Below the pieces are notes generated by a model, which worked only from the letters and a program-made list of their open reading frames with translations, searched no databases and had not been told where the DNA came from. From Gammaproteobacteria bacterium (lineage in GTDB: Bacteria; Pseudomonadota; Gammaproteobacteria; Eutrophobiales; Eutrophobiaceae): a stretch of DNA of 64,000 nucleotides. The number at the start of each line of letters is the position of its first letter. Position 1 is the stretch's first letter. Positions 1 to 64,000 of the stretch are shown here, piece by piece. The position numbers and the translations under genes are program-made. The stretch covers positions 768,001 to 832,000 of the forward strand of contig OZ244905.1 in the NCBI GenBank assembly GCA_965221695.1. Reading direction: 5' to 3'.

Positions 1-81
1 CCCCGCAACCCGGCCCTGACGGACCTGGTCTGGAAAACGAATGCGGAGCAATACCAAGGCATCGTAGAACCAGTGGTGTGA
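1..81 (+). CDS. C-terminal fragment of a CDS entering the window
   Basis: Frame 1 is open from base 1 (PRNPALTDLVWKTNAEQYQGIVEPVV) to TGA at 79-81; too short to assign. Confidence 0.35.
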   Translation, partial: PRNPALTDLVWKTNAEQYQGIVEPVV

Positions 82-193
82 AGGCCACCTACTCTGCCTG
101 CGCGCGTACTTCGCGATTGATGCGTATCGCAGCCTACAGGCGGACGCGGAAAGACATCGCGCAAGCCCTTGATCCGTAGGACTGGCGTCTCAA

Positions 194-1789
194 CTACTCC
201 TCGAACGCCGGCTTTATTTCGGTTTTCGGGGTCCAGTCCGGACCATAAAGCCGTTTGTATCTTTCCGGCCGGTCCACCGACCCCTTGGCGCCGCCGCCCC
301 GCCACAGGTCGTATTTTGCATCGGCATACTCGGCAAAGAACGCGGTGAGCCTGGCGTCCAGTTCCGCAACGACTTCCCGATAAGACGGATCATCTATGAT
401 GTTCCGGTTCTGATCCGGGTCTGCCTGCATATCATACAATGCCGGCTCGCCTGTTGCGCGCAGGCGTTTCCAGTAAGCATACTTCTCAGTCCTGATTACC
501 CTGGTCTCTTCCTGTTCAAAGAAAACCGCATCAGGGCGGCGGCCGGTGGCGCCTGCCAGCGCATGTCTGAAACTCTTGCCGGGGCTGTTATCGAAACGTA
601 CAGCGCCCATGCCGAGATAATCCAGGATGGTCACGGGTATATCATATTGGCCTACCAGCAGGTCGCTGGTTTGCCCCGCGCTGATCTTGCCCATATGCCT
701 GATGATCAGCGGGACATTCATCGCCGTCTCATACATGCTGGACGGTGTCGTGACCACGGTATGCTGCCAGAGGCCATGCTGTCCGTAAAAGTTGCCCTGG
801 TAGGAAGAAAAAATGACCAGGGTATTGTTCTCCAGACCCTTTTCCTTCAACGCCGCCAATACCTTGCCCACACCGTCATCCACCAGCGTATTCTGGGAAG
901 CGACATTGGCCATGGTAGCCGGATCGTTATGCATGGCCAGTCCTTCTCGCAGTTTGCCCCGTAAAAACGGGTTGGTATCATCACTCAGCAACTGCTCCAC
1001 CAGGTTATCGTTATACGCCGTGCGCGGAAATGACTTGAATTCCTTGCCCGCGTAGTCCTGGTAAAACCGATTCCTCGCAGGCCCGTAATTCGTCGGCGGG
1101 TTGGTATAAGGCCCGTCGTAATTCAATTGCAGGTAGAACGGCTCCTCGCCGGTGTAAGCCCGCAGGTATTCAACTGCCTTGTCCGTGAAGAAATCGACGA
1201 TGTGCCGGTCGTTTATCCGGTATGTTTCGTCATTGTCGATGATGGTGTTGTCCCAGAAATCAATGGTATGCCCGTCTGGAAATGTGACCCAGTACTGGTA
1301 ACCGATGGAGGCTTTCCAGGGTTGGCCCAGGTGCCACTTGCCTATCATCGCGGTCCGGTAACCGCGGTTTCTTAACGTGAGCGGCAAGGTGCGGAACTCC
1401 GCCACCGCGGACCAGTTTTCCGGCCACTGATCCAGCAGTTCATCATCCAGCCAACTGTGTATCCCGTGTTGCGATGGCATCAGTCCGGTCATCAGGGTTG
1501 CCCGGGTGGGAGAGCACATGCCGTTCACCGCATAGGCGCGGGTAAAGCGGATGCCATCTGCGGCCAGCCGGTCTATATTGGGTGTGCTGATATCGGGATT
1601 GCCGTACGCGCCCAGTAATGAGGCAGCCTGGTTATCAGTCAGGATGAATACTATATTCGGTCTTTGTTCACCTGACTGCGCGACGCTCGCCCATAATGCC
1701 ATTACGACCAGTTGGGACAGAATTAACGAAGTTCTGATCAATCCGAAGCCTCCTGCGGCCGGTTTAGCTGCAAAATAGGTTTTAATCAT
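194..1789 (-). CDS. Formylglycine-type sulfatase with signal peptide
   Basis: RPNIVFILTD, CSPTRA (CxPxR), GYRTAMIGKWHLG; the usual SD(H/N/Q)G motif reads SYQG. Confidence 0.92.
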   Translation of the reverse strand: MIKTYFAAKPAAGGFGLIRTSLILSQLVVMALWASVAQSGEQRPNIVFILTDNQAASLLGAYGNPDISTPNIDRLAADGIRFTRAYAVNGMCSPTRATLMTGLMPSQHGIHSWLDDELLDQWPENWSAVAEFRTLPLTLRNRGYRTAMIGKWHLGQPWKASIGYQYWVTFPDGHTIDFWDNTIIDNDETYRINDRHIVDFFTDKAVEYLRAYTGEEPFYLQLNYDGPYTNPPTNYGPARNRFYQDYAGKEFKSFPRTAYNDNLVEQLLSDDTNPFLRGKLREGLAMHNDPATMANVASQNTLVDDGVGKVLAALKEKGLENNTLVIFSSYQGNFYGQHGLWQHTVVTTPSSMYETAMNVPLIIRHMGKISAGQTSDLLVGQYDIPVTILDYLGMGAVRFDNSPGKSFRHALAGATGRRPDAVFFEQEETRVIRTEKYAYWKRLRATGEPALYDMQADPDQNRNIIDDPSYREVVAELDARLTAFFAEYADAKYDLWRGGGAKGSVDRPERYKRLYGPDWTPKTEIKPAFEE

Positions 1790-1840
1790 AGCATGTTGCC
1801 TGTTTCAGGACAGTAGCAAATCCGTTACACTGCGCTTGAA

Positions 1841-2332
1841 ATGGACATAACACGCAGAGATTTTATCCGGCTTACTCTCAGCCTCGCGCTGCTCCCCCCG
1901 GGCACGCGCGCCGTCTCCCGGGATACGACAGATCTGTGGTTAAACGATGATGGTAAGTTCCTGTCGGATATTGTCTACCAATTGTTCCCCCATGCGCAGT
2001 TAAGCAAGGATGTGTATGAACAGGTCGCGCAACAACTGGACGACAAGATCATGCAATCCGCGGAACTGACGGCAATGCTGGACGACGCCATCGGGGTTAT
2101 GGCCGCACAATCCCAGGAACAATGGCTTGCCTTGCCGGCGCATCAGAAAGTGGCGGCGCTTGAGAAAATACAGCGCACGCCATTCTTTCAATTCGTCCGC
2201 AACGAATCCCTGAACGGGGTCTACCGCAGTCCGCTGACCTGGGAATTACTCGGCTACGAGGGGTCTTCCCTCGAGTTCGGCGGCTATATCAACCGGGGCC
2301 TCAACGACATTGACTGGTTGCCTGAACCCTGA
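1841..2332 (+). CDS. Tat-signal small subunit (gluconate 2-dehydrogenase subunit 3-like) of the downstream GMC enzyme
   Basis: TRRDFI twin-arginine motif; C-terminal W..LGYEGSS..FGGYINRG..DIDWL; lies upstream of a GMC oxidoreductase. Confidence 0.75.
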   Translation: MDITRRDFIRLTLSLALLPPGTRAVSRDTTDLWLNDDGKFLSDIVYQLFPHAQLSKDVYEQVAQQLDDKIMQSAELTAMLDDAIGVMAAQSQEQWLALPAHQKVAALEKIQRTPFFQFVRNESLNGVYRSPLTWELLGYEGSSLEFGGYINRGLNDIDWLPEP

Positions 2333-2389
2333 TGATCAGGGCACTGCGCAACGGTATGTGCCAGATGGAACAGGCCAGGGTATTCTCCA

Positions 2390-2486
2390 GTACCACTCCC
2401 GCGAAAGCGGGAGTCCAGTCAAATACTGTATCGCCCGAAGGGCGACCTCTTGACCCACTGGATTCCCGTTTGCACGGGAATGGTAC
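2390..2486. repeat. Palindromic repeat family A (dRS3/REP-like A[TC]TCCC-N8-GGGA[AG]T), two inverted units around a small hairpin
   Basis: taccactcccgcgaaagcgggagtccag ... ctggattcccgtttgcacgggaatggtac; related units at 6986, 25759, 31024, 56748. Confidence 0.85.
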
Positions 2487-2516
2487 CGGGCATAGGTTAC
2501 ACAGCATATAGCTTGT

Positions 2517-4070
2517 ATGACAACATTCTCACTCAATGATCCTTCGGTGGTCGTGGTCATCGGTTCCGGCGCCGGCGGTGGAACAGTGTCGGAAATATTG
2601 GCGCGTAACGGCATTGATGTGGTCTGTCTTGAAGCCGGCAAGCGGCTCGACCTCACGGAGATCGTTACCAATGAAGCCGAGATGTTCGGCAAAATCACCT
2701 GGCTGGATGAACGCCAGGGCAGCGGGGTCGCGCTGCCGCCATTCCCGGTATGGAACTGCAAGACGGTGGGCGGCACGACCGTGCACTGGACTGCGACCGG
2801 CATCCGGCTGCAGGAACATGAGTTCAACGCGCTCAGCCGCTACGGTGCGGTCTCCGATACGTCCCTGGTGGACTGGCCGCTCAGCCTGGCGGAACTGGAA
2901 CCGTATTACACCGCCGCTGAAGACCGCCTGGGCGTGACCGGCACGCACGGGATTGAACGACTGCCGGAAAGCAACAATTACAGGGTATTCAAAGCCGGCG
3001 CAAAAAAATGCGGCTACCAGGAGATCAACACCGGCAACCTGGCGATTAATTCCCGCCCGCGCGACGGCAGGGGCAGTTGCCTGCAACTGGGGTTCTGCGC
3101 CAGCGGCTGCGCAACCGGCGCCAAGTGGTCAACCCTGTATACAGATATTCCTGCGGCGGAACAGAGCGGTCATTTTGAATTACGAACGGAATCCATGGCG
3201 ATAACGGTAAACCACGACCGGAACAAGGCGACCGGGGTCGACTACCTGGACAAACACGGGCAAAAACACACCCAGTCGGCAAGGGCAGTCTGCATTGCCG
3301 GCAACACCGTGGAAACCACCAGGTTGTTGCTCAACTCCCGCTCTGATCTGTTCCCGCAGGGGCTGGCCAACGGCAGCGGTCAGGTCGGCAAAAACTACAT
3401 GCGCCACGTGATGGCCAGTATCGTCGGCATCATGCCCGGGAAGGTAAACCAGCATCGCGGCGCGCACCAGGCCGGTATTGTTTACGACGAGCGTTACCAC
3501 GACAACAAACGCGGCTTTTTCGGCGGCCTGTTATTCGAAACCGTGAGTTTCACGCCGGAATCCATGGCCAGGTTCCTGCGGCCCGGAGGCTGGGGTAGCG
3601 CTTATACGGAACTGCTGGAACAATACAACCGCATGGCCGCGCTGCTGATCGTGGGTGAGGACCCTCCGATTGAAACCAATACCATCACGTTGCATCCCAC
3701 GCGCAAAGACCATTATGGCCTGCCGGTGCCTGTCGTCCATTATGCGCATCACGCCAACTCCAACAGGATGCTGCGCTACGGCTTGGAACGGGGACGCAAG
3801 ATCTATGAAGTCCTGGGCGCGGAGCAAACACTCGAATTGGTGAATGTGTTCCCGGCCACCCACAACATGGGCACGGCGCGCATGGGTAATGACCCGGCCA
3901 CCAGCGTCTGTAACCGGTGGGGACAGACCCATGAGCTGGACAACCTGTTCATCAGCGATGGGAGCCTCTTCCCCACCTCAGGCTGCGCCAACCCAACGCT
4001 GACGATTATCGCGCTGGCGCTGCGCCAGGCCGAGTATCTGACCGCACAGCTCCGGTCAAATTCGATATAA
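2517..4070 (+). CDS. GMC family FAD oxidoreductase
   Basis: VIGSGAGGG FAD-binding loop, VGGTTVHW, HNMGTARMG, ANPTLTIIALA. Confidence 0.93.
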   Translation: MTTFSLNDPSVVVVIGSGAGGGTVSEILARNGIDVVCLEAGKRLDLTEIVTNEAEMFGKITWLDERQGSGVALPPFPVWNCKTVGGTTVHWTATGIRLQEHEFNALSRYGAVSDTSLVDWPLSLAELEPYYTAAEDRLGVTGTHGIERLPESNNYRVFKAGAKKCGYQEINTGNLAINSRPRDGRGSCLQLGFCASGCATGAKWSTLYTDIPAAEQSGHFELRTESMAITVNHDRNKATGVDYLDKHGQKHTQSARAVCIAGNTVETTRLLLNSRSDLFPQGLANGSGQVGKNYMRHVMASIVGIMPGKVNQHRGAHQAGIVYDERYHDNKRGFFGGLLFETVSFTPESMARFLRPGGWGSAYTELLEQYNRMAALLIVGEDPPIETNTITLHPTRKDHYGLPVPVVHYAHHANSNRMLRYGLERGRKIYEVLGAEQTLELVNVFPATHNMGTARMGNDPATSVCNRWGQTHELDNLFISDGSLFPTSGCANPTLTIIALALRQAEYLTAQLRSNSI

Positions 4071-4101
4071 AGCTGCTTGGATACTGATGAAGAAGTATGT
4101 A

Positions 4102-4130
4102 TTGACCATTTGGAATATACTGCCTATACT
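4102..4130 (+). promoter_or_regulatory. Sigma70-like promoter for the small membrane protein
   Basis: TTGACC-17 bp-TATACT, followed by GGAGG RBS and ATG at 4175. Confidence 0.65.
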
Positions 4131-4174
4131 CTGGACTACATTAAGTGCTATCCAATAACAACATGGAGGTAATC

Positions 4175-4339
4175 ATGAATTACGAATTAGTCACCATTAT
4201 GGTAACTATCATTGCGACTGGCTGCGCTGTTATCGGCTTAATCCGTCCCAGCATAACAAATTTACAAGAACGCATGTCCGGCCTGGAGCAACGCATGGCG
4301 CGCCTGGAAGGTTTGTTTGAGGGTTTTACCGGAAAGTAG
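4175..4339 (+). CDS. 54-aa small protein with an N-terminal TM helix and a C-terminal coiled coil
   Basis: Promoter and RBS present; MNYELVTIMVTIIATGCAVIGLI...LQERMSGLEQRMARLEG heptads. Confidence 0.7.
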   Translation: MNYELVTIMVTIIATGCAVIGLIRPSITNLQERMSGLEQRMARLEGLFEGFTGK

Positions 4340-4365
4340 CACATCGCCACAATCGGAGAGGCTTC

Positions 4366-4812
4366 TTATTCCTCCGCTTGCTGACCCCGGCGCCGTTTTT
4401 CAATATCCTCCAGCAACCGGTCACGCTCGCTGCCGACGGTGTTTCCGCCGCGGTACTCCGTGCCGTCCTCTGTTACAATCAGTTTCCAGTCCATCTTGTA
4501 GCCGCCGTCCCGAGCCGGGTTCCCGGTTATCTCGATGATATCGCCGGGTTGCAGTGTATCCCTACTCCAACCTCGCCGGCGCAGAATTGCCGAGGCATTC
4601 CCCTCTGCAAACCAGTTCTGGACTTCCCCATCAGCGGTGGTGACATCGAAATAGATGCGGGCATGGGGATTGATCAAGCGGAACTTCGTCACCACGCCGG
4701 TTACGGTTATCAGCCGGTCCACCAGGTAGTGTGATTCGGGACTGTGGTGCGAGTACGCAGTTGCGCAGCAGAACATCCCGGCTAGCAACGCCGCAGTCAG
4801 TCGACTATACAT
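4366..4812 (-). CDS. DUF6152-like secreted protein
   Basis: Signal peptide then HHS; VTGVVTKF..INPH, W..EG, RRGW..DTLQPGD..GNPARDG; AGAGGA RBS before ATG 4812. Confidence 0.75.
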   Translation of the reverse strand: MYSRLTAALLAGMFCCATAYSHHSPESHYLVDRLITVTGVVTKFRLINPHARIYFDVTTADGEVQNWFAEGNASAILRRRGWSRDTLQPGDIIEITGNPARDGGYKMDWKLIVTEDGTEYRGGNTVGSERDRLLEDIEKRRRGQQAEE

Positions 4813-4838
4813 GGTTCGGTTCCTCTGGTTAATAGCCA

Positions 4839-5651
4839 TCAGTATTCGCCCGTGATTGCCTCGCAGACGAATTCCTCCAGTTCCCAGTCGGGCGCAGGCA
4901 AAAAGCTCCTCTGGTTTTCATACGGTCTGCGGAAATTCACCGGATCGATGATCGCCAGTTCCAGGTCGAGCCTGCCGTTATCGGGATGATACGTATAGCG
5001 TTCAACAAAACGCGTGTCCCGGTCCGGTTTCAGCGCGCCGCCGCCCGGGACGCCGATTACGTTGGGAATAACATGGGTCGTCTCCACAACCAGGGTGTTG
5101 CCTTCATAATAGCCGGTCGAATGGCCGAGCCGGGTAGCAGGGGCGTCAGGTGGTAGCGCGGGTCCATCAAGGTAAACCGTCCTGACGGCATTCCAGTATT
5201 CGTAACGGAAGACGACCTTGTCAGCATATTGCTCGATCTGCATCGGCACCGGCGCCAGGATCTGGTGGCGCAGGCTATCGCCTTTCGGGGTGCAATCCAG
5301 CGCCGCGCCCTGCGCCGGGTCGTATTGCGCCTGTTTTACCAGGCCATCGGGGGTCAGCAGGTTGCTGTTCTGCGCCTGCTCATACTCCCGCATCTGGTAG
5401 AACAGTTCCTTAACTGTCTGATCGTCATTCTCAGGGTCACGCAACAGGGATTGCAGGTATTTGAAGCCCACCAGGGAGCAGCCCGAGCGGGCGCAGGCAA
5501 GGTCTTCGATACGCCAGCGTTCATCATCAGGCGTCAGCAGCGCATTGCTCCAGACACCGGAAATAGCCGGGCGCTCGCCGGCGCCGGCATACACCGCGCC
5601 GCAACCGGCAATGAGCAGCGCTATACCGACAAAACGATAAAGAGTGTTCAT
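4839..5651 (-). CDS. Secreted hypothetical protein, likely partner of DUF6152
   Basis: Signal peptide from MNTLYRF; ISGVW, C.P.G, RTVYLDG, LGHSTGYYEGNTLVVET, IIDPVNF, EFVCE. Confidence 0.7.
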   Translation of the reverse strand: MNTLYRFVGIALLIAGCGAVYAGAGERPAISGVWSNALLTPDDERWRIEDLACARSGCSLVGFKYLQSLLRDPENDDQTVKELFYQMREYEQAQNSNLLTPDGLVKQAQYDPAQGAALDCTPKGDSLRHQILAPVPMQIEQYADKVVFRYEYWNAVRTVYLDGPALPPDAPATRLGHSTGYYEGNTLVVETTHVIPNVIGVPGGGALKPDRDTRFVERYTYHPDNGRLDLELAIIDPVNFRRPYENQRSFLPAPDWELEEFVCEAITGEY

Positions 5652-5813
5652 GCCACCGCAGTATAAATGAAAACAGGGTGTAAATCTGCCGGACTCCCAA
5701 AGGAGGATGTTGTCTGACGCGGGCGTGACGTCTGCAATACCTGGCTGGCGCCCAGGTTTTCCAACGCAATGCTGACTAAAACCAAAGGCCGAGAGGGTAT
5801 AATTCAACCAGCC

Positions 5814-7016
5814 ATGAACAGACACCTCCTTCTTGCGCTGATCGTCTCAGCCAGCGTTATTACCATGATGTCGACAGACTTGTATGCGCCGAGCCTCGCA
5901 AGTTTGCCGGTATTGCTGAACACCAGCCCGGAACTGGTCAAGCTGACGGTCAGTCTTAATCTTCTGGCTTATGGCCTCGCCACCCTTATCCACGGTCCAC
6001 TGTCAGAACGCTTCGGCAGAAAGCCGGTGCTGCTATGGGGTCTGGTCGGATTTACCCTGGCCAGTTTCCTCTGCGCAACGGCCGCCGACATCGACCAATT
6101 GCTGGCTGCGCGCGTGCTTCAGGGCATTGCCGCCGCAGTAGAAGGTGTTGTTGTGCTGGCCATCATCCGCGATGTATTTACCGAAAAGGAACAGGTCAGG
6201 GCAATTGCCGTGTACGGCATTGCCACCTCTTTTGCGCCCGCGTTTGCCCCCATGATAGGTGGTTATATCCACGTATTATTCGGCTGGAGGATGAATTTCT
6301 ACCTGCTCACAGGCCTGGCGCTGATCGTGACTGCGCTGATCACGTTGTTCCTGAAAGAATCCGCCGAAAAAGACCCCGACGCGCTGAACCTGAAAGAAAT
6401 CTACGCGGATTATATTGGCCTGCTCTGCAACAGGTCATTCCTGACTTATGTCGTCATCGGCGGTTGCAGCCTGGGCTGTATCTTCGTGTTTATTACCGCA
6501 GGCCCTTTTATCCTGATTAACAACCATGGCGTGGCAACCGAGCATTTCGGTTATTACCAGGCAGTCCTTGTGATTGCCTATATTATCGGCAGCCTATTGG
6601 CAGCCCGCATGACCCGGCGCCACAGCGCCAGGGAAATACTGCGCGTCGGGGTTTGCTTCGCAGTGTGCGGCGCCCTGTTATTGCTGGGAATCCTGGCATC
6701 TGGTTGGGAGACACCGGAAACCCTGACCCTGGCTGTTGCGGTACTGCTGTTCGCGGAAGGACCGATATTTGCCGTGGTGCCCACCCTGGCAATGGATACA
6801 TCCGACCGCAGAACCGGCGCCGCAGCCGCTTTCATCGTGGCGGCAGAAATGGCTATCGGCTCAGTTGCGGCGCTGGCGGTAAGCTGGGCCCATGACGGCA
6901 CGGCATTACCGATGCTAATCACGATGCCGGCGCTGGTCGTGGTTATCGTTCTGGCATACCTGTACAGTGGGAAACTGCCTACTTATACCATTCCCGTGAA
7001 AACGGGAATCCAGTGA
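5814..7016 (+). CDS. Bcr/CflA-type MFS efflux transporter
   Basis: Multiple TM segments; DLYAPSL, GPLSERFGRKPVL, ARVLQG; the last residues are encoded by a family A repeat. Confidence 0.9.
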   Translation: MNRHLLLALIVSASVITMMSTDLYAPSLASLPVLLNTSPELVKLTVSLNLLAYGLATLIHGPLSERFGRKPVLLWGLVGFTLASFLCATAADIDQLLAARVLQGIAAAVEGVVVLAIIRDVFTEKEQVRAIAVYGIATSFAPAFAPMIGGYIHVLFGWRMNFYLLTGLALIVTALITLFLKESAEKDPDALNLKEIYADYIGLLCNRSFLTYVVIGGCSLGCIFVFITAGPFILINNHGVATEHFGYYQAVLVIAYIIGSLLAARMTRRHSAREILRVGVCFAVCGALLLLGILASGWETPETLTLAVAVLLFAEGPIFAVVPTLAMDTSDRRTGAAAAFIVAAEMAIGSVAALAVSWAHDGTALPMLITMPALVVVIVLAYLYSGKLPTYTIPVKTGIQ

Positions 7017-7163
7017 AACTAAGAGTCGCCCTGCGGGCGACACAGTATTTGACTGGACTCCCGCTTCCGCGGGAGTGGTTCTGTGGTAGCATTCACAGGA
7101 GTGCCCCGTCCCATTCCCTTGCAAGTGCCCCCCGTCCCATTCCCGCGCAAGCGGGAATCCAGT
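6986..7163. repeat. Family A repeat cluster overlapping the MFS stop codon
   Basis: taccattcccgtgaaaacgggaatccag, ctggactcccgcttccgcgggagtggt, ccattcccgcgcaagcgggaatccag. Confidence 0.85.
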
Positions 7164-7229
7164 AAGCAATTCTTCCTTACAAGAAGTCTCGTTGTCTGAA
7201 ATATTGACGGACAATCCCAGGTTGAGCAA

Positions 7230-8945
7230 CTACTCCTGTGCGTCCCGCTGGTAAACAACTTCTCCATTGATGATGGTGTACATCACCCTGACCCGATGCA
7301 GTTCATTGACCGGGATAGTGTACGGATCACGGTCCACGACCACCAGGTCCGCCAGTTTGCCCGGTTCTATGCTGCCCAGCCGGTCCTCTGTACCCATGTG
7401 CCGGGCTGAATTGACCGTGAACAGTTCAATGGCCTGGTCCAGGGTGATGGCCTGTTCCTTGCCGAAGCTGTCCTCGCTTCCACCGGGTCTTTCCCTGGTC
7501 ACCAGCGTCTCGATAGCAATCCACGGGTTGACCGAGGGCACCACGGACCAATCCGAACCCGGAACTGCCAGGGCGCCGGATGCGATGACCTCGCGTACCG
7601 GCCACACGCGTTTGATGCGCTGCGTTCCGACCGCCGCAATAATGCTGTCATTAATCGGACTGGGACTCCACAGGTAAGGCGACATCTCAAAACTTGCGCC
7701 GATTTCCCGCGCCAGGGGCATGTCCTCGGCAGCGACGAAAGTGGAATGCCCGATGTTATGCCGCAGGTCGCTGTCGCCATTGGCCTGGCGCGCGCTGGCT
7801 ATTGCCTGCAACCCGGCGCGCGCAGACGCATCGCCGGCGGCATGGAACTTCACCGTCAGGCCCATGGCATCGTAGCGGGTGACTACGTCATTCAATACGC
7901 GCTGCTCTTCCAGCAACATGCCGTAGCGGCTGGCTTCATCGTCGCGCCCCTCGACCGTGCCTGCATAAGGCTCCAGCATCGCTGCCGTGTGGCTGTCGGT
8001 CGGAACGCCGTCGAGAAATATCTTGACGCAATCGGGTGATACACGTTCTCTTGCATACGTTGCGCGGGTCTCGATAAACGCCCCTGTGTCTGCATTGGCG
8101 CTGAACCATGGCATACACAACCTCACGCGTTGTTTCAGGATGCCTGAGTCAGCCAGCGCGGCATAGGCGCCGGCTTCTTTTTCGGGATTAGAGGAATACC
8201 CGGTCGCCGCCTCCGAAAAAGACGTGATACCGTGGACCAGCATTTCATCCAGCGCCCATTCCAGCGCGGCGCTGATCTGTTCACCCGTTGCTTCGGGAAT
8301 ATGCATCCGCACCAGCATCACCGCCTCTTCCCTGAGTATGCCGGTCGGCGCACCGGAACTGTCGCGTTCGATGATTCCATCTTCAGGATTGGGCGTGCCG
8401 GCGCTCAAGCCGGCAATCTCTAGCGCCCGGGTATTGGCCCAGGCGCTGTGTTCGCTGGTATCACTGAGCAAAACCGGATTGTCCGGTGTGACTCCATCAA
8501 GCATGGCTGCGTTCGGCGCCTGGCCGATTGCGGACACATCCCATTGGCCGCCGGTAATCCACTCGCCCGGTTCGGCCTGTTCGGCGCAGTCCTTGACGCG
8601 CTGTTGGACCTGCGCCAGCGTAAAGCCCTGGGGAATGACACAGCGTTGTGCCTGCATGCCGGCATAGATGGGATGTACGTGCAGATCGTGAAACCCCGGG
8701 AATACCACCTGACCATCCAGGTCAATCACCTTGGCGCCGGTACCGACCAGGGCGCTGATCGTCTCCGTTGCGCCGACCGACTCGATCCTCCCTTGCCGGA
8801 CAATCACCGCTTCGGCCACGGGTTGCTCCGGGTTCAGGGTATAAATTTTCCCGTTTATCAGCGCCACCTCCTCGGGAGCCCGGGTGCAGGCAGCGAGCAG
8901 GAGCAGCGCGATAAATACAGACAGGCTGAGAGGTTTTGTCGGCAT
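7230..8945 (-). CDS. YtcJ-like amidohydrolase lipoprotein
   Basis: LAAC lipobox; PGFHDLHVH, KIFLDG, FHAAGD, GSDW, GSIEPGKLADLVV. Confidence 0.9.
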   Translation of the reverse strand: MPTKPLSLSVFIALLLLAACTRAPEEVALINGKIYTLNPEQPVAEAVIVRQGRIESVGATETISALVGTGAKVIDLDGQVVFPGFHDLHVHPIYAGMQAQRCVIPQGFTLAQVQQRVKDCAEQAEPGEWITGGQWDVSAIGQAPNAAMLDGVTPDNPVLLSDTSEHSAWANTRALEIAGLSAGTPNPEDGIIERDSSGAPTGILREEAVMLVRMHIPEATGEQISAALEWALDEMLVHGITSFSEAATGYSSNPEKEAGAYAALADSGILKQRVRLCMPWFSANADTGAFIETRATYARERVSPDCVKIFLDGVPTDSHTAAMLEPYAGTVEGRDDEASRYGMLLEEQRVLNDVVTRYDAMGLTVKFHAAGDASARAGLQAIASARQANGDSDLRHNIGHSTFVAAEDMPLAREIGASFEMSPYLWSPSPINDSIIAAVGTQRIKRVWPVREVIASGALAVPGSDWSVVPSVNPWIAIETLVTRERPGGSEDSFGKEQAITLDQAIELFTVNSARHMGTEDRLGSIEPGKLADLVVVDRDPYTIPVNELHRVRVMYTIINGEVVYQRDAQE

Positions 8946-8988
8946 TGTTCAGTCTCTCCGGGCAAACAACGGCTATGACTCGATTTAA

Positions 8989-9141
8989 GGAAACTCTGGA
9001 CAAGTCCATCCTGGACTTGTCAGAGTACGGAAAACAAAAATGCGATTTTTGTTTTCCTCACAATATCAATGCCTTACAGTCATTGATATTGACGATACAT
9101 CCTTGTATCGTAGGAACCTCTGAGACTTAATCAGAGGTTCT
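8989..9141. mobile_element. ~150-bp five-hairpin MITE, copy 1 (opposite orientation to copies 2 and 3)
   Basis: Near-identical to 61216-61366 and 63821-63970; begins GGAAACTCTG; flanked by TTAA and ATAA. Confidence 0.85.
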
Positions 9142-9347
9142 ATAAATTGCCCTCCTGACATCCTGACATTGCAAGATTTTAATATCAATGATAGCCTGTC
9201 GTTGGAAAATAAGATAGTTAAAGAACCTCTGTTGAGGAACCTCCAAGATTTAGTCTCAGGGGTTCCAACAGTACAGGGATGTGCCGTTTGACAATGGATG
9301 GACTTGTTCAGCGGTTCCTTGAAAAATCATCTTGAGGGGGAATTAAT

Positions 9348-11690
9348 ATGTCGGCGATAAAACTTCCGTTCTTGAACGCGCCAATGGTTTGCCTGTTGTA
9401 CATGCTGAGCGCTAGTCCCGGCCCGGCCCTGGGCCAGCAGACCATGCTTGAAGAAATCATCGTAACCGCGCAGAAGCGCGAGCAGGGCATCAACGATGTC
9501 GGCATTACCGTTAATGCATTCACCGGGGCCCAGCTTGAAAACTACGGTGTGAGATCGGCGGAACACCTGGAAAGCATTACCCCGGGACTGACTATTACCA
9601 ATGCGCAGCCCCATGGCGTTCCCGTGTATACCATTCGAGGCGTCGGTTTTGCGGACTATACCACCTCGGCTTCAAGCACCGTCGGGCTTTACTTCGACGA
9701 AGTAAACCTTCCGTACAGTGTGATGACCCGCGGTGTGCTGTTTGACATGGAGCGCGTGGAAGTCCTGAAAGGGCCGCAGGGAGACCTTTACGGGCGCAAC
9801 TCCACCGCCGGGCAGATCAATTTTGTCGGTCGCAAACCCACCGAAGAATTTACGGCCGGGCTAAAACTGGGATACAGCCGTTTTGATGTGATCGACGCCG
9901 AAGCCTATGTAAGCGGCTCGCTGGCCGCTAATGCGCGCGCACGCGTGGCGGTTAAAACCACCCAATCAGCCGGTGACGGCTGGCAGAAAAGCCTGAGCCG
10001 TCCCGGTGACAGGCTGGGCGAATATGACGATATCGCGGTACGCGGCCTGCTGGATCTGGATATCAACGACAACGCATCCTTATTCATCAACCTGCACTGG
10101 TATGAGGACAATTCCGACAACATGGCGCCAACCCCGGTAGATGGAATGTCAATAGGCCTCCCGACCTCACTGGCGTTACCCACCCCCGGTAATATCATAT
10201 TTTCCGAAGGAAAGACCCGTGTTGCCGACTGGTCGCCCGACCTTCCCCCTGAACGGGACAATACTCTCAAGGGCGTTTCCGCGAAACTGGACTGGGATTT
10301 TGGTGGGGTAAACCTGACGGCAATCAGTTCCTACGACAAGTTTGATCGGGATGAAACGTTTGATCCGTCCGGTGTCGGGTTTGAAGATGCCGATGTCCTG
10401 AATACGACCGACCTTAAAGTTTTCTCACAGGAAATTCGCCTGTCGTCAAACAACGACTCCAACCTGTACTGGCTGGTCGGCGCCCACTACTCCTGGGATG
10501 AGATCAGTGAGAGCTATATCTTGTTTATGGATGAGTCGTTTTTTGCCTTTTTCGGCAACCCGCCCGGACTGGATATTGATACCAGCTACGACCAAACAAC
10601 GGAAGCCGTAGCCGCGTTCGGCCATATTGAATACGAATTCGCCCCGGATTTCCGCTTAACCCTGGGCGCGCGCTACACGGATGAGAAACGGAAATGGAGC
10701 GGCTGCACCTACGACACCGGTGACGGTTCGCTGGGCGCGCTGTGGAACTTTATTCTCACGCCTGCTGTAATGATACCGCAGGGCTTCCCGGACCCCGGCC
10801 CGCTGGAGCCGGGTGGTTGCGGCATTTATGATGAAAGGCCCGGTTCGCCGACATTCGGCCAACTGGCCGTGTTTTCGGACAGCATCACAACTGAAAAGTG
10901 GATGTGGAAAGCAACGTTTGATTACAGCCCGATAGAAGATATGCTGCTGTACGGCACGGTGTCGAAAGGGTTCAAATCCGGTGGTTTCAACGGCGCCGCC
11001 GCCCAGACTCACACCCAGCTACTGCCGTACAAAGCGGAAACATTGTTGTCTTTTGAGGCAGGCTTGAAATCGACGCTGTTTGACGGCAGGCTGCAATTGA
11101 ACCTTGCCGGCTTCTATTATGACTATGAAGACAAGCAGGAACCCACTGTGGCCGTCACGCCTGTCGGCAATATATCGGGACTCACCAACGTACCTGAATC
11201 GGAAGCCGTAGGCGTGGAGATGGAGTCACACTGGTTGATAACCTCCGGGTTGACCCTGGACCTGGGTGTTGCCTGGCTCAATACGGAAATCAAGGAATAT
11301 GAGGCTGTCGATGAATTGGCCAGCGCCTGGCCAGTTGAGATCAGGTTCGATGCTTCCGGTTCCGACCTGGCAAACTCGCCTAACTGGCAGGCTAACGGAA
11401 CGCTGACCTACGAATGGCCTCTCACCGGTACAATGAACATGATGCTGGCAGGAGATTTCTCCTACAAGGCCGACAACGACGGCGCCGTACAGCCGCCGAT
11501 CAGCGATTATTTTCTTGTGAATGCCCGTGCCAGGTTGAGCGCTGCCGACGACCGCTGGGGTGTGACAATTTGGGGGCGCAATATCTTCAATGAAGAGTAC
11601 TGGCACTCAACCTCCACCAGCAACTGCTGTTATGTGAGGATGAACGGCATGCCGGCCACTTACGGAGTTTCTCTGGATTATAATTATTAG
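9348..11690 (+). CDS. TonB-dependent receptor
   Basis: LEEIIVTAQKRE TonB box, ERVEVLKGPQGDLYGRN plug motif, aromatic C-terminus. Confidence 0.95.
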   Translation: MSAIKLPFLNAPMVCLLYMLSASPGPALGQQTMLEEIIVTAQKREQGINDVGITVNAFTGAQLENYGVRSAEHLESITPGLTITNAQPHGVPVYTIRGVGFADYTTSASSTVGLYFDEVNLPYSVMTRGVLFDMERVEVLKGPQGDLYGRNSTAGQINFVGRKPTEEFTAGLKLGYSRFDVIDAEAYVSGSLAANARARVAVKTTQSAGDGWQKSLSRPGDRLGEYDDIAVRGLLDLDINDNASLFINLHWYEDNSDNMAPTPVDGMSIGLPTSLALPTPGNIIFSEGKTRVADWSPDLPPERDNTLKGVSAKLDWDFGGVNLTAISSYDKFDRDETFDPSGVGFEDADVLNTTDLKVFSQEIRLSSNNDSNLYWLVGAHYSWDEISESYILFMDESFFAFFGNPPGLDIDTSYDQTTEAVAAFGHIEYEFAPDFRLTLGARYTDEKRKWSGCTYDTGDGSLGALWNFILTPAVMIPQGFPDPGPLEPGGCGIYDERPGSPTFGQLAVFSDSITTEKWMWKATFDYSPIEDMLLYGTVSKGFKSGGFNGAAAQTHTQLLPYKAETLLSFEAGLKSTLFDGRLQLNLAGFYYDYEDKQEPTVAVTPVGNISGLTNVPESEAVGVEMESHWLITSGLTLDLGVAWLNTEIKEYEAVDELASAWPVEIRFDASGSDLANSPNWQANGTLTYEWPLTGTMNMMLAGDFSYKADNDGAVQPPISDYFLVNARARLSAADDRWGVTIWGRNIFNEEYWHSTSTSNCCYVRMNGMPATYGVSLDYNY

Positions 11691-11729
11691 TACTCTTTCA
11701 ACTTAATTTTGACATGTTCAGCGGGTCGG
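11688..11729. repeat. 42-bp repeat; empty-site counterpart of the MITE-filled site at 61197-61393
   Basis: tagtactctttcaacTTAAttttgacatgttcagcgggtcgg is identical to the joined flanks of MITE copy 2. Confidence 0.85.
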
Positions 11730-12587
11730 CATCAGGCCCATGTCGAATTGCAGGTGGCTGAACGGCACCGGGATGTTGTAGCGGGCAGCCAGGCCGGCAT
11801 CGTCGGATTGTTCATAATGGCCTATCAGCGAACTCTTGGTGGCGAACACCGCGTCTGAGTCCAGATACTCGTCGCCTTCCGAAAATACGTGCGTTGTCAG
11901 CGGCTCGTAACCGTCCGCAGAGACGATGAAATGGATATGGGCCGGGCGCATGCCGTGACGGCTGCTGGTTCGCAACAAATCACCAACCGGTCCGTCAGTG
12001 GGTATGGAATAGGATAGCGGTTTTTCCGTGACAAAAGCGTAATTGCCTTGCTCATCCGTGGTGAAGATGCCGCGCATATTGTTCTCCGGCATGGTTTGAT
12101 CCTGCACATCATACGTACCGTTCGCTGCGGTTTGCCAGATGTCCAGCTTTGCTCCCGCTATGGGATTACCGTCCGGGTCAGTCACCCTGCCCTGTACCAG
12201 CGCAATATCTCCACCATAATGCCGCTTGATGATGCTGGCGCCGTTTTCGTATTCCGGCGCGCCGGGCACGTAAAACGGCCCTAACACTGTGGACTCGGTG
12301 CCCTGGCCGGACTTGGGGTGGTTGATCGCATCAACCAGCATGGATACGCCCAGCACGTCTGACAACAGGATAAATTCCTGGCGCTTATCGTCGCAGATCT
12401 GGCCTGTAGCGGTTAGGAACATGATGGCCTTGAACCATTCCTCTTCCGTCAACTCCACATCCTTGACAAACGCATGGAGGTGTTTGAGCAACGAGGTAAT
12501 GATCTGCCTGAACCTTGGATCTTCTGTCTTGGAACCGTATTCTTCCAACACGATTTCCGTCAGATTATCGATTGTAAAATCACGCAT
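11718..12587 (-). CDS. Intradiol ring-cleavage dioxygenase (hydroxyquinol/catechol 1,2-dioxygenase type)
   Basis: RQEFILLSDVLG, TESTVLGPFY, G.YD.Q, YSIPTDGPVG, RPAHIHF (2Tyr/2His iron site). Confidence 0.92.
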   Translation of the reverse strand: MRDFTIDNLTEIVLEEYGSKTEDPRFRQIITSLLKHLHAFVKDVELTEEEWFKAIMFLTATGQICDDKRQEFILLSDVLGVSMLVDAINHPKSGQGTESTVLGPFYVPGAPEYENGASIIKRHYGGDIALVQGRVTDPDGNPIAGAKLDIWQTAANGTYDVQDQTMPENNMRGIFTTDEQGNYAFVTEKPLSYSIPTDGPVGDLLRTSSRHGMRPAHIHFIVSADGYEPLTTHVFSEGDEYLDSDAVFATKSSLIGHYEQSDDAGLAARYNIPVPFSHLQFDMGLMPTR

Positions 12588-12609
12588 GATTTCCTCCCCG
12601 TGTAGTATT

Positions 12610-12670
12610 CACATGGATGGACAGGATATACAGGATGCTGTCATGTCTTGCATCCTGTATATCCATGTTA
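12610..12670. repeat. Palindromic repeat family D
   Basis: acatggatggacaggatatacaggat...atcctgtatatccatgtt; second copy at 63780-64000. Confidence 0.8.
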
Positions 12671-12673
12671 ATC

Positions 12674-13972
12674 TTAACGCCCTTTTGCGCGCAATGCCTG
12701 CACGGTGAAATCTGTTTCTTTAAATGGTTTTTCCGGCAATATCGCCTTGAACTGCAGGGTCGTGCAGTGCAGCGCCTGGATATCGATCATGGAGACCGCA
12801 TCGATGATCGGCACGCCCATGCCCCGGTTGGAGGGATGATGCCGGTCCGGGTGGGAGTAGGCGGCGATGGCGACTTTCCACAGGTTGCCAGGCCTGTCGA
12901 AGATGTGGCCATAGACCGGTAACATGGTCTGGGCGTCCAGGTAATAGCGACGCTTGGACAACGGATGTTGTTTCCAGTAAGGCTCGGCCTCCAGGATATA
13001 CGCCTTGCGCACGTGCCAGGTGACATTCGGAAAGCAGTTACCCTTGCCGTGGAAGCCGATGAACCTGAAACCATCGAGCTGTTGCCCCACCTCCTCCAGT
13101 TGCTGCTCGTCATGATGGAAGAACGGCAGCAGTACCCAGGTGATGCCTTTATAGGTCCACTTCTGATCCATGATGCGGCCGTTATAACCTAAAAAGTCCT
13201 CGATCATAATGTCACTGCCGAGGAATGCGTCCGTGGTCTGTCCAGACGCCAGGCGGCGCACACGCCGGTGGCCGGACAGGTACAGCCAGACCTGCTCCGG
13301 CTTGGTATCGTCTTCCAGTCGTTGTACCAGCAGTTGCGTCCCGCGCAGGTCGGGCGGCGCCAGTACTCTCAGGTACAGGCCGTGGTAGATTTCGGACGGA
13401 TTTTTCGGCATCGACGGAATCGGCTCCTGCACATGCCTGTGCATAAACTTCAGCGAACTGGCATAGAAGGACAACTCTCTCTCGATTTTGTCATGCCGTA
13501 TATTCCTGTATTGCCAGTAAAATCCATCCACCTCACCGCTGTCGTAAGAATAGGTATAGCGCAGGTTCCAGGCCAGCTTGTCCCCTGCCCTGGGATCGTC
13601 AAGTTGCGGCTCTCTGGGGAACGGCCGTCCCGCGATGTAATTGTGAATAATCCCCGGCGCATCGCCGAGTTCGGTTTGATCCAGGTAACGCCTCGTTGCG
13701 TCGATATACGCAGCATGCGTGGACATGGATATGACCTCGCCCGTGGTGATGGTCAAAAACTCATCACTGATCAGGTCCACCAGCTTAGGCGCCAGAATAG
13801 GGCGGAATGACTCCACATTTTCTTTTGTGATCACCGTGCCCGGCGCGGGGTTAAGCGAGGCAACATGTGCCAGGTCAAAGGTGAACGACTCCTCGACCAC
13901 ATCTGCCCTGAGCGCGGCGGTACCGGCCAGAAGACCAAGCAACGATACGCAGATAAATCGTCGAGAAGTCAT
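12674..13972 (-). CDS. DUF1329 family periplasmic protein (paralogue 2)
   Basis: Signal peptide; GRPFP, RRVRRLASGQTTDAFLGSDIMIEDF, HPLSKRRYYLDAQT; clear paralogue of 18632-19939. Confidence 0.85.
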   Translation of the reverse strand: MTSRRFICVSLLGLLAGTAALRADVVEESFTFDLAHVASLNPAPGTVITKENVESFRPILAPKLVDLISDEFLTITTGEVISMSTHAAYIDATRRYLDQTELGDAPGIIHNYIAGRPFPREPQLDDPRAGDKLAWNLRYTYSYDSGEVDGFYWQYRNIRHDKIERELSFYASSLKFMHRHVQEPIPSMPKNPSEIYHGLYLRVLAPPDLRGTQLLVQRLEDDTKPEQVWLYLSGHRRVRRLASGQTTDAFLGSDIMIEDFLGYNGRIMDQKWTYKGITWVLLPFFHHDEQQLEEVGQQLDGFRFIGFHGKGNCFPNVTWHVRKAYILEAEPYWKQHPLSKRRYYLDAQTMLPVYGHIFDRPGNLWKVAIAAYSHPDRHHPSNRGMGVPIIDAVSMIDIQALHCTTLQFKAILPEKPFKETDFTVQALRAKGR

Positions 13973-14042
13973 GTTTGTCCGCTAATCATTCTTCCGCAGA
14001 TGATACAGGCTGGCGTAAATGAGTTTTACGGTCTTACACCCG

Positions 14043-15593
14043 CTAATCTGTGGCATCTTCGGGCTTTTTCATAAACAGGTTGACATCATGGGGATTGACC
14101 AGGTCTCCAACCGTCCAGCCGTTGATGTCGTATTCATCCATACACTGCTGGGCAAAGTCCTTGAGTTCCTGCTCCAGGCCCGAGGCCTGCGCCGATATCA
14201 ACGCATCAATGCGGATGTTTTCGTTATTGCCCGAGTAATTGCGTTCATACAGTTCATGGCGGCCACCGAACTCCGTGCCGATGGCATCCCACAACAGGCG
14301 CATGGTCTTGACCCGGTCCTCCGCATCGTGGCCGTAAGAGCCCCGCAGGTATTTATCCAGGTAGACTTTCAGCTCCGGCACGTTGAAATCCGTCGCATGG
14401 GAGTTCAGGTAGATCAGGCCGCTGGCAACCATGTTCTCGATTAATTCCTTGGCGCGGGGATAGGCCATCGTCATCAGCACCCGATATACCTGCCCGGCAT
14501 GGCCGTTCGGCACTTTTGCGCCCTTGAAATCGTCAGGCATGCCGCACATCGCATCCGACAAGGCCCAGAACAGGTGGCGCAACACGATCATTTCACCTAT
14601 CGCCACTTGCACGCCGCGATACCCCTTGGAACCGGTGATCTCCAGGGCCTTCATGAACAGACCGGTAATGAAATCAAATTTTACCGCAAGCCGGGTGCAG
14701 CCGTGAAAGGCAAAGGTATAACCCCAACCGGAAGTACCCAGGAACGTACTGGCCGCCTCCATGTCCTGGTAGATAAAGACGTCTTCCCAGCGCATCAGCG
14801 CATTGTCCAGAACCAGTATCGCATCATTCTCATCCAGGCGGCTGGACAGCGGGTTGTCGAACGGGCTGCCCATCACCTCCGCCGCGTACGCGTAGGACGG
14901 CCGGCAAATCAGCTTCACCCCCGGCGTGTCCATGCTCAACATGCCGGAAATCGCAAAACGCTTGTCCTTGACGGGGATGGGTCCGTACTGTCCAAGGAAA
15001 TTGTAGTGTGTCAGGGCCGACCCGGTCGCCACCACCTTGGCCCCGGAAATGATGATGCCCTCATCCGTTTCCCCGGTACAGTGCATGTAGACATCCTCGA
15101 TCTCTTCATGGGGTTTATGCCGGTCCACCGGGGGATTCACCAGGGCATGGTTCAGGAACGGCACACTTTCCTGGGCGCGCCGGTACCAGTTCAGGGCATT
15201 GCCGGCATAGTCACCGAAATACTCCTGGTTGAATCCCAGGGTCAGCATCAGGCTGGCCTTGTAATCGGGGGTACGGCCCATCCAGCCGTAAGTCATGCGC
15301 GCCCACTGGGCGATGGCCTCGCGCTGGGCGATCACATCTTCGCGGCTCCTGGCGACCTTGAAGTAAGGATGGGTAAAACCGCCGTTGCCGGTATCGGTAT
15401 CGGTACGCAGGTGCGGAAATTGCTCTTCATTATGCAGCGCATCGTAGAGGCGCGCCATCATCCTTGCGGGGTTGCGGAAGGCCGGGTGTTCGGTCACGTC
15501 GCGGACCCGCTCCCCGTAAATCCAGATCTCCCGGTCGTCTTTCAGGTTCTCAAGAAATTCAGCGCCGGTATAGGGGCGAATATCGTTATCCAC
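14043..15593 (-). CDS. Two-component FADH2-dependent aromatic hydroxylase, oxygenase subunit (HpaB/PheA1-like)
   Basis: TGAEFLE.L.DDREIWIYGERV.DVT.HPAFRN, GWMGRTPDYKA, NHALVNPPVDR, SSRLDENDA, GTEFGGRHELYERNY. Confidence 0.93.
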   Translation of the reverse strand: MDNDIRPYTGAEFLENLKDDREIWIYGERVRDVTEHPAFRNPARMMARLYDALHNEEQFPHLRTDTDTGNGGFTHPYFKVARSREDVIAQREAIAQWARMTYGWMGRTPDYKASLMLTLGFNQEYFGDYAGNALNWYRRAQESVPFLNHALVNPPVDRHKPHEEIEDVYMHCTGETDEGIIISGAKVVATGSALTHYNFLGQYGPIPVKDKRFAISGMLSMDTPGVKLICRPSYAYAAEVMGSPFDNPLSSRLDENDAILVLDNALMRWEDVFIYQDMEAASTFLGTSGWGYTFAFHGCTRLAVKFDFITGLFMKALEITGSKGYRGVQVAIGEMIVLRHLFWALSDAMCGMPDDFKGAKVPNGHAGQVYRVLMTMAYPRAKELIENMVASGLIYLNSHATDFNVPELKVYLDKYLRGSYGHDAEDRVKTMRLLWDAIGTEFGGRHELYERNYSGNNENIRIDALISAQASGLEQELKDFAQQCMDEYDINGWTVGDLVNPHDVNLFMKKPEDATD

Positions 15594-15603
15594 TAAATAT
15601 GAC

Positions 15604-15632
15604 CTCTGTGATCTTTGTGTCCTCTGTGGCTA
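15604..15632. repeat. Repeat family C half-site
   Basis: ctctgtgatctttgtgtcctctgtggc; related inverted pair at 18549-18619. Confidence 0.65.
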
Positions 15633-17867
15633 GCTCACCTTCCGCGCCTTGTACTCCTCCGGACTTTCCGCGGTTTTGTATTTTTCCACTGCGATCTTCC
15701 GATGCAGGATGACCGGTTGTTCCGCGACCGGCGGTGATGCTATCTCCGCAGGGTAACAACCCATGGTTTGCTTAGCCGGGTCCATGTTGGTGCGTTTCGA
15801 GAACTGGCGCCGGTTGGTACGCTCGGCGGGGATAATATTGCCTTCACTGTCGCTGTCGAGGTCCCACCACCACTTCTTCACCGGGTTGATCAAACCGTTG
15901 CCCACCACGTCATCCAGTTTTGCGATCCAGCTTCGGGTAAACGGCAGGTTCATCGCCGCCCACAGGAACGGCCTCTCAGCCAACACCCCCTCAATGTTCC
16001 AGGGGCAGGTCTTCATACAGCGGCCGCACAGCGCGCCGGCGGCGTTGGTAATCCGATAACGCGCGCATTTTTCCACGTCCGGCTTCCACATTTCATAGCC
16101 GTTGAACATGATTTTGTCGCCGTAGGGGATCGCCTGGCACGGGCACTCCCGCGCGCACTTGGTGCATTTCTCACAAAAATCCTGCAAGCCGAAATCGATC
16201 GGTTTATCCGGCAATAACGGCAAATCAGTCGTGATAATACCGGACTTGAAGCGCGGACCCACGTAGGGATTCAACACCAGTTCACCGATGCGGCTCAGTT
16301 CGCCCAGCCCCGCTTCCAGGATGATAGGAATATGCAGAACATCCTGGTCCATCACGCTGTGGCCCCGGGCGGAATACCCCAGGGAGCGGATATGGGCGCC
16401 GACAACACCGCCGATGAGCTGGGCGCGCAAGTAGGCGCGCATGCTTTGTGCGCCACTGATCCAGTCATCCCCGCTGGCGCCTTCCATGGTCTCGTAGCCC
16501 TGGTCCACCAGGATGGCGATTCCGTACTTGTGGTACGGCTTTATCTCCGAACCGTCGGTATCGTGGGAATACCAGGCATAGTCGGGCAGCTCGCAGATGC
16601 CCACCATGTCCGCTCCCATGTAATACAGGGCGGCCTTCACCGCCTCGGCGTTTTTTTTCGGATCATCGGTACCGGGGGCAATAGCATCCGCTTCCTTGCC
16701 ATACTGCAGCGGCACCATTGCACCCAGCGGCGGTATCATCGCATGGCCGTATGGCGACTTGGTGATCATGCGAAAATTGTGCAATTCCTGCTGCGGTTTA
16801 TCACCGAGATCGCCCAGGGCAGCGCGGATAAACATATCGTGACGTTTGGGAACCCGCGGCACGTTCGGCCGGTCAATAAACGTAGTGGTGGTGTCCTGCG
16901 TTTTCAGTTTTTCCATCGGATAAGGACCCAGGCGGAACGGCCTGTTTTTGAACAGCTTGCCCTTGTAGCCCGGTCGCGCCCCGCCCATTCCCAGCCACCA
17001 GCCCGGGCCATGAGACTTCAGCGATTGCATCATCCCGCGTTGCGCCAGCGGTTTATCGGCCGCCAGCTCCATGGTTGTCGAGACCACGGCCATACCGAAT
17101 TGATCCCCAAGGTAGGGGTTGGTGACCTTGCCACCGCCGTTGGCGCCGGTTACCTCTCCCAGGCCGCTGCAAAGCAACAGGTAATCGAGATCGAGGTCGC
17201 TTGCCGATGCGGTGTGCAATGTCGCCTCATATCCCAGAAAACGGATGTAATTCACCATCACCGCCGCCGCTTCGGCCACTCTTAGCGCTGCCCGCTGTGG
17301 CTGGGTACCGACCAGCCAGGTTTCGCTCTCAGCATGAGATTCCGGTTCCCTGGTGTACTCGAACAGTAGGACCAGCGCATAGCCATGACTGAAATCCTTG
17401 TTCGCGTCCTCCATGGAACGCTGCCAGGCTTCCTGGCCTTCCCGGACGGTAAACTCTGCCATCGCATTGGCCGCCGACCCGGCCTGGTATTCTTTTTCCT
17501 GCGCTTGCGCCAGCGACTCATTGATGATGGGTTGTGCCAGTATCGCTTGTTCGGGTATCGCGCAGGTCGCCGCCATACTGACATCGAGGTTGTAACAACC
17601 GGCTTTCAGGTGATTGGCGCGTTCTTGCGGGTCTGACGGAATGGGCGCCTGCTTGGGCGCCGGGTCGCCCAGGCGCATGCGGTCGAACAGGTCGAGGTAT
17701 TCACGGAACGCGCCGGCCATGGATTCCGGATTGCCGGGCGTAACCGCTTCCCGCGTTCGTTGCCCTGCAGCCGGTGAATAGTCGGGTATGGAATTACCGC
17801 GTGCCAGCCGTTCCAGCGGGAATGGACCCATGTGCATGGCACGATGTTTATGGGAAAAGAGTCGCAT
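15630..17867 (-). CDS. rdhA: Catabolic (non-respiratory) cobalamin/Fe-S reductive dehalogenase, NpRdhA/BhbA-like
   Basis: AGLGELSRIG..LNP..GPRFKS..ITTDLPL.PDKPIDFG, FCEKCTKCARECP and CGRCMKTCP; duplicated N-terminal domain (GPFPLE/GPYPME, SGLGE/AGLGE, ADKPL/PDKPI); no Tat signal. Confidence 0.92.
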   Translation of the reverse strand: MRLFSHKHRAMHMGPFPLERLARGNSIPDYSPAAGQRTREAVTPGNPESMAGAFREYLDLFDRMRLGDPAPKQAPIPSDPQERANHLKAGCYNLDVSMAATCAIPEQAILAQPIINESLAQAQEKEYQAGSAANAMAEFTVREGQEAWQRSMEDANKDFSHGYALVLLFEYTREPESHAESETWLVGTQPQRAALRVAEAAAVMVNYIRFLGYEATLHTASASDLDLDYLLLCSGLGEVTGANGGGKVTNPYLGDQFGMAVVSTTMELAADKPLAQRGMMQSLKSHGPGWWLGMGGARPGYKGKLFKNRPFRLGPYPMEKLKTQDTTTTFIDRPNVPRVPKRHDMFIRAALGDLGDKPQQELHNFRMITKSPYGHAMIPPLGAMVPLQYGKEADAIAPGTDDPKKNAEAVKAALYYMGADMVGICELPDYAWYSHDTDGSEIKPYHKYGIAILVDQGYETMEGASGDDWISGAQSMRAYLRAQLIGGVVGAHIRSLGYSARGHSVMDQDVLHIPIILEAGLGELSRIGELVLNPYVGPRFKSGIITTDLPLLPDKPIDFGLQDFCEKCTKCARECPCQAIPYGDKIMFNGYEMWKPDVEKCARYRITNAAGALCGRCMKTCPWNIEGVLAERPFLWAAMNLPFTRSWIAKLDDVVGNGLINPVKKWWWDLDSDSEGNIIPAERTNRRQFSKRTNMDPAKQTMGCYPAEIASPPVAEQPVILHRKIAVEKYKTAESPEEYKARKVS

Positions 17868-17934
17868 TTCAATCAATCGCCAATGTTATGATTCGATGTT
17901 CGATAACGGGTTTGGATGCTGCCCCTGTTGATCT

Positions 17935-18528
17935 TTATGTTTTTTGCAGTCCGAGTTCGCGCAAGTAGTCATGCACGAAATCAATCCGGTCATTGCCCCA
18001 GAATATCTGGTCGCCTTGCACAAATGTCGGCACGCCGATCACACCGGCTTCCTGCGCCTCCTGCCAGTTGTCCTCCAGGACCTTCTGCCTGGCCGGATCA
18101 TCCAGTGACGCACTGAACTCATCGGGGTCTAGGCCACACTCACGGGCGATGTCCACCAGGGTATCAAGCTGTCCAATATCCTTACCCAGCGCCCATTCGG
18201 TATCCATCACCCGGTTGATATAGTCTCGCAGGCAGCCTTTTTCTTCGGCCAATAGAGAACCAACACCCGCCGGAGTCGGATCAGTGGTAATGGGTGGAGG
18301 GTTGCAAGGGATATTCATCCGTTTTGCCCAGCGGGCAACATCCTGGCGGGTAAGCGGGATTTTGACCTTTGCCCGGTCCGGCGCCGAGCGGCCGTTCCAT
18401 CCTGCCAGCGGCCGCCAAACCAGGTTGACATGGTAGTCATCCACCAGGCTGAACATGGTCTTGCTGGCGAGATAACAATAAGGACTTCGAAAATTGAAGA
18501 AAAACTTTAAATCAACAGACTCCCTCAC
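17935..18528 (-). CDS. 2-hydroxychromene-2-carboxylate isomerase / kappa-class GST (DsbA fold)
   Basis: FFFNFRSPYCYLA, GVIGVPTFV..QIFWGNDR. Confidence 0.85.
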   Translation of the reverse strand: MRESVDLKFFFNFRSPYCYLASKTMFSLVDDYHVNLVWRPLAGWNGRSAPDRAKVKIPLTRQDVARWAKRMNIPCNPPPITTDPTPAGVGSLLAEEKGCLRDYINRVMDTEWALGKDIGQLDTLVDIARECGLDPDEFSASLDDPARQKVLEDNWQEAQEAGVIGVPTFVQGDQIFWGNDRIDFVHDYLRELGLQKT

Positions 18529-18548
18529 CTGTGCTGCTCCTTACGTCT

Positions 18549-18619
18549 GCCAAAGAGGGCACGAATGTCGCAGAGCAATCAAGTCAAACTCTGTGAATTC
18601 TGTACCCTCTGTGGCAATA
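18549..18619. repeat. Repeat family C inverted pair
   Basis: gccaaagagggcacgaatgtcgcagag ... ctctgtgaattctgtaccctctgtggc. Confidence 0.65.
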
Positions 18620-18631
18620 AAATAAGTGATG

Positions 18632-19939
18632 TTACCTGCCGCTCTTGCGCAGGTTTTGCACCGTGAACATCTGCGGCGGGTTCAACGTGGGATCCAACTG
18701 GCCCTTGAACTGGCCGGTGGTGCAGTGTTTTGCCTGCACGTCATACATCATGAAGCAATTATCGATGGCGACGCCGGAACCCTTGTTACCGGGCAAGTGC
18801 CGGTCCGGATAGGCCTGGCAGATGGAAAACGACTTCCACAGGTCGCCCTTGCGGTCGAACTCGGCCTGGCGCGGAATGGTGTATGTCTGCGCATCGATAT
18901 ACATTACGCGCCGGCTCAACGGGTGATTCGGATCCTTCGGCGTCCCGTGCAGCTCATAGACCTTGCGCAGTTCCCAGGTGGTCTTAGGATAACAACCATC
19001 CACGTCAACGAACTGGTAACCATCGGGTTCGGGCGGCATATCGGTGGCCAGTTCCAGCTCGTCATGGTTATGGAACGGCAGAAAACCGTTCTTTGTGCCG
19101 ATATACTCCCAGTTGTAGTCGGATACGCGGTTGTTGTAGCCTTCAAAGTCCTCGATCATGATATCCGTGCCCAGGAATGCATCCGTCGTCTGCCCCGTGG
19201 CCAGACGCCGTACTCGCCGCTGGAAACCCAGGTACAGCCAGGCGTCATCCCGCTTCAGGTCGTTCTTGTAACGATGAATGAGAAGCTGGGTATTGGCGAT
19301 ATCAAACGGCTCCAGCGCGCGCACATAAATTGAGCGGAACAATTGCGCGGGATTGTCTTCAAACTCCGGAACCGGTTCCTGGTTCACCCGATGTTTCCAA
19401 TTCAGGAAATGGAAGCTCCACTTGATAGTGCGTTCGAGCTTTCCTGATTTGGCGTTCCTGAACTTCCAGTAGAACGGCGAGATTGCGGCGTTATCGCCCC
19501 AGTTATAACCGTACTGGTAATTCCAGGCGACTTTCAGTCCAGCCTGGGGGTCATTCACATCCGGTTCAGCAGGAAATGCCCGCCCGGCAACAAAATTATC
19601 CACCAGCCCATCCGCATTCAAGGATGGTTGATTGTTGACCGCTTCCATGGTTGCCTTGATATAGTTCGGGTGTAACTCCAATGATTCCGTTACCTTAGTC
19701 TGCAATGCCGTCTCACCGTTTTTGATATGGTCGTACAACGCCGGATCGAGAATCTCCTTGAACTGCTCCACGTTACCCTGGTCGATGACCATCCCGGGCG
19801 TGTATCCTGGAAACTCCGGTGTCCAGTTTTCATAAGGATAAAACGATTTCCTTACATCTTCTTCGGTAAAATCGGCTGAGACCGCCAGGCTCAGGGCAAC
19901 CAGCGGCATAACAGCGAGATACTTGACATACTTGAACAT
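18632..19939 (-). CDS. DUF1329 family periplasmic protein (paralogue 1)
   Basis: Signal peptide; AGRAFP, QRRVRRLATGQTTDAFLGTD, HPLSRRVMYIDAQT. Confidence 0.85.
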   Translation of the reverse strand: MFKYVKYLAVMPLVALSLAVSADFTEEDVRKSFYPYENWTPEFPGYTPGMVIDQGNVEQFKEILDPALYDHIKNGETALQTKVTESLELHPNYIKATMEAVNNQPSLNADGLVDNFVAGRAFPAEPDVNDPQAGLKVAWNYQYGYNWGDNAAISPFYWKFRNAKSGKLERTIKWSFHFLNWKHRVNQEPVPEFEDNPAQLFRSIYVRALEPFDIANTQLLIHRYKNDLKRDDAWLYLGFQRRVRRLATGQTTDAFLGTDIMIEDFEGYNNRVSDYNWEYIGTKNGFLPFHNHDELELATDMPPEPDGYQFVDVDGCYPKTTWELRKVYELHGTPKDPNHPLSRRVMYIDAQTYTIPRQAEFDRKGDLWKSFSICQAYPDRHLPGNKGSGVAIDNCFMMYDVQAKHCTTGQFKGQLDPTLNPPQMFTVQNLRKSGR

Positions 19940-19969
19940 AATAATTAAGCCTCCTTCCTGAAAATAGTG

Positions 19970-22123
19970 TTAGAAGCGATAGCGAATCAGAACTTGAAAC
20001 TCGTCCTCGTGCTGCGCCATGCCGATGGGACCGGAACGGAATCGGCCCAGTGGTTCAAAACCCCTGCGGTCTCCGCAACTGGAACCCACAACATAGGGTT
20101 CGGTACAACCGGGGCCATTAGTAAACGGCGGAAATGCATTGGAAGTACGACCGTCATCCGCGACTCGGGCGCCGGTGCCCAACTTGATATTGGCGCCGAA
20201 GATCAAACGCAGGTTATCGTTGATCAGGTAGTCCACACCCGGGGCCACGACGGCCGCCTTGGCGCGAAAATCATACGCGGTGATAATTCGCGGCAGTACC
20301 CGGTCGTTCCTGAAGAAACCCTGGAACAGGAAAGTGCCGATATAACCATTCTTCCAGTCCTGGAAACCGATCTGCTGCCCGCTGATGGGATGACTGATTG
20401 ATTTGTGATCAAGCAGGTGCTGGCCGAAAATCTGGGCCGACAGCAGGAAGGTCCTGTTCGGGTTCAACCAGCGGATATAGGTGGGGCGGTCCCAACCGAT
20501 GACCCAGCGAATCACGTCTGATTCGGAATTCAGGTCAGATGCCGAGGTATCGGCAAACTCCTCGCCACTGGTATGGGCCAGTTCCACCCGGAACGCCGAC
20601 TTCAGTGGATCAATGTAAAAGTCCGCCGAGCCGCCTATCAGGGTAACCCTTGGGAAGTGGATATCAAATGCCGGCACATATTGCCTGACCCGTTCAAGAC
20701 CGGGCGTATCGGTAGGATCAAGCGGGCTGAAGCCCAACGGGCATCCGGCAAACGCCGGGCTCCACAGTCCCGGCGCAGGTGTAGTCGGTGGGCAACCCTG
20801 GGGTGGAATCAAGGTTCCCAGGAACGGGTTGACGCCTTCGATCTCGGCGCGTAAAGCCGGGAGTTGCGAATAAAATGTCATCGCGTTAAGCGAGAAACCC
20901 ACGCCCCTGAACACACCTTCCAAACGCACCCCGCCCTGGTCGAAGTCCCAGCCGGGCAAGTGGATATCACGGATACCGATAACATGACGGGGGAAATCCG
21001 TTGCCAGGTTCCCATCCGGGGCAAGATGACCGGCAAAGTTATTGACGGTACACCCATTGTCCCAACAATTCTTCAGCGCCCGGAACAGGTCACCGGCAAG
21101 CAGGATATTGTAAGGCTGCCCGCCTTGACCCAGGTTGTTCGGACGGAATTTCTCGAAGTTCCAGATCACCTGGAAGTTCAGGTCATCAAAGGCGCCTACA
21201 GCGCCGGCACGGTACTCCGCAGAAAAGATCCCCAGCGGGATACGGCTGTCCTCGAACTCCTCGTAAATACTCTGGATAGAAAAATCGATCGGGTTGACCT
21301 GGTCCAGTACCCGAAACAGGTCGGTGCGGCCCCAGACCACCTGCTGGCGGCCGATGCGGAAGTTGATCTCATCGCCGTTGTTGACCGGCATGGTCGCGTC
21401 AACGTAGATCTCCCGCAACCAACCATGGTCATCAGTGAATTCTGGAAAGCGCAGGTCGTCCAGGGTCGCATCCATATAACCGGGGATACAACCGCGGGGA
21501 TCGACATCACAGGGCCGGGTCGGGGTAAACAGTTCCAACCCGCCGCCGTACTCACCGTTATTGTTGCTGGCTGCAAGTTCGCCACCCACCCTTTTCAGTC
21601 CTTCATTGGGATTGACTGTGGTATCGAAACCAAAGCCTCCGCCCCCGGGCAGGGCCGGCACACCCGCAGAGACCGGTGAGAAGCCCCAGGGCGCATCCAC
21701 GGTGGGATGATTTGTGAGTTCAGAAACATTGACCATTTGCAACTCGGCATCAGGACCGAATCCGACCGGAAGATAGACCCCTGAACCGGAACTGGTGGTC
21801 GTGACCGGTCCTCCCGAACGCTTGCCAAAGGTATCGTCGTTCAGGTCGTAGACGCCATCATAGGTGGCTCGCAGGGTTCCATGAAAGGACAACTCGGAGA
21901 ACAATCCCGTGGGCTTGAATATTTTCGACCACTCAATCTGACCGCGTATGCGTTCCTTGGTAATGCCGTAACTGTCACGGTGGTGGTAGGTGTTGTCGAC
22001 AAAGCCGTGGATTGTCAGGGTGCCGTCACTCGAGTTCCACGCAGATACCGACAGTGGCGCGATGGCAACAGCGCCTGCGATCGCACTCGATAACAGGGTG
22101 AGAGAAAACCTGCGGATATTCAT
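19970..22123 (-). CDS. DUF1302 family outer-membrane protein
   Basis: Signal peptide; LREIYVD, RIGRQQVVWGRTDLFRVLDQVNPIDF; C-terminal YRF; upstream of DUF1329. Confidence 0.85.
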   Translation of the reverse strand: MNIRRFSLTLLSSAIAGAVAIAPLSVSAWNSSDGTLTIHGFVDNTYHHRDSYGITKERIRGQIEWSKIFKPTGLFSELSFHGTLRATYDGVYDLNDDTFGKRSGGPVTTTSSGSGVYLPVGFGPDAELQMVNVSELTNHPTVDAPWGFSPVSAGVPALPGGGGFGFDTTVNPNEGLKRVGGELAASNNNGEYGGGLELFTPTRPCDVDPRGCIPGYMDATLDDLRFPEFTDDHGWLREIYVDATMPVNNGDEINFRIGRQQVVWGRTDLFRVLDQVNPIDFSIQSIYEEFEDSRIPLGIFSAEYRAGAVGAFDDLNFQVIWNFEKFRPNNLGQGGQPYNILLAGDLFRALKNCWDNGCTVNNFAGHLAPDGNLATDFPRHVIGIRDIHLPGWDFDQGGVRLEGVFRGVGFSLNAMTFYSQLPALRAEIEGVNPFLGTLIPPQGCPPTTPAPGLWSPAFAGCPLGFSPLDPTDTPGLERVRQYVPAFDIHFPRVTLIGGSADFYIDPLKSAFRVELAHTSGEEFADTSASDLNSESDVIRWVIGWDRPTYIRWLNPNRTFLLSAQIFGQHLLDHKSISHPISGQQIGFQDWKNGYIGTFLFQGFFRNDRVLPRIITAYDFRAKAAVVAPGVDYLINDNLRLIFGANIKLGTGARVADDGRTSNAFPPFTNGPGCTEPYVVGSSCGDRRGFEPLGRFRSGPIGMAQHEDEFQVLIRYRF

Positions 22124-22167
22124 CGTTTATCCCCCTTCGCTAAGTGAACTTGATTAGTGTAGTTATG

Positions 22168-22183
22168 AAAATATCGATATTTT
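22168..22183. promoter_or_regulatory. Perfect 16-bp palindrome, candidate GntR operator
   Basis: AAAATATCGATATTTT upstream of DUF1302; the same core occurs at 32553. Confidence 0.6.
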
Positions 22184-22287
22184 TTCATTATAGCCTCTTT
22201 ATTCGCCATTACCATGAATATTTTTTGGGCGGGGACAGGACGTGCCTGTCTCCACCTATTGCATAATGATTCCCCAATTCCTCGCTG

Positions 22288-24687
22288 TCAGTCCATGTCA
22301 ATCTCATCGATCATCGAACCAGTGCCTTTTTCCCAGCGCTCCTCTCCAGCCTTCATGATGAATTTCGGCTTGAAAATGTTCACCCAGGCTGGCACCAGGA
22401 ACATCGCAGACGCCATGTTCATGATCAGCATGATGATAAGCAGGCGGGCCGCGTCCGCCTGGAAACGCAATTCGGAAATGAACACCCACATGATAATTCC
22501 GCCCACCAGGGTCGTAGCAGTCAGCGCAATGGCAACGCCGGTGGTGCTGACCGCGCGCCGGATCGCGTCCTGCACATTGTCGGCTACATGCATCTCCTCC
22601 TTGATGCGGTCCATCATGTAAATCGCGTAATCCACCCCAAGACCGATACCCACGGCTATCATCGGCACGGTATTGACGTTCAGCCCCATGTTCAGCAATC
22701 CCATGCAGGCATAGGTGAGCGTGGTGGCGAAGGTCATGGATACCAGCATCATGAAGCCGGAGTGGAACGAACCGTAAAACCAGAGAGTAAACGCCAGGAT
22801 CAGCACCAATACCGCGGGCACGACGATGACATTGGTCTCAAAAGCCTCTTCGTTGATGGCCGCGGTCACCCCGACCGGGCCGCCTGCCAGGTCGATGTGC
22901 AGCCCCTCAATCCGGCTGCCGGTTGTATCTATCCATTCCTTGGCCATGTGGATCGCGCGCCGTATGGTCTCGCCTGTATGGTCCTTGTAATAGAACACCA
23001 TGTTGGCCAGCCGGTCATCGGTATCGATATATTCCAGCAATGCGCCCTGGGTCGGCGCCGACATCATAAACATGAACAGCAGCCCGCCGATATTCTGGTC
23101 GATGGACGGGATCACCGCCCAACGCGGGTCATTGTTGCGAGTCATCTGGTTCACCTGGGTCAGCAGGTTGTTGACCCCCTTCACACCGCCCAGTTTCGGG
23201 TCCAACAGCATGTGGTTCTGGAAATCCGCCAACGCTTTCATGATCTCCGGTTTTTTCAAACCACCTATTTCATCGGCGCGGGCAATGATGAACAGTTCCT
23301 CCGCTCCCGGAAAACGTTCATTGATCGCAGTGGATGAAACATTGAAATCATGGTCGTGATAGAGCAACGGTGAGCCCGGTTCCGGTTCCCCGATCTGCAC
23401 CCAGGAACTGAAATACGTCGCGCAAAGAGCAATGATGAGACAGGTAATGAGCACCGCTTTCGAACGTCCCCTGGTACCGACAACCTGGGCAAACTTGGGA
23501 AAGATCGCCCGCGCCAGGGTATGCTTGACGGCCACATCTTTGGGCCTTGGCAGTTCCGCCAGCAGCATCGGGATCACGATCAGCACGGTGACCACCATGC
23601 AGACCGCCCAGAACGACGCGTAAATGGCCATCTTGTCATTAATCGGCACCGAACCCAAGCCGATGAGGTACAGCGCGGAGGCATCCGCAACGATGGCCAG
23701 CGCGCCGGGCCTGAACAACGCGTTGAAGGTGTTTCGGGCCGCTGGCACCTTCTCGCCGGTGCGCGACAACTCAAGGAAATAGCGTTCCATTTTCTGGATG
23801 CCGTGGGACATGGCGCGCGCAGAGATCAGAAACGGCACCACCAGCATCAGCGGATCCAGGTTATAACCGAACACCCCCATGAAACCCACACCCCAGATAC
23901 TGGTCAGGATCATGCCCAGCAACGGCAGCAGGATACCGTAAAGCCGGCGCGAGTAGAAAACCAGGATGCCCAGTACGATCAATATGGTATAGAAGAAGAT
24001 GAGTAGGATATCGCCACTGTAGGAATCCACCCAACCCACCAGCACCGGGTGGCCGGTGGCGTGGATTTTCACTCCCGGCGCGGCCTCTTCCGCCCGGATC
24101 GCCTGGATTTCCTCAAACACCTTGCCGTAATCGAGCTGGCCTTCATTTAAGGTGCCCTTGATCAAGGCCGCTTTCATGTCCGGCGAAACCAGCAATCCGT
24201 AGACATTGGTACTGGCCAGCACGTCCCGTTGAATCTGCGCCAGTTGTTCTTCCGTGTATTCTTCGTGGTGCGGGTCGTAATAGTTCTGCGAACGGATGGT
24301 GCCATCCGGAGTCAGGAAGATCTTCCTGGTGTTGCGGTGGGTCAGGCTGGTCACCAGGTTGTGGTTGATATTGGACACGCTGTCCAGCTTTTGGGTAATG
24401 CGGTGAATCCGGTCGAGGGCATCATTCGTGAAGATCGTCCCCTCCTCCACTTCCATCGCCATGACGATGATATTGGCCCCGCCGAACGTATCGCGGATAC
24501 TGTTATGCAGTTGTATGTACGGGTGTTCCTGGGGCAACAGGTCGGCAAAGTCCGAGAGCATGCGCACGGTGGGAATATTCCAGGCAAACATCGCGGTAAT
24601 CAGGAATATCAGCGCCAGCACGAATTTCCGGTTGTTGAACAGGAAATTACCGAATACCGGAAAAATCTGGCTGGTATCTAGTTTCAT
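22288..24687 (-). CDS. RND/MMPL family transporter
   Basis: Two TM repeats with periplasmic loops; LLPQEHPYI....RDTFGGAN, GIGLGVDYAIY. Confidence 0.9.
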   Translation of the reverse strand: MKLDTSQIFPVFGNFLFNNRKFVLALIFLITAMFAWNIPTVRMLSDFADLLPQEHPYIQLHNSIRDTFGGANIIVMAMEVEEGTIFTNDALDRIHRITQKLDSVSNINHNLVTSLTHRNTRKIFLTPDGTIRSQNYYDPHHEEYTEEQLAQIQRDVLASTNVYGLLVSPDMKAALIKGTLNEGQLDYGKVFEEIQAIRAEEAAPGVKIHATGHPVLVGWVDSYSGDILLIFFYTILIVLGILVFYSRRLYGILLPLLGMILTSIWGVGFMGVFGYNLDPLMLVVPFLISARAMSHGIQKMERYFLELSRTGEKVPAARNTFNALFRPGALAIVADASALYLIGLGSVPINDKMAIYASFWAVCMVVTVLIVIPMLLAELPRPKDVAVKHTLARAIFPKFAQVVGTRGRSKAVLITCLIIALCATYFSSWVQIGEPEPGSPLLYHDHDFNVSSTAINERFPGAEELFIIARADEIGGLKKPEIMKALADFQNHMLLDPKLGGVKGVNNLLTQVNQMTRNNDPRWAVIPSIDQNIGGLLFMFMMSAPTQGALLEYIDTDDRLANMVFYYKDHTGETIRRAIHMAKEWIDTTGSRIEGLHIDLAGGPVGVTAAINEEAFETNVIVVPAVLVLILAFTLWFYGSFHSGFMMLVSMTFATTLTYACMGLLNMGLNVNTVPMIAVGIGLGVDYAIYMMDRIKEEMHVADNVQDAIRRAVSTTGVAIALTATTLVGGIIMWVFISELRFQADAARLLIIMLIMNMASAMFLVPAWVNIFKPKFIMKAGEERWEKGTGSMIDEIDMD

Positions 24688-25673
24688 GATTTATCTCCCA
24701 CCAGTTCCTGAGCTGAAAAAATTTCCAATACGCCTGCGGGTCCGCTCACGATCAAGCGCTGATCGGGTAACGGCATGATCCCGCGCAGGTACTGGCGGAA
24801 CGGCCGGCCATGATCGAACGGCAACCACCTGTCTCCATCCAAACGGAAAATGCTGCCTTCACCACCGGTGACAAACAACTGGCCGTTGGCTTTTGCCAGC
24901 GTATACAATGTCACCAGGCTGCCGGTAGCTTGTGTCTCCCAGGTCTCTCCGCCATCGTCCGTAGCCAGGACCACGCCGCCCAGGCCGGCGATCCAGCCCC
25001 GGTTCGGATCCTCAAAATACATGCTTTGCGGATAAAACTCGTCCGGCATCGGCGGCATGAATTCCCAGTTGGAGCCGGCATCGGCGGTTTTCAGCAAAGT
25101 GCCGAACTCGCCGGCGATATAGATGTTCTGATCATCGAAAAACTGGATGTCCGTAAAAATAATATCCTCATCCAGGGAGGTTACGTCCCAACTCACGCCG
25201 CCATCCCGGCTGACCGAGATGGTGGAAAAGCTGCCTACCACCCACAGGTTGCCGGCAGGGTCACACTGTATGGCCTGGGGCGCCTCCTCGGTCGCGAGTT
25301 GGCTCCTGTTCCAGCTCTCACCCTGGTCGTTCGACAGCCATACTTCACCTTCAAAGGCCAGCGCGGCAAACAGGCCACCGGCGCAACTGGTAATGTCCAG
25401 GAACGCCGGCCAGGAAGGGATTTGATAGCGTTGCCAGCTCGCGCCATCGTCTTGTGACGACAGGATGACACCACCGGAGCCGACTGCGACGATATTTTGC
25501 TGAAATGCACTGACGGCCTGGAAATTGTCGGTCCTGCGAATCGGGTTTTGCAGGGCTTTCTCGACCTCATCCAGCACCAACGGCGACTCGCAAGCGGATG
25601 CCAACACGCAGGCCACAGCCAACAGCCAGCGGCTTGCAAACCGGGCGCTCTCTTTGATGTAATTATTATTCAT
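24684..25673 (-). CDS. YCF48/BNR-repeat beta-propeller lipoprotein
   Basis: LASAC lipobox; repeated S.DGG.SW boxes; 4-bp overlap with the RND gene. Confidence 0.88.
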   Translation of the reverse strand: MNNNYIKESARFASRWLLAVACVLASACESPLVLDEVEKALQNPIRRTDNFQAVSAFQQNIVAVGSGGVILSSQDDGASWQRYQIPSWPAFLDITSCAGGLFAALAFEGEVWLSNDQGESWNRSQLATEEAPQAIQCDPAGNLWVVGSFSTISVSRDGGVSWDVTSLDEDIIFTDIQFFDDQNIYIAGEFGTLLKTADAGSNWEFMPPMPDEFYPQSMYFEDPNRGWIAGLGGVVLATDDGGETWETQATGSLVTLYTLAKANGQLFVTGGEGSIFRLDGDRWLPFDHGRPFRQYLRGIMPLPDQRLIVSGPAGVLEIFSAQELVGDKS

Positions 25674-25758
25674 GTTTCCCCTAAATTAACCCTCATAAAC
25701 AGCGCGCTGCGCATCCTGGCCGCATGTAATTGTTGACATAATCCAAATCACGCCCCCG

Positions 25759-25864
25759 TACCACTCGTGCGAAACACCACCTTACCACTCCCGCAAAACA
25801 CCAACTTACCACTCCCGCGAAAGCGGGAGTCCAGTCAATTACTGTGTCGCCCGCAGGGCGACCC
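25759..25864. repeat. Family A repeat preceded by two partial copies at 24-bp period
   Basis: taccactc at 25759, 25783 and 25807; the last unit is a full palindrome. Confidence 0.8.
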
Positions 25865-25877
25865 GTTATTATAGTTT

Positions 25878-26666
25878 TCAAACCATCCGAAAACTGACCT
25901 TCCCCAAGTCCTGGAAGCGCACATTGATCGTATCGCCTTTGTCCAGAGCAACCGCCGCCGTGATTCCCCCGGTCATTATGAACGTCCCTGCGGGTATGGT
26001 CTCACCGCGCGCAGCCAGCATGTTCGCCAGCATCGCCACGCTCAGGGCAGGATGCCCCAACACTGCGGCGCCGGCGCCGGTCTCAACCACTTCTCCGTTT
26101 TTCTCCATCACCACCCCAAGGGCCGGCAAGTCCAGGGAGTCCGCGCCACGCAAGACACTGCCGACGACAAAGCCTGCGGCGGAAGTATTATCGGCAATGA
26201 CGCTCTTCAGGTCAAAACGAAAATTTTCATAGCGGGAATCGATGATCTCCAACGCCGCCGTAACAAAATCAACGGCTTGCAATACCTGGCCGATATGGCA
26301 TCCGGGACCGGCCAGTTCCGCTTTTGTCACGACAGCCACCTCCGCTTCCACGCGCGGGTGGATAAACGCTGAGCAGTCAATCTCAGCGCCATCGGCGTAA
26401 CCGCCGGTAGCAGGCAGGAAACCGTATACCGGATCGGACACCCCCATCTGCCGCATCTTGGCCTGGGAGGTCAGGCCCATTTTCAGGCCGGCGATGCGGA
26501 TGCCGCGTTCTTCTTTGCGCCGGCGGATCTCGTACTGGATGGCGTAGGCGTCCTCCCAGTCCAGTTCCGGGTAGTCATCGGTAATCTTCGTTACCGCTTG
26601 CCGGTTGAGTTCGGCATTCTCCAGCCGCTCGGCCAGTTGCCTGATGGTTTTTTGATCCAGCGTCAT
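25878..26666 (-). CDS. dmpH: 4-oxalocrotonate decarboxylase
   Basis: [43 protein letters not shown]. Confidence 0.9.
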
Positions 26667-27703
26667 TGCACTGCCTTTATTTCACGCCGCGCCCGCGCCA
26701 TGTTCAGCGCAACGTCTTCGATCATGTCTTCCTGGCCGCCGATGGTCTTCATCTTCCCCAGCTCGACCAGGATGTCGCCCGAAGGCAGCTTGTATTTTTC
26801 ACCGACGCGCTTCGCGTGCAGCAGGAACGAAGAGTAGACACCGGCATAACCCATGATCAACGAGTCACGGTCGACCCGGATCAACTGGTCCATTATCGGC
26901 ACCACCACATCTTCCGCAACGTTCATCAATTTGAATACATCCACGCCGGTTTTGACGCCCATGCGGTCCAGCACCGCGTTGAACACCTCAAGCGGCGTGT
27001 TGCCGGCGCCGGCGCCCAGCCCCGCGGCGGAACCGTCAATCCGGTCGGCGCCCGCTTCGACTGCGGCCAGTGAATTGGCAATGCCCATTGCCAGGTTATG
27101 GTGCCCGTGAAAGCCAATCTCGGTATCGGCTTGCAGGCCGGCGCGCAATGCCCCGATGCGGGCCGTGACATCATCCGGCAGCATATAGCCGGCAGAATCG
27201 GTGCAGTAAATGCAGTTGGCGCCATAGGATTCCATCAATTTGCCCTGTTCAAGCAACTGTTCCGGTTCCACCATATGCGCCATCATCAGGAAACCGACGG
27301 TATCCAGGCCCAGTTTTCGAGCTGAACTGATATGTTGTTCCGAGACATCCGCCTCGGTGCAATGGGTCGCGACGCGGATGGTATGGACTCCACAATCCCG
27401 CGCCATGTTCAAATGATCCACGGTGCCGATACCCGGCAACAGCAAGGCCGACACATTTGCCTGCTTCATACGCGGCGTGACCGCTTGCAGGTACTCTTCA
27501 TCGGAGCTGGCAGGAAAGCCGTAATTGATGGAGGCGCCACCCAGGCCATCGCCATGGGTCACTTCGATAAGGTGGACGCCTGCGTCATCCAGCGCGGAAG
27601 CGACATCGATCATCTGCTCAGTCGTGATCTGGTGGCGCTTGGCATGCATCCCGTCGCGCAGGCACATATCATGCAGTTTTACTGTTTTTCCGTTTAGATT
27701 CAT
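26663..27703 (-). CDS. dmpG: 4-hydroxy-2-oxovalerate aldolase
   Basis: [44 protein letters not shown]. Confidence 0.96.
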
Positions 27704-27746
27704 GGTGTTGTTGTATCAGTTTCGACTTGATCGCTGTTTTGTGGGG

Positions 27747-28655
27747 CTAAGCGTTGGCCGCATCCAGGCGCAATGCGCCGTTGATGATTTCTTCCGCGAA
27801 CATCTCACCGGTTCGCAGCGCCGCGGCGGTCATGATGTCCAGGTTGCCCGCGTAATCCGGCAGGTAATCTCCCAGACCCTTCACCTCCATGAAGATGGAG
27901 ACGCGCCGGCCGTCGAATACCGGGCCGTTTTTCAATTGGTAGCCGGGCACGTACTTCTGCACTTCCCGGATCATGTCGTGGACGGATTTGCGGATAGCAT
28001 CCTGGTCGGGATCGTCCTGCGTCAGGCAATGGATGGTGTCGCGCATGATCAGCGGGGGTTCAGCAGGGTTGAGGATGATGATGGCCTTGCCGCGTCCGGC
28101 GCCGCCTACCCGTTCCAGCCCGTTGGCCGTGGTGCGGGTGAACTCATCGATATTCTTGCGGGTGCCCGGGCCGGCGGATTTCGACGCGACAGTCGCCACG
28201 ATCTCTGCGTATTCCACCGGTTGTACCCTGCTTACCGCGGCTACCATCGGGATTGTCGCCTGGCCACCGCAACTGACCATGTTCACGTTGGTCTCCTGTT
28301 TGCCGACATGTTCCTGCAGGTTTACGGGCGGCACACAATACGGGCCGATGGCAGCCGGCGTCAGGTCGATGACCAGCACACCCCGTTGTTCCAGCTTCCG
28401 GGAGTTCTCCGGGTGGACCGAGGCAGAGGTCGCATCGAAGGCGATCCTGATACCGTCTTTTTCAATATGTTCGAGCAACGCATCCACGCCTTCGTGGGTG
28501 GTCTTCAGGCCGCTCGCGCCGGCCTTTGCCAGGCCGTCCGAGTTCGGGTCGATTCCCACCATCCACACCGGGTTGATGCGATCACTGCGCAGCGCCTTTA
28601 TCATCAGGTCCGTGCCGATATTGCCGGAACCGACCAAAGCAGCATTAACTTTCAT
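27747..28655 (-). CDS. dmpF: Acetaldehyde dehydrogenase (acylating)
   Basis: [45 protein letters not shown]. Confidence 0.96.
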
Positions 28656-28681
28656 ATTCAGTTTACCCCTGTCCTCTATCC

Positions 28682-29473
28682 TCAGTTGAACCGCACCGAT
28701 GCGTTGCCGATTCCGCCGACAGCCAGGGTCATTACATCTCCGGGCACGACGGGGTGCAGCGGCACCAGGGAACCGGACAGGATCACTTCACCCGCTTCCA
28801 GCTTGATACCGAACTCGCCCAGGGTGTTCGCCAACCAGGCCACACAGTTTACTGGTGAACCCAGCGCCGCGGCGCCGGCGCCGGTGGCGATAACTTCACC
28901 ATTTTTGGTATGTACCATGCCGCAGGTCACCAGGTCCACGGCGCGCGGGCTCACGGCCCGATCTCCGAGCAGGAACGCCCCGCAGGACGCGTTATCGGCA
29001 ATGGTGTCTTGTATCTTTATCTTCCAATCCTGAATACGGGAATCCACGATTTCAAAACAGGGCATCACACATTCCGTGGCGCGCAGCACCTCGGCATTGG
29101 TGATACCCGGACCATCCAGGTCGTGTTTCAGGATGAACGCGATCTCACCCTCTGCCCTGGGCTGGATCATTTCCGCGCTGATGGGTACTTCGTCGCCGTC
29201 GTTGTAGACCATGCGGTCGGTCAGGTAACCGAAGTCCGGCTGGTTGACCTGCAGCATATTCATAACCGCCTTGCTAGTAACACCAATCTTCTTGCCGATG
29301 ATTTTCTCGCCGTCATCCAGGCGCCGTTGCAGTAATTGCAGCGAAATGCGGTAGGAGTCCTCAATGGTGATATCCGGTTCCTGGTCTGTCAGTGGCTCGA
29401 TGGTCTTGCGCGCGCGCAGGCAATCGTACAAGGTATTGCCATAAGACAGTATTTTTTCTTCAGTCAGGCTCAT
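28682..29473 (-). CDS. dmpE: 2-oxopent-4-enoate hydratase
   Basis: [41 protein letters not shown]. Confidence 0.93.
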
Positions 29474-29502
29474 TATTTCTGTCACAGTGTCGGATTGAAT
29501 TC

Positions 29503-30993
29503 CTACAGTTTCACACACACGTTGCGCATCTCGGTGTAGAACTCAAGTGAGTGTACACCACCTTCGCGGCCTATGCCCGATTGTTTGGAGCCGCCGAACG
29601 GAGTCCTGAGATCGCGCAGGAACCAGCAGTTGACCCAGGTGATGCCGACATCAATGGCGGCGGCGACCCGGTGCGCGCGGGATGCATTCCCGGTCCAGAT
29701 CGCCGTTGCCAGGCCGTAGCGCGTGTCATTGGCCATCGCAATCACTTCGGCCTCATCGTCAAAAGGCTGTACATGGCAGCAAGGACCAAAGATCTCCTCC
29801 CGGATGACCGGCGATGATTCAGGCAGGCCCGTCCAGATGGTCGGTTCCACCCAGAAGCCGCCGGCCAGATCGTCGTGCACTTGCGGAATACCGCCGCCGG
29901 TTACGACCTGCGCGCCCTCTTCCCTGGCCTTTTCATAGTAGGACAGCACTTTTTCCCGCTGCTGCCGGCTAATCATCGGCCCCAGAGTGGTGGTTGCCAG
30001 TTCCGGCTTGCCGGTTGCCAGGTTTTCGGCGCCCAGTCTGAGCCGGTCCACGAATTCATCGAATACCGGGCGCTCCACGTAAACCCGTTCCGTTCCCAGG
30101 CAGACCTGGCCGCAGTTGGCGAATACCGAACGCATGGCCCCTTCCAGGGCCTTGTCCATATCGCAGTCGGCAAACACCACGCCCGCGTTTTTGCCGCCCA
30201 TTTCAAAGGAGACATCGCGCAGCCCTACGGCTGCGGCTTTCATGATTTGCGAACCGGTGGTTGTCTCACCGGTAAACGTGATCGCGTCCACGCCCTGGTG
30301 CGTGGTCAGGTACTCGCCGGCAGATTCCGGCCCGAAACCATGCACGACATTGTATACGCCAGCGGGAATACCCACCGCATTCATCACCTCACCCAACAGG
30401 GTCGCGGTCGCCGGAGTCTCTTCGGACGGCTTGACCACGACCGCATTACCACAGGCCAGCGCCGGACCGACCTTCCAGGTCATCAGTAACAGCGGCAGGT
30501 TCCAGGGACAGATCACGCCGATGACCCCCTTGGGCACGCGCAGCGCATAATTCAATGCGCCGGCGCCGTCCGGCGTGTCCATCATGAAGGATTCCGCCGG
30601 CACATTCTTGATCACATCGGCAAATATCTTGAAATTGGCCGCGCCCCGGGGTATATCCACATGCCGCGCGAGCGACCAGGGCTTGCCGGTATCAAGACAC
30701 TCCGCTTCGACAAAATCATCGAACCTGGCGTTGATGCCATCGGCCAGCTCATACAGTAAAGCCACGCGTTGCTCTACGGTCAGTGAACCCCAAGGGCCTT
30801 CGAGAGCGGCCCGCGCCGCTTCGACTGCCGCATCGACTTCATCACGACCCGCTTCATGGACCTGCGCATAGGCCTCCCCCGTCACCGGGTTCAGCGTGTC
30901 AAACATTCTGCCGCCGGCAGATCCGACAAACTCGCCGCCGATAAAATGGCAGAACGGCGACCCGGATACAACCTGTTTTACTTGAGCATGCAT
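29503..30993 (-). CDS. dmpC: 2-hydroxymuconic semialdehyde dehydrogenase
   Basis: DIPRGAANF, CPWNLPLLLMTWK, FTGETTTG, NCGQVCLG, WFLRDLRTPFGG; AGGAG RBS. Confidence 0.95.
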   Translation of the reverse strand: MHAQVKQVVSGSPFCHFIGGEFVGSAGGRMFDTLNPVTGEAYAQVHEAGRDEVDAAVEAARAALEGPWGSLTVEQRVALLYELADGINARFDDFVEAECLDTGKPWSLARHVDIPRGAANFKIFADVIKNVPAESFMMDTPDGAGALNYALRVPKGVIGVICPWNLPLLLMTWKVGPALACGNAVVVKPSEETPATATLLGEVMNAVGIPAGVYNVVHGFGPESAGEYLTTHQGVDAITFTGETTTGSQIMKAAAVGLRDVSFEMGGKNAGVVFADCDMDKALEGAMRSVFANCGQVCLGTERVYVERPVFDEFVDRLRLGAENLATGKPELATTTLGPMISRQQREKVLSYYEKAREEGAQVVTGGGIPQVHDDLAGGFWVEPTIWTGLPESSPVIREEIFGPCCHVQPFDDEAEVIAMANDTRYGLATAIWTGNASRAHRVAAAIDVGITWVNCWFLRDLRTPFGGSKQSGIGREGGVHSLEFYTEMRNVCVKL

Positions 30994-31023
30994 TTTTTTC
31001 TGACTCCTATTACACCCCAATAT

Positions 31024-31190
31024 TATTCCCGCTTAAGCGGAAAGCCAGCTAACAAAGTATCGCCTGTCAGGCGATACGCTATCATACTGGACTCCCGCTT
31101 ACGTGGGAGTAGTACGAGCATCGCTCCTACTCCAGTACCATTCCCGCGAAAGCGGGAATCCAGTGAAACAAACCGTCGCTTCAGCGACAC
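31024..31190. repeat. Family A repeat cluster (three units)
   Basis: attcccgcttaagcggaaagccag, ctggactcccgcttacgtgggagt, taccattcccgcgaaagcgggaatccag. Confidence 0.8.
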
Positions 31191-31194
31191 TATA

Positions 31195-31623
31195 TTATTC
31201 CGGGGCCAAATACCCCAGCGCATATTCGGCTATTTCCCCATCCTGTTGTTCCGAAGCGCCGGAAACGCCTATCGCGCCGATACGGCGCCCGCCAATCTCA
31301 ATCGGCGCCCCACCACCACAAACCATCAACCGGTCAGCATTGGGGAGACCGATTCTGCACGCCGGCGACAGGGAATCCAATACTTCTCCCCATTTCGATG
31401 TCGGCATGCCGAAACTCATAGCCGTGTAAGCCTTGTTGATCGCCAGGTCAACGGAATGAAACGCCGAACCCGGCATGCGCAAAAACGCGGCAAGATGCCC
31501 GCCGCTGTCCACTACTGCGACATTGACTTTCACGCCTAACTCCTCCGCCCGCGTTACCGCAGCCTGAACCAGTGCGTGAGCCGCTTCCCAGTGGATGCTG
31601 CCCTGATCTACCACCACTTTCAT
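31195..31623 (-). CDS. GlcG/HbpS-like heme-binding protein (NahX-like, typical of meta operons)
   Basis: VAVVDSGG, AINKAYTA, GGGAPI....IGAIGVSG....D. Confidence 0.9.
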   Translation of the reverse strand: MKVVVDQGSIHWEAAHALVQAAVTRAEELGVKVNVAVVDSGGHLAAFLRMPGSAFHSVDLAINKAYTAMSFGMPTSKWGEVLDSLSPACRIGLPNADRLMVCGGGAPIEIGGRRIGAIGVSGASEQQDGEIAEYALGYLAPE

Positions 31624-32408
31624 CTGTTCAGATGCGCTTGTATCTTGCGCCAGGGGGCCTGCCCCTTGTGCTTGAGTTCAGCCATTTTTTCCGCAGAAAA
31701 ATCAGCCGCGACCCCAACCTGGTAAGACGGCCGGTCAACGCAACGCGCATACCAGTCAGCGACCCGTTTGCGCGACTGGTACCAGTCTGCCCAGCCGAAT
31801 TGGAACAGGGTTTGAAAATACGGGGACATGGCCGCGTCCGCCAGCGAGAACCGATCGCCCGCAAGCCAATCCTGGGTTTCCAGCGTGCGTTCCATGTCGG
31901 CAATGGTCTTCTCGTAGGTCGCCACTGCGTCGACGATATCGGGCGCATCATAGCCCATCTTCAGCAGCCGCCTCTGCCGCTCTCGCCGGGGTTTCTCGAC
32001 AACCCGGTCAATGACAGCATTCATCTCCGCTTCTGAAAGCATTTTGAGCTTGTCCGCCATAACCAGCGGCCATTGCAACGCGCCGCAACTCGGGTGCACC
32101 TTGATGTCAATGTGTTTCATCCACAGACGCATCTGCGCGCTATGGTAGGGATTGTCCGGACGCATATCCGGTTCAGGAAACTTGTCCTGCAGGTACTCGC
32201 AGATGATGGAGGATTCGATTACCGACCTGCCATCGTCGACCAGGGTCGGCACCACGCCCAACGGGTTCAGCTTGAGATAGTCCGGCGCAAGATTTTCCTT
32301 CTCCGCCAGTTCCACGTGACGCTTTTCCCAATCCAGGTCTTTTTCTGCCAGTACGATGCGCACCTTCTGCGAACAGGGCGACATGGGATGAGTGTATAAT
32401 TCAAGCAT
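31620..32408 (-). CDS. Glutathione S-transferase with SPCS motif and long helical insert
   Basis: LYTHPMSPCSQKVR, LNPLGVVPTL, ESSIICEYL, LAGDRFSLAD. Confidence 0.9.
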   Translation of the reverse strand: MLELYTHPMSPCSQKVRIVLAEKDLDWEKRHVELAEKENLAPDYLKLNPLGVVPTLVDDGRSVIESSIICEYLQDKFPEPDMRPDNPYHSAQMRLWMKHIDIKVHPSCGALQWPLVMADKLKMLSEAEMNAVIDRVVEKPRRERQRRLLKMGYDAPDIVDAVATYEKTIADMERTLETQDWLAGDRFSLADAAMSPYFQTLFQFGWADWYQSRKRVADWYARCVDRPSYQVGVAADFSAEKMAELKHKGQAPWRKIQAHLNR

Positions 32409-32552
32409 TATGGGTTCGCCTCATCGTTATCGTCATCGTTAATTCCTGCGGCCCGCGCGTATGTTCTTCGGGCTTATGTTCTTGGCGCTTGTGCTGCCAG
32501 TGGATTGCATCTGATATTATGGATATAATTTATTTTATCGTTGTTGTCAAAT

Positions 32553-32588
32553 AATATCGATATTTTTTCGTTTTGTCGATATTTTTTT
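32553..32588. promoter_or_regulatory. Candidate tandem GntR operator in the divergent promoter region
   Basis: AATATCGATATTTTTT followed by GTCGATATTTTTTT. Confidence 0.6.
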
Positions 32589-32687
32589 ATAGCATATTGT
32601 TTTACTGTAACGCCAGTTGAGCATGAACTTATTCAAAAAACCTCACAGACCCCGCTTTTCACCCTTCACAACAGCCTTGCCGGGTAA

Positions 32688-33368
32688 TTGACGATGCGCG
32701 CCAAAACGCTGGTTGAAGCGTCTTATGACCGGATCCGTTCCGATATTATCGCGGGGAAACTGGCGCCGGGTTCCAAGCTGCGCATTGAGGAGTTGCGGGA
32801 AGACTATAACATCGGCGCAAGCCCGTTACGCGAGGCCCTGAACCGGCTGGCCGGCGAAGGCTTTGTCACCGCGGAAAGGCAGCGAGGGTTCAAGGTTGCG
32901 CCGGTTTCTACAGAGGACCTGAAAGACCTGAGTCGCATGCGGGTGATGCTGGAATGCCAGGCGTTGCGCGACAGTATCAGGAACGGCGATGATGAATGGG
33001 AGGTAAACCTGGTCGCATCCCACCACCGCCTGCAAAAGGCGGAACAGCATTACGGTAAGAACCTGGCGGAATGGGAACAACGCAACGATGAATTCCACGA
33101 AGCCCTGGTGGCGGCCTGCGGCTCAACATGGTTACTGCGCTTGCGCCACCTGCTCTACGAACAGCATAAGCGCTACCGTTTCATCGCGATACTGTCCCAA
33201 CAGGAAGGGCGGGATGTTCACCAGGAACATCGCGAGATACTGGAAGCGACTCTGGCGCGTGACATCAACGCGGCCTGCAAAGCCACGCAACAACATATAC
33301 AGCAGACGTTGGACACCAGCATCCGGGTATTCACTGAGCTGGAAAAAAACAGCCCCCTCTCCGTATAA
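32688..33368 (+). CDS. GntR/FCD family transcriptional regulator
   Basis: wHTH LAPGSKL...SPLREALNRL..EG.V....RGF.V; FCD FHEALV.ACGS, EH.EIL. Confidence 0.93.
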   Translation: MTMRAKTLVEASYDRIRSDIIAGKLAPGSKLRIEELREDYNIGASPLREALNRLAGEGFVTAERQRGFKVAPVSTEDLKDLSRMRVMLECQALRDSIRNGDDEWEVNLVASHHRLQKAEQHYGKNLAEWEQRNDEFHEALVAACGSTWLLRLRHLLYEQHKRYRFIAILSQQEGRDVHQEHREILEATLARDINAACKATQQHIQQTLDTSIRVFTELEKNSPLSV

Positions 33369-33388
33369 CTGCCCGGGGTAGTACCGTC

Positions 33389-35683
33389 TTGAACAATACG
33401 TTTCTCCGTTCAATCCCGGCGGCCATCATAGCTGTGTTGACAACATTTGCCGGCCTGGCCCAGGAAACTGCGCCATTGCTGGAAGAGATCATCGTGACCG
33501 CCGAAAAACGCGCCGAAAGCCTGCAGGACTTGTCCCAGGCCGTGACCGCGCTGTCGGGCGAGGCACTGGACAACCGCAATATCACCAGCTTTGTGGACCT
33601 CAGCGGCATAGCCCCGGGCGTTACCGTCGCCAAGAACGAAGGGGTAAGAACCGTCATCTCCATACGCGGCGTGGGCAACGAGGCCAACCAGAACTCGATA
33701 GCCAACCCTTCCGTGTCCTACCACCTGGACGGAATCTACGTGGCATCGCCGTTTGCCCTGCGCACCGACTTCCTGGACCTGGAACGTATTGAAGTGTTGC
33801 GCGGCCCCCAGGGCACCCTGTTCGGCCAGAACTCCACGGGCGGTGCGATCAATGTGATTACGCAGGCGCCGGATACAGGGGAATTCTTCGGCAAGGCCGA
33901 TATCACAGTGGGGAACTACAGCCTGACGCGGGTGCGCGGTTCGGTCAACATCCCCATCAGCGATACCACGGCCTTGCGCGCCTCGGTCGCTACCCACAAC
34001 CATGACGGCTTCAGCAAGAACATCTTGCTGGACCAGGAACTGGATCAGGCCGACAACTTTTCCGGCCGCACCCGCCTGCTCTGGGCGCCGGCTGAAAACC
34101 TGCGCTTCAACTTCACTGCGCAGTATTTTGACGAAAACACCAACGGCGCGGCACAGAAAGGTATTTTCGACTCCACCCCGAACCCGCGCCGTCTGACCCA
34201 GGACCGGCACAGCAGTTACCAACTGGAGAGCCAGCTCTACAGTCTGGTCGCTGAATGGGAACTGCCCGCGTTCACGGTCAAGTCGCTGACCAGCTACCAG
34301 GACGATGAGGTCTCCGCGTCACGGGACAACGACCGTCATGATTTTTCCACGCTGATTAACCGCGGGACCTTCCTGTTGCCAGCCAGCGTTGATCCGGAGG
34401 CTGTCGGCCAGAAGACCATCACACAGGAGCTCAACCTTATCTCCTACGAACCGCTGTTCGGCCGACTCGATTGGGTGGTCGGGATGTTCTACCTGGATAC
34501 CGATGTGGACATCCTGTTTCGAGAATATATCGACTTTAATACCGACGGCGTTTATGGTCCCGACAAGGTCAGTGTGGAGGAGGTGCTGAACTTCGGGGGA
34601 GAAGTCGGCTTCATCTCTGATTCAAATCCGCAGCGGGAATCGATCTCCGTCTATGGCCAGGGCGCGTACAATCTTACCGACAGTCTGCGCCTGGTCGCCG
34701 GGCTGCGTTATACGGAAGATCAGGTTAACTCCAAGGTCACCAATTTCTTCGGCCGCGCCGGCACCGCTGTTCTTGAAACCCGGAGCGAGAAGCTTACCGG
34801 CCGCGGCGTGGTGGAAATCGATCTCAACATTAACGCGATGGCATATGCGTCATACACCCGCGGTTTCAAACCGGGCGGCAGCAACCTGACCTACGGCCGG
34901 GAGGATGTGGTGGCTCCCATCCTGGTGCTGCCCACCTACAAGGATGAGACGGTACAGGCCTGGGAAGTCGGCCTCAAGACCGACTTTGCCGGCAACCGGG
35001 TGCGGGTCAACGCCGCGGCGTTCTACTACGACTACGAAAACCTGCAATTCCAGGCGACCGACCCCGAAGTGTTCGAGGGTGGGGTCGGCAACCTGCCGGG
35101 ATCGGAAATCTACGGCGCCGAGATGGAACTGCTGGCGTTCGTCACAGACAGCCTGACCCTGGATGCGCGCCTGTCCTGGCTGGAAACGAAGATCTCCGAA
35201 TCACACCTGGCGCTGGACAACGTGCGCTCCGATGACGCCACCAACGCGCTCTTGCCCCAGTGCCAGTTCAACCTGTTCTGCGACGACATCCAGCGCGCCC
35301 GCGCCGCGGCGGTGACGGACGTAAAAGGCAACCAACTCGCCAAGACGCCCAATTTCACCGCGGACGTGATGCTGCGCTACCTGACTCGCCTGGGCAATTG
35401 GAGCGATTTCGAGACCAGCGTGCAATACCTCTACCGGGGCGGCTTCCAGCACCGCATCTTCAACAACCCGAAAACCGATGATGTGCCCAGCTACCATATC
35501 GTCAACCTGGTATTGACGATTGCGCCGGACGCGTACCCCTGGCACATCGACCTGATGGGAATGAACCTGACTGACGAAGATGGTATTAACGCCCGCTTCA
35601 CCGATGTCTTCGGCGTCGGCTCCACCAGCGACGAACTGATCCCACCCCGGCAATACATGGTACGCTTCGGCATGGAGTTCTGA
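33389..35683 (+). CDS. TonB-dependent receptor
   Basis: LEEIIVTAEKRAESLQD, ERIEVLRGPQGTLFGQN, C-terminal F. Confidence 0.95.
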   Translation: MNNTFLRSIPAAIIAVLTTFAGLAQETAPLLEEIIVTAEKRAESLQDLSQAVTALSGEALDNRNITSFVDLSGIAPGVTVAKNEGVRTVISIRGVGNEANQNSIANPSVSYHLDGIYVASPFALRTDFLDLERIEVLRGPQGTLFGQNSTGGAINVITQAPDTGEFFGKADITVGNYSLTRVRGSVNIPISDTTALRASVATHNHDGFSKNILLDQELDQADNFSGRTRLLWAPAENLRFNFTAQYFDENTNGAAQKGIFDSTPNPRRLTQDRHSSYQLESQLYSLVAEWELPAFTVKSLTSYQDDEVSASRDNDRHDFSTLINRGTFLLPASVDPEAVGQKTITQELNLISYEPLFGRLDWVVGMFYLDTDVDILFREYIDFNTDGVYGPDKVSVEEVLNFGGEVGFISDSNPQRESISVYGQGAYNLTDSLRLVAGLRYTEDQVNSKVTNFFGRAGTAVLETRSEKLTGRGVVEIDLNINAMAYASYTRGFKPGGSNLTYGREDVVAPILVLPTYKDETVQAWEVGLKTDFAGNRVRVNAAAFYYDYENLQFQATDPEVFEGGVGNLPGSEIYGAEMELLAFVTDSLTLDARLSWLETKISESHLALDNVRSDDATNALLPQCQFNLFCDDIQRARAAAVTDVKGNQLAKTPNFTADVMLRYLTRLGNWSDFETSVQYLYRGGFQHRIFNNPKTDDVPSYHIVNLVLTIAPDAYPWHIDLMGMNLTDEDGINARFTDVFGVGSTSDELIPPRQYMVRFGMEF

Positions 35684-35697
35684 CGGGAATGGTTCCG

Positions 35698-38004
35698 TCA
35701 TTTTCCATCTGCATCTCTCAACACCGTCGTTTCATAGCGAACTCCATCCGGTATCGGCACCGCCTGGTGCACGGTCACACCGTACTCCCCCTCGGTGGGT
35801 TTGGATGAATCCACGGCTACGAACGATGTGTAACTGGACACAAGCTGGTATTGCAGTGCAACCCGCCTGATGGCGTCACGCAACTCCCCATGGGGGTCTC
35901 CCACAGTCGACTGCCGATCCGATAGCTCGGCGATATTGGTACGCGCCCAGACCTTGGCGAGAGACGGACCGGCATTGCTTGCGCCAGTAGCATCCAGCGC
36001 AAAAGCACGGCGCGTGCCGTCAACCGTCCCGGATACGGTCACCGTTGTGGGTTCGTCCCGGAACTTTCCTGCAACAACCAGTGGTCGTCCTACAAACAGG
36101 TCGGGGAGGTGGCCGGGATAGGTATTGGATACGGCCATGTTACCCCAATCAATTTCAATGTCGGTGAGCGCCGCGCGGCTTACGCGCTTGAAAAATTCCT
36201 CCATCACCTGTTCCGCCGGATCATTCAGTCCCAAGTAGGCGACGGCGCCGCGCCCGACTTTAGCCATTCGTTCCATAAGATAGCGGTTGACGGATTCTCC
36301 AACACCAAAACTGAAAATGCGGGCATTGCTGATACGCTTGTACACCTCGGCCAAAATCTCTGCTTCATTACCGATATAACCATCCGTTAGAAACGAGACA
36401 AACCGGAACCGCGACGGGTTGTGAGGAAAATCCAGGGCTGCCCTGATCCCCTCGATCATCATCGTGCCGCCCTGGCTGTCCAGTTTCGCAAGATATCGAC
36501 GGGCAGCCGCCAGGTTTTTCTCCGTCGCGGCGACAGGCTCCCGGCCAAATTGGGAGGCATTATCCGAAAAACGGATGATCTGGAACGTATCGGTCGGGTG
36601 AAGCAGTCCCAATGCCGTATCGATAGCCTGTTTGGCCTGAGCCAGTGGACGGCCGCTCATCGAACCGGAACAGTCGATGACGAACACCATCTCCATCGGT
36701 CGGCGAGAAACCCGCAAAGTATCTATCGGTGGGATCATCATCAGTGAAAAGAACCCTTCTCCCGTCTCCGGGTCTTGGTAGGTCATCAGGCTGGATTTGA
36801 CGGCCTCTCCGGCGATGCGATAATCGAGCACGAAATCCCGATTGGGAAGAGTAGTCTGTTGCGCCAGTTGTACGGTCGCAGACGCAGACCCGTCCCGATT
36901 GACATTGATCTCATGGGTCGATTTCAGCTCTTCGATGTGCACGCCGGCGTCGATGCGCACGCTGATACCCAGGTCATGACCTGATCGCTCCGAAGGCGTA
37001 AGGTATTCAACACCTATTGCACCCGGCGTTGCCGTGCGGCCACCGCGCGGGAGCGCCACTACCGGGTCGTGGCTTTTGGGCGGGTTGAAGCGCGGACCGA
37101 CCACCGTGGGAAATACGAAAGAGTACCACCCATCCTTGTACGCGAGGGTGTGAAAGTAGGTGATGTCGACATCGATTGCCTTACCGGGCTCAATGTTGGC
37201 GACTTTCTGCTCGAATATGTTCGGACGATGCTGGACCAACAGACTTGCATGGTAGCCCTGCTCCCGCGCCGCGTGATAGATGGCCTCAGCTTCTTCCTTC
37301 TCCCGCAAGATGCCACGAATGGTGCGCTCCCCGATGACCATCAGGAATTCTGAGACCGCGGCTTTCTCCGGCAGTGGAAACACATAGACGGCCTCGATCT
37401 TTGTATCAAACGGGTTGGCAAACTGCTGTTTAACCCGAACTGTGCTGATGTGGCCGGCAATAGATGCGTCTACGTCCGTGTGTTGCAACGGCAGCGGCAC
37501 CTCTGCTGTTTCTCCGGCTTTATCTTGGGGTGGAACGTTCGCAATCAGACTTCCGGAACCGGGAACCTGTGTGCCTTCACCGACTGAAGGAGTGGAAGCC
37601 GCATAATCGGTAATTTCTTCAGAAGATGACGCCTTGGCGATGATCCAGATTTCCTCTGAAAAGGATTTTGACACCGCGCCCGGAGAAGCCAGGACGCCTT
37701 CCTGGGCTGGCACATCAAGTGGCAAGCCACTAACGTTACCCAGCCTTTCCCGAAAAACCTGGTAAGACTGCGTTTGTGACAGTGGCGCTGTGTCCAAGTG
37801 CGGGTAGACGGCTGGTTCCCCAGGTATCGGCAAGCCACCTGCTCCTTCCATTGTCTTCTCCGGAGGCGCGGACTGGGAAGTCTGCCCCTGAGGTGGTGGT
37901 GAAGCGGGCATCGGTGGTGGGCTGGAGCACGATGCCAGCAACTTGATGCCGATCATCATCAGCAAAATTATCATGCAGGATACAAATTGGAACTGTCTAT
38001 TCAT
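35698..38004 (-). CDS. VIT and vWA domain lipoprotein
   Basis: LLASC lipobox, Pro-rich linker, VIT (LPLQHTDV, QQFANP..IEAVYVFPLP), MIDAS DCSGS, FLTDG, LVSSYTSFVAVD. Confidence 0.92.
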   Translation of the reverse strand: MNRQFQFVSCMIILLMMIGIKLLASCSSPPPMPASPPPQGQTSQSAPPEKTMEGAGGLPIPGEPAVYPHLDTAPLSQTQSYQVFRERLGNVSGLPLDVPAQEGVLASPGAVSKSFSEEIWIIAKASSSEEITDYAASTPSVGEGTQVPGSGSLIANVPPQDKAGETAEVPLPLQHTDVDASIAGHISTVRVKQQFANPFDTKIEAVYVFPLPEKAAVSEFLMVIGERTIRGILREKEEAEAIYHAAREQGYHASLLVQHRPNIFEQKVANIEPGKAIDVDITYFHTLAYKDGWYSFVFPTVVGPRFNPPKSHDPVVALPRGGRTATPGAIGVEYLTPSERSGHDLGISVRIDAGVHIEELKSTHEINVNRDGSASATVQLAQQTTLPNRDFVLDYRIAGEAVKSSLMTYQDPETGEGFFSLMMIPPIDTLRVSRRPMEMVFVIDCSGSMSGRPLAQAKQAIDTALGLLHPTDTFQIIRFSDNASQFGREPVAATEKNLAAARRYLAKLDSQGGTMMIEGIRAALDFPHNPSRFRFVSFLTDGYIGNEAEILAEVYKRISNARIFSFGVGESVNRYLMERMAKVGRGAVAYLGLNDPAEQVMEEFFKRVSRAALTDIEIDWGNMAVSNTYPGHLPDLFVGRPLVVAGKFRDEPTTVTVSGTVDGTRRAFALDATGASNAGPSLAKVWARTNIAELSDRQSTVGDPHGELRDAIRRVALQYQLVSSYTSFVAVDSSKPTEGEYGVTVHQAVPIPDGVRYETTVLRDADGK

Positions 38005-38462
38005 TGCGACCTCTCCTGTAGGTAGTCGTCAGGTTCTGTTAAAGAAATCTTCGCATTGATTACACGCCCTTCTCGTGTGGTAGCCACAATCAGGCGCAAT
38101 TCGAAATCGGGTTCTCCTTCCAGCATCAGGTGTAGCCTGGCGAGACGAACGCGACCACTTGGCAATGTGCTTTCATCGGCCAGCGAGTAATCGGCAACGA
38201 CTATCCGGTCAGCATTACCACCGGCGACAGGTTCCCGGTCATAGTACGGCGCCCGCTGAAAAGCAGGGTGACCGCCGTTCTCGACACCCACCACTTTCAT
38301 CGCGCCGTTGCGGTCTTTGAGTTCGAACTGCCAGGCGGCCACGGTAGTCGGGCTGTCCAAGTAGATGTCCAGCGACGCAAAACGCGTGCTTGACCTGCTG
38401 TCCGCACAGACGAAACCCGTAAGCAAGATGAGAAAGGCTGCTACGAAGAGCCGACTGTTCAT
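38001..38462 (-). CDS. Secreted beta-rich protein, cohesin-like by pattern
   Basis: Signal peptide; SLDIYLDSPTTVAAWQFEL...MKVVGVENG and G..RLARLHL resemble cohesin strands; overlaps both neighbours by 4 bp. Confidence 0.6.
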   Translation of the reverse strand: MNSRLFVAAFLILLTGFVCADSRSSTRFASLDIYLDSPTTVAAWQFELKDRNGAMKVVGVENGGHPAFQRAPYYDREPVAGGNADRIVVADYSLADESTLPSGRVRLARLHLMLEGEPDFELRLIVATTREGRVINAKISLTEPDDYLQERSQ

Positions 38463-38854
38463 AGCATGCCGTCCCGGTCCAAAGCCACCAGGCGATAAGC
38501 GAAAGCATCCAGGTCAGCTTGGGTAACATCCTGGTCCGCGCGAGCCAGGGCCAGGACATCGGCAATATCGATCCGGCCGGAGCCGTCAAAATCTGCGTAA
38601 ATCGGAATGTCGTCTTGTTGAGTAAGCTGTATTGTCATAAACAGGGCAACCACGAGCACACAGGCCGCAGCTACGCGCCAGGCGCCCAGTGGTTGCCAAA
38701 GAGGGATACGGCGTGGTGCGAACTGGGCGTGCGTCATGCCGGCCAGCCTGCGGTCGACCCGGGAGGTGATAATATCGGGTGCCGCGTCGATGCGCTTCAG
38801 CTCATCGATCAGGGCTTCGGGCAGTTGCTCGTTTTGTTCGTTTACGCCAGTCAT
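38459..38854 (-). CDS. Putative single-TM anti-sigma factor with C-terminal dockerin-like Ca-binding motif
   Basis: Follows the ECF sigma gene; TM AAACVLVVALFMTI; ADFDGSGRIDIADVLALAR. Confidence 0.75.
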   Translation of the reverse strand: MTGVNEQNEQLPEALIDELKRIDAAPDIITSRVDRRLAGMTHAQFAPRRIPLWQPLGAWRVAAACVLVVALFMTIQLTQQDDIPIYADFDGSGRIDIADVLALARADQDVTQADLDAFAYRLVALDRDGML

Positions 38855-38876
38855 GTCATGAGTTCCCTGTCCATAT

Positions 38877-38902
38877 AACGCACTACATGGAAAAAAGGTT
38901 CA
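38877..38902 (-). promoter_or_regulatory. Candidate ECF promoter overlapping the sigma stop codon
   Basis: TGAACC-N16-CGTT on the minus strand, immediately upstream of the anti-sigma gene. Confidence 0.4.
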
Positions 38903-39484
38903 TTCGACTGAAAAATAATCCGCAAGCAGAGGAGAATCCCTGAGAATTGCGATGCCCCCGTGCAGTCGGGACTTCACGGTACCCACAGGGATGCCCAGGA
39001 CTTGTGCGATCTCATCCAGCGACATCCCGTCCACGAATCGAAGCATCAGGGTCTCCCGTTGGCCGAGCGGCAGATTCGCAAGCAACTTGCCGAGGTCTCT
39101 GTTGTCTCTATCCTGGGGGGCGGGCATATCTTCGGGCGTTATATCATCGGCAATCGGGAACCGTCCTGCCTTGCGCGTTGCTGAAATTGCCGCGTTTTTT
39201 GCTATGGGATAGAGCAGCGTCGTCAGCTTGGCTGTCAGTATTATCCCTTCACCGGCAGGCGGAAAACGACGTAGCAGTTGGACAAAGGTATCTTGGAGCA
39301 CATCCAGTGCGACATCGATATCAGGAGTAAAGCGTAGCGCTACGCGCAACACGTAATCCTTGTGGCGCAGATACAGGGCTTCAAACGCGGCCGCCGCTGC
39401 GACTGCATCACCATGGTTGCAAACGTCCACCAGCGTTTCGTCGTTACGAGGGTCTTGCCGATGGCTCCGGACCATGATGTGCAA
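38900..39484 (-). CDS. ECF RNA polymerase sigma factor
   Basis: AFEALY.RH, ALDVLQDTF, LP..QRE...LRFVDGMSLDEIA..LGIPVGTVKSRL. Confidence 0.95.
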   Translation of the reverse strand: MHIMVRSHRQDPRNDETLVDVCNHGDAVAAAAAFEALYLRHKDYVLRVALRFTPDIDVALDVLQDTFVQLLRRFPPAGEGIILTAKLTTLLYPIAKNAAISATRKAGRFPIADDITPEDMPAPQDRDNRDLGKLLANLPLGQRETLMLRFVDGMSLDEIAQVLGIPVGTVKSRLHGGIAILRDSPLLADYFSVE

Positions 39485-39639
39485 TCACTCAAGAGTTAGC
39501 GCCGGTTAGTCACCGGACGGTAAACCATCCTTATTTGTTGTCCGCCTGCAAAATCGGCAAACCATGCCCGCAGATGTTAGCATTTGATCTGGTTATTACT
39601 GTGCTAATTGAAAATCAAATTTACAATTAGCACATGTTT

Positions 39640-40089
39640 TTAGCTCTCCATTGTCATGGTTTCAGCGGCCCTGTCACCTACAACAAGGCTTCTTCCCACA
39701 GATCGTAAGGCCACTTCAACACTGCTGATATGCGAACGATGATCTGGGTCAACGAGCTTTCGGGCCGCAGCCTCGCTCAGACCAAGACGTTTTGCCAGCG
39801 CTGTCTTGCTAATACCCTGGCGGCGCATGGCCGTATACAGCGCCAATTTTGCAGCTACGACTGGTGAAACCGCAACAAGTTCCTGGCCATCCACCACGGC
39901 GCTCGGTACCGGAATGTCCCAATGCTGCCGAACATACCCTGCCAAAGCGGCTGTTAACGCATCTTCAGCCATTGCCAGCGCTTCGCTCCTGTCCTTACCG
40001 CCGGTAAGCGCCCCCGGCACATCCGGGAAGGTGACATAGAAACCCCCTCCCTCTTCCGGGGATAAAACACATGGATAAACGTAGTACAT
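39640..40089 (-). CDS. hicB: HicB antitoxin with C-terminal HTH
   Basis: YP......GGFYVTFPDVPGALT.G....EA..MAEDAL; C-terminal HTH. Confidence 0.92.
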   Translation of the reverse strand: MYYVYPCVLSPEEGGGFYVTFPDVPGALTGGKDRSEALAMAEDALTAALAGYVRQHWDIPVPSAVVDGQELVAVSPVVAAKLALYTAMRRQGISKTALAKRLGLSEAAARKLVDPDHRSHISSVEVALRSVGRSLVVGDRAAETMTMES

Positions 40090-40295
40090 CAGAATTCCTC
40101 TTTTTCGATATCAAGGTCTTTCAGCATCGCCGCAAGAAGCCCCTTACCGATTTCTTTTCGCGGTACAGTCGTAAACCGGTTGCCAAGATGAAGACGCCCG
40201 TGACTTCCCTTGCCACGTCTGGGGTCATAATGGCATCTCAACCCTTTCTTCCTAGCATAACGCTTGACGCGCCAAATGAATTCCGTTCCGTCCAT
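40089..40295 (-). CDS. hicA: HicA toxin
   Basis: 68 aa, basic, GKGSH motif, TTVP; coupled to hicB. Confidence 0.88.
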   Translation of the reverse strand: MDGTEFIWRVKRYARKKGLRCHYDPRRGKGSHGRLHLGNRFTTVPRKEIGKGLLAAMLKDLDIEKEEF

Positions 40296-40498
40296 GGTAA
40301 TATAATAGTGCTATATACTACGAAAATCGATAGAATTCGTACTTTTATATTCGCATAGTGGTGTCGGGTTCATCAAACTCAATTCCGTGAAATAAATTCT
40401 CATACTCACGTTTGTACTAAACATCAAATCGTGCTGTATATTATTCCCCTATCAAAGCGTCCGACAGACTGCAAGTGGTGAAATTGGAGTAAAACCTC

Positions 40499-42748
40499 GT
40501 GCCAACATTAGATCACAAGCTCGTAGAAATTGCACTTGAACATACAGGTGGGACTGAGTTTGAGAAGTTTTGCCAGACTTTTTTCACAAATGTGGTGGGT
40601 GTCGAATTAGTTCCCTTGGGTGGGATGCATGATGGTGGAGCTGATGCTTTCTTAGGTGAAGGCTTGCTCCAAGGCAGTCATACCAAGCCTGATGTTTTCT
40701 TTCAAGCAACAACTCAAGCAGACCACCGTTCTAAAATTCGAGCAGACCACCGTTCTAAAATTCGACACACCGTTGAAAGATTACGAAAAGTCGGACGACA
40801 GCCCAAACTTGTTAACTATTGTACATCTCGCATGATAGGCATGATTGACAAGGAAGAAGAGGCGCTTTCAAATGAACTAAATGTCGATGTTAGAATTAGA
40901 GATCGTAACTGGATTGTCAGCAATATAAATCACTCTCCACAGACAATTGCGGCTTTCAATAGCTATTTAGCGCCATCGCTAAGTTTCCTTGAGGATTTCA
41001 ATACATCCTTGAAAATAAAAGTATTGCCCGATATATCTGCACGTACTATGTGTGTATTTCTGGGGCAAGAAATAGACCGGCGGCGTGGCAATACAGATCT
41101 TCTTGAGGCGGTAACTGATAGCTTAATCTTATGGGCATTAGAAGATACTGACCCAGACACCAAAATTTTTATGAAGCGCCAAGATATTATAAATAAAATT
41201 GAAGGAACATTGCCTTCTGCAAAACAGTTCATCCGCGGCGTATTTGATAACCGAATAAGACTATTAGCATCCAAAACTAATACTACAGGTAGAGAGATCC
41301 GTTGGTATAAGAAAGAAGATAAATTTTGTCTCCCGTATGAAACTCGTAAAATCATAATAAATGAAAAAACTGAGGATGAATTCTTAAAAATTAAAGTCAT
41401 GGATCTATACAGAAAAAGAGCCAATGAGTGTCTTAATGAGGAAACAATTGCACTTTCTGATGAGGTTGCAAACATCGCACACAGGGCGCTCGAACTGACG
41501 TTTGAAAATGAGGGGCTATTACTGGCTGCTTTTCTGACGGGAGAAAATACTCAAAACCAATACGATGGCACGATCTCAGATCAAGTTGATGAAGCCATTA
41601 ATGAAACTAAACTGACCGGTGAAACCGCAACTAGTTACAAGGAGGTAGCACTGTCGATTCTTCGGCAAGCTTTTTACAAAAGTACAGAAGAAGAACGCAT
41701 ATATTATGGCAAACTTTCCCGCACCTATACTCTAATGTTCACATTACGCAATGAGCCGAGAATCGTTGAATATTTCAAAAGTATGTCATCAAATTTTGTT
41801 TTGTTCATTGGCTCCGACATCATCATCCGAGCGCTATCAGAGAGATATTTGGCACCTGAAGATCAGATGACTATCAATATGCTGTATATTCTTCAAGATG
41901 CAGGCTCCTCCCTTATCCTAACCCAAATGGCAGTCAGAGAAGTTCAAGCTCACTTGAGAGCCACAAATCAGGAATTCCAGAATTACTTCGTAAGCTTGGA
42001 GCACAATGTCGACAAAGAAATTGCTCGTCACTCCGATAAAATTTTGATCCGTTCTTATTTCTATGCAAAATTTAATCCATCACTAGATTCAAAGCCCAAT
42101 AGTTGGCGAGATTTCGCTGGACAGATTTGTAGCCACGAAAAACTTCATAAGACGGAAGAATCCAGGATTGAGGTGAAGAATTATTTAATTGAAAAATTCA
42201 ATTTCGAGTATTTAGATGACAATGATTTGGAAAAGATCACAAATGAGAACGAAATAAATAATCTTGCTGAAAAACTTACAGAAATCAAATCAGAGGAAGT
42301 ACTAGCCCTTAACGATGCAAAACATATTCTTGGAGTCTATGGAAAACGTCGTGACCTGCGAGAAAATCATATATCTAATCCTTATGGATATCGAACTTGG
42401 TGGCTTACGCATGAAACTAAGGTCCGAAGCGTCACTAAAGATATTGTTGATAATCAGGGGGCAGAATATATCATCCGTCCCGAATTTATCCTGAATTTCA
42501 TCGCGCTTTCACCAACAATGGCGCAAGTGCGCAAAAGTTATAATACCATTTTCCCCACTCTTTTAGGTATCAGGTTATCTAATAGAATGAGGAAAGATAT
42601 TTTCCAAAAAGTAATGGGAAAAGTACAGGAAGTAAGAAGAATTGATGATGCACGCGCCAAAGCCAAGCTTGCACAGATGTCAAACGATCTAAAAGGTGAC
42701 AATTTCAAGCAGTATGAAAATAATTTTGAACTCCTTTTTCAAGAATAA
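40499..42748 (+). CDS. AT-rich 749-aa protein: N-terminal restriction-endonuclease-like motif and C-terminal PIN-like region; candidate defence gene
   Basis: FEKFC...GGMHDGGADA...FFQAT; later VLFIGSDII, REVQAHL, NDA, WWLTHET. Confidence 0.6.
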   Translation: MPTLDHKLVEIALEHTGGTEFEKFCQTFFTNVVGVELVPLGGMHDGGADAFLGEGLLQGSHTKPDVFFQATTQADHRSKIRADHRSKIRHTVERLRKVGRQPKLVNYCTSRMIGMIDKEEEALSNELNVDVRIRDRNWIVSNINHSPQTIAAFNSYLAPSLSFLEDFNTSLKIKVLPDISARTMCVFLGQEIDRRRGNTDLLEAVTDSLILWALEDTDPDTKIFMKRQDIINKIEGTLPSAKQFIRGVFDNRIRLLASKTNTTGREIRWYKKEDKFCLPYETRKIIINEKTEDEFLKIKVMDLYRKRANECLNEETIALSDEVANIAHRALELTFENEGLLLAAFLTGENTQNQYDGTISDQVDEAINETKLTGETATSYKEVALSILRQAFYKSTEEERIYYGKLSRTYTLMFTLRNEPRIVEYFKSMSSNFVLFIGSDIIIRALSERYLAPEDQMTINMLYILQDAGSSLILTQMAVREVQAHLRATNQEFQNYFVSLEHNVDKEIARHSDKILIRSYFYAKFNPSLDSKPNSWRDFAGQICSHEKLHKTEESRIEVKNYLIEKFNFEYLDDNDLEKITNENEINNLAEKLTEIKSEEVLALNDAKHILGVYGKRRDLRENHISNPYGYRTWWLTHETKVRSVTKDIVDNQGAEYIIRPEFILNFIALSPTMAQVRKSYNTIFPTLLGIRLSNRMRKDIFQKVMGKVQEVRRIDDARAKAKLAQMSNDLKGDNFKQYENNFELLFQE

Positions 42749-42803
42749 TCCAGAGGGTGTACTGAGCGCATGCAAGTGTCGTCGTGATTAATGCTTAAAT
42801 CCA

Positions 42804-43190
42804 ATGCAAACATTGCAAACAAACTCAGATATTCCGGATGACACTGCAGCGGTCATCGAGGGTAAACACAGGACGGGTTTAACTGTTGTTCCTGACGGCT
42901 ACAGGGTAAAAAAGTTGGCTGAAGTGAAAAACTATCTAAACCACAATATGGATCTGTTGGGTTTTTTATCGTCGCTGCCCGCATCTATCTCTAAATCGAA
43001 AGGCGTGGAATCCATTGACCTGGAGTTCTATCATGATATTGAGGAACATTGGGATAAGCTGTTTGTAGTCGTCAACACTCAAATCGAAGATATGGATGAA
43101 CTCGATGCCCTGGAAGACTCATTATATTCTTCTTTGTTTGAACCCAAGGATGATATGCTATCAGGTCGAGTGGTGCTATCCGTAGGATGA
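42804..43190 (+). CDS. Acidic hypothetical protein, probable HEPN partner (degenerate MNT-like)
   Basis: EVKNYL, LEFYHDIE...KLFVVV; ends 3 bp before the HEPN-like ORF. Confidence 0.55.
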   Translation: MQTLQTNSDIPDDTAAVIEGKHRTGLTVVPDGYRVKKLAEVKNYLNHNMDLLGFLSSLPASISKSKGVESIDLEFYHDIEEHWDKLFVVVNTQIEDMDELDALEDSLYSSLFEPKDDMLSGRVVLSVG

Positions 43191-43193
43191 CCT

Positions 43194-43415
43194 ATGCCGA
43201 TTGAACCAAGGGACATGGTTGCGTACGCGCATGGGATGCTTAAAACAGCAGGATCAGAAATCGAGTATAGAAACGTTGTAAATCGCGCCTATTATGGGGC
43301 TTTTATCACCGCCAGAGACTTTGCAGAAATTACTACCGATAGCGGGAGCGTACATCGTGAAGTCGTTGAGCACTACCGCGTCGATGTAGTTACTCATGTG
43401 GCGGGTGGCGCGTAA
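43194..43415 (+). pseudogene. Truncated HEPN-domain gene
   Basis: YRNVVNRAYYGAF..AR and GSVH present; the C-terminal R-x4-6-H/Y segment is missing. Confidence 0.65.
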
Positions 43416-43517
43416 CAGCTTGTCTATCTCTTTATCGGTCCTGGCCTGTGAAATAGCAAGTTTATCCAAGGAAGCCGATATGTCCGCCAAGGACCGGAGA
43501 GTTTTTTCTTCATTCAT
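43375..43517 (-). pseudogene. N-terminal fragment of a coiled-coil (DUF3782-like) gene
   Basis: GGAG RBS; L..SQARTDKEIDKL pattern; runs head-on into the HEPN fragment. Confidence 0.45.
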
Positions 43518-43970
43518 GATGAGATCTCCTTTCTGGGATAACCGGAATAATCAGGATCGAGGCACACACCCAACGGCGTGTCCGGCAGTATTGTCGCATG
43601 TTCCCGGTGCAATGAATATGTGAAAGGCTCGGTATGTGTGCCCCAGGTCGGAATGCAGTATAATCAACTTTCCTTGATATTTTGTCAGCCCGCACAAATT
43701 ACAATACAAATATGAAACAGGCTGATTTCAAACAACCGGCCCAACGAATTTATCGCGCCCGGCAAACAGAAGGTGTGGAATGCAGACTGGAGTTCCACAG
43801 GCAGGATAGATCGTTCCGGTTCATCGACTCACTGTGCTGGTAGGATAGACGAAGCGCCAGAGGCAGGATGATTCGGGTGGAATTTATAGCGGTAGATACG
43901 ACTGCTGACCCTGAGAGTGCAGGCAATAAAGTCAAGCGCCTCCGTAGTGCCGCAATCAAGTAACAAGCAT

Positions 43971-45518
43971 ATGGCAAAGCCAGAAAAAAACAAAGGCGCT
44001 CATCTCGGGTTCGAGTCGAAGCTCTGGGCGACCGCGGACAAGTTGCGCGGCAACATGGAACCGTCCGACTACAAGCATGTCGCTCTCGGCCTGATCTTCC
44101 TCAAGTACATCTCGGACGCTTTCGAAGCAAAGCGAAGCGAGTTGCTAAAGAACAAGAATGCCGATGCCGAGGATCCGCTGGAATATCTCGCCTATAACCT
44201 CTTCTGGGTTCCTAAGGCAGCTCGCTGGTCGCGTCTGCAGGCCAGAGCCAAGCAGACGACGATTGGCAAAGACATCGACGATGCCATGCTAGCCATTGAA
44301 GCCAGCAATACCTCGCTCAAGGGCGTCCTGCCGAAAGATTACGCCCGACCGGCGCTCAATAAGGTCATGCTCGGCGAACTGATCGACCTGGTGAGCGGCA
44401 TCGGCATGGCCGAAGAGGCGGACCGCTCCCGCGACATACTCGGGCGGGTGTACGAGTACTTCCTCGGCGGCTTTGCCGGGGCGGAAGGCAAGCGAGGCGG
44501 CGAGTTCTACACGCCCCGCTCCGTCGTCCGGCTACTGGTCGAAATGCTGGAGCCTTACAAGGGCCGCGTCTATGACCCCTGCTGCGGTTCCGGCGGCATG
44601 TTCGTGCAGTCAGAGCGTTTCGTCGAGGAACACGGCGGACGCGTAGGCGACATTGCTATCTACGGCCAGGAAAGCAACTACACGACCTGGCGTCTCGCCA
44701 AGATGAACCTTGCGGTGCGCGGTATCGACGCCGATATCCGCTGGAACAATGAAGGCAGCTTCCACAAAGACGAACTACCGGACCTCAAGGCCGACTTCAT
44801 CCTGGCCAATCCACCCTTCAATGTCTCCGATTGGGGTGGCGACCGGCTACGCGACGATGTCCGCTGGACGTTCGGCGTGCCACCGGTAGGCAACGCCAAC
44901 TACGCCTGGCTCCAGCACATCCACCATCACCTTGCACCCAATGGATCAGCAGGGGTGGTACTCGCTAACGGTTCCATGTCCACCACAACGTCAGGTGAAG
45001 GAGACATCCGTCGCGCCATGGTCGAAGCCGATGCGGTGGATTGTATGATCGCACTGCCGGGACAGCTCTTCTATTCGACACAGATCCCCGCTTGCCTCTG
45101 GTTCCTCGCTCGCAACAAGAATCCTGGCCAAGGTCAACGTGACCGGCGCGGCGAGGTGCTGTTCATCGACGCCCGCAAGGTCGGGCACATGGTCGACCGG
45201 ACCCGTAAGGAGTTTTCTGACGAGGATATCGCACGGATCGCAGATTGCTACCATACCTGGCGCGGAGAACCCGACATGGCCCTATATGAAGATGAACCGG
45301 GCTTTTGCAAGTCCGCCACGCTGGAGGAGATTACGAAACACGGCCACGTTCTGACACCCGGCCGCTATGTTGGTGCTGCGGCAATCAAAGATGATGACGT
45401 GCCATTTGAGGAGCGGTTCGCGGAGTTAAAGGAGACGCTGGCTGAGCAATTCACCGAGTCCCGAAACCTGACCAAGATCATTCAGAATAAACTGGACGAA
45501 ATCGGTACTCATGAATAG
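43971..45518 (+). CDS. hsdM: Type I RM methyltransferase subunit
   Basis: [38 protein letters not shown]. Confidence 0.96.
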
Positions 45519-46803
45519 ATGGTCCATACTTTCATTGCGGGACGTCGGTGTCGAGTTGATTGACTGTCTACACAAGACACCCGCAGCACAAACGGAGGGA
45601 TATCCATACGTAGGTATTCCTCAGATGAGGGACGGATGGATAGACTTTGGCAGCGCTCGAAAGATATCACATGACGACTTTGTCGAATGGACGACGAAGG
45701 CAATGCCTCAACAACACGACGTAATTCTCTCGCGGCGTACAAATCCTGGGGTAACGGCCATTGACAGGACAGGCACTGAATTCGCGCTCGGTCAGAATCT
45801 CGTCTTACTTCGCGCAGATGGCATCCAAATCGATCCACCATTTTTGAAATGGCTCGTACGCTCGCCTGCTTGGTGGCAGCAGGTTGAAAAATTCATGAAC
45901 GTTGGCGCTGTATTCAACAGCTTGAGGTGTGCTGATGTGCCTAACTTCGAGCTCCCAGTTCCGCCCTTCGAGACTCAACGGCGAATGGGAAACTTGCTTG
46001 ATGTCCTTGAAAGCGCAATTGACATGAATCGTCGAATGAACGAAACACTGGAGGCGATGGCTCGGGCAATCTTCAAGGACTGGTTCGTCGATTTCGGCCC
46101 CACGCGTGCCAAGGCTGAAGGGCGCGCTCCCTACCTCGCCCCCGACATCTGGGATCTGTTCCCTGACGCACTGGACGACGAGGGCAAGCCGGTTGGATGG
46201 GATTGGTCAAAAATCGCGTCGATGGCGAGCACTAAGCTAGGAGGTACTCCTTCGCGCAAGAAACCCGAATTGTGGGGTGGCAGTGTGCCTTGGATAAACT
46301 CGGGAAAGGTCAATCAGCTCCGTGTGATATCCCCCAGCGAATTCATCACAACTGAAGGATTAGAGAATTCCTCGGCTAAGCTACTGCCCAAGAGAACGAC
46401 TCTAATTGCCATTACTGGCGCCACTTTAGGCCAAGTTAGTCTTAGCGAGTGTGAGACTAGCACCAATCAATCTGTGGTTGGCATAGTCGGCAATGATCGA
46501 ATGCTGAATGAGTTTCTATATTGTTGGATAAGAGAAAATATTGGCGAGCTTCTTGCGTTACAGACAGGTGCCGCTCAACAACACATCAACAAGGGCAATG
46601 TTGACCAATTAGCGGTTCTGTCTCCAGCCGCGGAAGTATTGAACTCTTGGGTTAGTCTGTCACGGCCGCTCTTTGACTTGATTGCGTTGAATTGCTTCGA
46701 AAGTGAAACCCTATCCGTAACTCGCGACCTTCTCCTTCCAAAACTCATGTCCGGCGAAATCCGTCTTCGGGATGCCGAAAGGGCTGTTGAGGCCGTGGCA
46801 TGA
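45511..46803 (+). CDS. hsdS: Type I RM specificity subunit
   Basis: Two TRDs; [19 protein letters not shown] spacer; [14 protein letters not shown]. Confidence 0.95.
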
Positions 46804-47948
46804 TCCGCGTCCCCGTCAACCCCGATCTTCTGCGCTGGGCCCGCGAGCGCGCCAGAGTCACGCAGGATGACCTGACCGTTAAGTTCAAGAAGCTGCCCAG
46901 TTGGGAGGACGGAGAGGCGCAACCTACTCTCAAGCAATTGGAAAAGTTCGCTCGCGCCGTCCATGTGCCATTCGGTTACCTTTTTCTCACAGAGCCTCCC
47001 GAGGAACCTCTCCCGATTTCGGATTTTCGTACGGTCACGGATACTGCAACCGCCAGACCAAGTCCGGATTTGCTCGACACACTCTACGCCATGCAGCGGC
47101 GGCAGGCGTGGTTACGCGAATACCTCGTTGAGAACGACGCGGAGCCGCTGACATTCGTGGCTAGCGCCCGACTTGCTGACGACCCAAGCGTCGTAGGTCG
47201 TGAAATGCGGCGCACCCTTGGTCTTGAAGAGGGTTGGGCCGAGGGAGTCACCACTTGGCAAGATGCCGTGAATGAACTACGCCGCATGATCGAAGGGCTA
47301 GGCGTAATGGCCGTGATCAATGGCGTGGTCGGCAACAATACGCACCGTCGGTTGAGTGTGGCGGAGTTTCGCGGGTTCGCGCTCTCGGATCGCTACGCGC
47401 CCCTGCTCTTCGTGAATGGTGCGGATGCGAAGTCCGCCCAAATGTTCACACTGGCTCACGAACTGGCGCACATCTGGCTCGGTGAAGCGGGGATTTCCAA
47501 TTTCGAGAACCTCCTTCCCGGCGGCATGAAGGTGGAAGATTGGTGCAACCAGGCAGCGGCCGAATTCCTCGTACCTTCGGGAGAGTTGCGGGAGCGATGG
47601 ATTGAGGTGAGACGGGGACAGAATCCCTTCGAGGACCTTGCACGCTCGTTCAAGGTGAGCCCCGTGGTCGCCGCCCGTCGAGCTATGGACCTCAATCTCC
47701 TTGAGCGTAACGCCTTTTTCGATTTCTATCAGCGCTACTTCAACCAGGAACGCAGGCCTGGCAAGACATCGTCCGGAGGCGATTTCTACAACAACCAAAA
47801 TGCGCGCGTCGGTAAGCTTTTCGCAACCTGTGTGATGAGAGCGGCTCTGGAAGGTCAAATCGGATTCAGAGTGGCTTACGAATTGACCGGTCTCCGGGGC
47901 GGAACATTTCAGGATTACGCCGGGCGATTGGGCATCAGGCTCCCGTGA
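46800..47948 (+). CDS. HTH-ImmA/IrrE family Zn metallopeptidase
   Basis: LLRWARE..HTH..PTLKQLE; FRGFAL, FTLAHELAH (HExxH), CNQAAAEFLVP. Confidence 0.92.
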   Translation: MIRVPVNPDLLRWARERARVTQDDLTVKFKKLPSWEDGEAQPTLKQLEKFARAVHVPFGYLFLTEPPEEPLPISDFRTVTDTATARPSPDLLDTLYAMQRRQAWLREYLVENDAEPLTFVASARLADDPSVVGREMRRTLGLEEGWAEGVTTWQDAVNELRRMIEGLGVMAVINGVVGNNTHRRLSVAEFRGFALSDRYAPLLFVNGADAKSAQMFTLAHELAHIWLGEAGISNFENLLPGGMKVEDWCNQAAAEFLVPSGELRERWIEVRRGQNPFEDLARSFKVSPVVAARRAMDLNLLERNAFFDFYQRYFNQERRPGKTSSGGDFYNNQNARVGKLFATCVMRAALEGQIGFRVAYELTGLRGGTFQDYAGRLGIRLP

Positions 47949-48466
47949 TGGCAGATCGACTCTATCTTGTAGACTCCGATGTCCTGATTACGGCGAAGAA
48001 CCTTTACTATGCTTTCGATATTTGCCCGGGTTTTTGGAAGTGCTTGATTCAACGGCACCGGGAGGGTCTTGTTTTCAGCGTCGACCGGGTACGCAACGAA
48101 CTGCTGGCAGGTCGCGAAACAGAGGAGCTTGTTCGCTGGGTCAGGAACGAAGTTCCGGAGGGTTTTTTCCTGGCTATGGATTCCGATGAGGTAGCTCGCG
48201 TCTATACGGAAATCATGTTGTGGGTACAGCGGCATCCGAATTACTTTGACCAGGCTAAGGCGCAATTCGCAACAAGCGCCGATGGCTGGCTCGTCGCATG
48301 CGCACAGGTGCGAAGTGCAACGGTTGTGACGAATGAGCAGCCTTCCCCGGAGTCCAGGAAAGTCGTAAAGCTGCCGGATGTCTGCGACAAGTTCAATGTT
48401 CCTTGGAGGAATACCTTTGAGATGCTTCGAGCGTTAGGGGCGCAGTTCGATTTGGAGAAGAGTTAG
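47945..48466 (+). CDS. DUF4411 PIN-like protein
   Basis: YLVDSDVLI.AKN.YY.FDICPGFW, ADGWLVA.A, VVTNE, KLPDVC. Confidence 0.88.
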   Translation: MMADRLYLVDSDVLITAKNLYYAFDICPGFWKCLIQRHREGLVFSVDRVRNELLAGRETEELVRWVRNEVPEGFFLAMDSDEVARVYTEIMLWVQRHPNYFDQAKAQFATSADGWLVACAQVRSATVVTNEQPSPESRKVVKLPDVCDKFNVPWRNTFEMLRALGAQFDLEKS

Positions 48467-48603
48467 ATGGCTGATGCCAGAGGCTGGAGAATCAAGATTC
48501 CGAATGCCTGCATCATGCTCGGCCTACGCTGCATGAACCCCGACGAGATGCTCCATCGCGAGTGCGCAAGATTTATCCTGGGGACGAGAAGAGACACGGC
48601 CTG

Positions 48604-51879
<3,276 letters not shown>

Positions 51880-51927
51880 CCTCAAAGACCTTCGAGATAC
51901 AGGTTCAGGACTATCTGGATAGGAACT

Positions 51928-52185
51928 TCACGAGGTTTCCCGAGTGAATATCCCCTCATGTATTTCCTCTTCGGCCACTGAGCGGTAGGCGTAGAGCAGG
52001 CAGGCGTGAATGTCCTCCGGTTCCAGGATAGGATATTCACTTAAGATCGTATCCACTGTGTCTCCTGCGGCAAGTTTTGCCAGGACATGTTCTACAGCGA
52101 ATCGCATGCCGCGAATAATCGGTTTACCACCGAAGATGTCGGGGCGAACAGAGATACGGTTGAGTAGTTCGGTCTCTTGAGTCAT
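51928..52185 (-). CDS. DUF433 antitoxin-like protein
   Basis: RISVRPDIFGGKPIIRGMR, IL.EYP.LEPEDI.ACL.YA; GGAGG RBS. Confidence 0.92.
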   Translation of the reverse strand: MTQETELLNRISVRPDIFGGKPIIRGMRFAVEHVLAKLAAGDTVDTILSEYPILEPEDIHACLLYAYRSVAEEEIHEGIFTRETS

Positions 52186-52233
52186 GGTTACCTCCCTCGG
52201 TCGTATTCTCTCGTTCCTTTATTATTGCCATTA

Positions 52234-52265
52234 TAATGCACAAATTTTGCAAAATTTGTGCATTA
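52234..52265. promoter_or_regulatory. Perfect 32-bp palindrome upstream of DUF433
   Basis: taatgcacaaattttg|caaaatttgtgcatta, overlapping a minus-strand TATAAT. Confidence 0.55.
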
Positions 52266-52330
52266 CAAGCTTTCCTGTAACCAACTTCCCGTTCTTACGG
52301 CAGATGCCGATGGGGAGGCGGAAGAAGTCC

Positions 52331-53485
52331 CTAGAATGAATCCTCACCCCCGATATAGCCCTTGATGGGTACCCCGGACAGGGGTTCGCCGCCGTCTTTG
52401 CCTACCCGGTAGGTTTCCTGGAAGTACAGTGAGTGGGTGCGTTCCTGGTTCATGAAGTGCGGGTGCATTGAGCAGACCATGTTCTCCGGCAGTACGAAGT
52501 CAAAGCCCTCGCCTATCCTGGGCATTTCGATCATGGTCATGCCGATGGAGTGGCCGCAAACATGGCCTGAGCGGTAGCCGCGGTCGAAGATCGGCTTCAT
52601 GCAGGCGTTGCTGGCTGCCTCGGCGGTGTTGCCGGCCTTCATATGCTCTTTGGCAAGTTCATGGAACTCCTGGTAAGCGGTCATCATTTCTGCGGTAGTC
52701 GCATCCATGCCTTGGGGGAACACGGGGCGGGAGAATTCGACCCAGTGGCCGCCCTCGCCGGAGACCTCGAGCCCGTACATCATACCGTCGCTGTCCTGTA
52801 TGGGCCGTTGGGTGGGAAACACCATCTGCGGTTCCAGGGAGCCGTTGGGTCCCATCTGTATCATGTCCATGGTGTTGCGGGCGCAACCGGCCGCGGCAAA
52901 AGTATTCTCGGCAATGCCCATCAGTTCCGCTTCCGTTTTGCCCGGCCCGTAGGCGCGGATCACATCCAGCACACCTTGCTTGTTGATCTCCATCGAATGG
53001 CGCACCGACGCGATTTCCTCCTCGCTCTTCTGCGCGCGGGCATAGTCGAACTGGATTTCAAAATCGATAATCTCGAAGTCTTTTGCCGCCAGCGCGGAAT
53101 AATCACGCACGTTGATGATGTATTGCAGGCCGTAGATGCCCAGCCGTTTCACCCCACTGCCCTGCAGAAACTCCGCCATCCACTCGCCGCAATGGGGGGG
53201 GAACTCGCGTTGTTCTATGAAGGTCGCGGTATGATCGCCCACCCAGGTCGCTTCCCGAGGAAATACGCACACGGGGTCGCCGTCGGCGGGGATAACCACG
53301 TACGCATAGCGGTGCAGGATCAGGAACCCGCACAGGTAACGCACTGCGCCCTCGAACCCGGTATATTCGCTGCCGCTGACCACCAGCGCGTCCAGTCCTT
53401 CTTTTTCCATAGCCGCGCGCACGTTCGCGTAACGGCGCTCTATCTCGGCCTGGCTGGGGCGAAAACGGTTAATATAATCAGTCAT
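52331..53485 (-). CDS. M24/creatinase-fold protein with non-canonical metal ligands
   Basis: Creatinase N-domain, KSEEEI, GHSIG; LEVSGEGGHWVEFSR, SMHP, QETY. Confidence 0.85.
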   Translation of the reverse strand: MTDYINRFRPSQAEIERRYANVRAAMEKEGLDALVVSGSEYTGFEGAVRYLCGFLILHRYAYVVIPADGDPVCVFPREATWVGDHTATFIEQREFPPHCGEWMAEFLQGSGVKRLGIYGLQYIINVRDYSALAAKDFEIIDFEIQFDYARAQKSEEEIASVRHSMEINKQGVLDVIRAYGPGKTEAELMGIAENTFAAAGCARNTMDMIQMGPNGSLEPQMVFPTQRPIQDSDGMMYGLEVSGEGGHWVEFSRPVFPQGMDATTAEMMTAYQEFHELAKEHMKAGNTAEAASNACMKPIFDRGYRSGHVCGHSIGMTMIEMPRIGEGFDFVLPENMVCSMHPHFMNQERTHSLYFQETYRVGKDGGEPLSGVPIKGYIGGEDSF

Positions 53486-53499
53486 TTCTTGTTTCCTCT

Positions 53500-54429
53500 T
53501 TAGTGTTCAGGATATTCCAGGGACCATGAAGCTTCCAGGCCCTTGATGATCGCCGCGCATGCTTCGTTCATCGGACAGGGGATACCCAGTTCCCGGCCCA
53601 GCCTGGCGATGCCGCCGTTCAGGGCATCCACCTCGGTCAACCTTTCCGCCATCACGTCCTGCAACATGCTGGGCGGGTGGTAATAGGCCTTTTCCCTGCC
53701 GTAGTCGATCAACGCCTCCGGGTCGCTGTCCAGGGTAATTCCCAGTGCGTCCGCGACGGCCACGCCTTCACTTACCAGCGCCGACATGACCTTGCGCACG
53801 CCTTCCTGGTCGCAGGCCACGCCGTGGGGCAGGCGAGTCAGCGCGCCCATCGCGTTGGAAGCGGAGTTGAAGATTAGCTTGGTCCACTGGGCGCCGCGGG
53901 CATCCTCCATGGCCAAGCACTCCATGCCGCTGCGGTTCAGCGCATCGGCCAGCCGTTCAACCTCTTGCATGGTAGCGGGATTCACGGCAAACGGGCCGAT
54001 CCAGGTCTTGCCGCCAGCATCATGGTTGACCACGCCCGGCGCACTGATATGTCCCGCCGGGAAGATGGTGCCCTGGATCACCCGCGGCGCATACTCGGCC
54101 ACTATCTCCTCGTTACCGATACCGTTCTGCACCGAGCAGACTGCGCCATCGCGGAAGATCGGCGCCACGGCTTCCATGGCCGACCGGGTGAACATGGTCT
54201 TCGTGGCGATAATGCCGAACTCGCACTGCGGGATCTCGCTCACCTGCGTGCGCGCATGGACGGTGGCAACAAAATCGCTCAATCCGGTCAGGCGCAGACC
54301 ATTCTCATTGATCGCGTCCACATGTTTGCGGTCAAGGTCAAAGGCCCAGACCTCGACATCGTCCAGCCGGGCCAGATACGCGCCGTACAGACCGCCAATG
54401 GCGCCACAACCGATGATACATACCTTCAT
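53500..54429 (-). CDS. Ketopantoate reductase family oxidoreductase A
   Basis: IIGCGAIGG, QNGIG, WTKLIFN, SMLQDV...R.TEVDALNG. Confidence 0.9.
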   Translation of the reverse strand: MKVCIIGCGAIGGLYGAYLARLDDVEVWAFDLDRKHVDAINENGLRLTGLSDFVATVHARTQVSEIPQCEFGIIATKTMFTRSAMEAVAPIFRDGAVCSVQNGIGNEEIVAEYAPRVIQGTIFPAGHISAPGVVNHDAGGKTWIGPFAVNPATMQEVERLADALNRSGMECLAMEDARGAQWTKLIFNSASNAMGALTRLPHGVACDQEGVRKVMSALVSEGVAVADALGITLDSDPEALIDYGREKAYYHPPSMLQDVMAERLTEVDALNGGIARLGRELGIPCPMNEACAAIIKGLEASWSLEYPEH

Positions 54430-54515
54430 TAAATTCTCCTCACCCATTGTGTTGCCGGCAATGGATTATGTTATGGCAGTTCTGACTTAAGCAGAGTGGT
54501 ACGGGAGCGGGAGCG

Positions 54516-55472
54516 TTACCCATGACTGTAACTGCTTTCATACGCCTTGACCAAGCGGTACAAGGTCTCATGGTACGGCGCCGGAATACCAGCCTTGTGC
54601 GCCTCACGCACGATGGAACCCGTGATCCAGTCTATCTCCGTTGCGCGCTTGTTGCGCACGTCATCAAGCATTGAGGGAATATGGGCATAGTCCTCGCCGC
54701 TGGTCGTGCCCTGGTTAACCGCTCTGACGTTCATTGCCCAGGGGTCATCCGCCAGGGTCACGCCGCGTGCTTCTGCGATAGATTTGGCCTCACCCATCAT
54801 CGCGTAGACCAGATGACCCAGATCCTCCAGTCTGTCCTGCGCCGCAAAGGCCTTCGCATGAGGCAGGTCTGTCAACGCTGAGATGCTGTTCACCGCGGAG
54901 TTGAAGATCAGCTTGGACCACTGGTGCGGCAGCAGGTCTTCGTAGGCCTCCGCCTTCAGTCCGGAACGAACAAACAGTTCCTCAACCTGTTTCACGAAAT
55001 CAAACGTCGCGCTGCCCTGCGCCCAAGGCCCCATCCAGGTGGCCGTATCCAACTCATATTCGACATGCGTATCCGTATGGCGGGTACCGCTCATAAAGGT
55101 CACGCCGGATATGATGGGCCAGTCACCAAAGCGGCTTACCATTTCCTCGCAACCAAGGCCGTTCTGGATCATCAACACGTGGGCGCTGGTGAAATGGCCC
55201 TCAATCATCCGACTACAGTCTTCCACGGCAAGCGCCTTGGACGCAATGATTACCAGGTCAACATCGCCCAGTTCTGCCGCGTGCGCCGACGCGCGCACGT
55301 TTGCGTGCAGTTCGGATTTGCCGCTGACCCGCAGGCCCTCGGCATTCAACGCCTGCGCGTGCTCCTTGCGCCGCGTCAGTACCGCCATGTCCACGATAGC
55401 GCCCAGGTGCCCCACCAGCAAGCTGCCGATGGCGCCGGCGCCGACAACGCAAACCTTTTCGATTTCTTTCAT
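54516..55472 (-). CDS. Ketopantoate reductase family oxidoreductase B
   Basis: VVGAGAIGS, QNGLG, WSKLIFN, SMLDDV...R.TEIDWITG. Confidence 0.9.
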   Translation of the reverse strand: MKEIEKVCVVGAGAIGSLLVGHLGAIVDMAVLTRRKEHAQALNAEGLRVSGKSELHANVRASAHAAELGDVDLVIIASKALAVEDCSRMIEGHFTSAHVLMIQNGLGCEEMVSRFGDWPIISGVTFMSGTRHTDTHVEYELDTATWMGPWAQGSATFDFVKQVEELFVRSGLKAEAYEDLLPHQWSKLIFNSAVNSISALTDLPHAKAFAAQDRLEDLGHLVYAMMGEAKSIAEARGVTLADDPWAMNVRAVNQGTTSGEDYAHIPSMLDDVRNKRATEIDWITGSIVREAHKAGIPAPYHETLYRLVKAYESSYSHG

Positions 55473-56668
55473 ACAACCCGGCCGACGATGTCCTTGAATT
55501 CCTCGTCGGTGACCAGGCGCGCATTTCGGACGCCGAGTTCCTTGACTTCTGCAAGGACTCCGGCGCGCTTGTCTTCCGGTATATTCAACCCCAGCTCCTC
55601 ACCCTTGAGCTTGATGTTGGACAGCCCACTCTTCTTGCCCAGCACGATGCGGCGTTCGGCGTCCACGATCTCGGAAGAATACGGCTCAATGGCCTGGGGG
55701 ATATGGAACTGGTTCGCGACTGCGCCGCTCTCGCGGGTGTAGAGAAATTCGCCGACCACGGGTTTCCAGCCATCCACGCTGTAGCCACCCGCCTGTTGCA
55801 CCACTTTCGAGGTCTCCCTGGCTTGGGCCAGATCCAGCTCCACCGGCATGTCGTACAGGCATTGCAAGGCCAGGGCCACTTCGCAGATGTCCGCATTGCC
55901 GGCGCGCTCGCCCATGCCGTTGATCGTGCCTTGGATCCAGCGGGCGCCGCCGCGCACGGCCGCCACTGCGCTTGCGGTGGCAAGACCGAAATCATTATGG
56001 CCGTGCCAGTGGATGGGGATGTCAGGCCCGACCCAACTGCTGACCTCGCCGATCAATCGTTCCACCGCTTCAGGTGAACAGACACCGATAGTATCCACCA
56101 CGGACACCTCATCGGCGCCCTGCTCAATGGCCGTCGAATACACGTCGCGCAGGAACCCCAGGTCGCTGCGCGTGGAGTCCACGGCAAAGAAGTTCACGGT
56201 TTTTATGCCGTTGTCCTTCGCATGCCTGATGGCATCGGTAACGCGCTGCAGGACGACGTCCCGGGTGAAACCGTATGCCTTGATCTTCATATCGCTGGTC
56301 GAAATTTCAATCAGCACATGTTCCGTGCCCAATTCAATATGGGCGTCGATATCCGCCTTGACGGCGCGGGAAAACCCCCAGATTTCAGAGCGCAGTCCCG
56401 CATCCAGGATGCGTTTCACCGCCTTGGTATCGTCCTCGGAGACCCGGGGAAACCCCGATTCAATCCGAGCCACGCCCAGGTCGCTGAGTTTGCAGGCGAT
56501 AGTAAATTTTTCCTCGGGGGTGAAGCAAACGCCAACGGATTGCTCGCCGTCGCGCAAGGTCGTGTCGTAAAAACGCACGGGTGTGGAGCGGTCGAAGCGG
56601 GAAAGAATGTCATCGCTGCGGTTCAACTCGCTGGTCCAGATCTTGTCCTGTGCAATGCTTGTGTTCAT
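55469..56668 (-). CDS. DRE-TIM acetyl-CoA condensing enzyme (homocitrate/isopropylmalate synthase-like) with no regulatory domain
   Basis: DTTLRDGEQ, HGHNDFGLA, GMGERAGN, VLGKKSG; 399 aa. Confidence 0.88.
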   Translation of the reverse strand: MNTSIAQDKIWTSELNRSDDILSRFDRSTPVRFYDTTLRDGEQSVGVCFTPEEKFTIACKLSDLGVARIESGFPRVSEDDTKAVKRILDAGLRSEIWGFSRAVKADIDAHIELGTEHVLIEISTSDMKIKAYGFTRDVVLQRVTDAIRHAKDNGIKTVNFFAVDSTRSDLGFLRDVYSTAIEQGADEVSVVDTIGVCSPEAVERLIGEVSSWVGPDIPIHWHGHNDFGLATASAVAAVRGGARWIQGTINGMGERAGNADICEVALALQCLYDMPVELDLAQARETSKVVQQAGGYSVDGWKPVVGEFLYTRESGAVANQFHIPQAIEPYSSEIVDAERRIVLGKKSGLSNIKLKGEELGLNIPEDKRAGVLAEVKELGVRNARLVTDEEFKDIVGRVV

Positions 56669-56747
56669 CGTAATTTACTCATAATAGTTATACAATTTTA
56701 TCGGGATTCCAGTTGACAATAATACTCCTTATAAGGAAGGTCTGCTT

Positions 56748-56812
56748 ACTGGATTCCCGTTTTCACGGGAATGGTACGGAGGGCGCCATGAACGGAGCCA
56801 CAGTACCACTCC
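56748..56812. repeat. Family A repeat
   Basis: ctggattcccgttttcacgggaatggtac ... gtaccactcc. Confidence 0.75.
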
Positions 56813-56836
56813 TTCGAATGTCACCGACGCCTCAAT

Positions 56837-57706
56837 TCAACTGCTGCTGAACCAGTCGTACAACTCATCGGCCGTGGCAAACCATACGTCATTCTTCGCA
56901 AGCATATAATCCAGGGCTTGCTCGAAATATTTTATCCGGTGTGGCACACCCATGATATAAGGATGAACGCCTAACGACATGACTCTGGGCTGGCGCGCGC
57001 CTTCCTGGTAGAGCCGGTCGAACTGGTCCACAGCGCGTTGCAGCCAGACTTCCGATGTGTGCGCGTGCACAACCATCATAGGCAGGTCGCTGAGTTCAAA
57101 GGAATACGGCATGGCCATCATCGGTCCAGCCGCGGTTTTCATGGCAACGGGGTGTTCATCCATGGGCCAGTCACAGACAAATTTGAACCCGGCCGAGGCC
57201 AGATAATCCAGCGTATCCAGGGTCTCGTGCAGGCCGGGGCCCAACCATCCTTTAGGAGATTTGCCGATATAATCGCGTAGCGCGGCGAAGGATTTATTGA
57301 TGACCTCCTGCTGGTTTTCAACTACATGAACCGGCGCTTGGGCATAACCATGGCCCATGAAATCCCATCCCGCATCCAGCATGGCCCGGGCCACCGGCTC
57401 GCCGGCGCCCTCCAGGACTCGCGCGTTGATCGGCGCGCTGGCCTTGAGATTGCGTTCAGCGAGCGCTTCCATGATGCGCCAGATGCCCACCCGCATACCG
57501 TATTCGTGCCAGGCCCAGTTGGGAATGTTGGGCACGGTGGCGACCCCGGCCGGCGAGGTCACGTACTCTCTGGCCACGGGTTTTTCGATATTCCATTCTT
57601 CGATGTTGACTACCAGGTATACCGCGACGCGCGCGCCGTTCGGAAACCGGAGCTGCTCGCGTTGCGGCATGGCGGAATAATCAAATCGTTCGTGTGGCAG
57701 TTTCAT
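56837..57706 (-). CDS. Polysaccharide deacetylase family, PuuE-like
   Basis: P.GARVAV..VVNIE.W, NWAWHEYGMRVG.WR, GWLGPGL.ET, GVHPYIMG.PHR. Confidence 0.88.
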   Translation of the reverse strand: MKLPHERFDYSAMPQREQLRFPNGARVAVYLVVNIEEWNIEKPVAREYVTSPAGVATVPNIPNWAWHEYGMRVGIWRIMEALAERNLKASAPINARVLEGAGEPVARAMLDAGWDFMGHGYAQAPVHVVENQQEVINKSFAALRDYIGKSPKGWLGPGLHETLDTLDYLASAGFKFVCDWPMDEHPVAMKTAAGPMMAMPYSFELSDLPMMVVHAHTSEVWLQRAVDQFDRLYQEGARQPRVMSLGVHPYIMGVPHRIKYFEQALDYMLAKNDVWFATADELYDWFSSS

Positions 57707-57817
57707 TTCCGTATTTTAACCTTTAGCCCGGATATCTCACAAGTTCAGAGATATTCGGGCTCCCGCGCCTGTTGTGCCAGTGCGTGTGGGATTGCGATGA
57801 AAAGGTTGCGTTATTAC

Positions 57818-57847
57818 AAAAAAAACAAGGGCGGCCATCGCCGCCCT
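57818..57847 (-). terminator. Rho-independent terminator after the TBDR
   Basis: AGGGCGG-cgatgg-CCGCCCT hairpin followed by a T-run on the minus strand. Confidence 0.7.
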
Positions 57848-57876
57848 CGTGTTCGCAATGCGCCTGAAAATCCGGG

Positions 57877-60597
57877 TTAGAAACTATAGCGCGCCTTGAC
57901 GTAGTACTGACCACCGTTATAGCCGAACGGCGCAGTGGCCGGGTACTTGGAACCGGCGACGCCACCCCACTCATTCTTGTCGGGATAGTTGTCGAACAGG
58001 TTCGCGGCGCCGGCGATCAACTCCATCCCATCGAACAGACTGTAGGCCGCTTCCGCATCGAAGGTGATCTCGCCGCCGAGTTCAAGCGGTAAATCTTCAG
58101 AGTCAAGATGAGCCTCAAAATAATCCGAGTGGAAATTCAATCGCGCCAGCACGCGCCACTTGTCCTGCCGGTGGCGGAAACTGAGGTTGCCTTTCCAGTG
58201 CGGCACGTTTTCTTCCAATTGTCGTAACCGGTGATCTTTCAACAATCCGCGCTGGGTTACATTGGTGTCGACATAGCTGACCGCCAAAGACAGCACGCTG
58301 TCGCCGGCGCCCAGGCTGAAGCGGTGGTTGGCAACGATGTCCACCCCCTGGGTGCGGGTGTCAAAATCGTTGTTGAAAAACTTGAAGCTGGTCAGGTCTT
58401 CCGAGCCGGCAAAATCGGCAATATTGAGTGCTCCGGCCGCGTCCAGCGCGTTGAGTATTTCACTGGTTGCATTCGAGTCCGGTAACGCGACGCCTTCCTC
58501 AATGGCAAACTCTCTTAACAGTTGACGAAAGTCCTGGTCTTCCGATAATGAAATCCGGTCTTCCACCTTGATATTGAAATAATCCACGGTGACGCTGGTA
58601 TTGCCCAGGTCAAACGCAACGCCCAGGGAAAAGTTCGTGGCCTCTTCGTTATCCAGCGTAAAAATATTGCCCTGGCGCTCGTTGACAAAACGGCCGGCGG
58701 CGCTGTTGAGCGGAAACGTGCCCTGATCAACCAGGGTAGAGCCGACGAACGCCGTGGTCACATTCACTACGTTGGCCTGACCGGTGGTGGGTGCGTGAAA
58801 ACCGGTAGACCAGGTGCCGCGCAAGCTGATCATATCGTTGGCGCGAAACAGCGCGCCGATCTTGTAGTCAACCGTGCTACCGTAGGTATCATAATCCTCC
58901 CAGCGCACCGCCGCCTGCAACGTAAGATTTTCCACTACATCCGCTTCCAATTCTCCGTAAACAGCCGTGTTCTCCTCCTTGGCCGTCAGACCGGTTGTAA
59001 ACCCGCCAAACCCGTTGGAACTGGAGGAGAAGCCCTGACCGACCGGGAATGCATCGGAGGGTTGCGTCAACACGCCACGCGCAGTGGAGGCCAAGTCGCC
59101 CTCGGTAATTTTAAATTTCTCCTCACGATACTCGAAACCGACCGCGATATTCAGGTCCGAAGCAAATGCGGCCATCGGCAACGCATACGCCAGGTCTACA
59201 TTGACATTGTTATCGGTTTGCTCATAGGCGCCGGGTCTGAAGAACGCGTTTGCCGGCTGGTCCGGTCCGAGACTGGCATTGACTGTATTGAAAATGAAGA
59301 AGCTGGCCTGGTTGTTGCCATAGGTATAGCTGATGTCGTAGTTCAGACCGTTGCCGATGGCCAACTCGCCACGCAGACCGACAACGATTGACTTGTCCTC
59401 GGTGTCGCCGCCAAAACGGGGCACAAAGCCGCCCGGGTAAAGTTCCACAAAGGAAAAACAATTCGGGTCGTCAATCACGTTTTGCAGGATGGTGGGGTCA
59501 GGAATTAACCCGTCCTGTCCCGTGAGCGGGATGCCGGCGGGGCAATCCCCGGCATTTTCCAGTGACAGGTCACCCACTAATACCGCTGCAACGCCATTCG
59601 GATCGGAAGCGCCAGTGACGGGGTCTACTGGCTTTTTCTCGTCAAAATACACACCTGGACGGTTGGTGGGATTGCGAAAGAAAAAACCGCCCTCCACCCG
59701 CCGTTCGGCATAGTTGCCGAACGCATACACTTCCGCCTGTTCGCTGATCTCAAACCCCGAATTGACGAAGATCTTCCAGTCGTCGTCAACACGCGGCTGG
59801 CCCCAAAGCTGCGGGTAATCGCCGGTAATCGTGTTGACACTGGGGTCGCGCACAGCGGTATTGCCGGCAGCAAACAAGCCATCCACATCGTTTCGATGCA
59901 CCGAGCGAATCACGTCATCGGTCTCGCCATATTCGGCAGACAGGTTAATAAAGCCTTTGTCTCCCAACGGCAGTCCGATATTGCCGGACACCTGGTAATT
60001 ATCGCCGTCACCCTCATAGGTGGAACCGTATTTCACCTCAAACTCACCACCTTCGGCATCGTCTTTGAGCACGAAGTTCATTACCCCGGCGATCGCGTCA
60101 GAGCCGTATTGTGACGACGCGCCGTCGCGTAACACCTCCACTTTTTTCAGCGCAATAGCAGGGAACACGCCCACATCCGGTCCATGCGAACCGTCGGCGA
60201 TGCCACCGCCCAGGAAGGAAATCACTGCGGCCCGATGGCGGCGTTTGCCGTTAAGCAACACCAGTGTGTTATCCGGCGACAGGCCGCGCAGGTTGGCCGG
60301 ACGAATAATGGTCGCCGCATCCGAGATGGGCTGGGTATTCACCATGTAGGACGGCACCAGCGCGCGCAATATGTCGGGAATATCCGAAGTGGCCTGGTCG
60401 GTAAACTCACTCCCATCCAACACATCAATGGGCGCCGGGTTGTCGGCAATGGAGCGTTCACCACGGCGGCTGCCCAATGTGGCTGTCACGACTATTTCCT
60501 CGATCTGCTCTTCTTGCGCCGGAACCGGCAGGTTTACATCAATAAAGAGAAGGGTAATTAGGGCGCATGCAGCGAGGGAGAAAGAAGCTAGATTCAT
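57877..60597 (-). CDS. TonB-dependent receptor
   Basis: IEEIVVT, LRGLSPDNTLVLLNGKRRH, VEVLRDGASSQYGSDAIAGV, C-terminal YSF. Confidence 0.95.
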   Translation of the reverse strand: MNLASFSLAACALITLLFIDVNLPVPAQEEQIEEIVVTATLGSRRGERSIADNPAPIDVLDGSEFTDQATSDIPDILRALVPSYMVNTQPISDAATIIRPANLRGLSPDNTLVLLNGKRRHRAAVISFLGGGIADGSHGPDVGVFPAIALKKVEVLRDGASSQYGSDAIAGVMNFVLKDDAEGGEFEVKYGSTYEGDGDNYQVSGNIGLPLGDKGFINLSAEYGETDDVIRSVHRNDVDGLFAAGNTAVRDPSVNTITGDYPQLWGQPRVDDDWKIFVNSGFEISEQAEVYAFGNYAERRVEGGFFFRNPTNRPGVYFDEKKPVDPVTGASDPNGVAAVLVGDLSLENAGDCPAGIPLTGQDGLIPDPTILQNVIDDPNCFSFVELYPGGFVPRFGGDTEDKSIVVGLRGELAIGNGLNYDISYTYGNNQASFFIFNTVNASLGPDQPANAFFRPGAYEQTDNNVNVDLAYALPMAAFASDLNIAVGFEYREEKFKITEGDLASTARGVLTQPSDAFPVGQGFSSSSNGFGGFTTGLTAKEENTAVYGELEADVVENLTLQAAVRWEDYDTYGSTVDYKIGALFRANDMISLRGTWSTGFHAPTTGQANVVNVTTAFVGSTLVDQGTFPLNSAAGRFVNERQGNIFTLDNEEATNFSLGVAFDLGNTSVTVDYFNIKVEDRISLSEDQDFRQLLREFAIEEGVALPDSNATSEILNALDAAGALNIADFAGSEDLTSFKFFNNDFDTRTQGVDIVANHRFSLGAGDSVLSLAVSYVDTNVTQRGLLKDHRLRQLEENVPHWKGNLSFRHRQDKWRVLARLNFHSDYFEAHLDSEDLPLELGGEITFDAEAAYSLFDGMELIAGAANLFDNYPDKNEWGGVAGSKYPATAPFGYNGGQYYVKARYSF

Positions 60598-60831
60598 AAT
60601 ATAAATCCTCAAGAATTTAATATATCAGTGAGAGTGGCGAGATATATCTCGCGAGCATAGTAATTCATGCCGGCATATTTTTCAATGAAATAATTATGGC
60701 AGTTCTGGCTGACGCACATGAGCAAGACCGGCTATCTGGATTTACAGGTTTGCTCGCGCATCGCGAGCTGGTCGTGACAGCGTTCATGCACAAATTCGGG
60801 TGGGCAGGTTGCTCAGGCGCAATTATTTTCA

Positions 60832-61134
60832 CAAAAATGTGAGTTTTCTCACATTTTTGCTGACTTTCTTCTTGGCAATTTGTTGCGCGCCGGTAAGATC
60901 ATAACCGTCCGAACGCAATACGCATCAGTCAGCCCATAGCATAAGGAAGCGCGCATTTTCATGGGCCCAATCGGTATGACGTTCGGACACTTGCTTGTGC
61001 TGCGTCACAAGCGCCCCTATCCGCCAATATACGGTCTGTTTTCATGGCCAGACCGCGGTAAAGGATCACCTGAGGCGCCAGGGGGAAGGTGGTGTTTTCC
61101 GTTCACTCATTCATAGCTACCGCCTCCCCCTGGC
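60832..61134. other. Highly structured intergenic region, candidate ncRNA or mobile-element remnant
   Basis: Five stem-loops; no credible ORF. Confidence 0.4.
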
Positions 61135-61215
61135 TGGGGGTTCTGCCTGTCTGTCGGGCTAAGCGCCGCCGGCAACGCGCCCTCACAACCAGCAACTAGT
61201 ACTCTTTCAACTTAA

Positions 61216-61366
61216 GGAACCTCTGATTAAGTCAGAGGTTCCTACGATACAAGGATGTATCGGCAATATCAATGACTGTAAGGCATTGATATTGTGAGGA
61301 AAACAAAAATCGCATTTTTGTTTTCCGTACTCTGACAAGTCCAGGATGGACTTGTTCAGAGTTTCC
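61216..61366. mobile_element. Five-hairpin MITE, copy 2
   Basis: TIR GGAACCTCTGA / TCAGAGTTTCC; TTAA duplicated at 61212-61215 and 61367-61370. Confidence 0.9.
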
Positions 61367-63785
61367 TTAATTTTGACATGTTCAGCGGGTCGGGAAGCGG
61401 TTGAGCGCACGGCGCTGACAAAACAGCGTTGAAATCTGCCTCATCAACGCCCTGGCTTTGTCGATGAACAGGCAGTTCCGCATCAACATCGGCCTCTGTC
61501 ACCGCTTGGTAACGGGTAGTGCGCTGTTGCGGCAACCTGTCTGCAGCAATGATCAGGCGACGTATATCCGCCACGGCAAACTCCTGCCCGTGGGCAGCCC
61601 CGGCCGCGCGGCTGATACTCTCGTTCATCAGGGTGCCGCCGAGGTCATTCACGCCCGCATCAAGGCAGGCTCTGATGCCCTCAACCCCCATCTTTACCCA
61701 AGAGGCCTGTATATTGGTGATATGCGGGTGCAACGCCAGTCTGGCCACTGCGTGCATCAACAGGGCTTCGCGCAAAGTCGGGCCTTTGCGCGCCCGGCCC
61801 TTGCGATACATGGGCGCTTCCATGTGCACGAAAGGTAGCGGGACAAACTCGGTAAAACCGCCCGTCTGCGCCTGCAAATCTCGCAGGCGCAGCAGGTGCC
61901 GCGCCCAATTCTGTGGCCCGTCCACGTGACCGAACATAATCGTGGCAGTTGACTGCAACTTCAGCGAATGAGCAGTTCTCATTACTTCAAGCCACTGCGC
62001 CGTATTCAGCTTGTCCGGGCAGATGAGCTGTCTGATTTCATCATCCAGGATCTCCGCCGCAGTGCCCGGCAGAGTCCCCAGGCCGGCCTGTTTCAGGCGC
62101 CGTAGATAGTCCTTGAGCGGCAGTCCCAGAGTCTCTGCCCCGTGCCGGATCTCCAGCGGCGAGAACGCATGCACATGGATGCGCGGCGCGGCCTCCTTCA
62201 CTGCTCGCACGATGGCAAGGTAGGTGTCTCCGGTATAATCAGGGTGAATGCCCCCTTGCAGGCAGACCTCGGTTGCGCCCCGTTGCCAGGCCTCGGCAAC
62301 CCGCGCCTGGATGTCCGCCAGGGGCAGGTTATAGCCGCGTTCGCGCAGGTTTTCCGCTACACGCCCCTTGGAAAACGCGCAGAATCCACAGCCAAAATAG
62401 CAAATATTGGTATAGTTAATGTTCCTGTTGACCACGTAGCTGACCGTATCGCCGTTCATAGTCCGACGCAGATCATCGGCGGCATGTATCACGGCATCTT
62501 CATCGGCGCCGCGGGCATTGAACAGCCGGATAATTTCAGTTTCATCAAGACGCGCGCCGGACTTGGCTTTGTCAATAGCAGCGCTGACGCTTGCTTGCGC
62601 AGACCGGCTACCGATTGCCCGCGTGACATGTAATACACCTGCCCCGTCCCCCATTCCCGGCGACCAGTCGTCCGGGCGAGCGAAACCGGCGGCATCGATT
62701 TTGCGCAACACATGAGTATGCAGAGCCGGGTCGATCCAGGCATCCCGTTGCCGGATATATGCCGGGTAAACGGGCAGTCTGGGCACGAGTGTCTTGCCGG
62801 CTACCTCGGTTGCGGCCCGCAACCGATCAAGCTGCGGCCAGGCCGCCTCCGGGTTGACATGGTCCAGGGTTACCGGTGAGACGCCGCCCCAGTCATTAAT
62901 CCCTGCGTGGATCAGTTCCGGTAGCGATTTGTCAAGGGTCAGGTTGGGCGGGGCCTGTATGTTCATATACGGACCGAAGATGATACGCGCCATGGCTATT
63001 GTCCAAAGCAGCTCTTCCAAACCGGGTTCCGGGGCATCATACATCTTCGTGCCCGGTTTGCGCCGGAAGTTCTGGATAATGATCTCCTGGATATGTCCAT
63101 GTATGTCGTGCAACGCTTTGAGGGCCAGCAATGCTTCCAGGCGTTCACGTCGGGTCTCGCCGATACCAATGAGGATGCCGCTGGTAAACGGCACGCGCGC
63201 AGCGCCGGCCGCGGCAATGCAGTCCAGGCGCGCCTGTGGCCGTTTGTCCGGTGAGCCATAGTGGGGGCCGCCTTTTTCACACAGACGCTGTGAACTGCTC
63301 TCCAGCATCAGTCCCTGGGATACCGACACCGGGCGCAGGTCGTCAAGTTCAGCGCGGGTCATCACACCGGGGTTCATGTGCGGCAGCAAGCCGGTCTCGT
63401 TCAGCGCCCGCTGCGCTGCCTCGCGCAGGTAAGACAGGGTCGAGCCATGGCCCAGCCCCTTCAGTTCCTCCCGCGCAACCTTGTAGCGCAGTTCCGGCTT
63501 ATCACCCAGGGTGAACAAGGCCTCGTGGCAACCTGCCTGCGCGCCGGCTCGGGCAATGGCCAGGACTTCTTCGATATTCATGTAGGCCCGCTGCCCGGCC
63601 CGCGGCGGTTGCGCAAACGTACAATAATGGCACACGTCGCGGCACAATTTTGTCAGCGGGATAAATACCTTGGGGGAATATGAAACTACTCTGCCATGAC
63701 CGTCATCGCGCAGGCTCGCCGCATGGTCCATCAACTCCCTTATATCACGACCGGACAAGGACAGGAGTTGATCAAGATTTAACAT
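61356..63785 (-). CDS. fbiC: Bifunctional FO synthase (CofG-CofH fusion) of F420 biosynthesis
   Basis: YSPKVFIPLT.LCRDVCHYC and YVVNRNINYTNICYFGCGFC (two radical SAM motifs), NDWGGVSP, PGTAAEILDD, NDLGGTLMNESI; start codon uncertain. Confidence 0.93.
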   Translation of the reverse strand: MLNLDQLLSLSGRDIRELMDHAASLRDDGHGRVVSYSPKVFIPLTKLCRDVCHYCTFAQPPRAGQRAYMNIEEVLAIARAGAQAGCHEALFTLGDKPELRYKVAREELKGLGHGSTLSYLREAAQRALNETGLLPHMNPGVMTRAELDDLRPVSVSQGLMLESSSQRLCEKGGPHYGSPDKRPQARLDCIAAAGAARVPFTSGILIGIGETRRERLEALLALKALHDIHGHIQEIIIQNFRRKPGTKMYDAPEPGLEELLWTIAMARIIFGPYMNIQAPPNLTLDKSLPELIHAGINDWGGVSPVTLDHVNPEAAWPQLDRLRAATEVAGKTLVPRLPVYPAYIRQRDAWIDPALHTHVLRKIDAAGFARPDDWSPGMGDGAGVLHVTRAIGSRSAQASVSAAIDKAKSGARLDETEIIRLFNARGADEDAVIHAADDLRRTMNGDTVSYVVNRNINYTNICYFGCGFCAFSKGRVAENLRERGYNLPLADIQARVAEAWQRGATEVCLQGGIHPDYTGDTYLAIVRAVKEAAPRIHVHAFSPLEIRHGAETLGLPLKDYLRRLKQAGLGTLPGTAAEILDDEIRQLICPDKLNTAQWLEVMRTAHSLKLQSTATIMFGHVDGPQNWARHLLRLRDLQAQTGGFTEFVPLPFVHMEAPMYRKGRARKGPTLREALLMHAVARLALHPHITNIQASWVKMGVEGIRACLDAGVNDLGGTLMNESISRAAGAAHGQEFAVADIRRLIIAADRLPQQRTTRYQAVTEADVDAELPVHRQSQGVDEADFNAVLSAPCAQPLPDPLNMSKLRKL

Positions 63786-63820
63786 GGATGCACAGGATAT
63801 ACAGGATAAGTAAATGTTAG

Positions 63821-63970
63821 GGAACATCTGATTAAGTCAGATGTTCCTACGATACAAGGATGTATCGGCAAAATCAATGCCTATAAGGCATTGATTTTGT
63901 GAGGAAAGCAAAAATCGCATTTTTGTTTTCCGTACTCTGACAAGTCCAGGATGGACTTGTCAGAGTTTCC
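63821..63970. mobile_element. Five-hairpin MITE, copy 3, nested in a family D repeat
   Basis: GGAACATCTG...CAGAGTTTCC with TTAG duplicated at 63817-63820 and 63971-63974; family D arms on both sides. Confidence 0.9.
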
Positions 63971-64000
63971 TTAGATTAATACATCCTGTATATCCATGTT

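Follow-up and report, generated by a model that had tools for sequence, protein, structure and literature searches.

A conserved four-gene ECF sigma factor unit with a predicted cohesin–dockerin pair

Introduction

In the RpoE–RseA–RseB and AlgU–MucA–MucB systems, an ECF sigma factor is combined with a single-pass anti-sigma factor and a soluble periplasmic protein that attaches to the periplasmic part of the anti-sigma factor and controls its fate. In the Cnr system, the anti-sigma factor CnrY is very short and spans the membrane once, and a separate periplasmic protein, CnrX, reads its small periplasmic end; CnrX is a helical, membrane-anchored metal sensor. Cohesin–dockerin pairs have a different architecture. 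Type I dockerins (PF00404) consist of two tandem segments of ~22 residues, each a 12-residue calcium-binding loop followed by a helix, and dockerins require calcium for folding. Type I cohesins bind the dockerin on the sheet face 8-3-6-5, and in solved complexes the dockerin engages through loop positions 9–11 and both helices. A survey entitled 'Noncellulosomal cohesin- and dockerin-like modules in the three domains of life' reportedly exists.

Excerpts of PMC7826278 place CnrH–CnrY–CnrX of Cupriavidus metallidurans in group ECF291. They also describe contexts (ECF226, ECF255 and ECF289) in which an ECF sigma factor is linked to a vWA–DUF3520 protein of unknown role; two of them, ECF226 and ECF289, have the vWA domain joined to DUF3520 and fused to the anti-sigma factor itself. 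Within these excerpts, neither a VIT domain nor a cohesin-like protein nor a dockerin features in the descriptions of the three groups, and Dockerin_1 is mentioned only for ECF217s1, alongside protein kinases (PMC7826278).

Here we analyse a four-gene unit in the window, the whole stretch of 64,000 nucleotides to which all coordinates refer. We lean towards reading the unit as a self-contained ECF-based envelope signalling module in which a cohesin-like partner would set the state of the anti-sigma factor, a reading that we consider moderately probable.

Layout and conservation of the unit

The ORF list contains four co-oriented minus-strand genes, encoding an ECF (group 4) sigma factor (38900–39484; 194 aa from TTG), a single-pass anti-sigma-like protein (38459–38854; 131 aa), a secreted protein of predicted cohesin fold (38001–38462; 153 aa) and a VIT–vWA lipoprotein (35698–38004; 768 aa). 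The spacing from the sigma to the anti-sigma-like gene is 45 bp, and ATGA overlaps at 38459–38462 and 38001–38004 couple the last three genes. The first-pass annotation had described this overlapping, co-oriented arrangement, the ECF sigma factor and a VIT–vWA lipoprotein with an intact MIDAS motif, all of which hold up in the ORFs and in the profile matches given below.

Of the 50 genome loci that leave room on either side, 48 contain all four genes in this order. Adjacency of the sigma and anti-sigma-like genes is kept in all 53 genome loci with room, and the VIT–vWA gene comes next in 55/55 and 53/54 loci with room. The identical order recurs in a distant metagenomic clade, where a strict distance rule finds it complete in 29 of 36 loci; in the seven misses, the absent sigma or anti-sigma matches sit farther upstream. 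The survey of gene order that had been suggested earlier thus finds it conserved in close and distant relatives alike, and the conservation of the unit far exceeds chance. The family of the cohesin-fold protein comprises 1054 cluster representatives, and the genome that carries the window has a single cohesin-like gene and a single VIT gene.

Some lineages add a fifth gene to the unit, encoding a lipoprotein. The gene beyond that for the VIT–vWA protein is a convergent one for a TonB-dependent receptor, and no carbohydrate-active genes belong to the four-gene unit. By record titles and loci, the family comes from marine, sponge-associated and soil samples.

Sigma factor and putative anti-sigma factor

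The sigma factor has regions 2 and 4 only, within 194 aa, in agreement with the ECF type (about 200 aa). Pfam Sigma70_r2 matches residues 37–108 (E 1.2e-8; region 2, ~39161–39376) and Sigma70_r4_2 matches residues 130–175 (E 5.3e-15; region 4, ~38960–39097); Sigma70_ECF also matches, and the TIGR02937 (sigma70-ECF) score of 77.4 bits exceeds the cut-off of 42.9. As no equivalog model reaches its cut-off, we assign no named ECF group. The ATG at 39475 is a more likely start than the TTG at 39484, because it is aligned with the starts of relatives. In the distant clade, 27 of 36 distinct loci have a bipartite ECF-type motif, GAAC[CT]TT-N-CnCT[TA]AA, at fixed spacing upstream of the sigma gene (shuffle rate 1.4e-4), as would be compatible with an autoregulated operon in these loci. 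The same motif is present in none of 50 upstream regions of the close clade, among them that of the window.

The 131-aa protein has the layout of a membrane anti-sigma factor: it is encoded beside the sigma gene and has a single TM helix and, by inferred topology, a cytoplasmic N terminus. The hydrophobic stretch covers residues 59–75 (38630–38680), and the AF2 model (pLDDT 68) contains helices 13–23, 31–45 and 58–78, the last of which spans this stretch. The short cytoplasmic part contains two conserved helices (residues 11–46, 38717–38824), and its N-terminal alignment columns are conserved in 41 relatives. Matches to anti-sigma families are weak (NF052375, E 0.028; CU044_5270, E 3.3e-4), both far below the cut-offs. 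From position and architecture, we infer that the protein is a putative anti-sigma factor holding the sigma factor at the inner membrane.

Predicted fold of the secreted protein

The 153-aa protein has a putative signal peptide (~residues 1–20, 38403–38462) followed by a predicted β-sandwich (~residues 25–143, 38034–38390). Its Cys19 is not conserved, and no lipobox is found there. The AF2 model is all-β (pLDDT 89.6, pTM 0.79). In a Foldseek search of the PDB, the 15 best rows listed (ranks 1–17) consist entirely of cohesin modules and scaffoldin pieces that bear a cohesin, with E values from 1.6e-4 and TM scores of 0.47–0.59; the first non-cohesin is at rank 18. With VIA-align, run against 48,161 chains, ranks 1–19 are all cohesins (Z 9.4–6.4, 103–122 residues aligned) and the first other fold has a Z of 6.2, where Z values of 8–9.4 are middling by the tool's own scale and a shared fold shows no function. 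Similarly, for the homologue P0174, the structural neighbours in the atlas that do not belong to the family are Cohesin clusters (TM 0.57–0.62).

No such signal is detected in the sequence. The protein has no Pfam or NCBIfam match at E<=1; among 74 family members searched with PF00963, two match at E<=1 (best 0.038); and a profile of the cohesin-like family retrieved no cohesin from the PDB sequences. Of the features of PF00963, the cohesin-type β-sandwich of ~140 residues is present in the predicted model, and a match to the sequence model at E<=1 is absent from the window protein. Together, the structural comparisons support a predicted cohesin fold for the secreted protein, which had previously been called by eye.

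A dockerin-like periplasmic tail

The anti-sigma-like protein ends in a periplasmic tail of ~50 residues, the dockerin-like part of which covers residues 86–128 (38471–38599, minus strand). In the window, this tail has a single 12-residue calcium loop, DFDGSGRIDIAD (residues 88–99, 38558–38593), with a helix at 97–105; the second repeat is reduced to a helix at 112–128, without the loop pattern. Across 41 relatives, loop residues D88, D90, S92, G93, D96 and D99 show little or no variation. Searched with Pfam Dockerin_1, the window tail gives no match at E<=1; EF-hand_7 (E 0.015) and EF-hand_1 match, likewise weakly. In the profile search, the dockerins 2ccl_B (E 0.013) and 1ohz_B (E 0.097) are matched, and the top Foldseek match of the anti-sigma-like model (pLDDT 68) is a dockerin, at a non-significant E of 4.7.

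Orthologues are more informative. In the distant clade, 62 of 67 anti-sigma ORFs carry two loops of the DxNxDGxVDxxD type and the other five carry one, and all 15 tails tested exceed the Dockerin_1 threshold (29.6–45.9 bits, cut-off 22.9). The two-segment arrangement and the gathering score of PF00404 are therefore found in the distant-clade orthologues and not in the window copy, which makes the window tail a degenerate homologue rather than a model-passing member. Among close-clade tails, one loop is kept in 51 of 53; Dockerin_1 is the commonest sub-threshold Pfam match (24/41, best E 0.0014), with EF-hand families matching about as often (23/41). These sequence comparisons support the view that the tail is a dockerin, here cut down to one calcium loop and two helices, in keeping with the first-pass description of a single-TM protein with a dockerin-type calcium loop and a degenerate second helix. 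Elsewhere in the same genome, no Dockerin_1 match was found at E<=0.1; given this and the single cohesin-like copy, the tail is the sole dockerin-like candidate for a partner detected in this genome.

The loop raises the possibility of a calcium-dependent switch, as proposed in the first-pass annotation. Whether the cohesin-like protein binds the tail would then hinge on the loop being occupied by calcium, and the module would report periplasmic calcium. The near-invariance of the loop residues in the 41 relatives and the need of dockerins for calcium in folding would both agree with this. However, the calcium-loop pattern is absent from 2 of 53 close-clade tails and the module persists, the second loop has already been lost in the window lineage, and calcium varies widely across the marine, sponge-associated and soil settings of the family; we regard a calcium switch as quite improbable. 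A structural role for calcium is more likely than one as a signal, and the persistence of the module in the two loop-less tails favours a structural ion or none. We keep to the cohesin-like protein itself, rather than calcium, as the element that may set the state of the anti-sigma factor.

Predicted complex of the secreted protein and the tail

The modelled complex of the 153-aa protein with the anti-sigma tail scores 0.89 in each of three runs, against 0.02 for the best of three controls. Of 157 solved complexes, 116 reach this mark, as do 2 of 215 mismatched pairs; the score may reflect the model's memory of solved cohesin–dockerin pairs, and the custom alignments and calcium ion used lie outside the calibration. 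Agreement between the runs is 95% of contacts or more; the partner pLDDT is at least 74. On the tail, the predicted contacts involve loop positions 9–11 and both helices, as the dockerins of solved complexes do. On the cohesin-like protein, they involve AAWQ 42–45, YYD 73–75 and RIVVADY 86–92, its most conserved surface. Across 63 distinct pairs, contact residues of the tail are more conserved than the rest (mean entropy 0.89 versus 2.04; 0 of 20,000 permutations as low), as are those of the cohesin-like protein (0.74 versus 1.58, p 1e-4). The complex model and the conservation thus support binding of the predicted cohesin to the anti-sigma tail through its most conserved surface, and a confident interface of this kind had been anticipated.

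One library protein, P0244, contains a dockerin-like stretch and a cohesin-like domain in one reading frame, which may be a gene-calling artefact.

Alternatively, the cohesin-like protein might be a generic β-sandwich helper of the VIT–vWA protein, for example in folding or export, that makes no contact with the anti-sigma factor, the interface being a false pass of the kind seen for the two mismatched pairs. Its gene is translationally coupled to that of the VIT–vWA protein and always precedes it, and a cohesin signal is absent at the sequence level, as would suit such a helper. Against this stand the gap between 0.89 and control scores of at most 0.02, the coincidence of the predicted contacts with the most conserved residues on both proteins, the threshold-passing dockerin carried by the partner gene in the distant clade and, if it is not an artefact, the joining of the two modules in P0244. 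We give the helper explanation little credence and retain the anti-sigma tail as the probable target of the cohesin-like protein.

The VIT–vWA lipoprotein

Pfam VIT (E 1e-34) and VWA_3 (E 2e-17) identify a VIT domain at residues 173–283 (37156–37488) and a vWA domain at residues 438–587 (36244–36693). A lipobox, L-A-S-C26, lies at 37927–37938, and the N-terminal alignment reveals a variable, low-complexity tether to ~residue 130. The MIDAS sequence DCSGS is at residues 444–448 (36661–36675), followed by GGT at 512 and TDG at 540; T514 and D541 are presumably the remaining MIDAS residues of the DxSxS...T...D pattern. The closest NCBIfam family is TIGR03788, marine proteobacterial sortase target protein (E 2.7e-143, residues 176–756), with a score of 478.7 bits that is below the cut-off of 551.65 and an alignment to HMM positions 3–593 of 629. 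Members of TIGR03788 carry a sortase sorting signal at the C terminus and are encoded beside a sortase gene. Unlike them, the VIT–vWA protein leaves the last 36 positions (HMM 594–629) unmatched, bears an N-terminal lipobox and ends in ...RDADGK without a hydrophobic tail; no sortase gene adjoins its gene.

An intact MIDAS makes this protein resemble adhesive proteins, which bears on whether the contact could serve anchoring only. The membrane protein would then be a scaffold, not a regulator that changes state, and moors the cohesin-like protein, and perhaps the VIT–vWA protein, to the inner membrane, and the sigma factor would drive expression of an adhesin-like complex. Cohesin–dockerin pairs are assembly devices in every characterised case, all structural matches found here are such modules, and the fifth lipoprotein gene of some lineages suggests a structural complex. 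However, the dockerin is borne by the product of the gene right after the ECF sigma gene, together with a conserved two-helix cytoplasmic part; the linkage to sigma holds in both clades, and a mere anchor would need no constant sigma neighbour; and an ECF-type motif precedes the sigma gene in the distant clade. On balance we hold anchoring alone to be unlikely and continue to prefer a signalling role.

Proposed mechanism

The first-pass annotation had made its reading depend on a cohesin-like fold, a confident interface and a gene order conserved in other genomes. All three were found, the first two in predicted models, and its interpretation as a whole is partly supported. In the signalling module that we propose, the single-pass anti-sigma factor encoded by the adjacent gene would retain the sigma factor at the inner membrane, and the state of this anti-sigma factor would be set by the cohesin-like protein, its partner in the periplasm. 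The cohesin-like protein could do so in two ways: by shielding the tail from proteolysis until it is displaced, like RseB on RseA, or by passing on a change from a sensor, like CnrX to CnrY. The VIT–vWA protein may be an outer-membrane lipoprotein on a long flexible tether with an intact metal-ion adhesion site. Its constant linkage to the unit suggests that it is most likely the ligand-binding component, which would engage or release the cohesin-like protein; the first-pass annotation had proposed it as sensor or output.

Comparison with known systems

Like the type I cellulosomal pairs (1ohz, 2ccl and 6kgc), the unit combines a cohesin-type β-sandwich, here predicted, with a dockerin of two calcium-loop–helix repeats, which is matched above the Pfam threshold by orthologues of the tail. 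It differs from them in that the pair is periplasmic and occurs in Gram-negative hosts, the dockerin ends an anti-sigma-like membrane protein rather than an enzyme and has lost its second calcium loop in the window, and the cohesin stands alone as a single-domain protein, outside any scaffoldin and without detectable sequence similarity to the Cohesin family. Cohesins that act outside cellulosomes, from Archaeoglobus fulgidus (2xdh) and from glycoside-hydrolase modules of Clostridium perfringens (2jh2, 2vo8, 2w1n and 2o4e), are among the best structural matches. Their roles are the assembly of enzyme or toxin complexes, or are unknown, and, unlike the unit, none of the five is tied to a sigma/anti-sigma pair.

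Our literature search found no published description of a sigma/anti-sigma unit with a cohesin–dockerin pair, in agreement with the earlier statement that no characterised system of this design was known. We rate the unit as a variation on ECF sigma/anti-sigma signalling, of a design not found described. RseA–RseB and MucA–MucB provide the favoured functional analogy, without homology: the partner in the unit has a predicted cohesin sandwich and no Pfam MucB_RseB match at E<=1, and the cytoplasmic part of the anti-sigma factor is much shorter than in RseA or MucA. In being short and single-pass, with a periplasmic end that has a separate predicted partner, the putative anti-sigma factor resembles CnrY; compared with CnrX, the partner is a β-sandwich, and the VIT–vWA lipoprotein is an extra component. 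The vWA anti-sigma fusions of ECF226 and ECF289, as described in the excerpts of PMC7826278, differ from the separate VIT–vWA lipoprotein of the unit. In this unit, the plug-and-socket pair of cellulose-degrading machines appears to link a membrane-bound regulator of expression to extracytoplasmic partners.

Architecture of the gene unit

The unit is a minus-strand run of four genes encoding an ECF sigma factor (38900-39484, 194 residues), a 131-residue anti-sigma-like membrane protein (38459-38854), a secreted cohesin-like protein of 153 residues (38001-38462) and a 768-residue VIT–vWA lipoprotein (35698-38004). ATGA stop/start overlaps (38459-38462 and 38001-38004) couple the last three genes, and 45 bp separate the sigma and anti-sigma genes. 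The open reading frames, the overlaps and the domain matches confirm the architecture, four genes with the last three coupled, that a first-pass annotation had described from the sequence. The G+C content of the unit (~56%) matches that of the flanking chromosome.

The sigma factor contains Pfam domains Sigma70_r2 and Sigma70_r4_2 and scores 77.4 bits against TIGR02937 (cut-off 42.9). No equivalog model reached its cut-off in the NCBIfam search, and the protein is therefore not assigned to a named ECF group. The ATG at 39475 is its probable start, because this codon aligns with the starts of its relatives. The anti-sigma-like protein is composed of ~55 cytoplasmic residues with two conserved helices, a single transmembrane (TM) helix (58-78) and a 50-residue tail. 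The 153-residue protein has a signal-like N terminus and no lipobox, and its Cys at residue 19 is unconserved in the alignment of relatives; neither Pfam nor NCBIfam gives a family match at E ≤ 1. The VIT–vWA protein (Pfam VIT, E 1e-34; VWA_3, E 2e-17) carries a lipobox, L-A-S-C26, and beyond it a tether that is variable and of low complexity; a strand, E-E-I-W-I-I-A-K, is conserved, and DCSGS occupies 444-448. Its best NCBIfam match, a marine sortase-target family, is below cut-off and leaves the last 36 model positions unmatched; for both reasons we consider the protein a lipoprotein relative of that family and not a member.

Predicted cohesin fold of the 153-residue protein

An AlphaFold2 model of the cohesin-like protein, built from a 74-sequence alignment, has a mean pLDDT of 89.6, with 118 residues at or above 90, and consists of an all-β domain at residues 25-143. 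Foldseek returned 14 matches in the PDB at E ≤ 0.001. Cohesin modules or scaffoldin fragments that contain cohesins fill the best 15 rows listed (ranks 1-17; E from 1.6e-4, TM-score 0.47-0.59), and the first non-cohesin fold, a pilin, appears at rank 18. VIA-align, which is independent of Foldseek, was run against 48,161 representative chains: ranks 1-19 are all cohesins (103-122 residues aligned, r.m.s.d. 2.8-4.1) with Z from 9.4 to 6.4, on a scale where Z of ~8 is middling, and the next fold follows at Z 6.2. For the homologue P0174, a library protein, the nearest structural neighbours of the Atlas model outside the family are Cohesin-family clusters (TM-score 0.57-0.62).

At the sequence level this signal is absent: the cohesin model PF00963 matches just 2 of the 74 family members at E ≤ 1, and searches of PDB sequences with the protein and with its family profile retrieved no cohesin and nothing meaningful. 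We accept the cohesin assignment because the tops of the Foldseek and VIA-align lists are uniformly cohesin. On the strength of the model, the by-eye cohesin call thus stands, and the family is a predicted cohesin fold beyond the reach of sequence models.

Conservation and distribution

Among 476 candidates of similar length, 414 are relatives of the 153-residue protein at E ≤ 0.001. An exhaustive search places 1054 cluster representatives in the family at the same threshold, 650 of them at 1e-10 or better; the automatic Atlas taxon labels of related clusters include at least Pseudomonadota, Planctomycetota and Verrucomicrobiota. When species-representative genomes were scanned by pattern, 56 loci were recovered, which by record title all come from metagenome-assembled genomes (MAGs) of Gammaproteobacteria (Candidatus Azotimanducaceae, Pseudomonadales and Woeseiaceae) and form the close clade to which the window belongs. 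In loci with room for the gene in question, the anti-sigma gene precedes the cohesin-like gene (53/53), the VIT–vWA gene follows it (55/55) and a sigma gene lies within 1.5 kb upstream (49/51). All four genes occur in order in 48 of 50 such loci, the exceptions being L008 and L013.

A second scan, with a narrower alignment (A4) of distant members at 35-45% identity to the window protein, yielded 80 metagenomic loci with the same four-gene order, which we call the distant clade. Under a strict distance rule all four genes are present in 29 of 36 distant-clade loci, and in the remaining seven the missing sigma or anti-sigma matches sit farther upstream; the VIT–vWA gene comes next in 53 of 54. 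Conserved gene order, which the first-pass annotation had made a test of its proposal, is therefore found in both clades. In an even sample of genomes from the phylum, none of 400 others matched at E ≤ 1e-5, a sign of patchiness and no proof of absence.

The window's own genome (3.54 Mb, one contig) has a single copy of the cohesin-like gene, and some MAGs hold two or three copies of the whole module. Such copies are found at L008 and L010 on one chromosome, at L009 and L011 in one MAG, and at L005, L017 and L021 in another.

A degenerate dockerin at the end of the anti-sigma-like protein

The tail of the window protein contains one 12-residue loop, DFDGSGRIDIAD (88-99), with Asp or Ser at positions 1, 3, 5, 9 and 12. 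In the model the loop runs into a helix at 97-105, and a second helix spans 112-128. Taken alone, this tail is ambiguous by its sequence. It matches Pfam EF-hand_7 at E 0.015 and has no Dockerin_1 match at E ≤ 1; phmmer against the PDB gives a calcium-dependent kinase (E 0.056) and the dockerin 2ccl_B (E 0.2). The family profile finds 2ccl_B (E 0.013) and 1ohz_B (E 0.097), ranked below spurious ribosomal matches, and the top Foldseek hit to the anti-sigma model, the dockerin 2vn5_B, is not significant (E 4.7). Among 41 close relatives, the Pfam family matched most often is Dockerin_1 (24 of them, best E 0.0014), with EF-hand_1 and EF-hand_7 close behind at 23 each.

The distant clade settles the matter. 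There, the protein at the same position matches the anti-sigma profile. In 62 of 67 open reading frames its tail has two canonical DxNxDGxVDxxD-type repeats, and a helix comes after each; the other five have one repeat by pattern. All 15 distant-clade tails tested pass Pfam Dockerin_1, covering nearly the whole model, with scores of 29.6-45.9 bits (cut-off 22.9; E 7.8e-7 to 6.7e-12). Close-clade tails keep one loop in 51 of 53 cases and none in two; by eye, their second helix lines up with that of the second repeat, which has been lost. Because the distant-clade tails have two repeats and the second helix aligns in this way, we read the window tail as a degenerate dockerin, as the first-pass annotation, which noted a Ca loop and a degenerate second helix, had suspected; the identification stands on much firmer ground than it did then.

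Predicted cohesin–dockerin contact

The complex was modelled from cohesin-like protein residues 22-153, anti-sigma-like protein residues 76-131 and one calcium ion, with an alignment supplied for each protein. The complex scored 0.89 in three of three runs, compared with 0.02 for the best of three controls, with at least 95% contact agreement between runs and a partner pLDDT of at least 74. The score mark is reached by 116 of 157 solved complexes and by 2 of 215 mismatched pairs, a calibration outside which our own alignments and the ion fall. The pass may reflect likeness to solved cohesin–dockerin complexes. As a prediction, the model nevertheless supports binding of the cohesin-like protein to the tail, the confident interface with the anti-sigma C terminus that had been anticipated.

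The predicted contacts lie at residues 42-45, 73-75, 78, 84, 86-92, 94, 125-126, 128, 132 and 134 of the cohesin-like protein and at residues 90, 92, 94, 96-98, 100-102, 104-105, 116, 119-120 and 122-125 of the tail protein. Column entropy was computed over 63 distinct partner pairs from the loci. At tail contacts the mean entropy is 0.89, compared with 2.04 elsewhere in the tail, and 20,000 permutations produced no value as low as that of the contacts; cohesin-like contacts have 0.74 compared with 1.58 (p 1e-4), or with 1.41 in the folded core alone (p 6e-4). This check is supportive and not decisive, because buried residues are likewise conserved. A Dockerin_1 scan of the window's own genome found nothing at E ≤ 0.1, and therefore no further dockerin-bearing partner is in sight there; the genome has a single VIT gene.

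Some contact positions are variable (94, 120, 122 and 124 in the tail; 125, 126, 128 and 134 in the partner), and these may give each pair its own specificity in multi-copy genomes.

Three library proteins related to the cohesin-like protein have unusual arrangements. In P0244, one frame encodes a TM stretch, a segment resembling a dockerin (Dockerin_1 E 0.0027) and a cohesin-like domain; this protein is the only one of 21 longer library proteins with an anti-sigma-like stretch by profile. P0245, which has no Pfam match, shows, by eye, an HxxxCxxC motif and a hydrophobic or TM stretch before its cohesin-like domain. P0270, the only match in a search for fusions among longer proteins, joins a cohesin-like protein to the last third of a VIT–vWA protein and resembles the product of a deletion or of an assembly join. 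All three may be real fusions, or artefacts of frameshift, gene calling or assembly.

Promoter motifs

Of 36 distinct distant-clade loci, 27 have an ECF-type bipartite motif ahead of the sigma gene: GAAC[CT]TT, a fixed spacer and CnCT[TA]AA (shuffle rate 1.4e-4). This arrangement fits operon autoregulation. In loci L063-L137 the motif is followed by ACTTGAAG and a short hairpin. The full motif is found in none of 50 close-clade upstream regions and nowhere in the window scan. Pair-of-words counts and alignment gave no clear −35/−10 pair in the close-clade regions, which share only a CGCTAAC...TCTTGAG block, with only the downstream box alignable.

Genomic neighbourhood

Directly upstream of the sigma gene, on the minus strand (39640-40295), Pfam identifies a HicA toxin (68 residues, HicA_toxin E 6e-7) and a HicB-like antitoxin (149 residues, E 3.7e-8). 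An imperfectly placed 10-bp inverted repeat follows the hicB stop at ~39600-39633. A stretch of low G+C at ~40000-43500 (38-44%, compared with ~56-60% around it) is unrelated to the unit and may be an acquired island; its open reading frames of 749 (40499-42748) and 128 residues (42804-43190) match no Pfam family at E ≤ 0.001.

On the plus strand, a GntR/FCD regulator (32688-33368) precedes a TonB-dependent receptor with Plug and barrel (33389-35683), which is convergent with the VIT–vWA gene. We rejected the receptor as a member of the unit: downstream neighbours vary, and it is kept in the closest relative, L001, and not in other loci. In Woeseiaceae loci and several soil loci, a fifth co-oriented gene follows the VIT–vWA gene (L027:8697-9491, L033:3946-4746, L054:8632-9486, L065:7191-7997, L075:7577-8446 and others). 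It encodes a lipoprotein of ~250-290 residues whose signal end contains a Cys and which matches no Pfam family; these genes form two clusters, of five and six loci, and the window has none.

Relation to the literature and significance

Within the portions of open-access papers and preprints covered, no dockerin-bearing anti-sigma in this setting was found, the matches listed concerning cellulosomes, polysaccharide-degrading systems or their sigma-I/RsgI regulation. Searches of open-access papers and preprints likewise found nothing relevant on a cohesin-like protein tied to an ECF sigma factor, and no ECF sigma factor linked with an inter-alpha-trypsin (VIT) domain. The main text and part of the supplement of the ECF reclassification (PMC7826278) name von Willebrand domains for ECF28, ECF226, ECF255 and ECF289. 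The anti-sigmas of ECF226 and ECF289 themselves carry the domain, fused to DUF3520, and for ECF255 it belongs to a neighbour at −1 that is soluble or secreted. The same portions name Dockerin_1 only for ECF217s1, beside protein kinases, and contain no VIT entry. From the parts covered, a radiation-induced cytoplasmic VIT–vWA protein (bioRxiv 10.64898/2026.05.23.727404) was set aside as belonging to a different context, and PMC3174227 offered paralogue-family lists only and nothing further on the unit.

The unit is a variant of ECF sigma/anti-sigma signalling for which we found no description in the open-access literature. Few signalling devices are commoner in bacteria than ECF sigma factors, and to our knowledge the input is not known for most groups. 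Cohesin–dockerin recognition is known as a glue that holds enzyme complexes together outside the cell. Both parts of the pair are unexpected in an ECF setting, and the predictions are directly testable. The unit offers a concrete input interface in which the anti-sigma bears a small dockerin, its partner is a single domain of cohesin fold and specific contact residues are predicted. It would carry cohesin–dockerin biology beyond the assembly of extracellular enzymes by Gram-positive anaerobes and into signalling in the periplasm of Gram-negative bacteria, give bacterial VIT–vWA lipoproteins a first functional context and define a large family outside Pfam and NCBIfam coverage. Orthogonal cohesin–dockerin pairs wired to orthogonal ECF sigma factors would also be of use to synthetic biologists.

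Proposed mechanism

The evidence shows or strongly supports that an ECF sigma factor, an adjoining single-pass dockerin-ended protein, a secreted protein of cohesin fold and a VIT–vWA lipoprotein are constantly linked and translationally coupled. The structural core of the first-pass proposal (cohesin fold, tail interface and gene order) passed computational checks set beforehand. We take the membrane protein as a candidate anti-sigma because of where it is encoded, its topology, the conservation of its cytoplasmic helices and some weak family matches. For the unit as a whole, we hypothesize that the cohesin-like protein would govern the state of the anti-sigma, and that the VIT–vWA protein, on its long tether, would use its MIDAS to provide the ligand-binding input. 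Tentatively, and with more doubt than confidence, we suggest a complete route in which the MIDAS-bearing VIT–vWA protein, as an outer-membrane lipoprotein, senses a ligand and acts through the free periplasmic cohesin on the dockerin at the tip of the anti-sigma, whereupon the ECF sigma factor is released. If true, cohesin–dockerin recognition would have been recruited as the receiving interface of a widespread form of trans-envelope signalling, representing a new class of ECF input module. Calcium, previously cast as a switch, we rate as structural rather than as a signal, because this lineage has lost one loop and two of 53 tails are without the loop pattern.

Two known systems provide the nearest working analogies, neither of them homologous to the unit. 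RseB on RseA guards an anti-sigma from proteolysis until RseB is displaced, and CnrX on CnrY is a separate periplasmic sensor that reads a very short anti-sigma.
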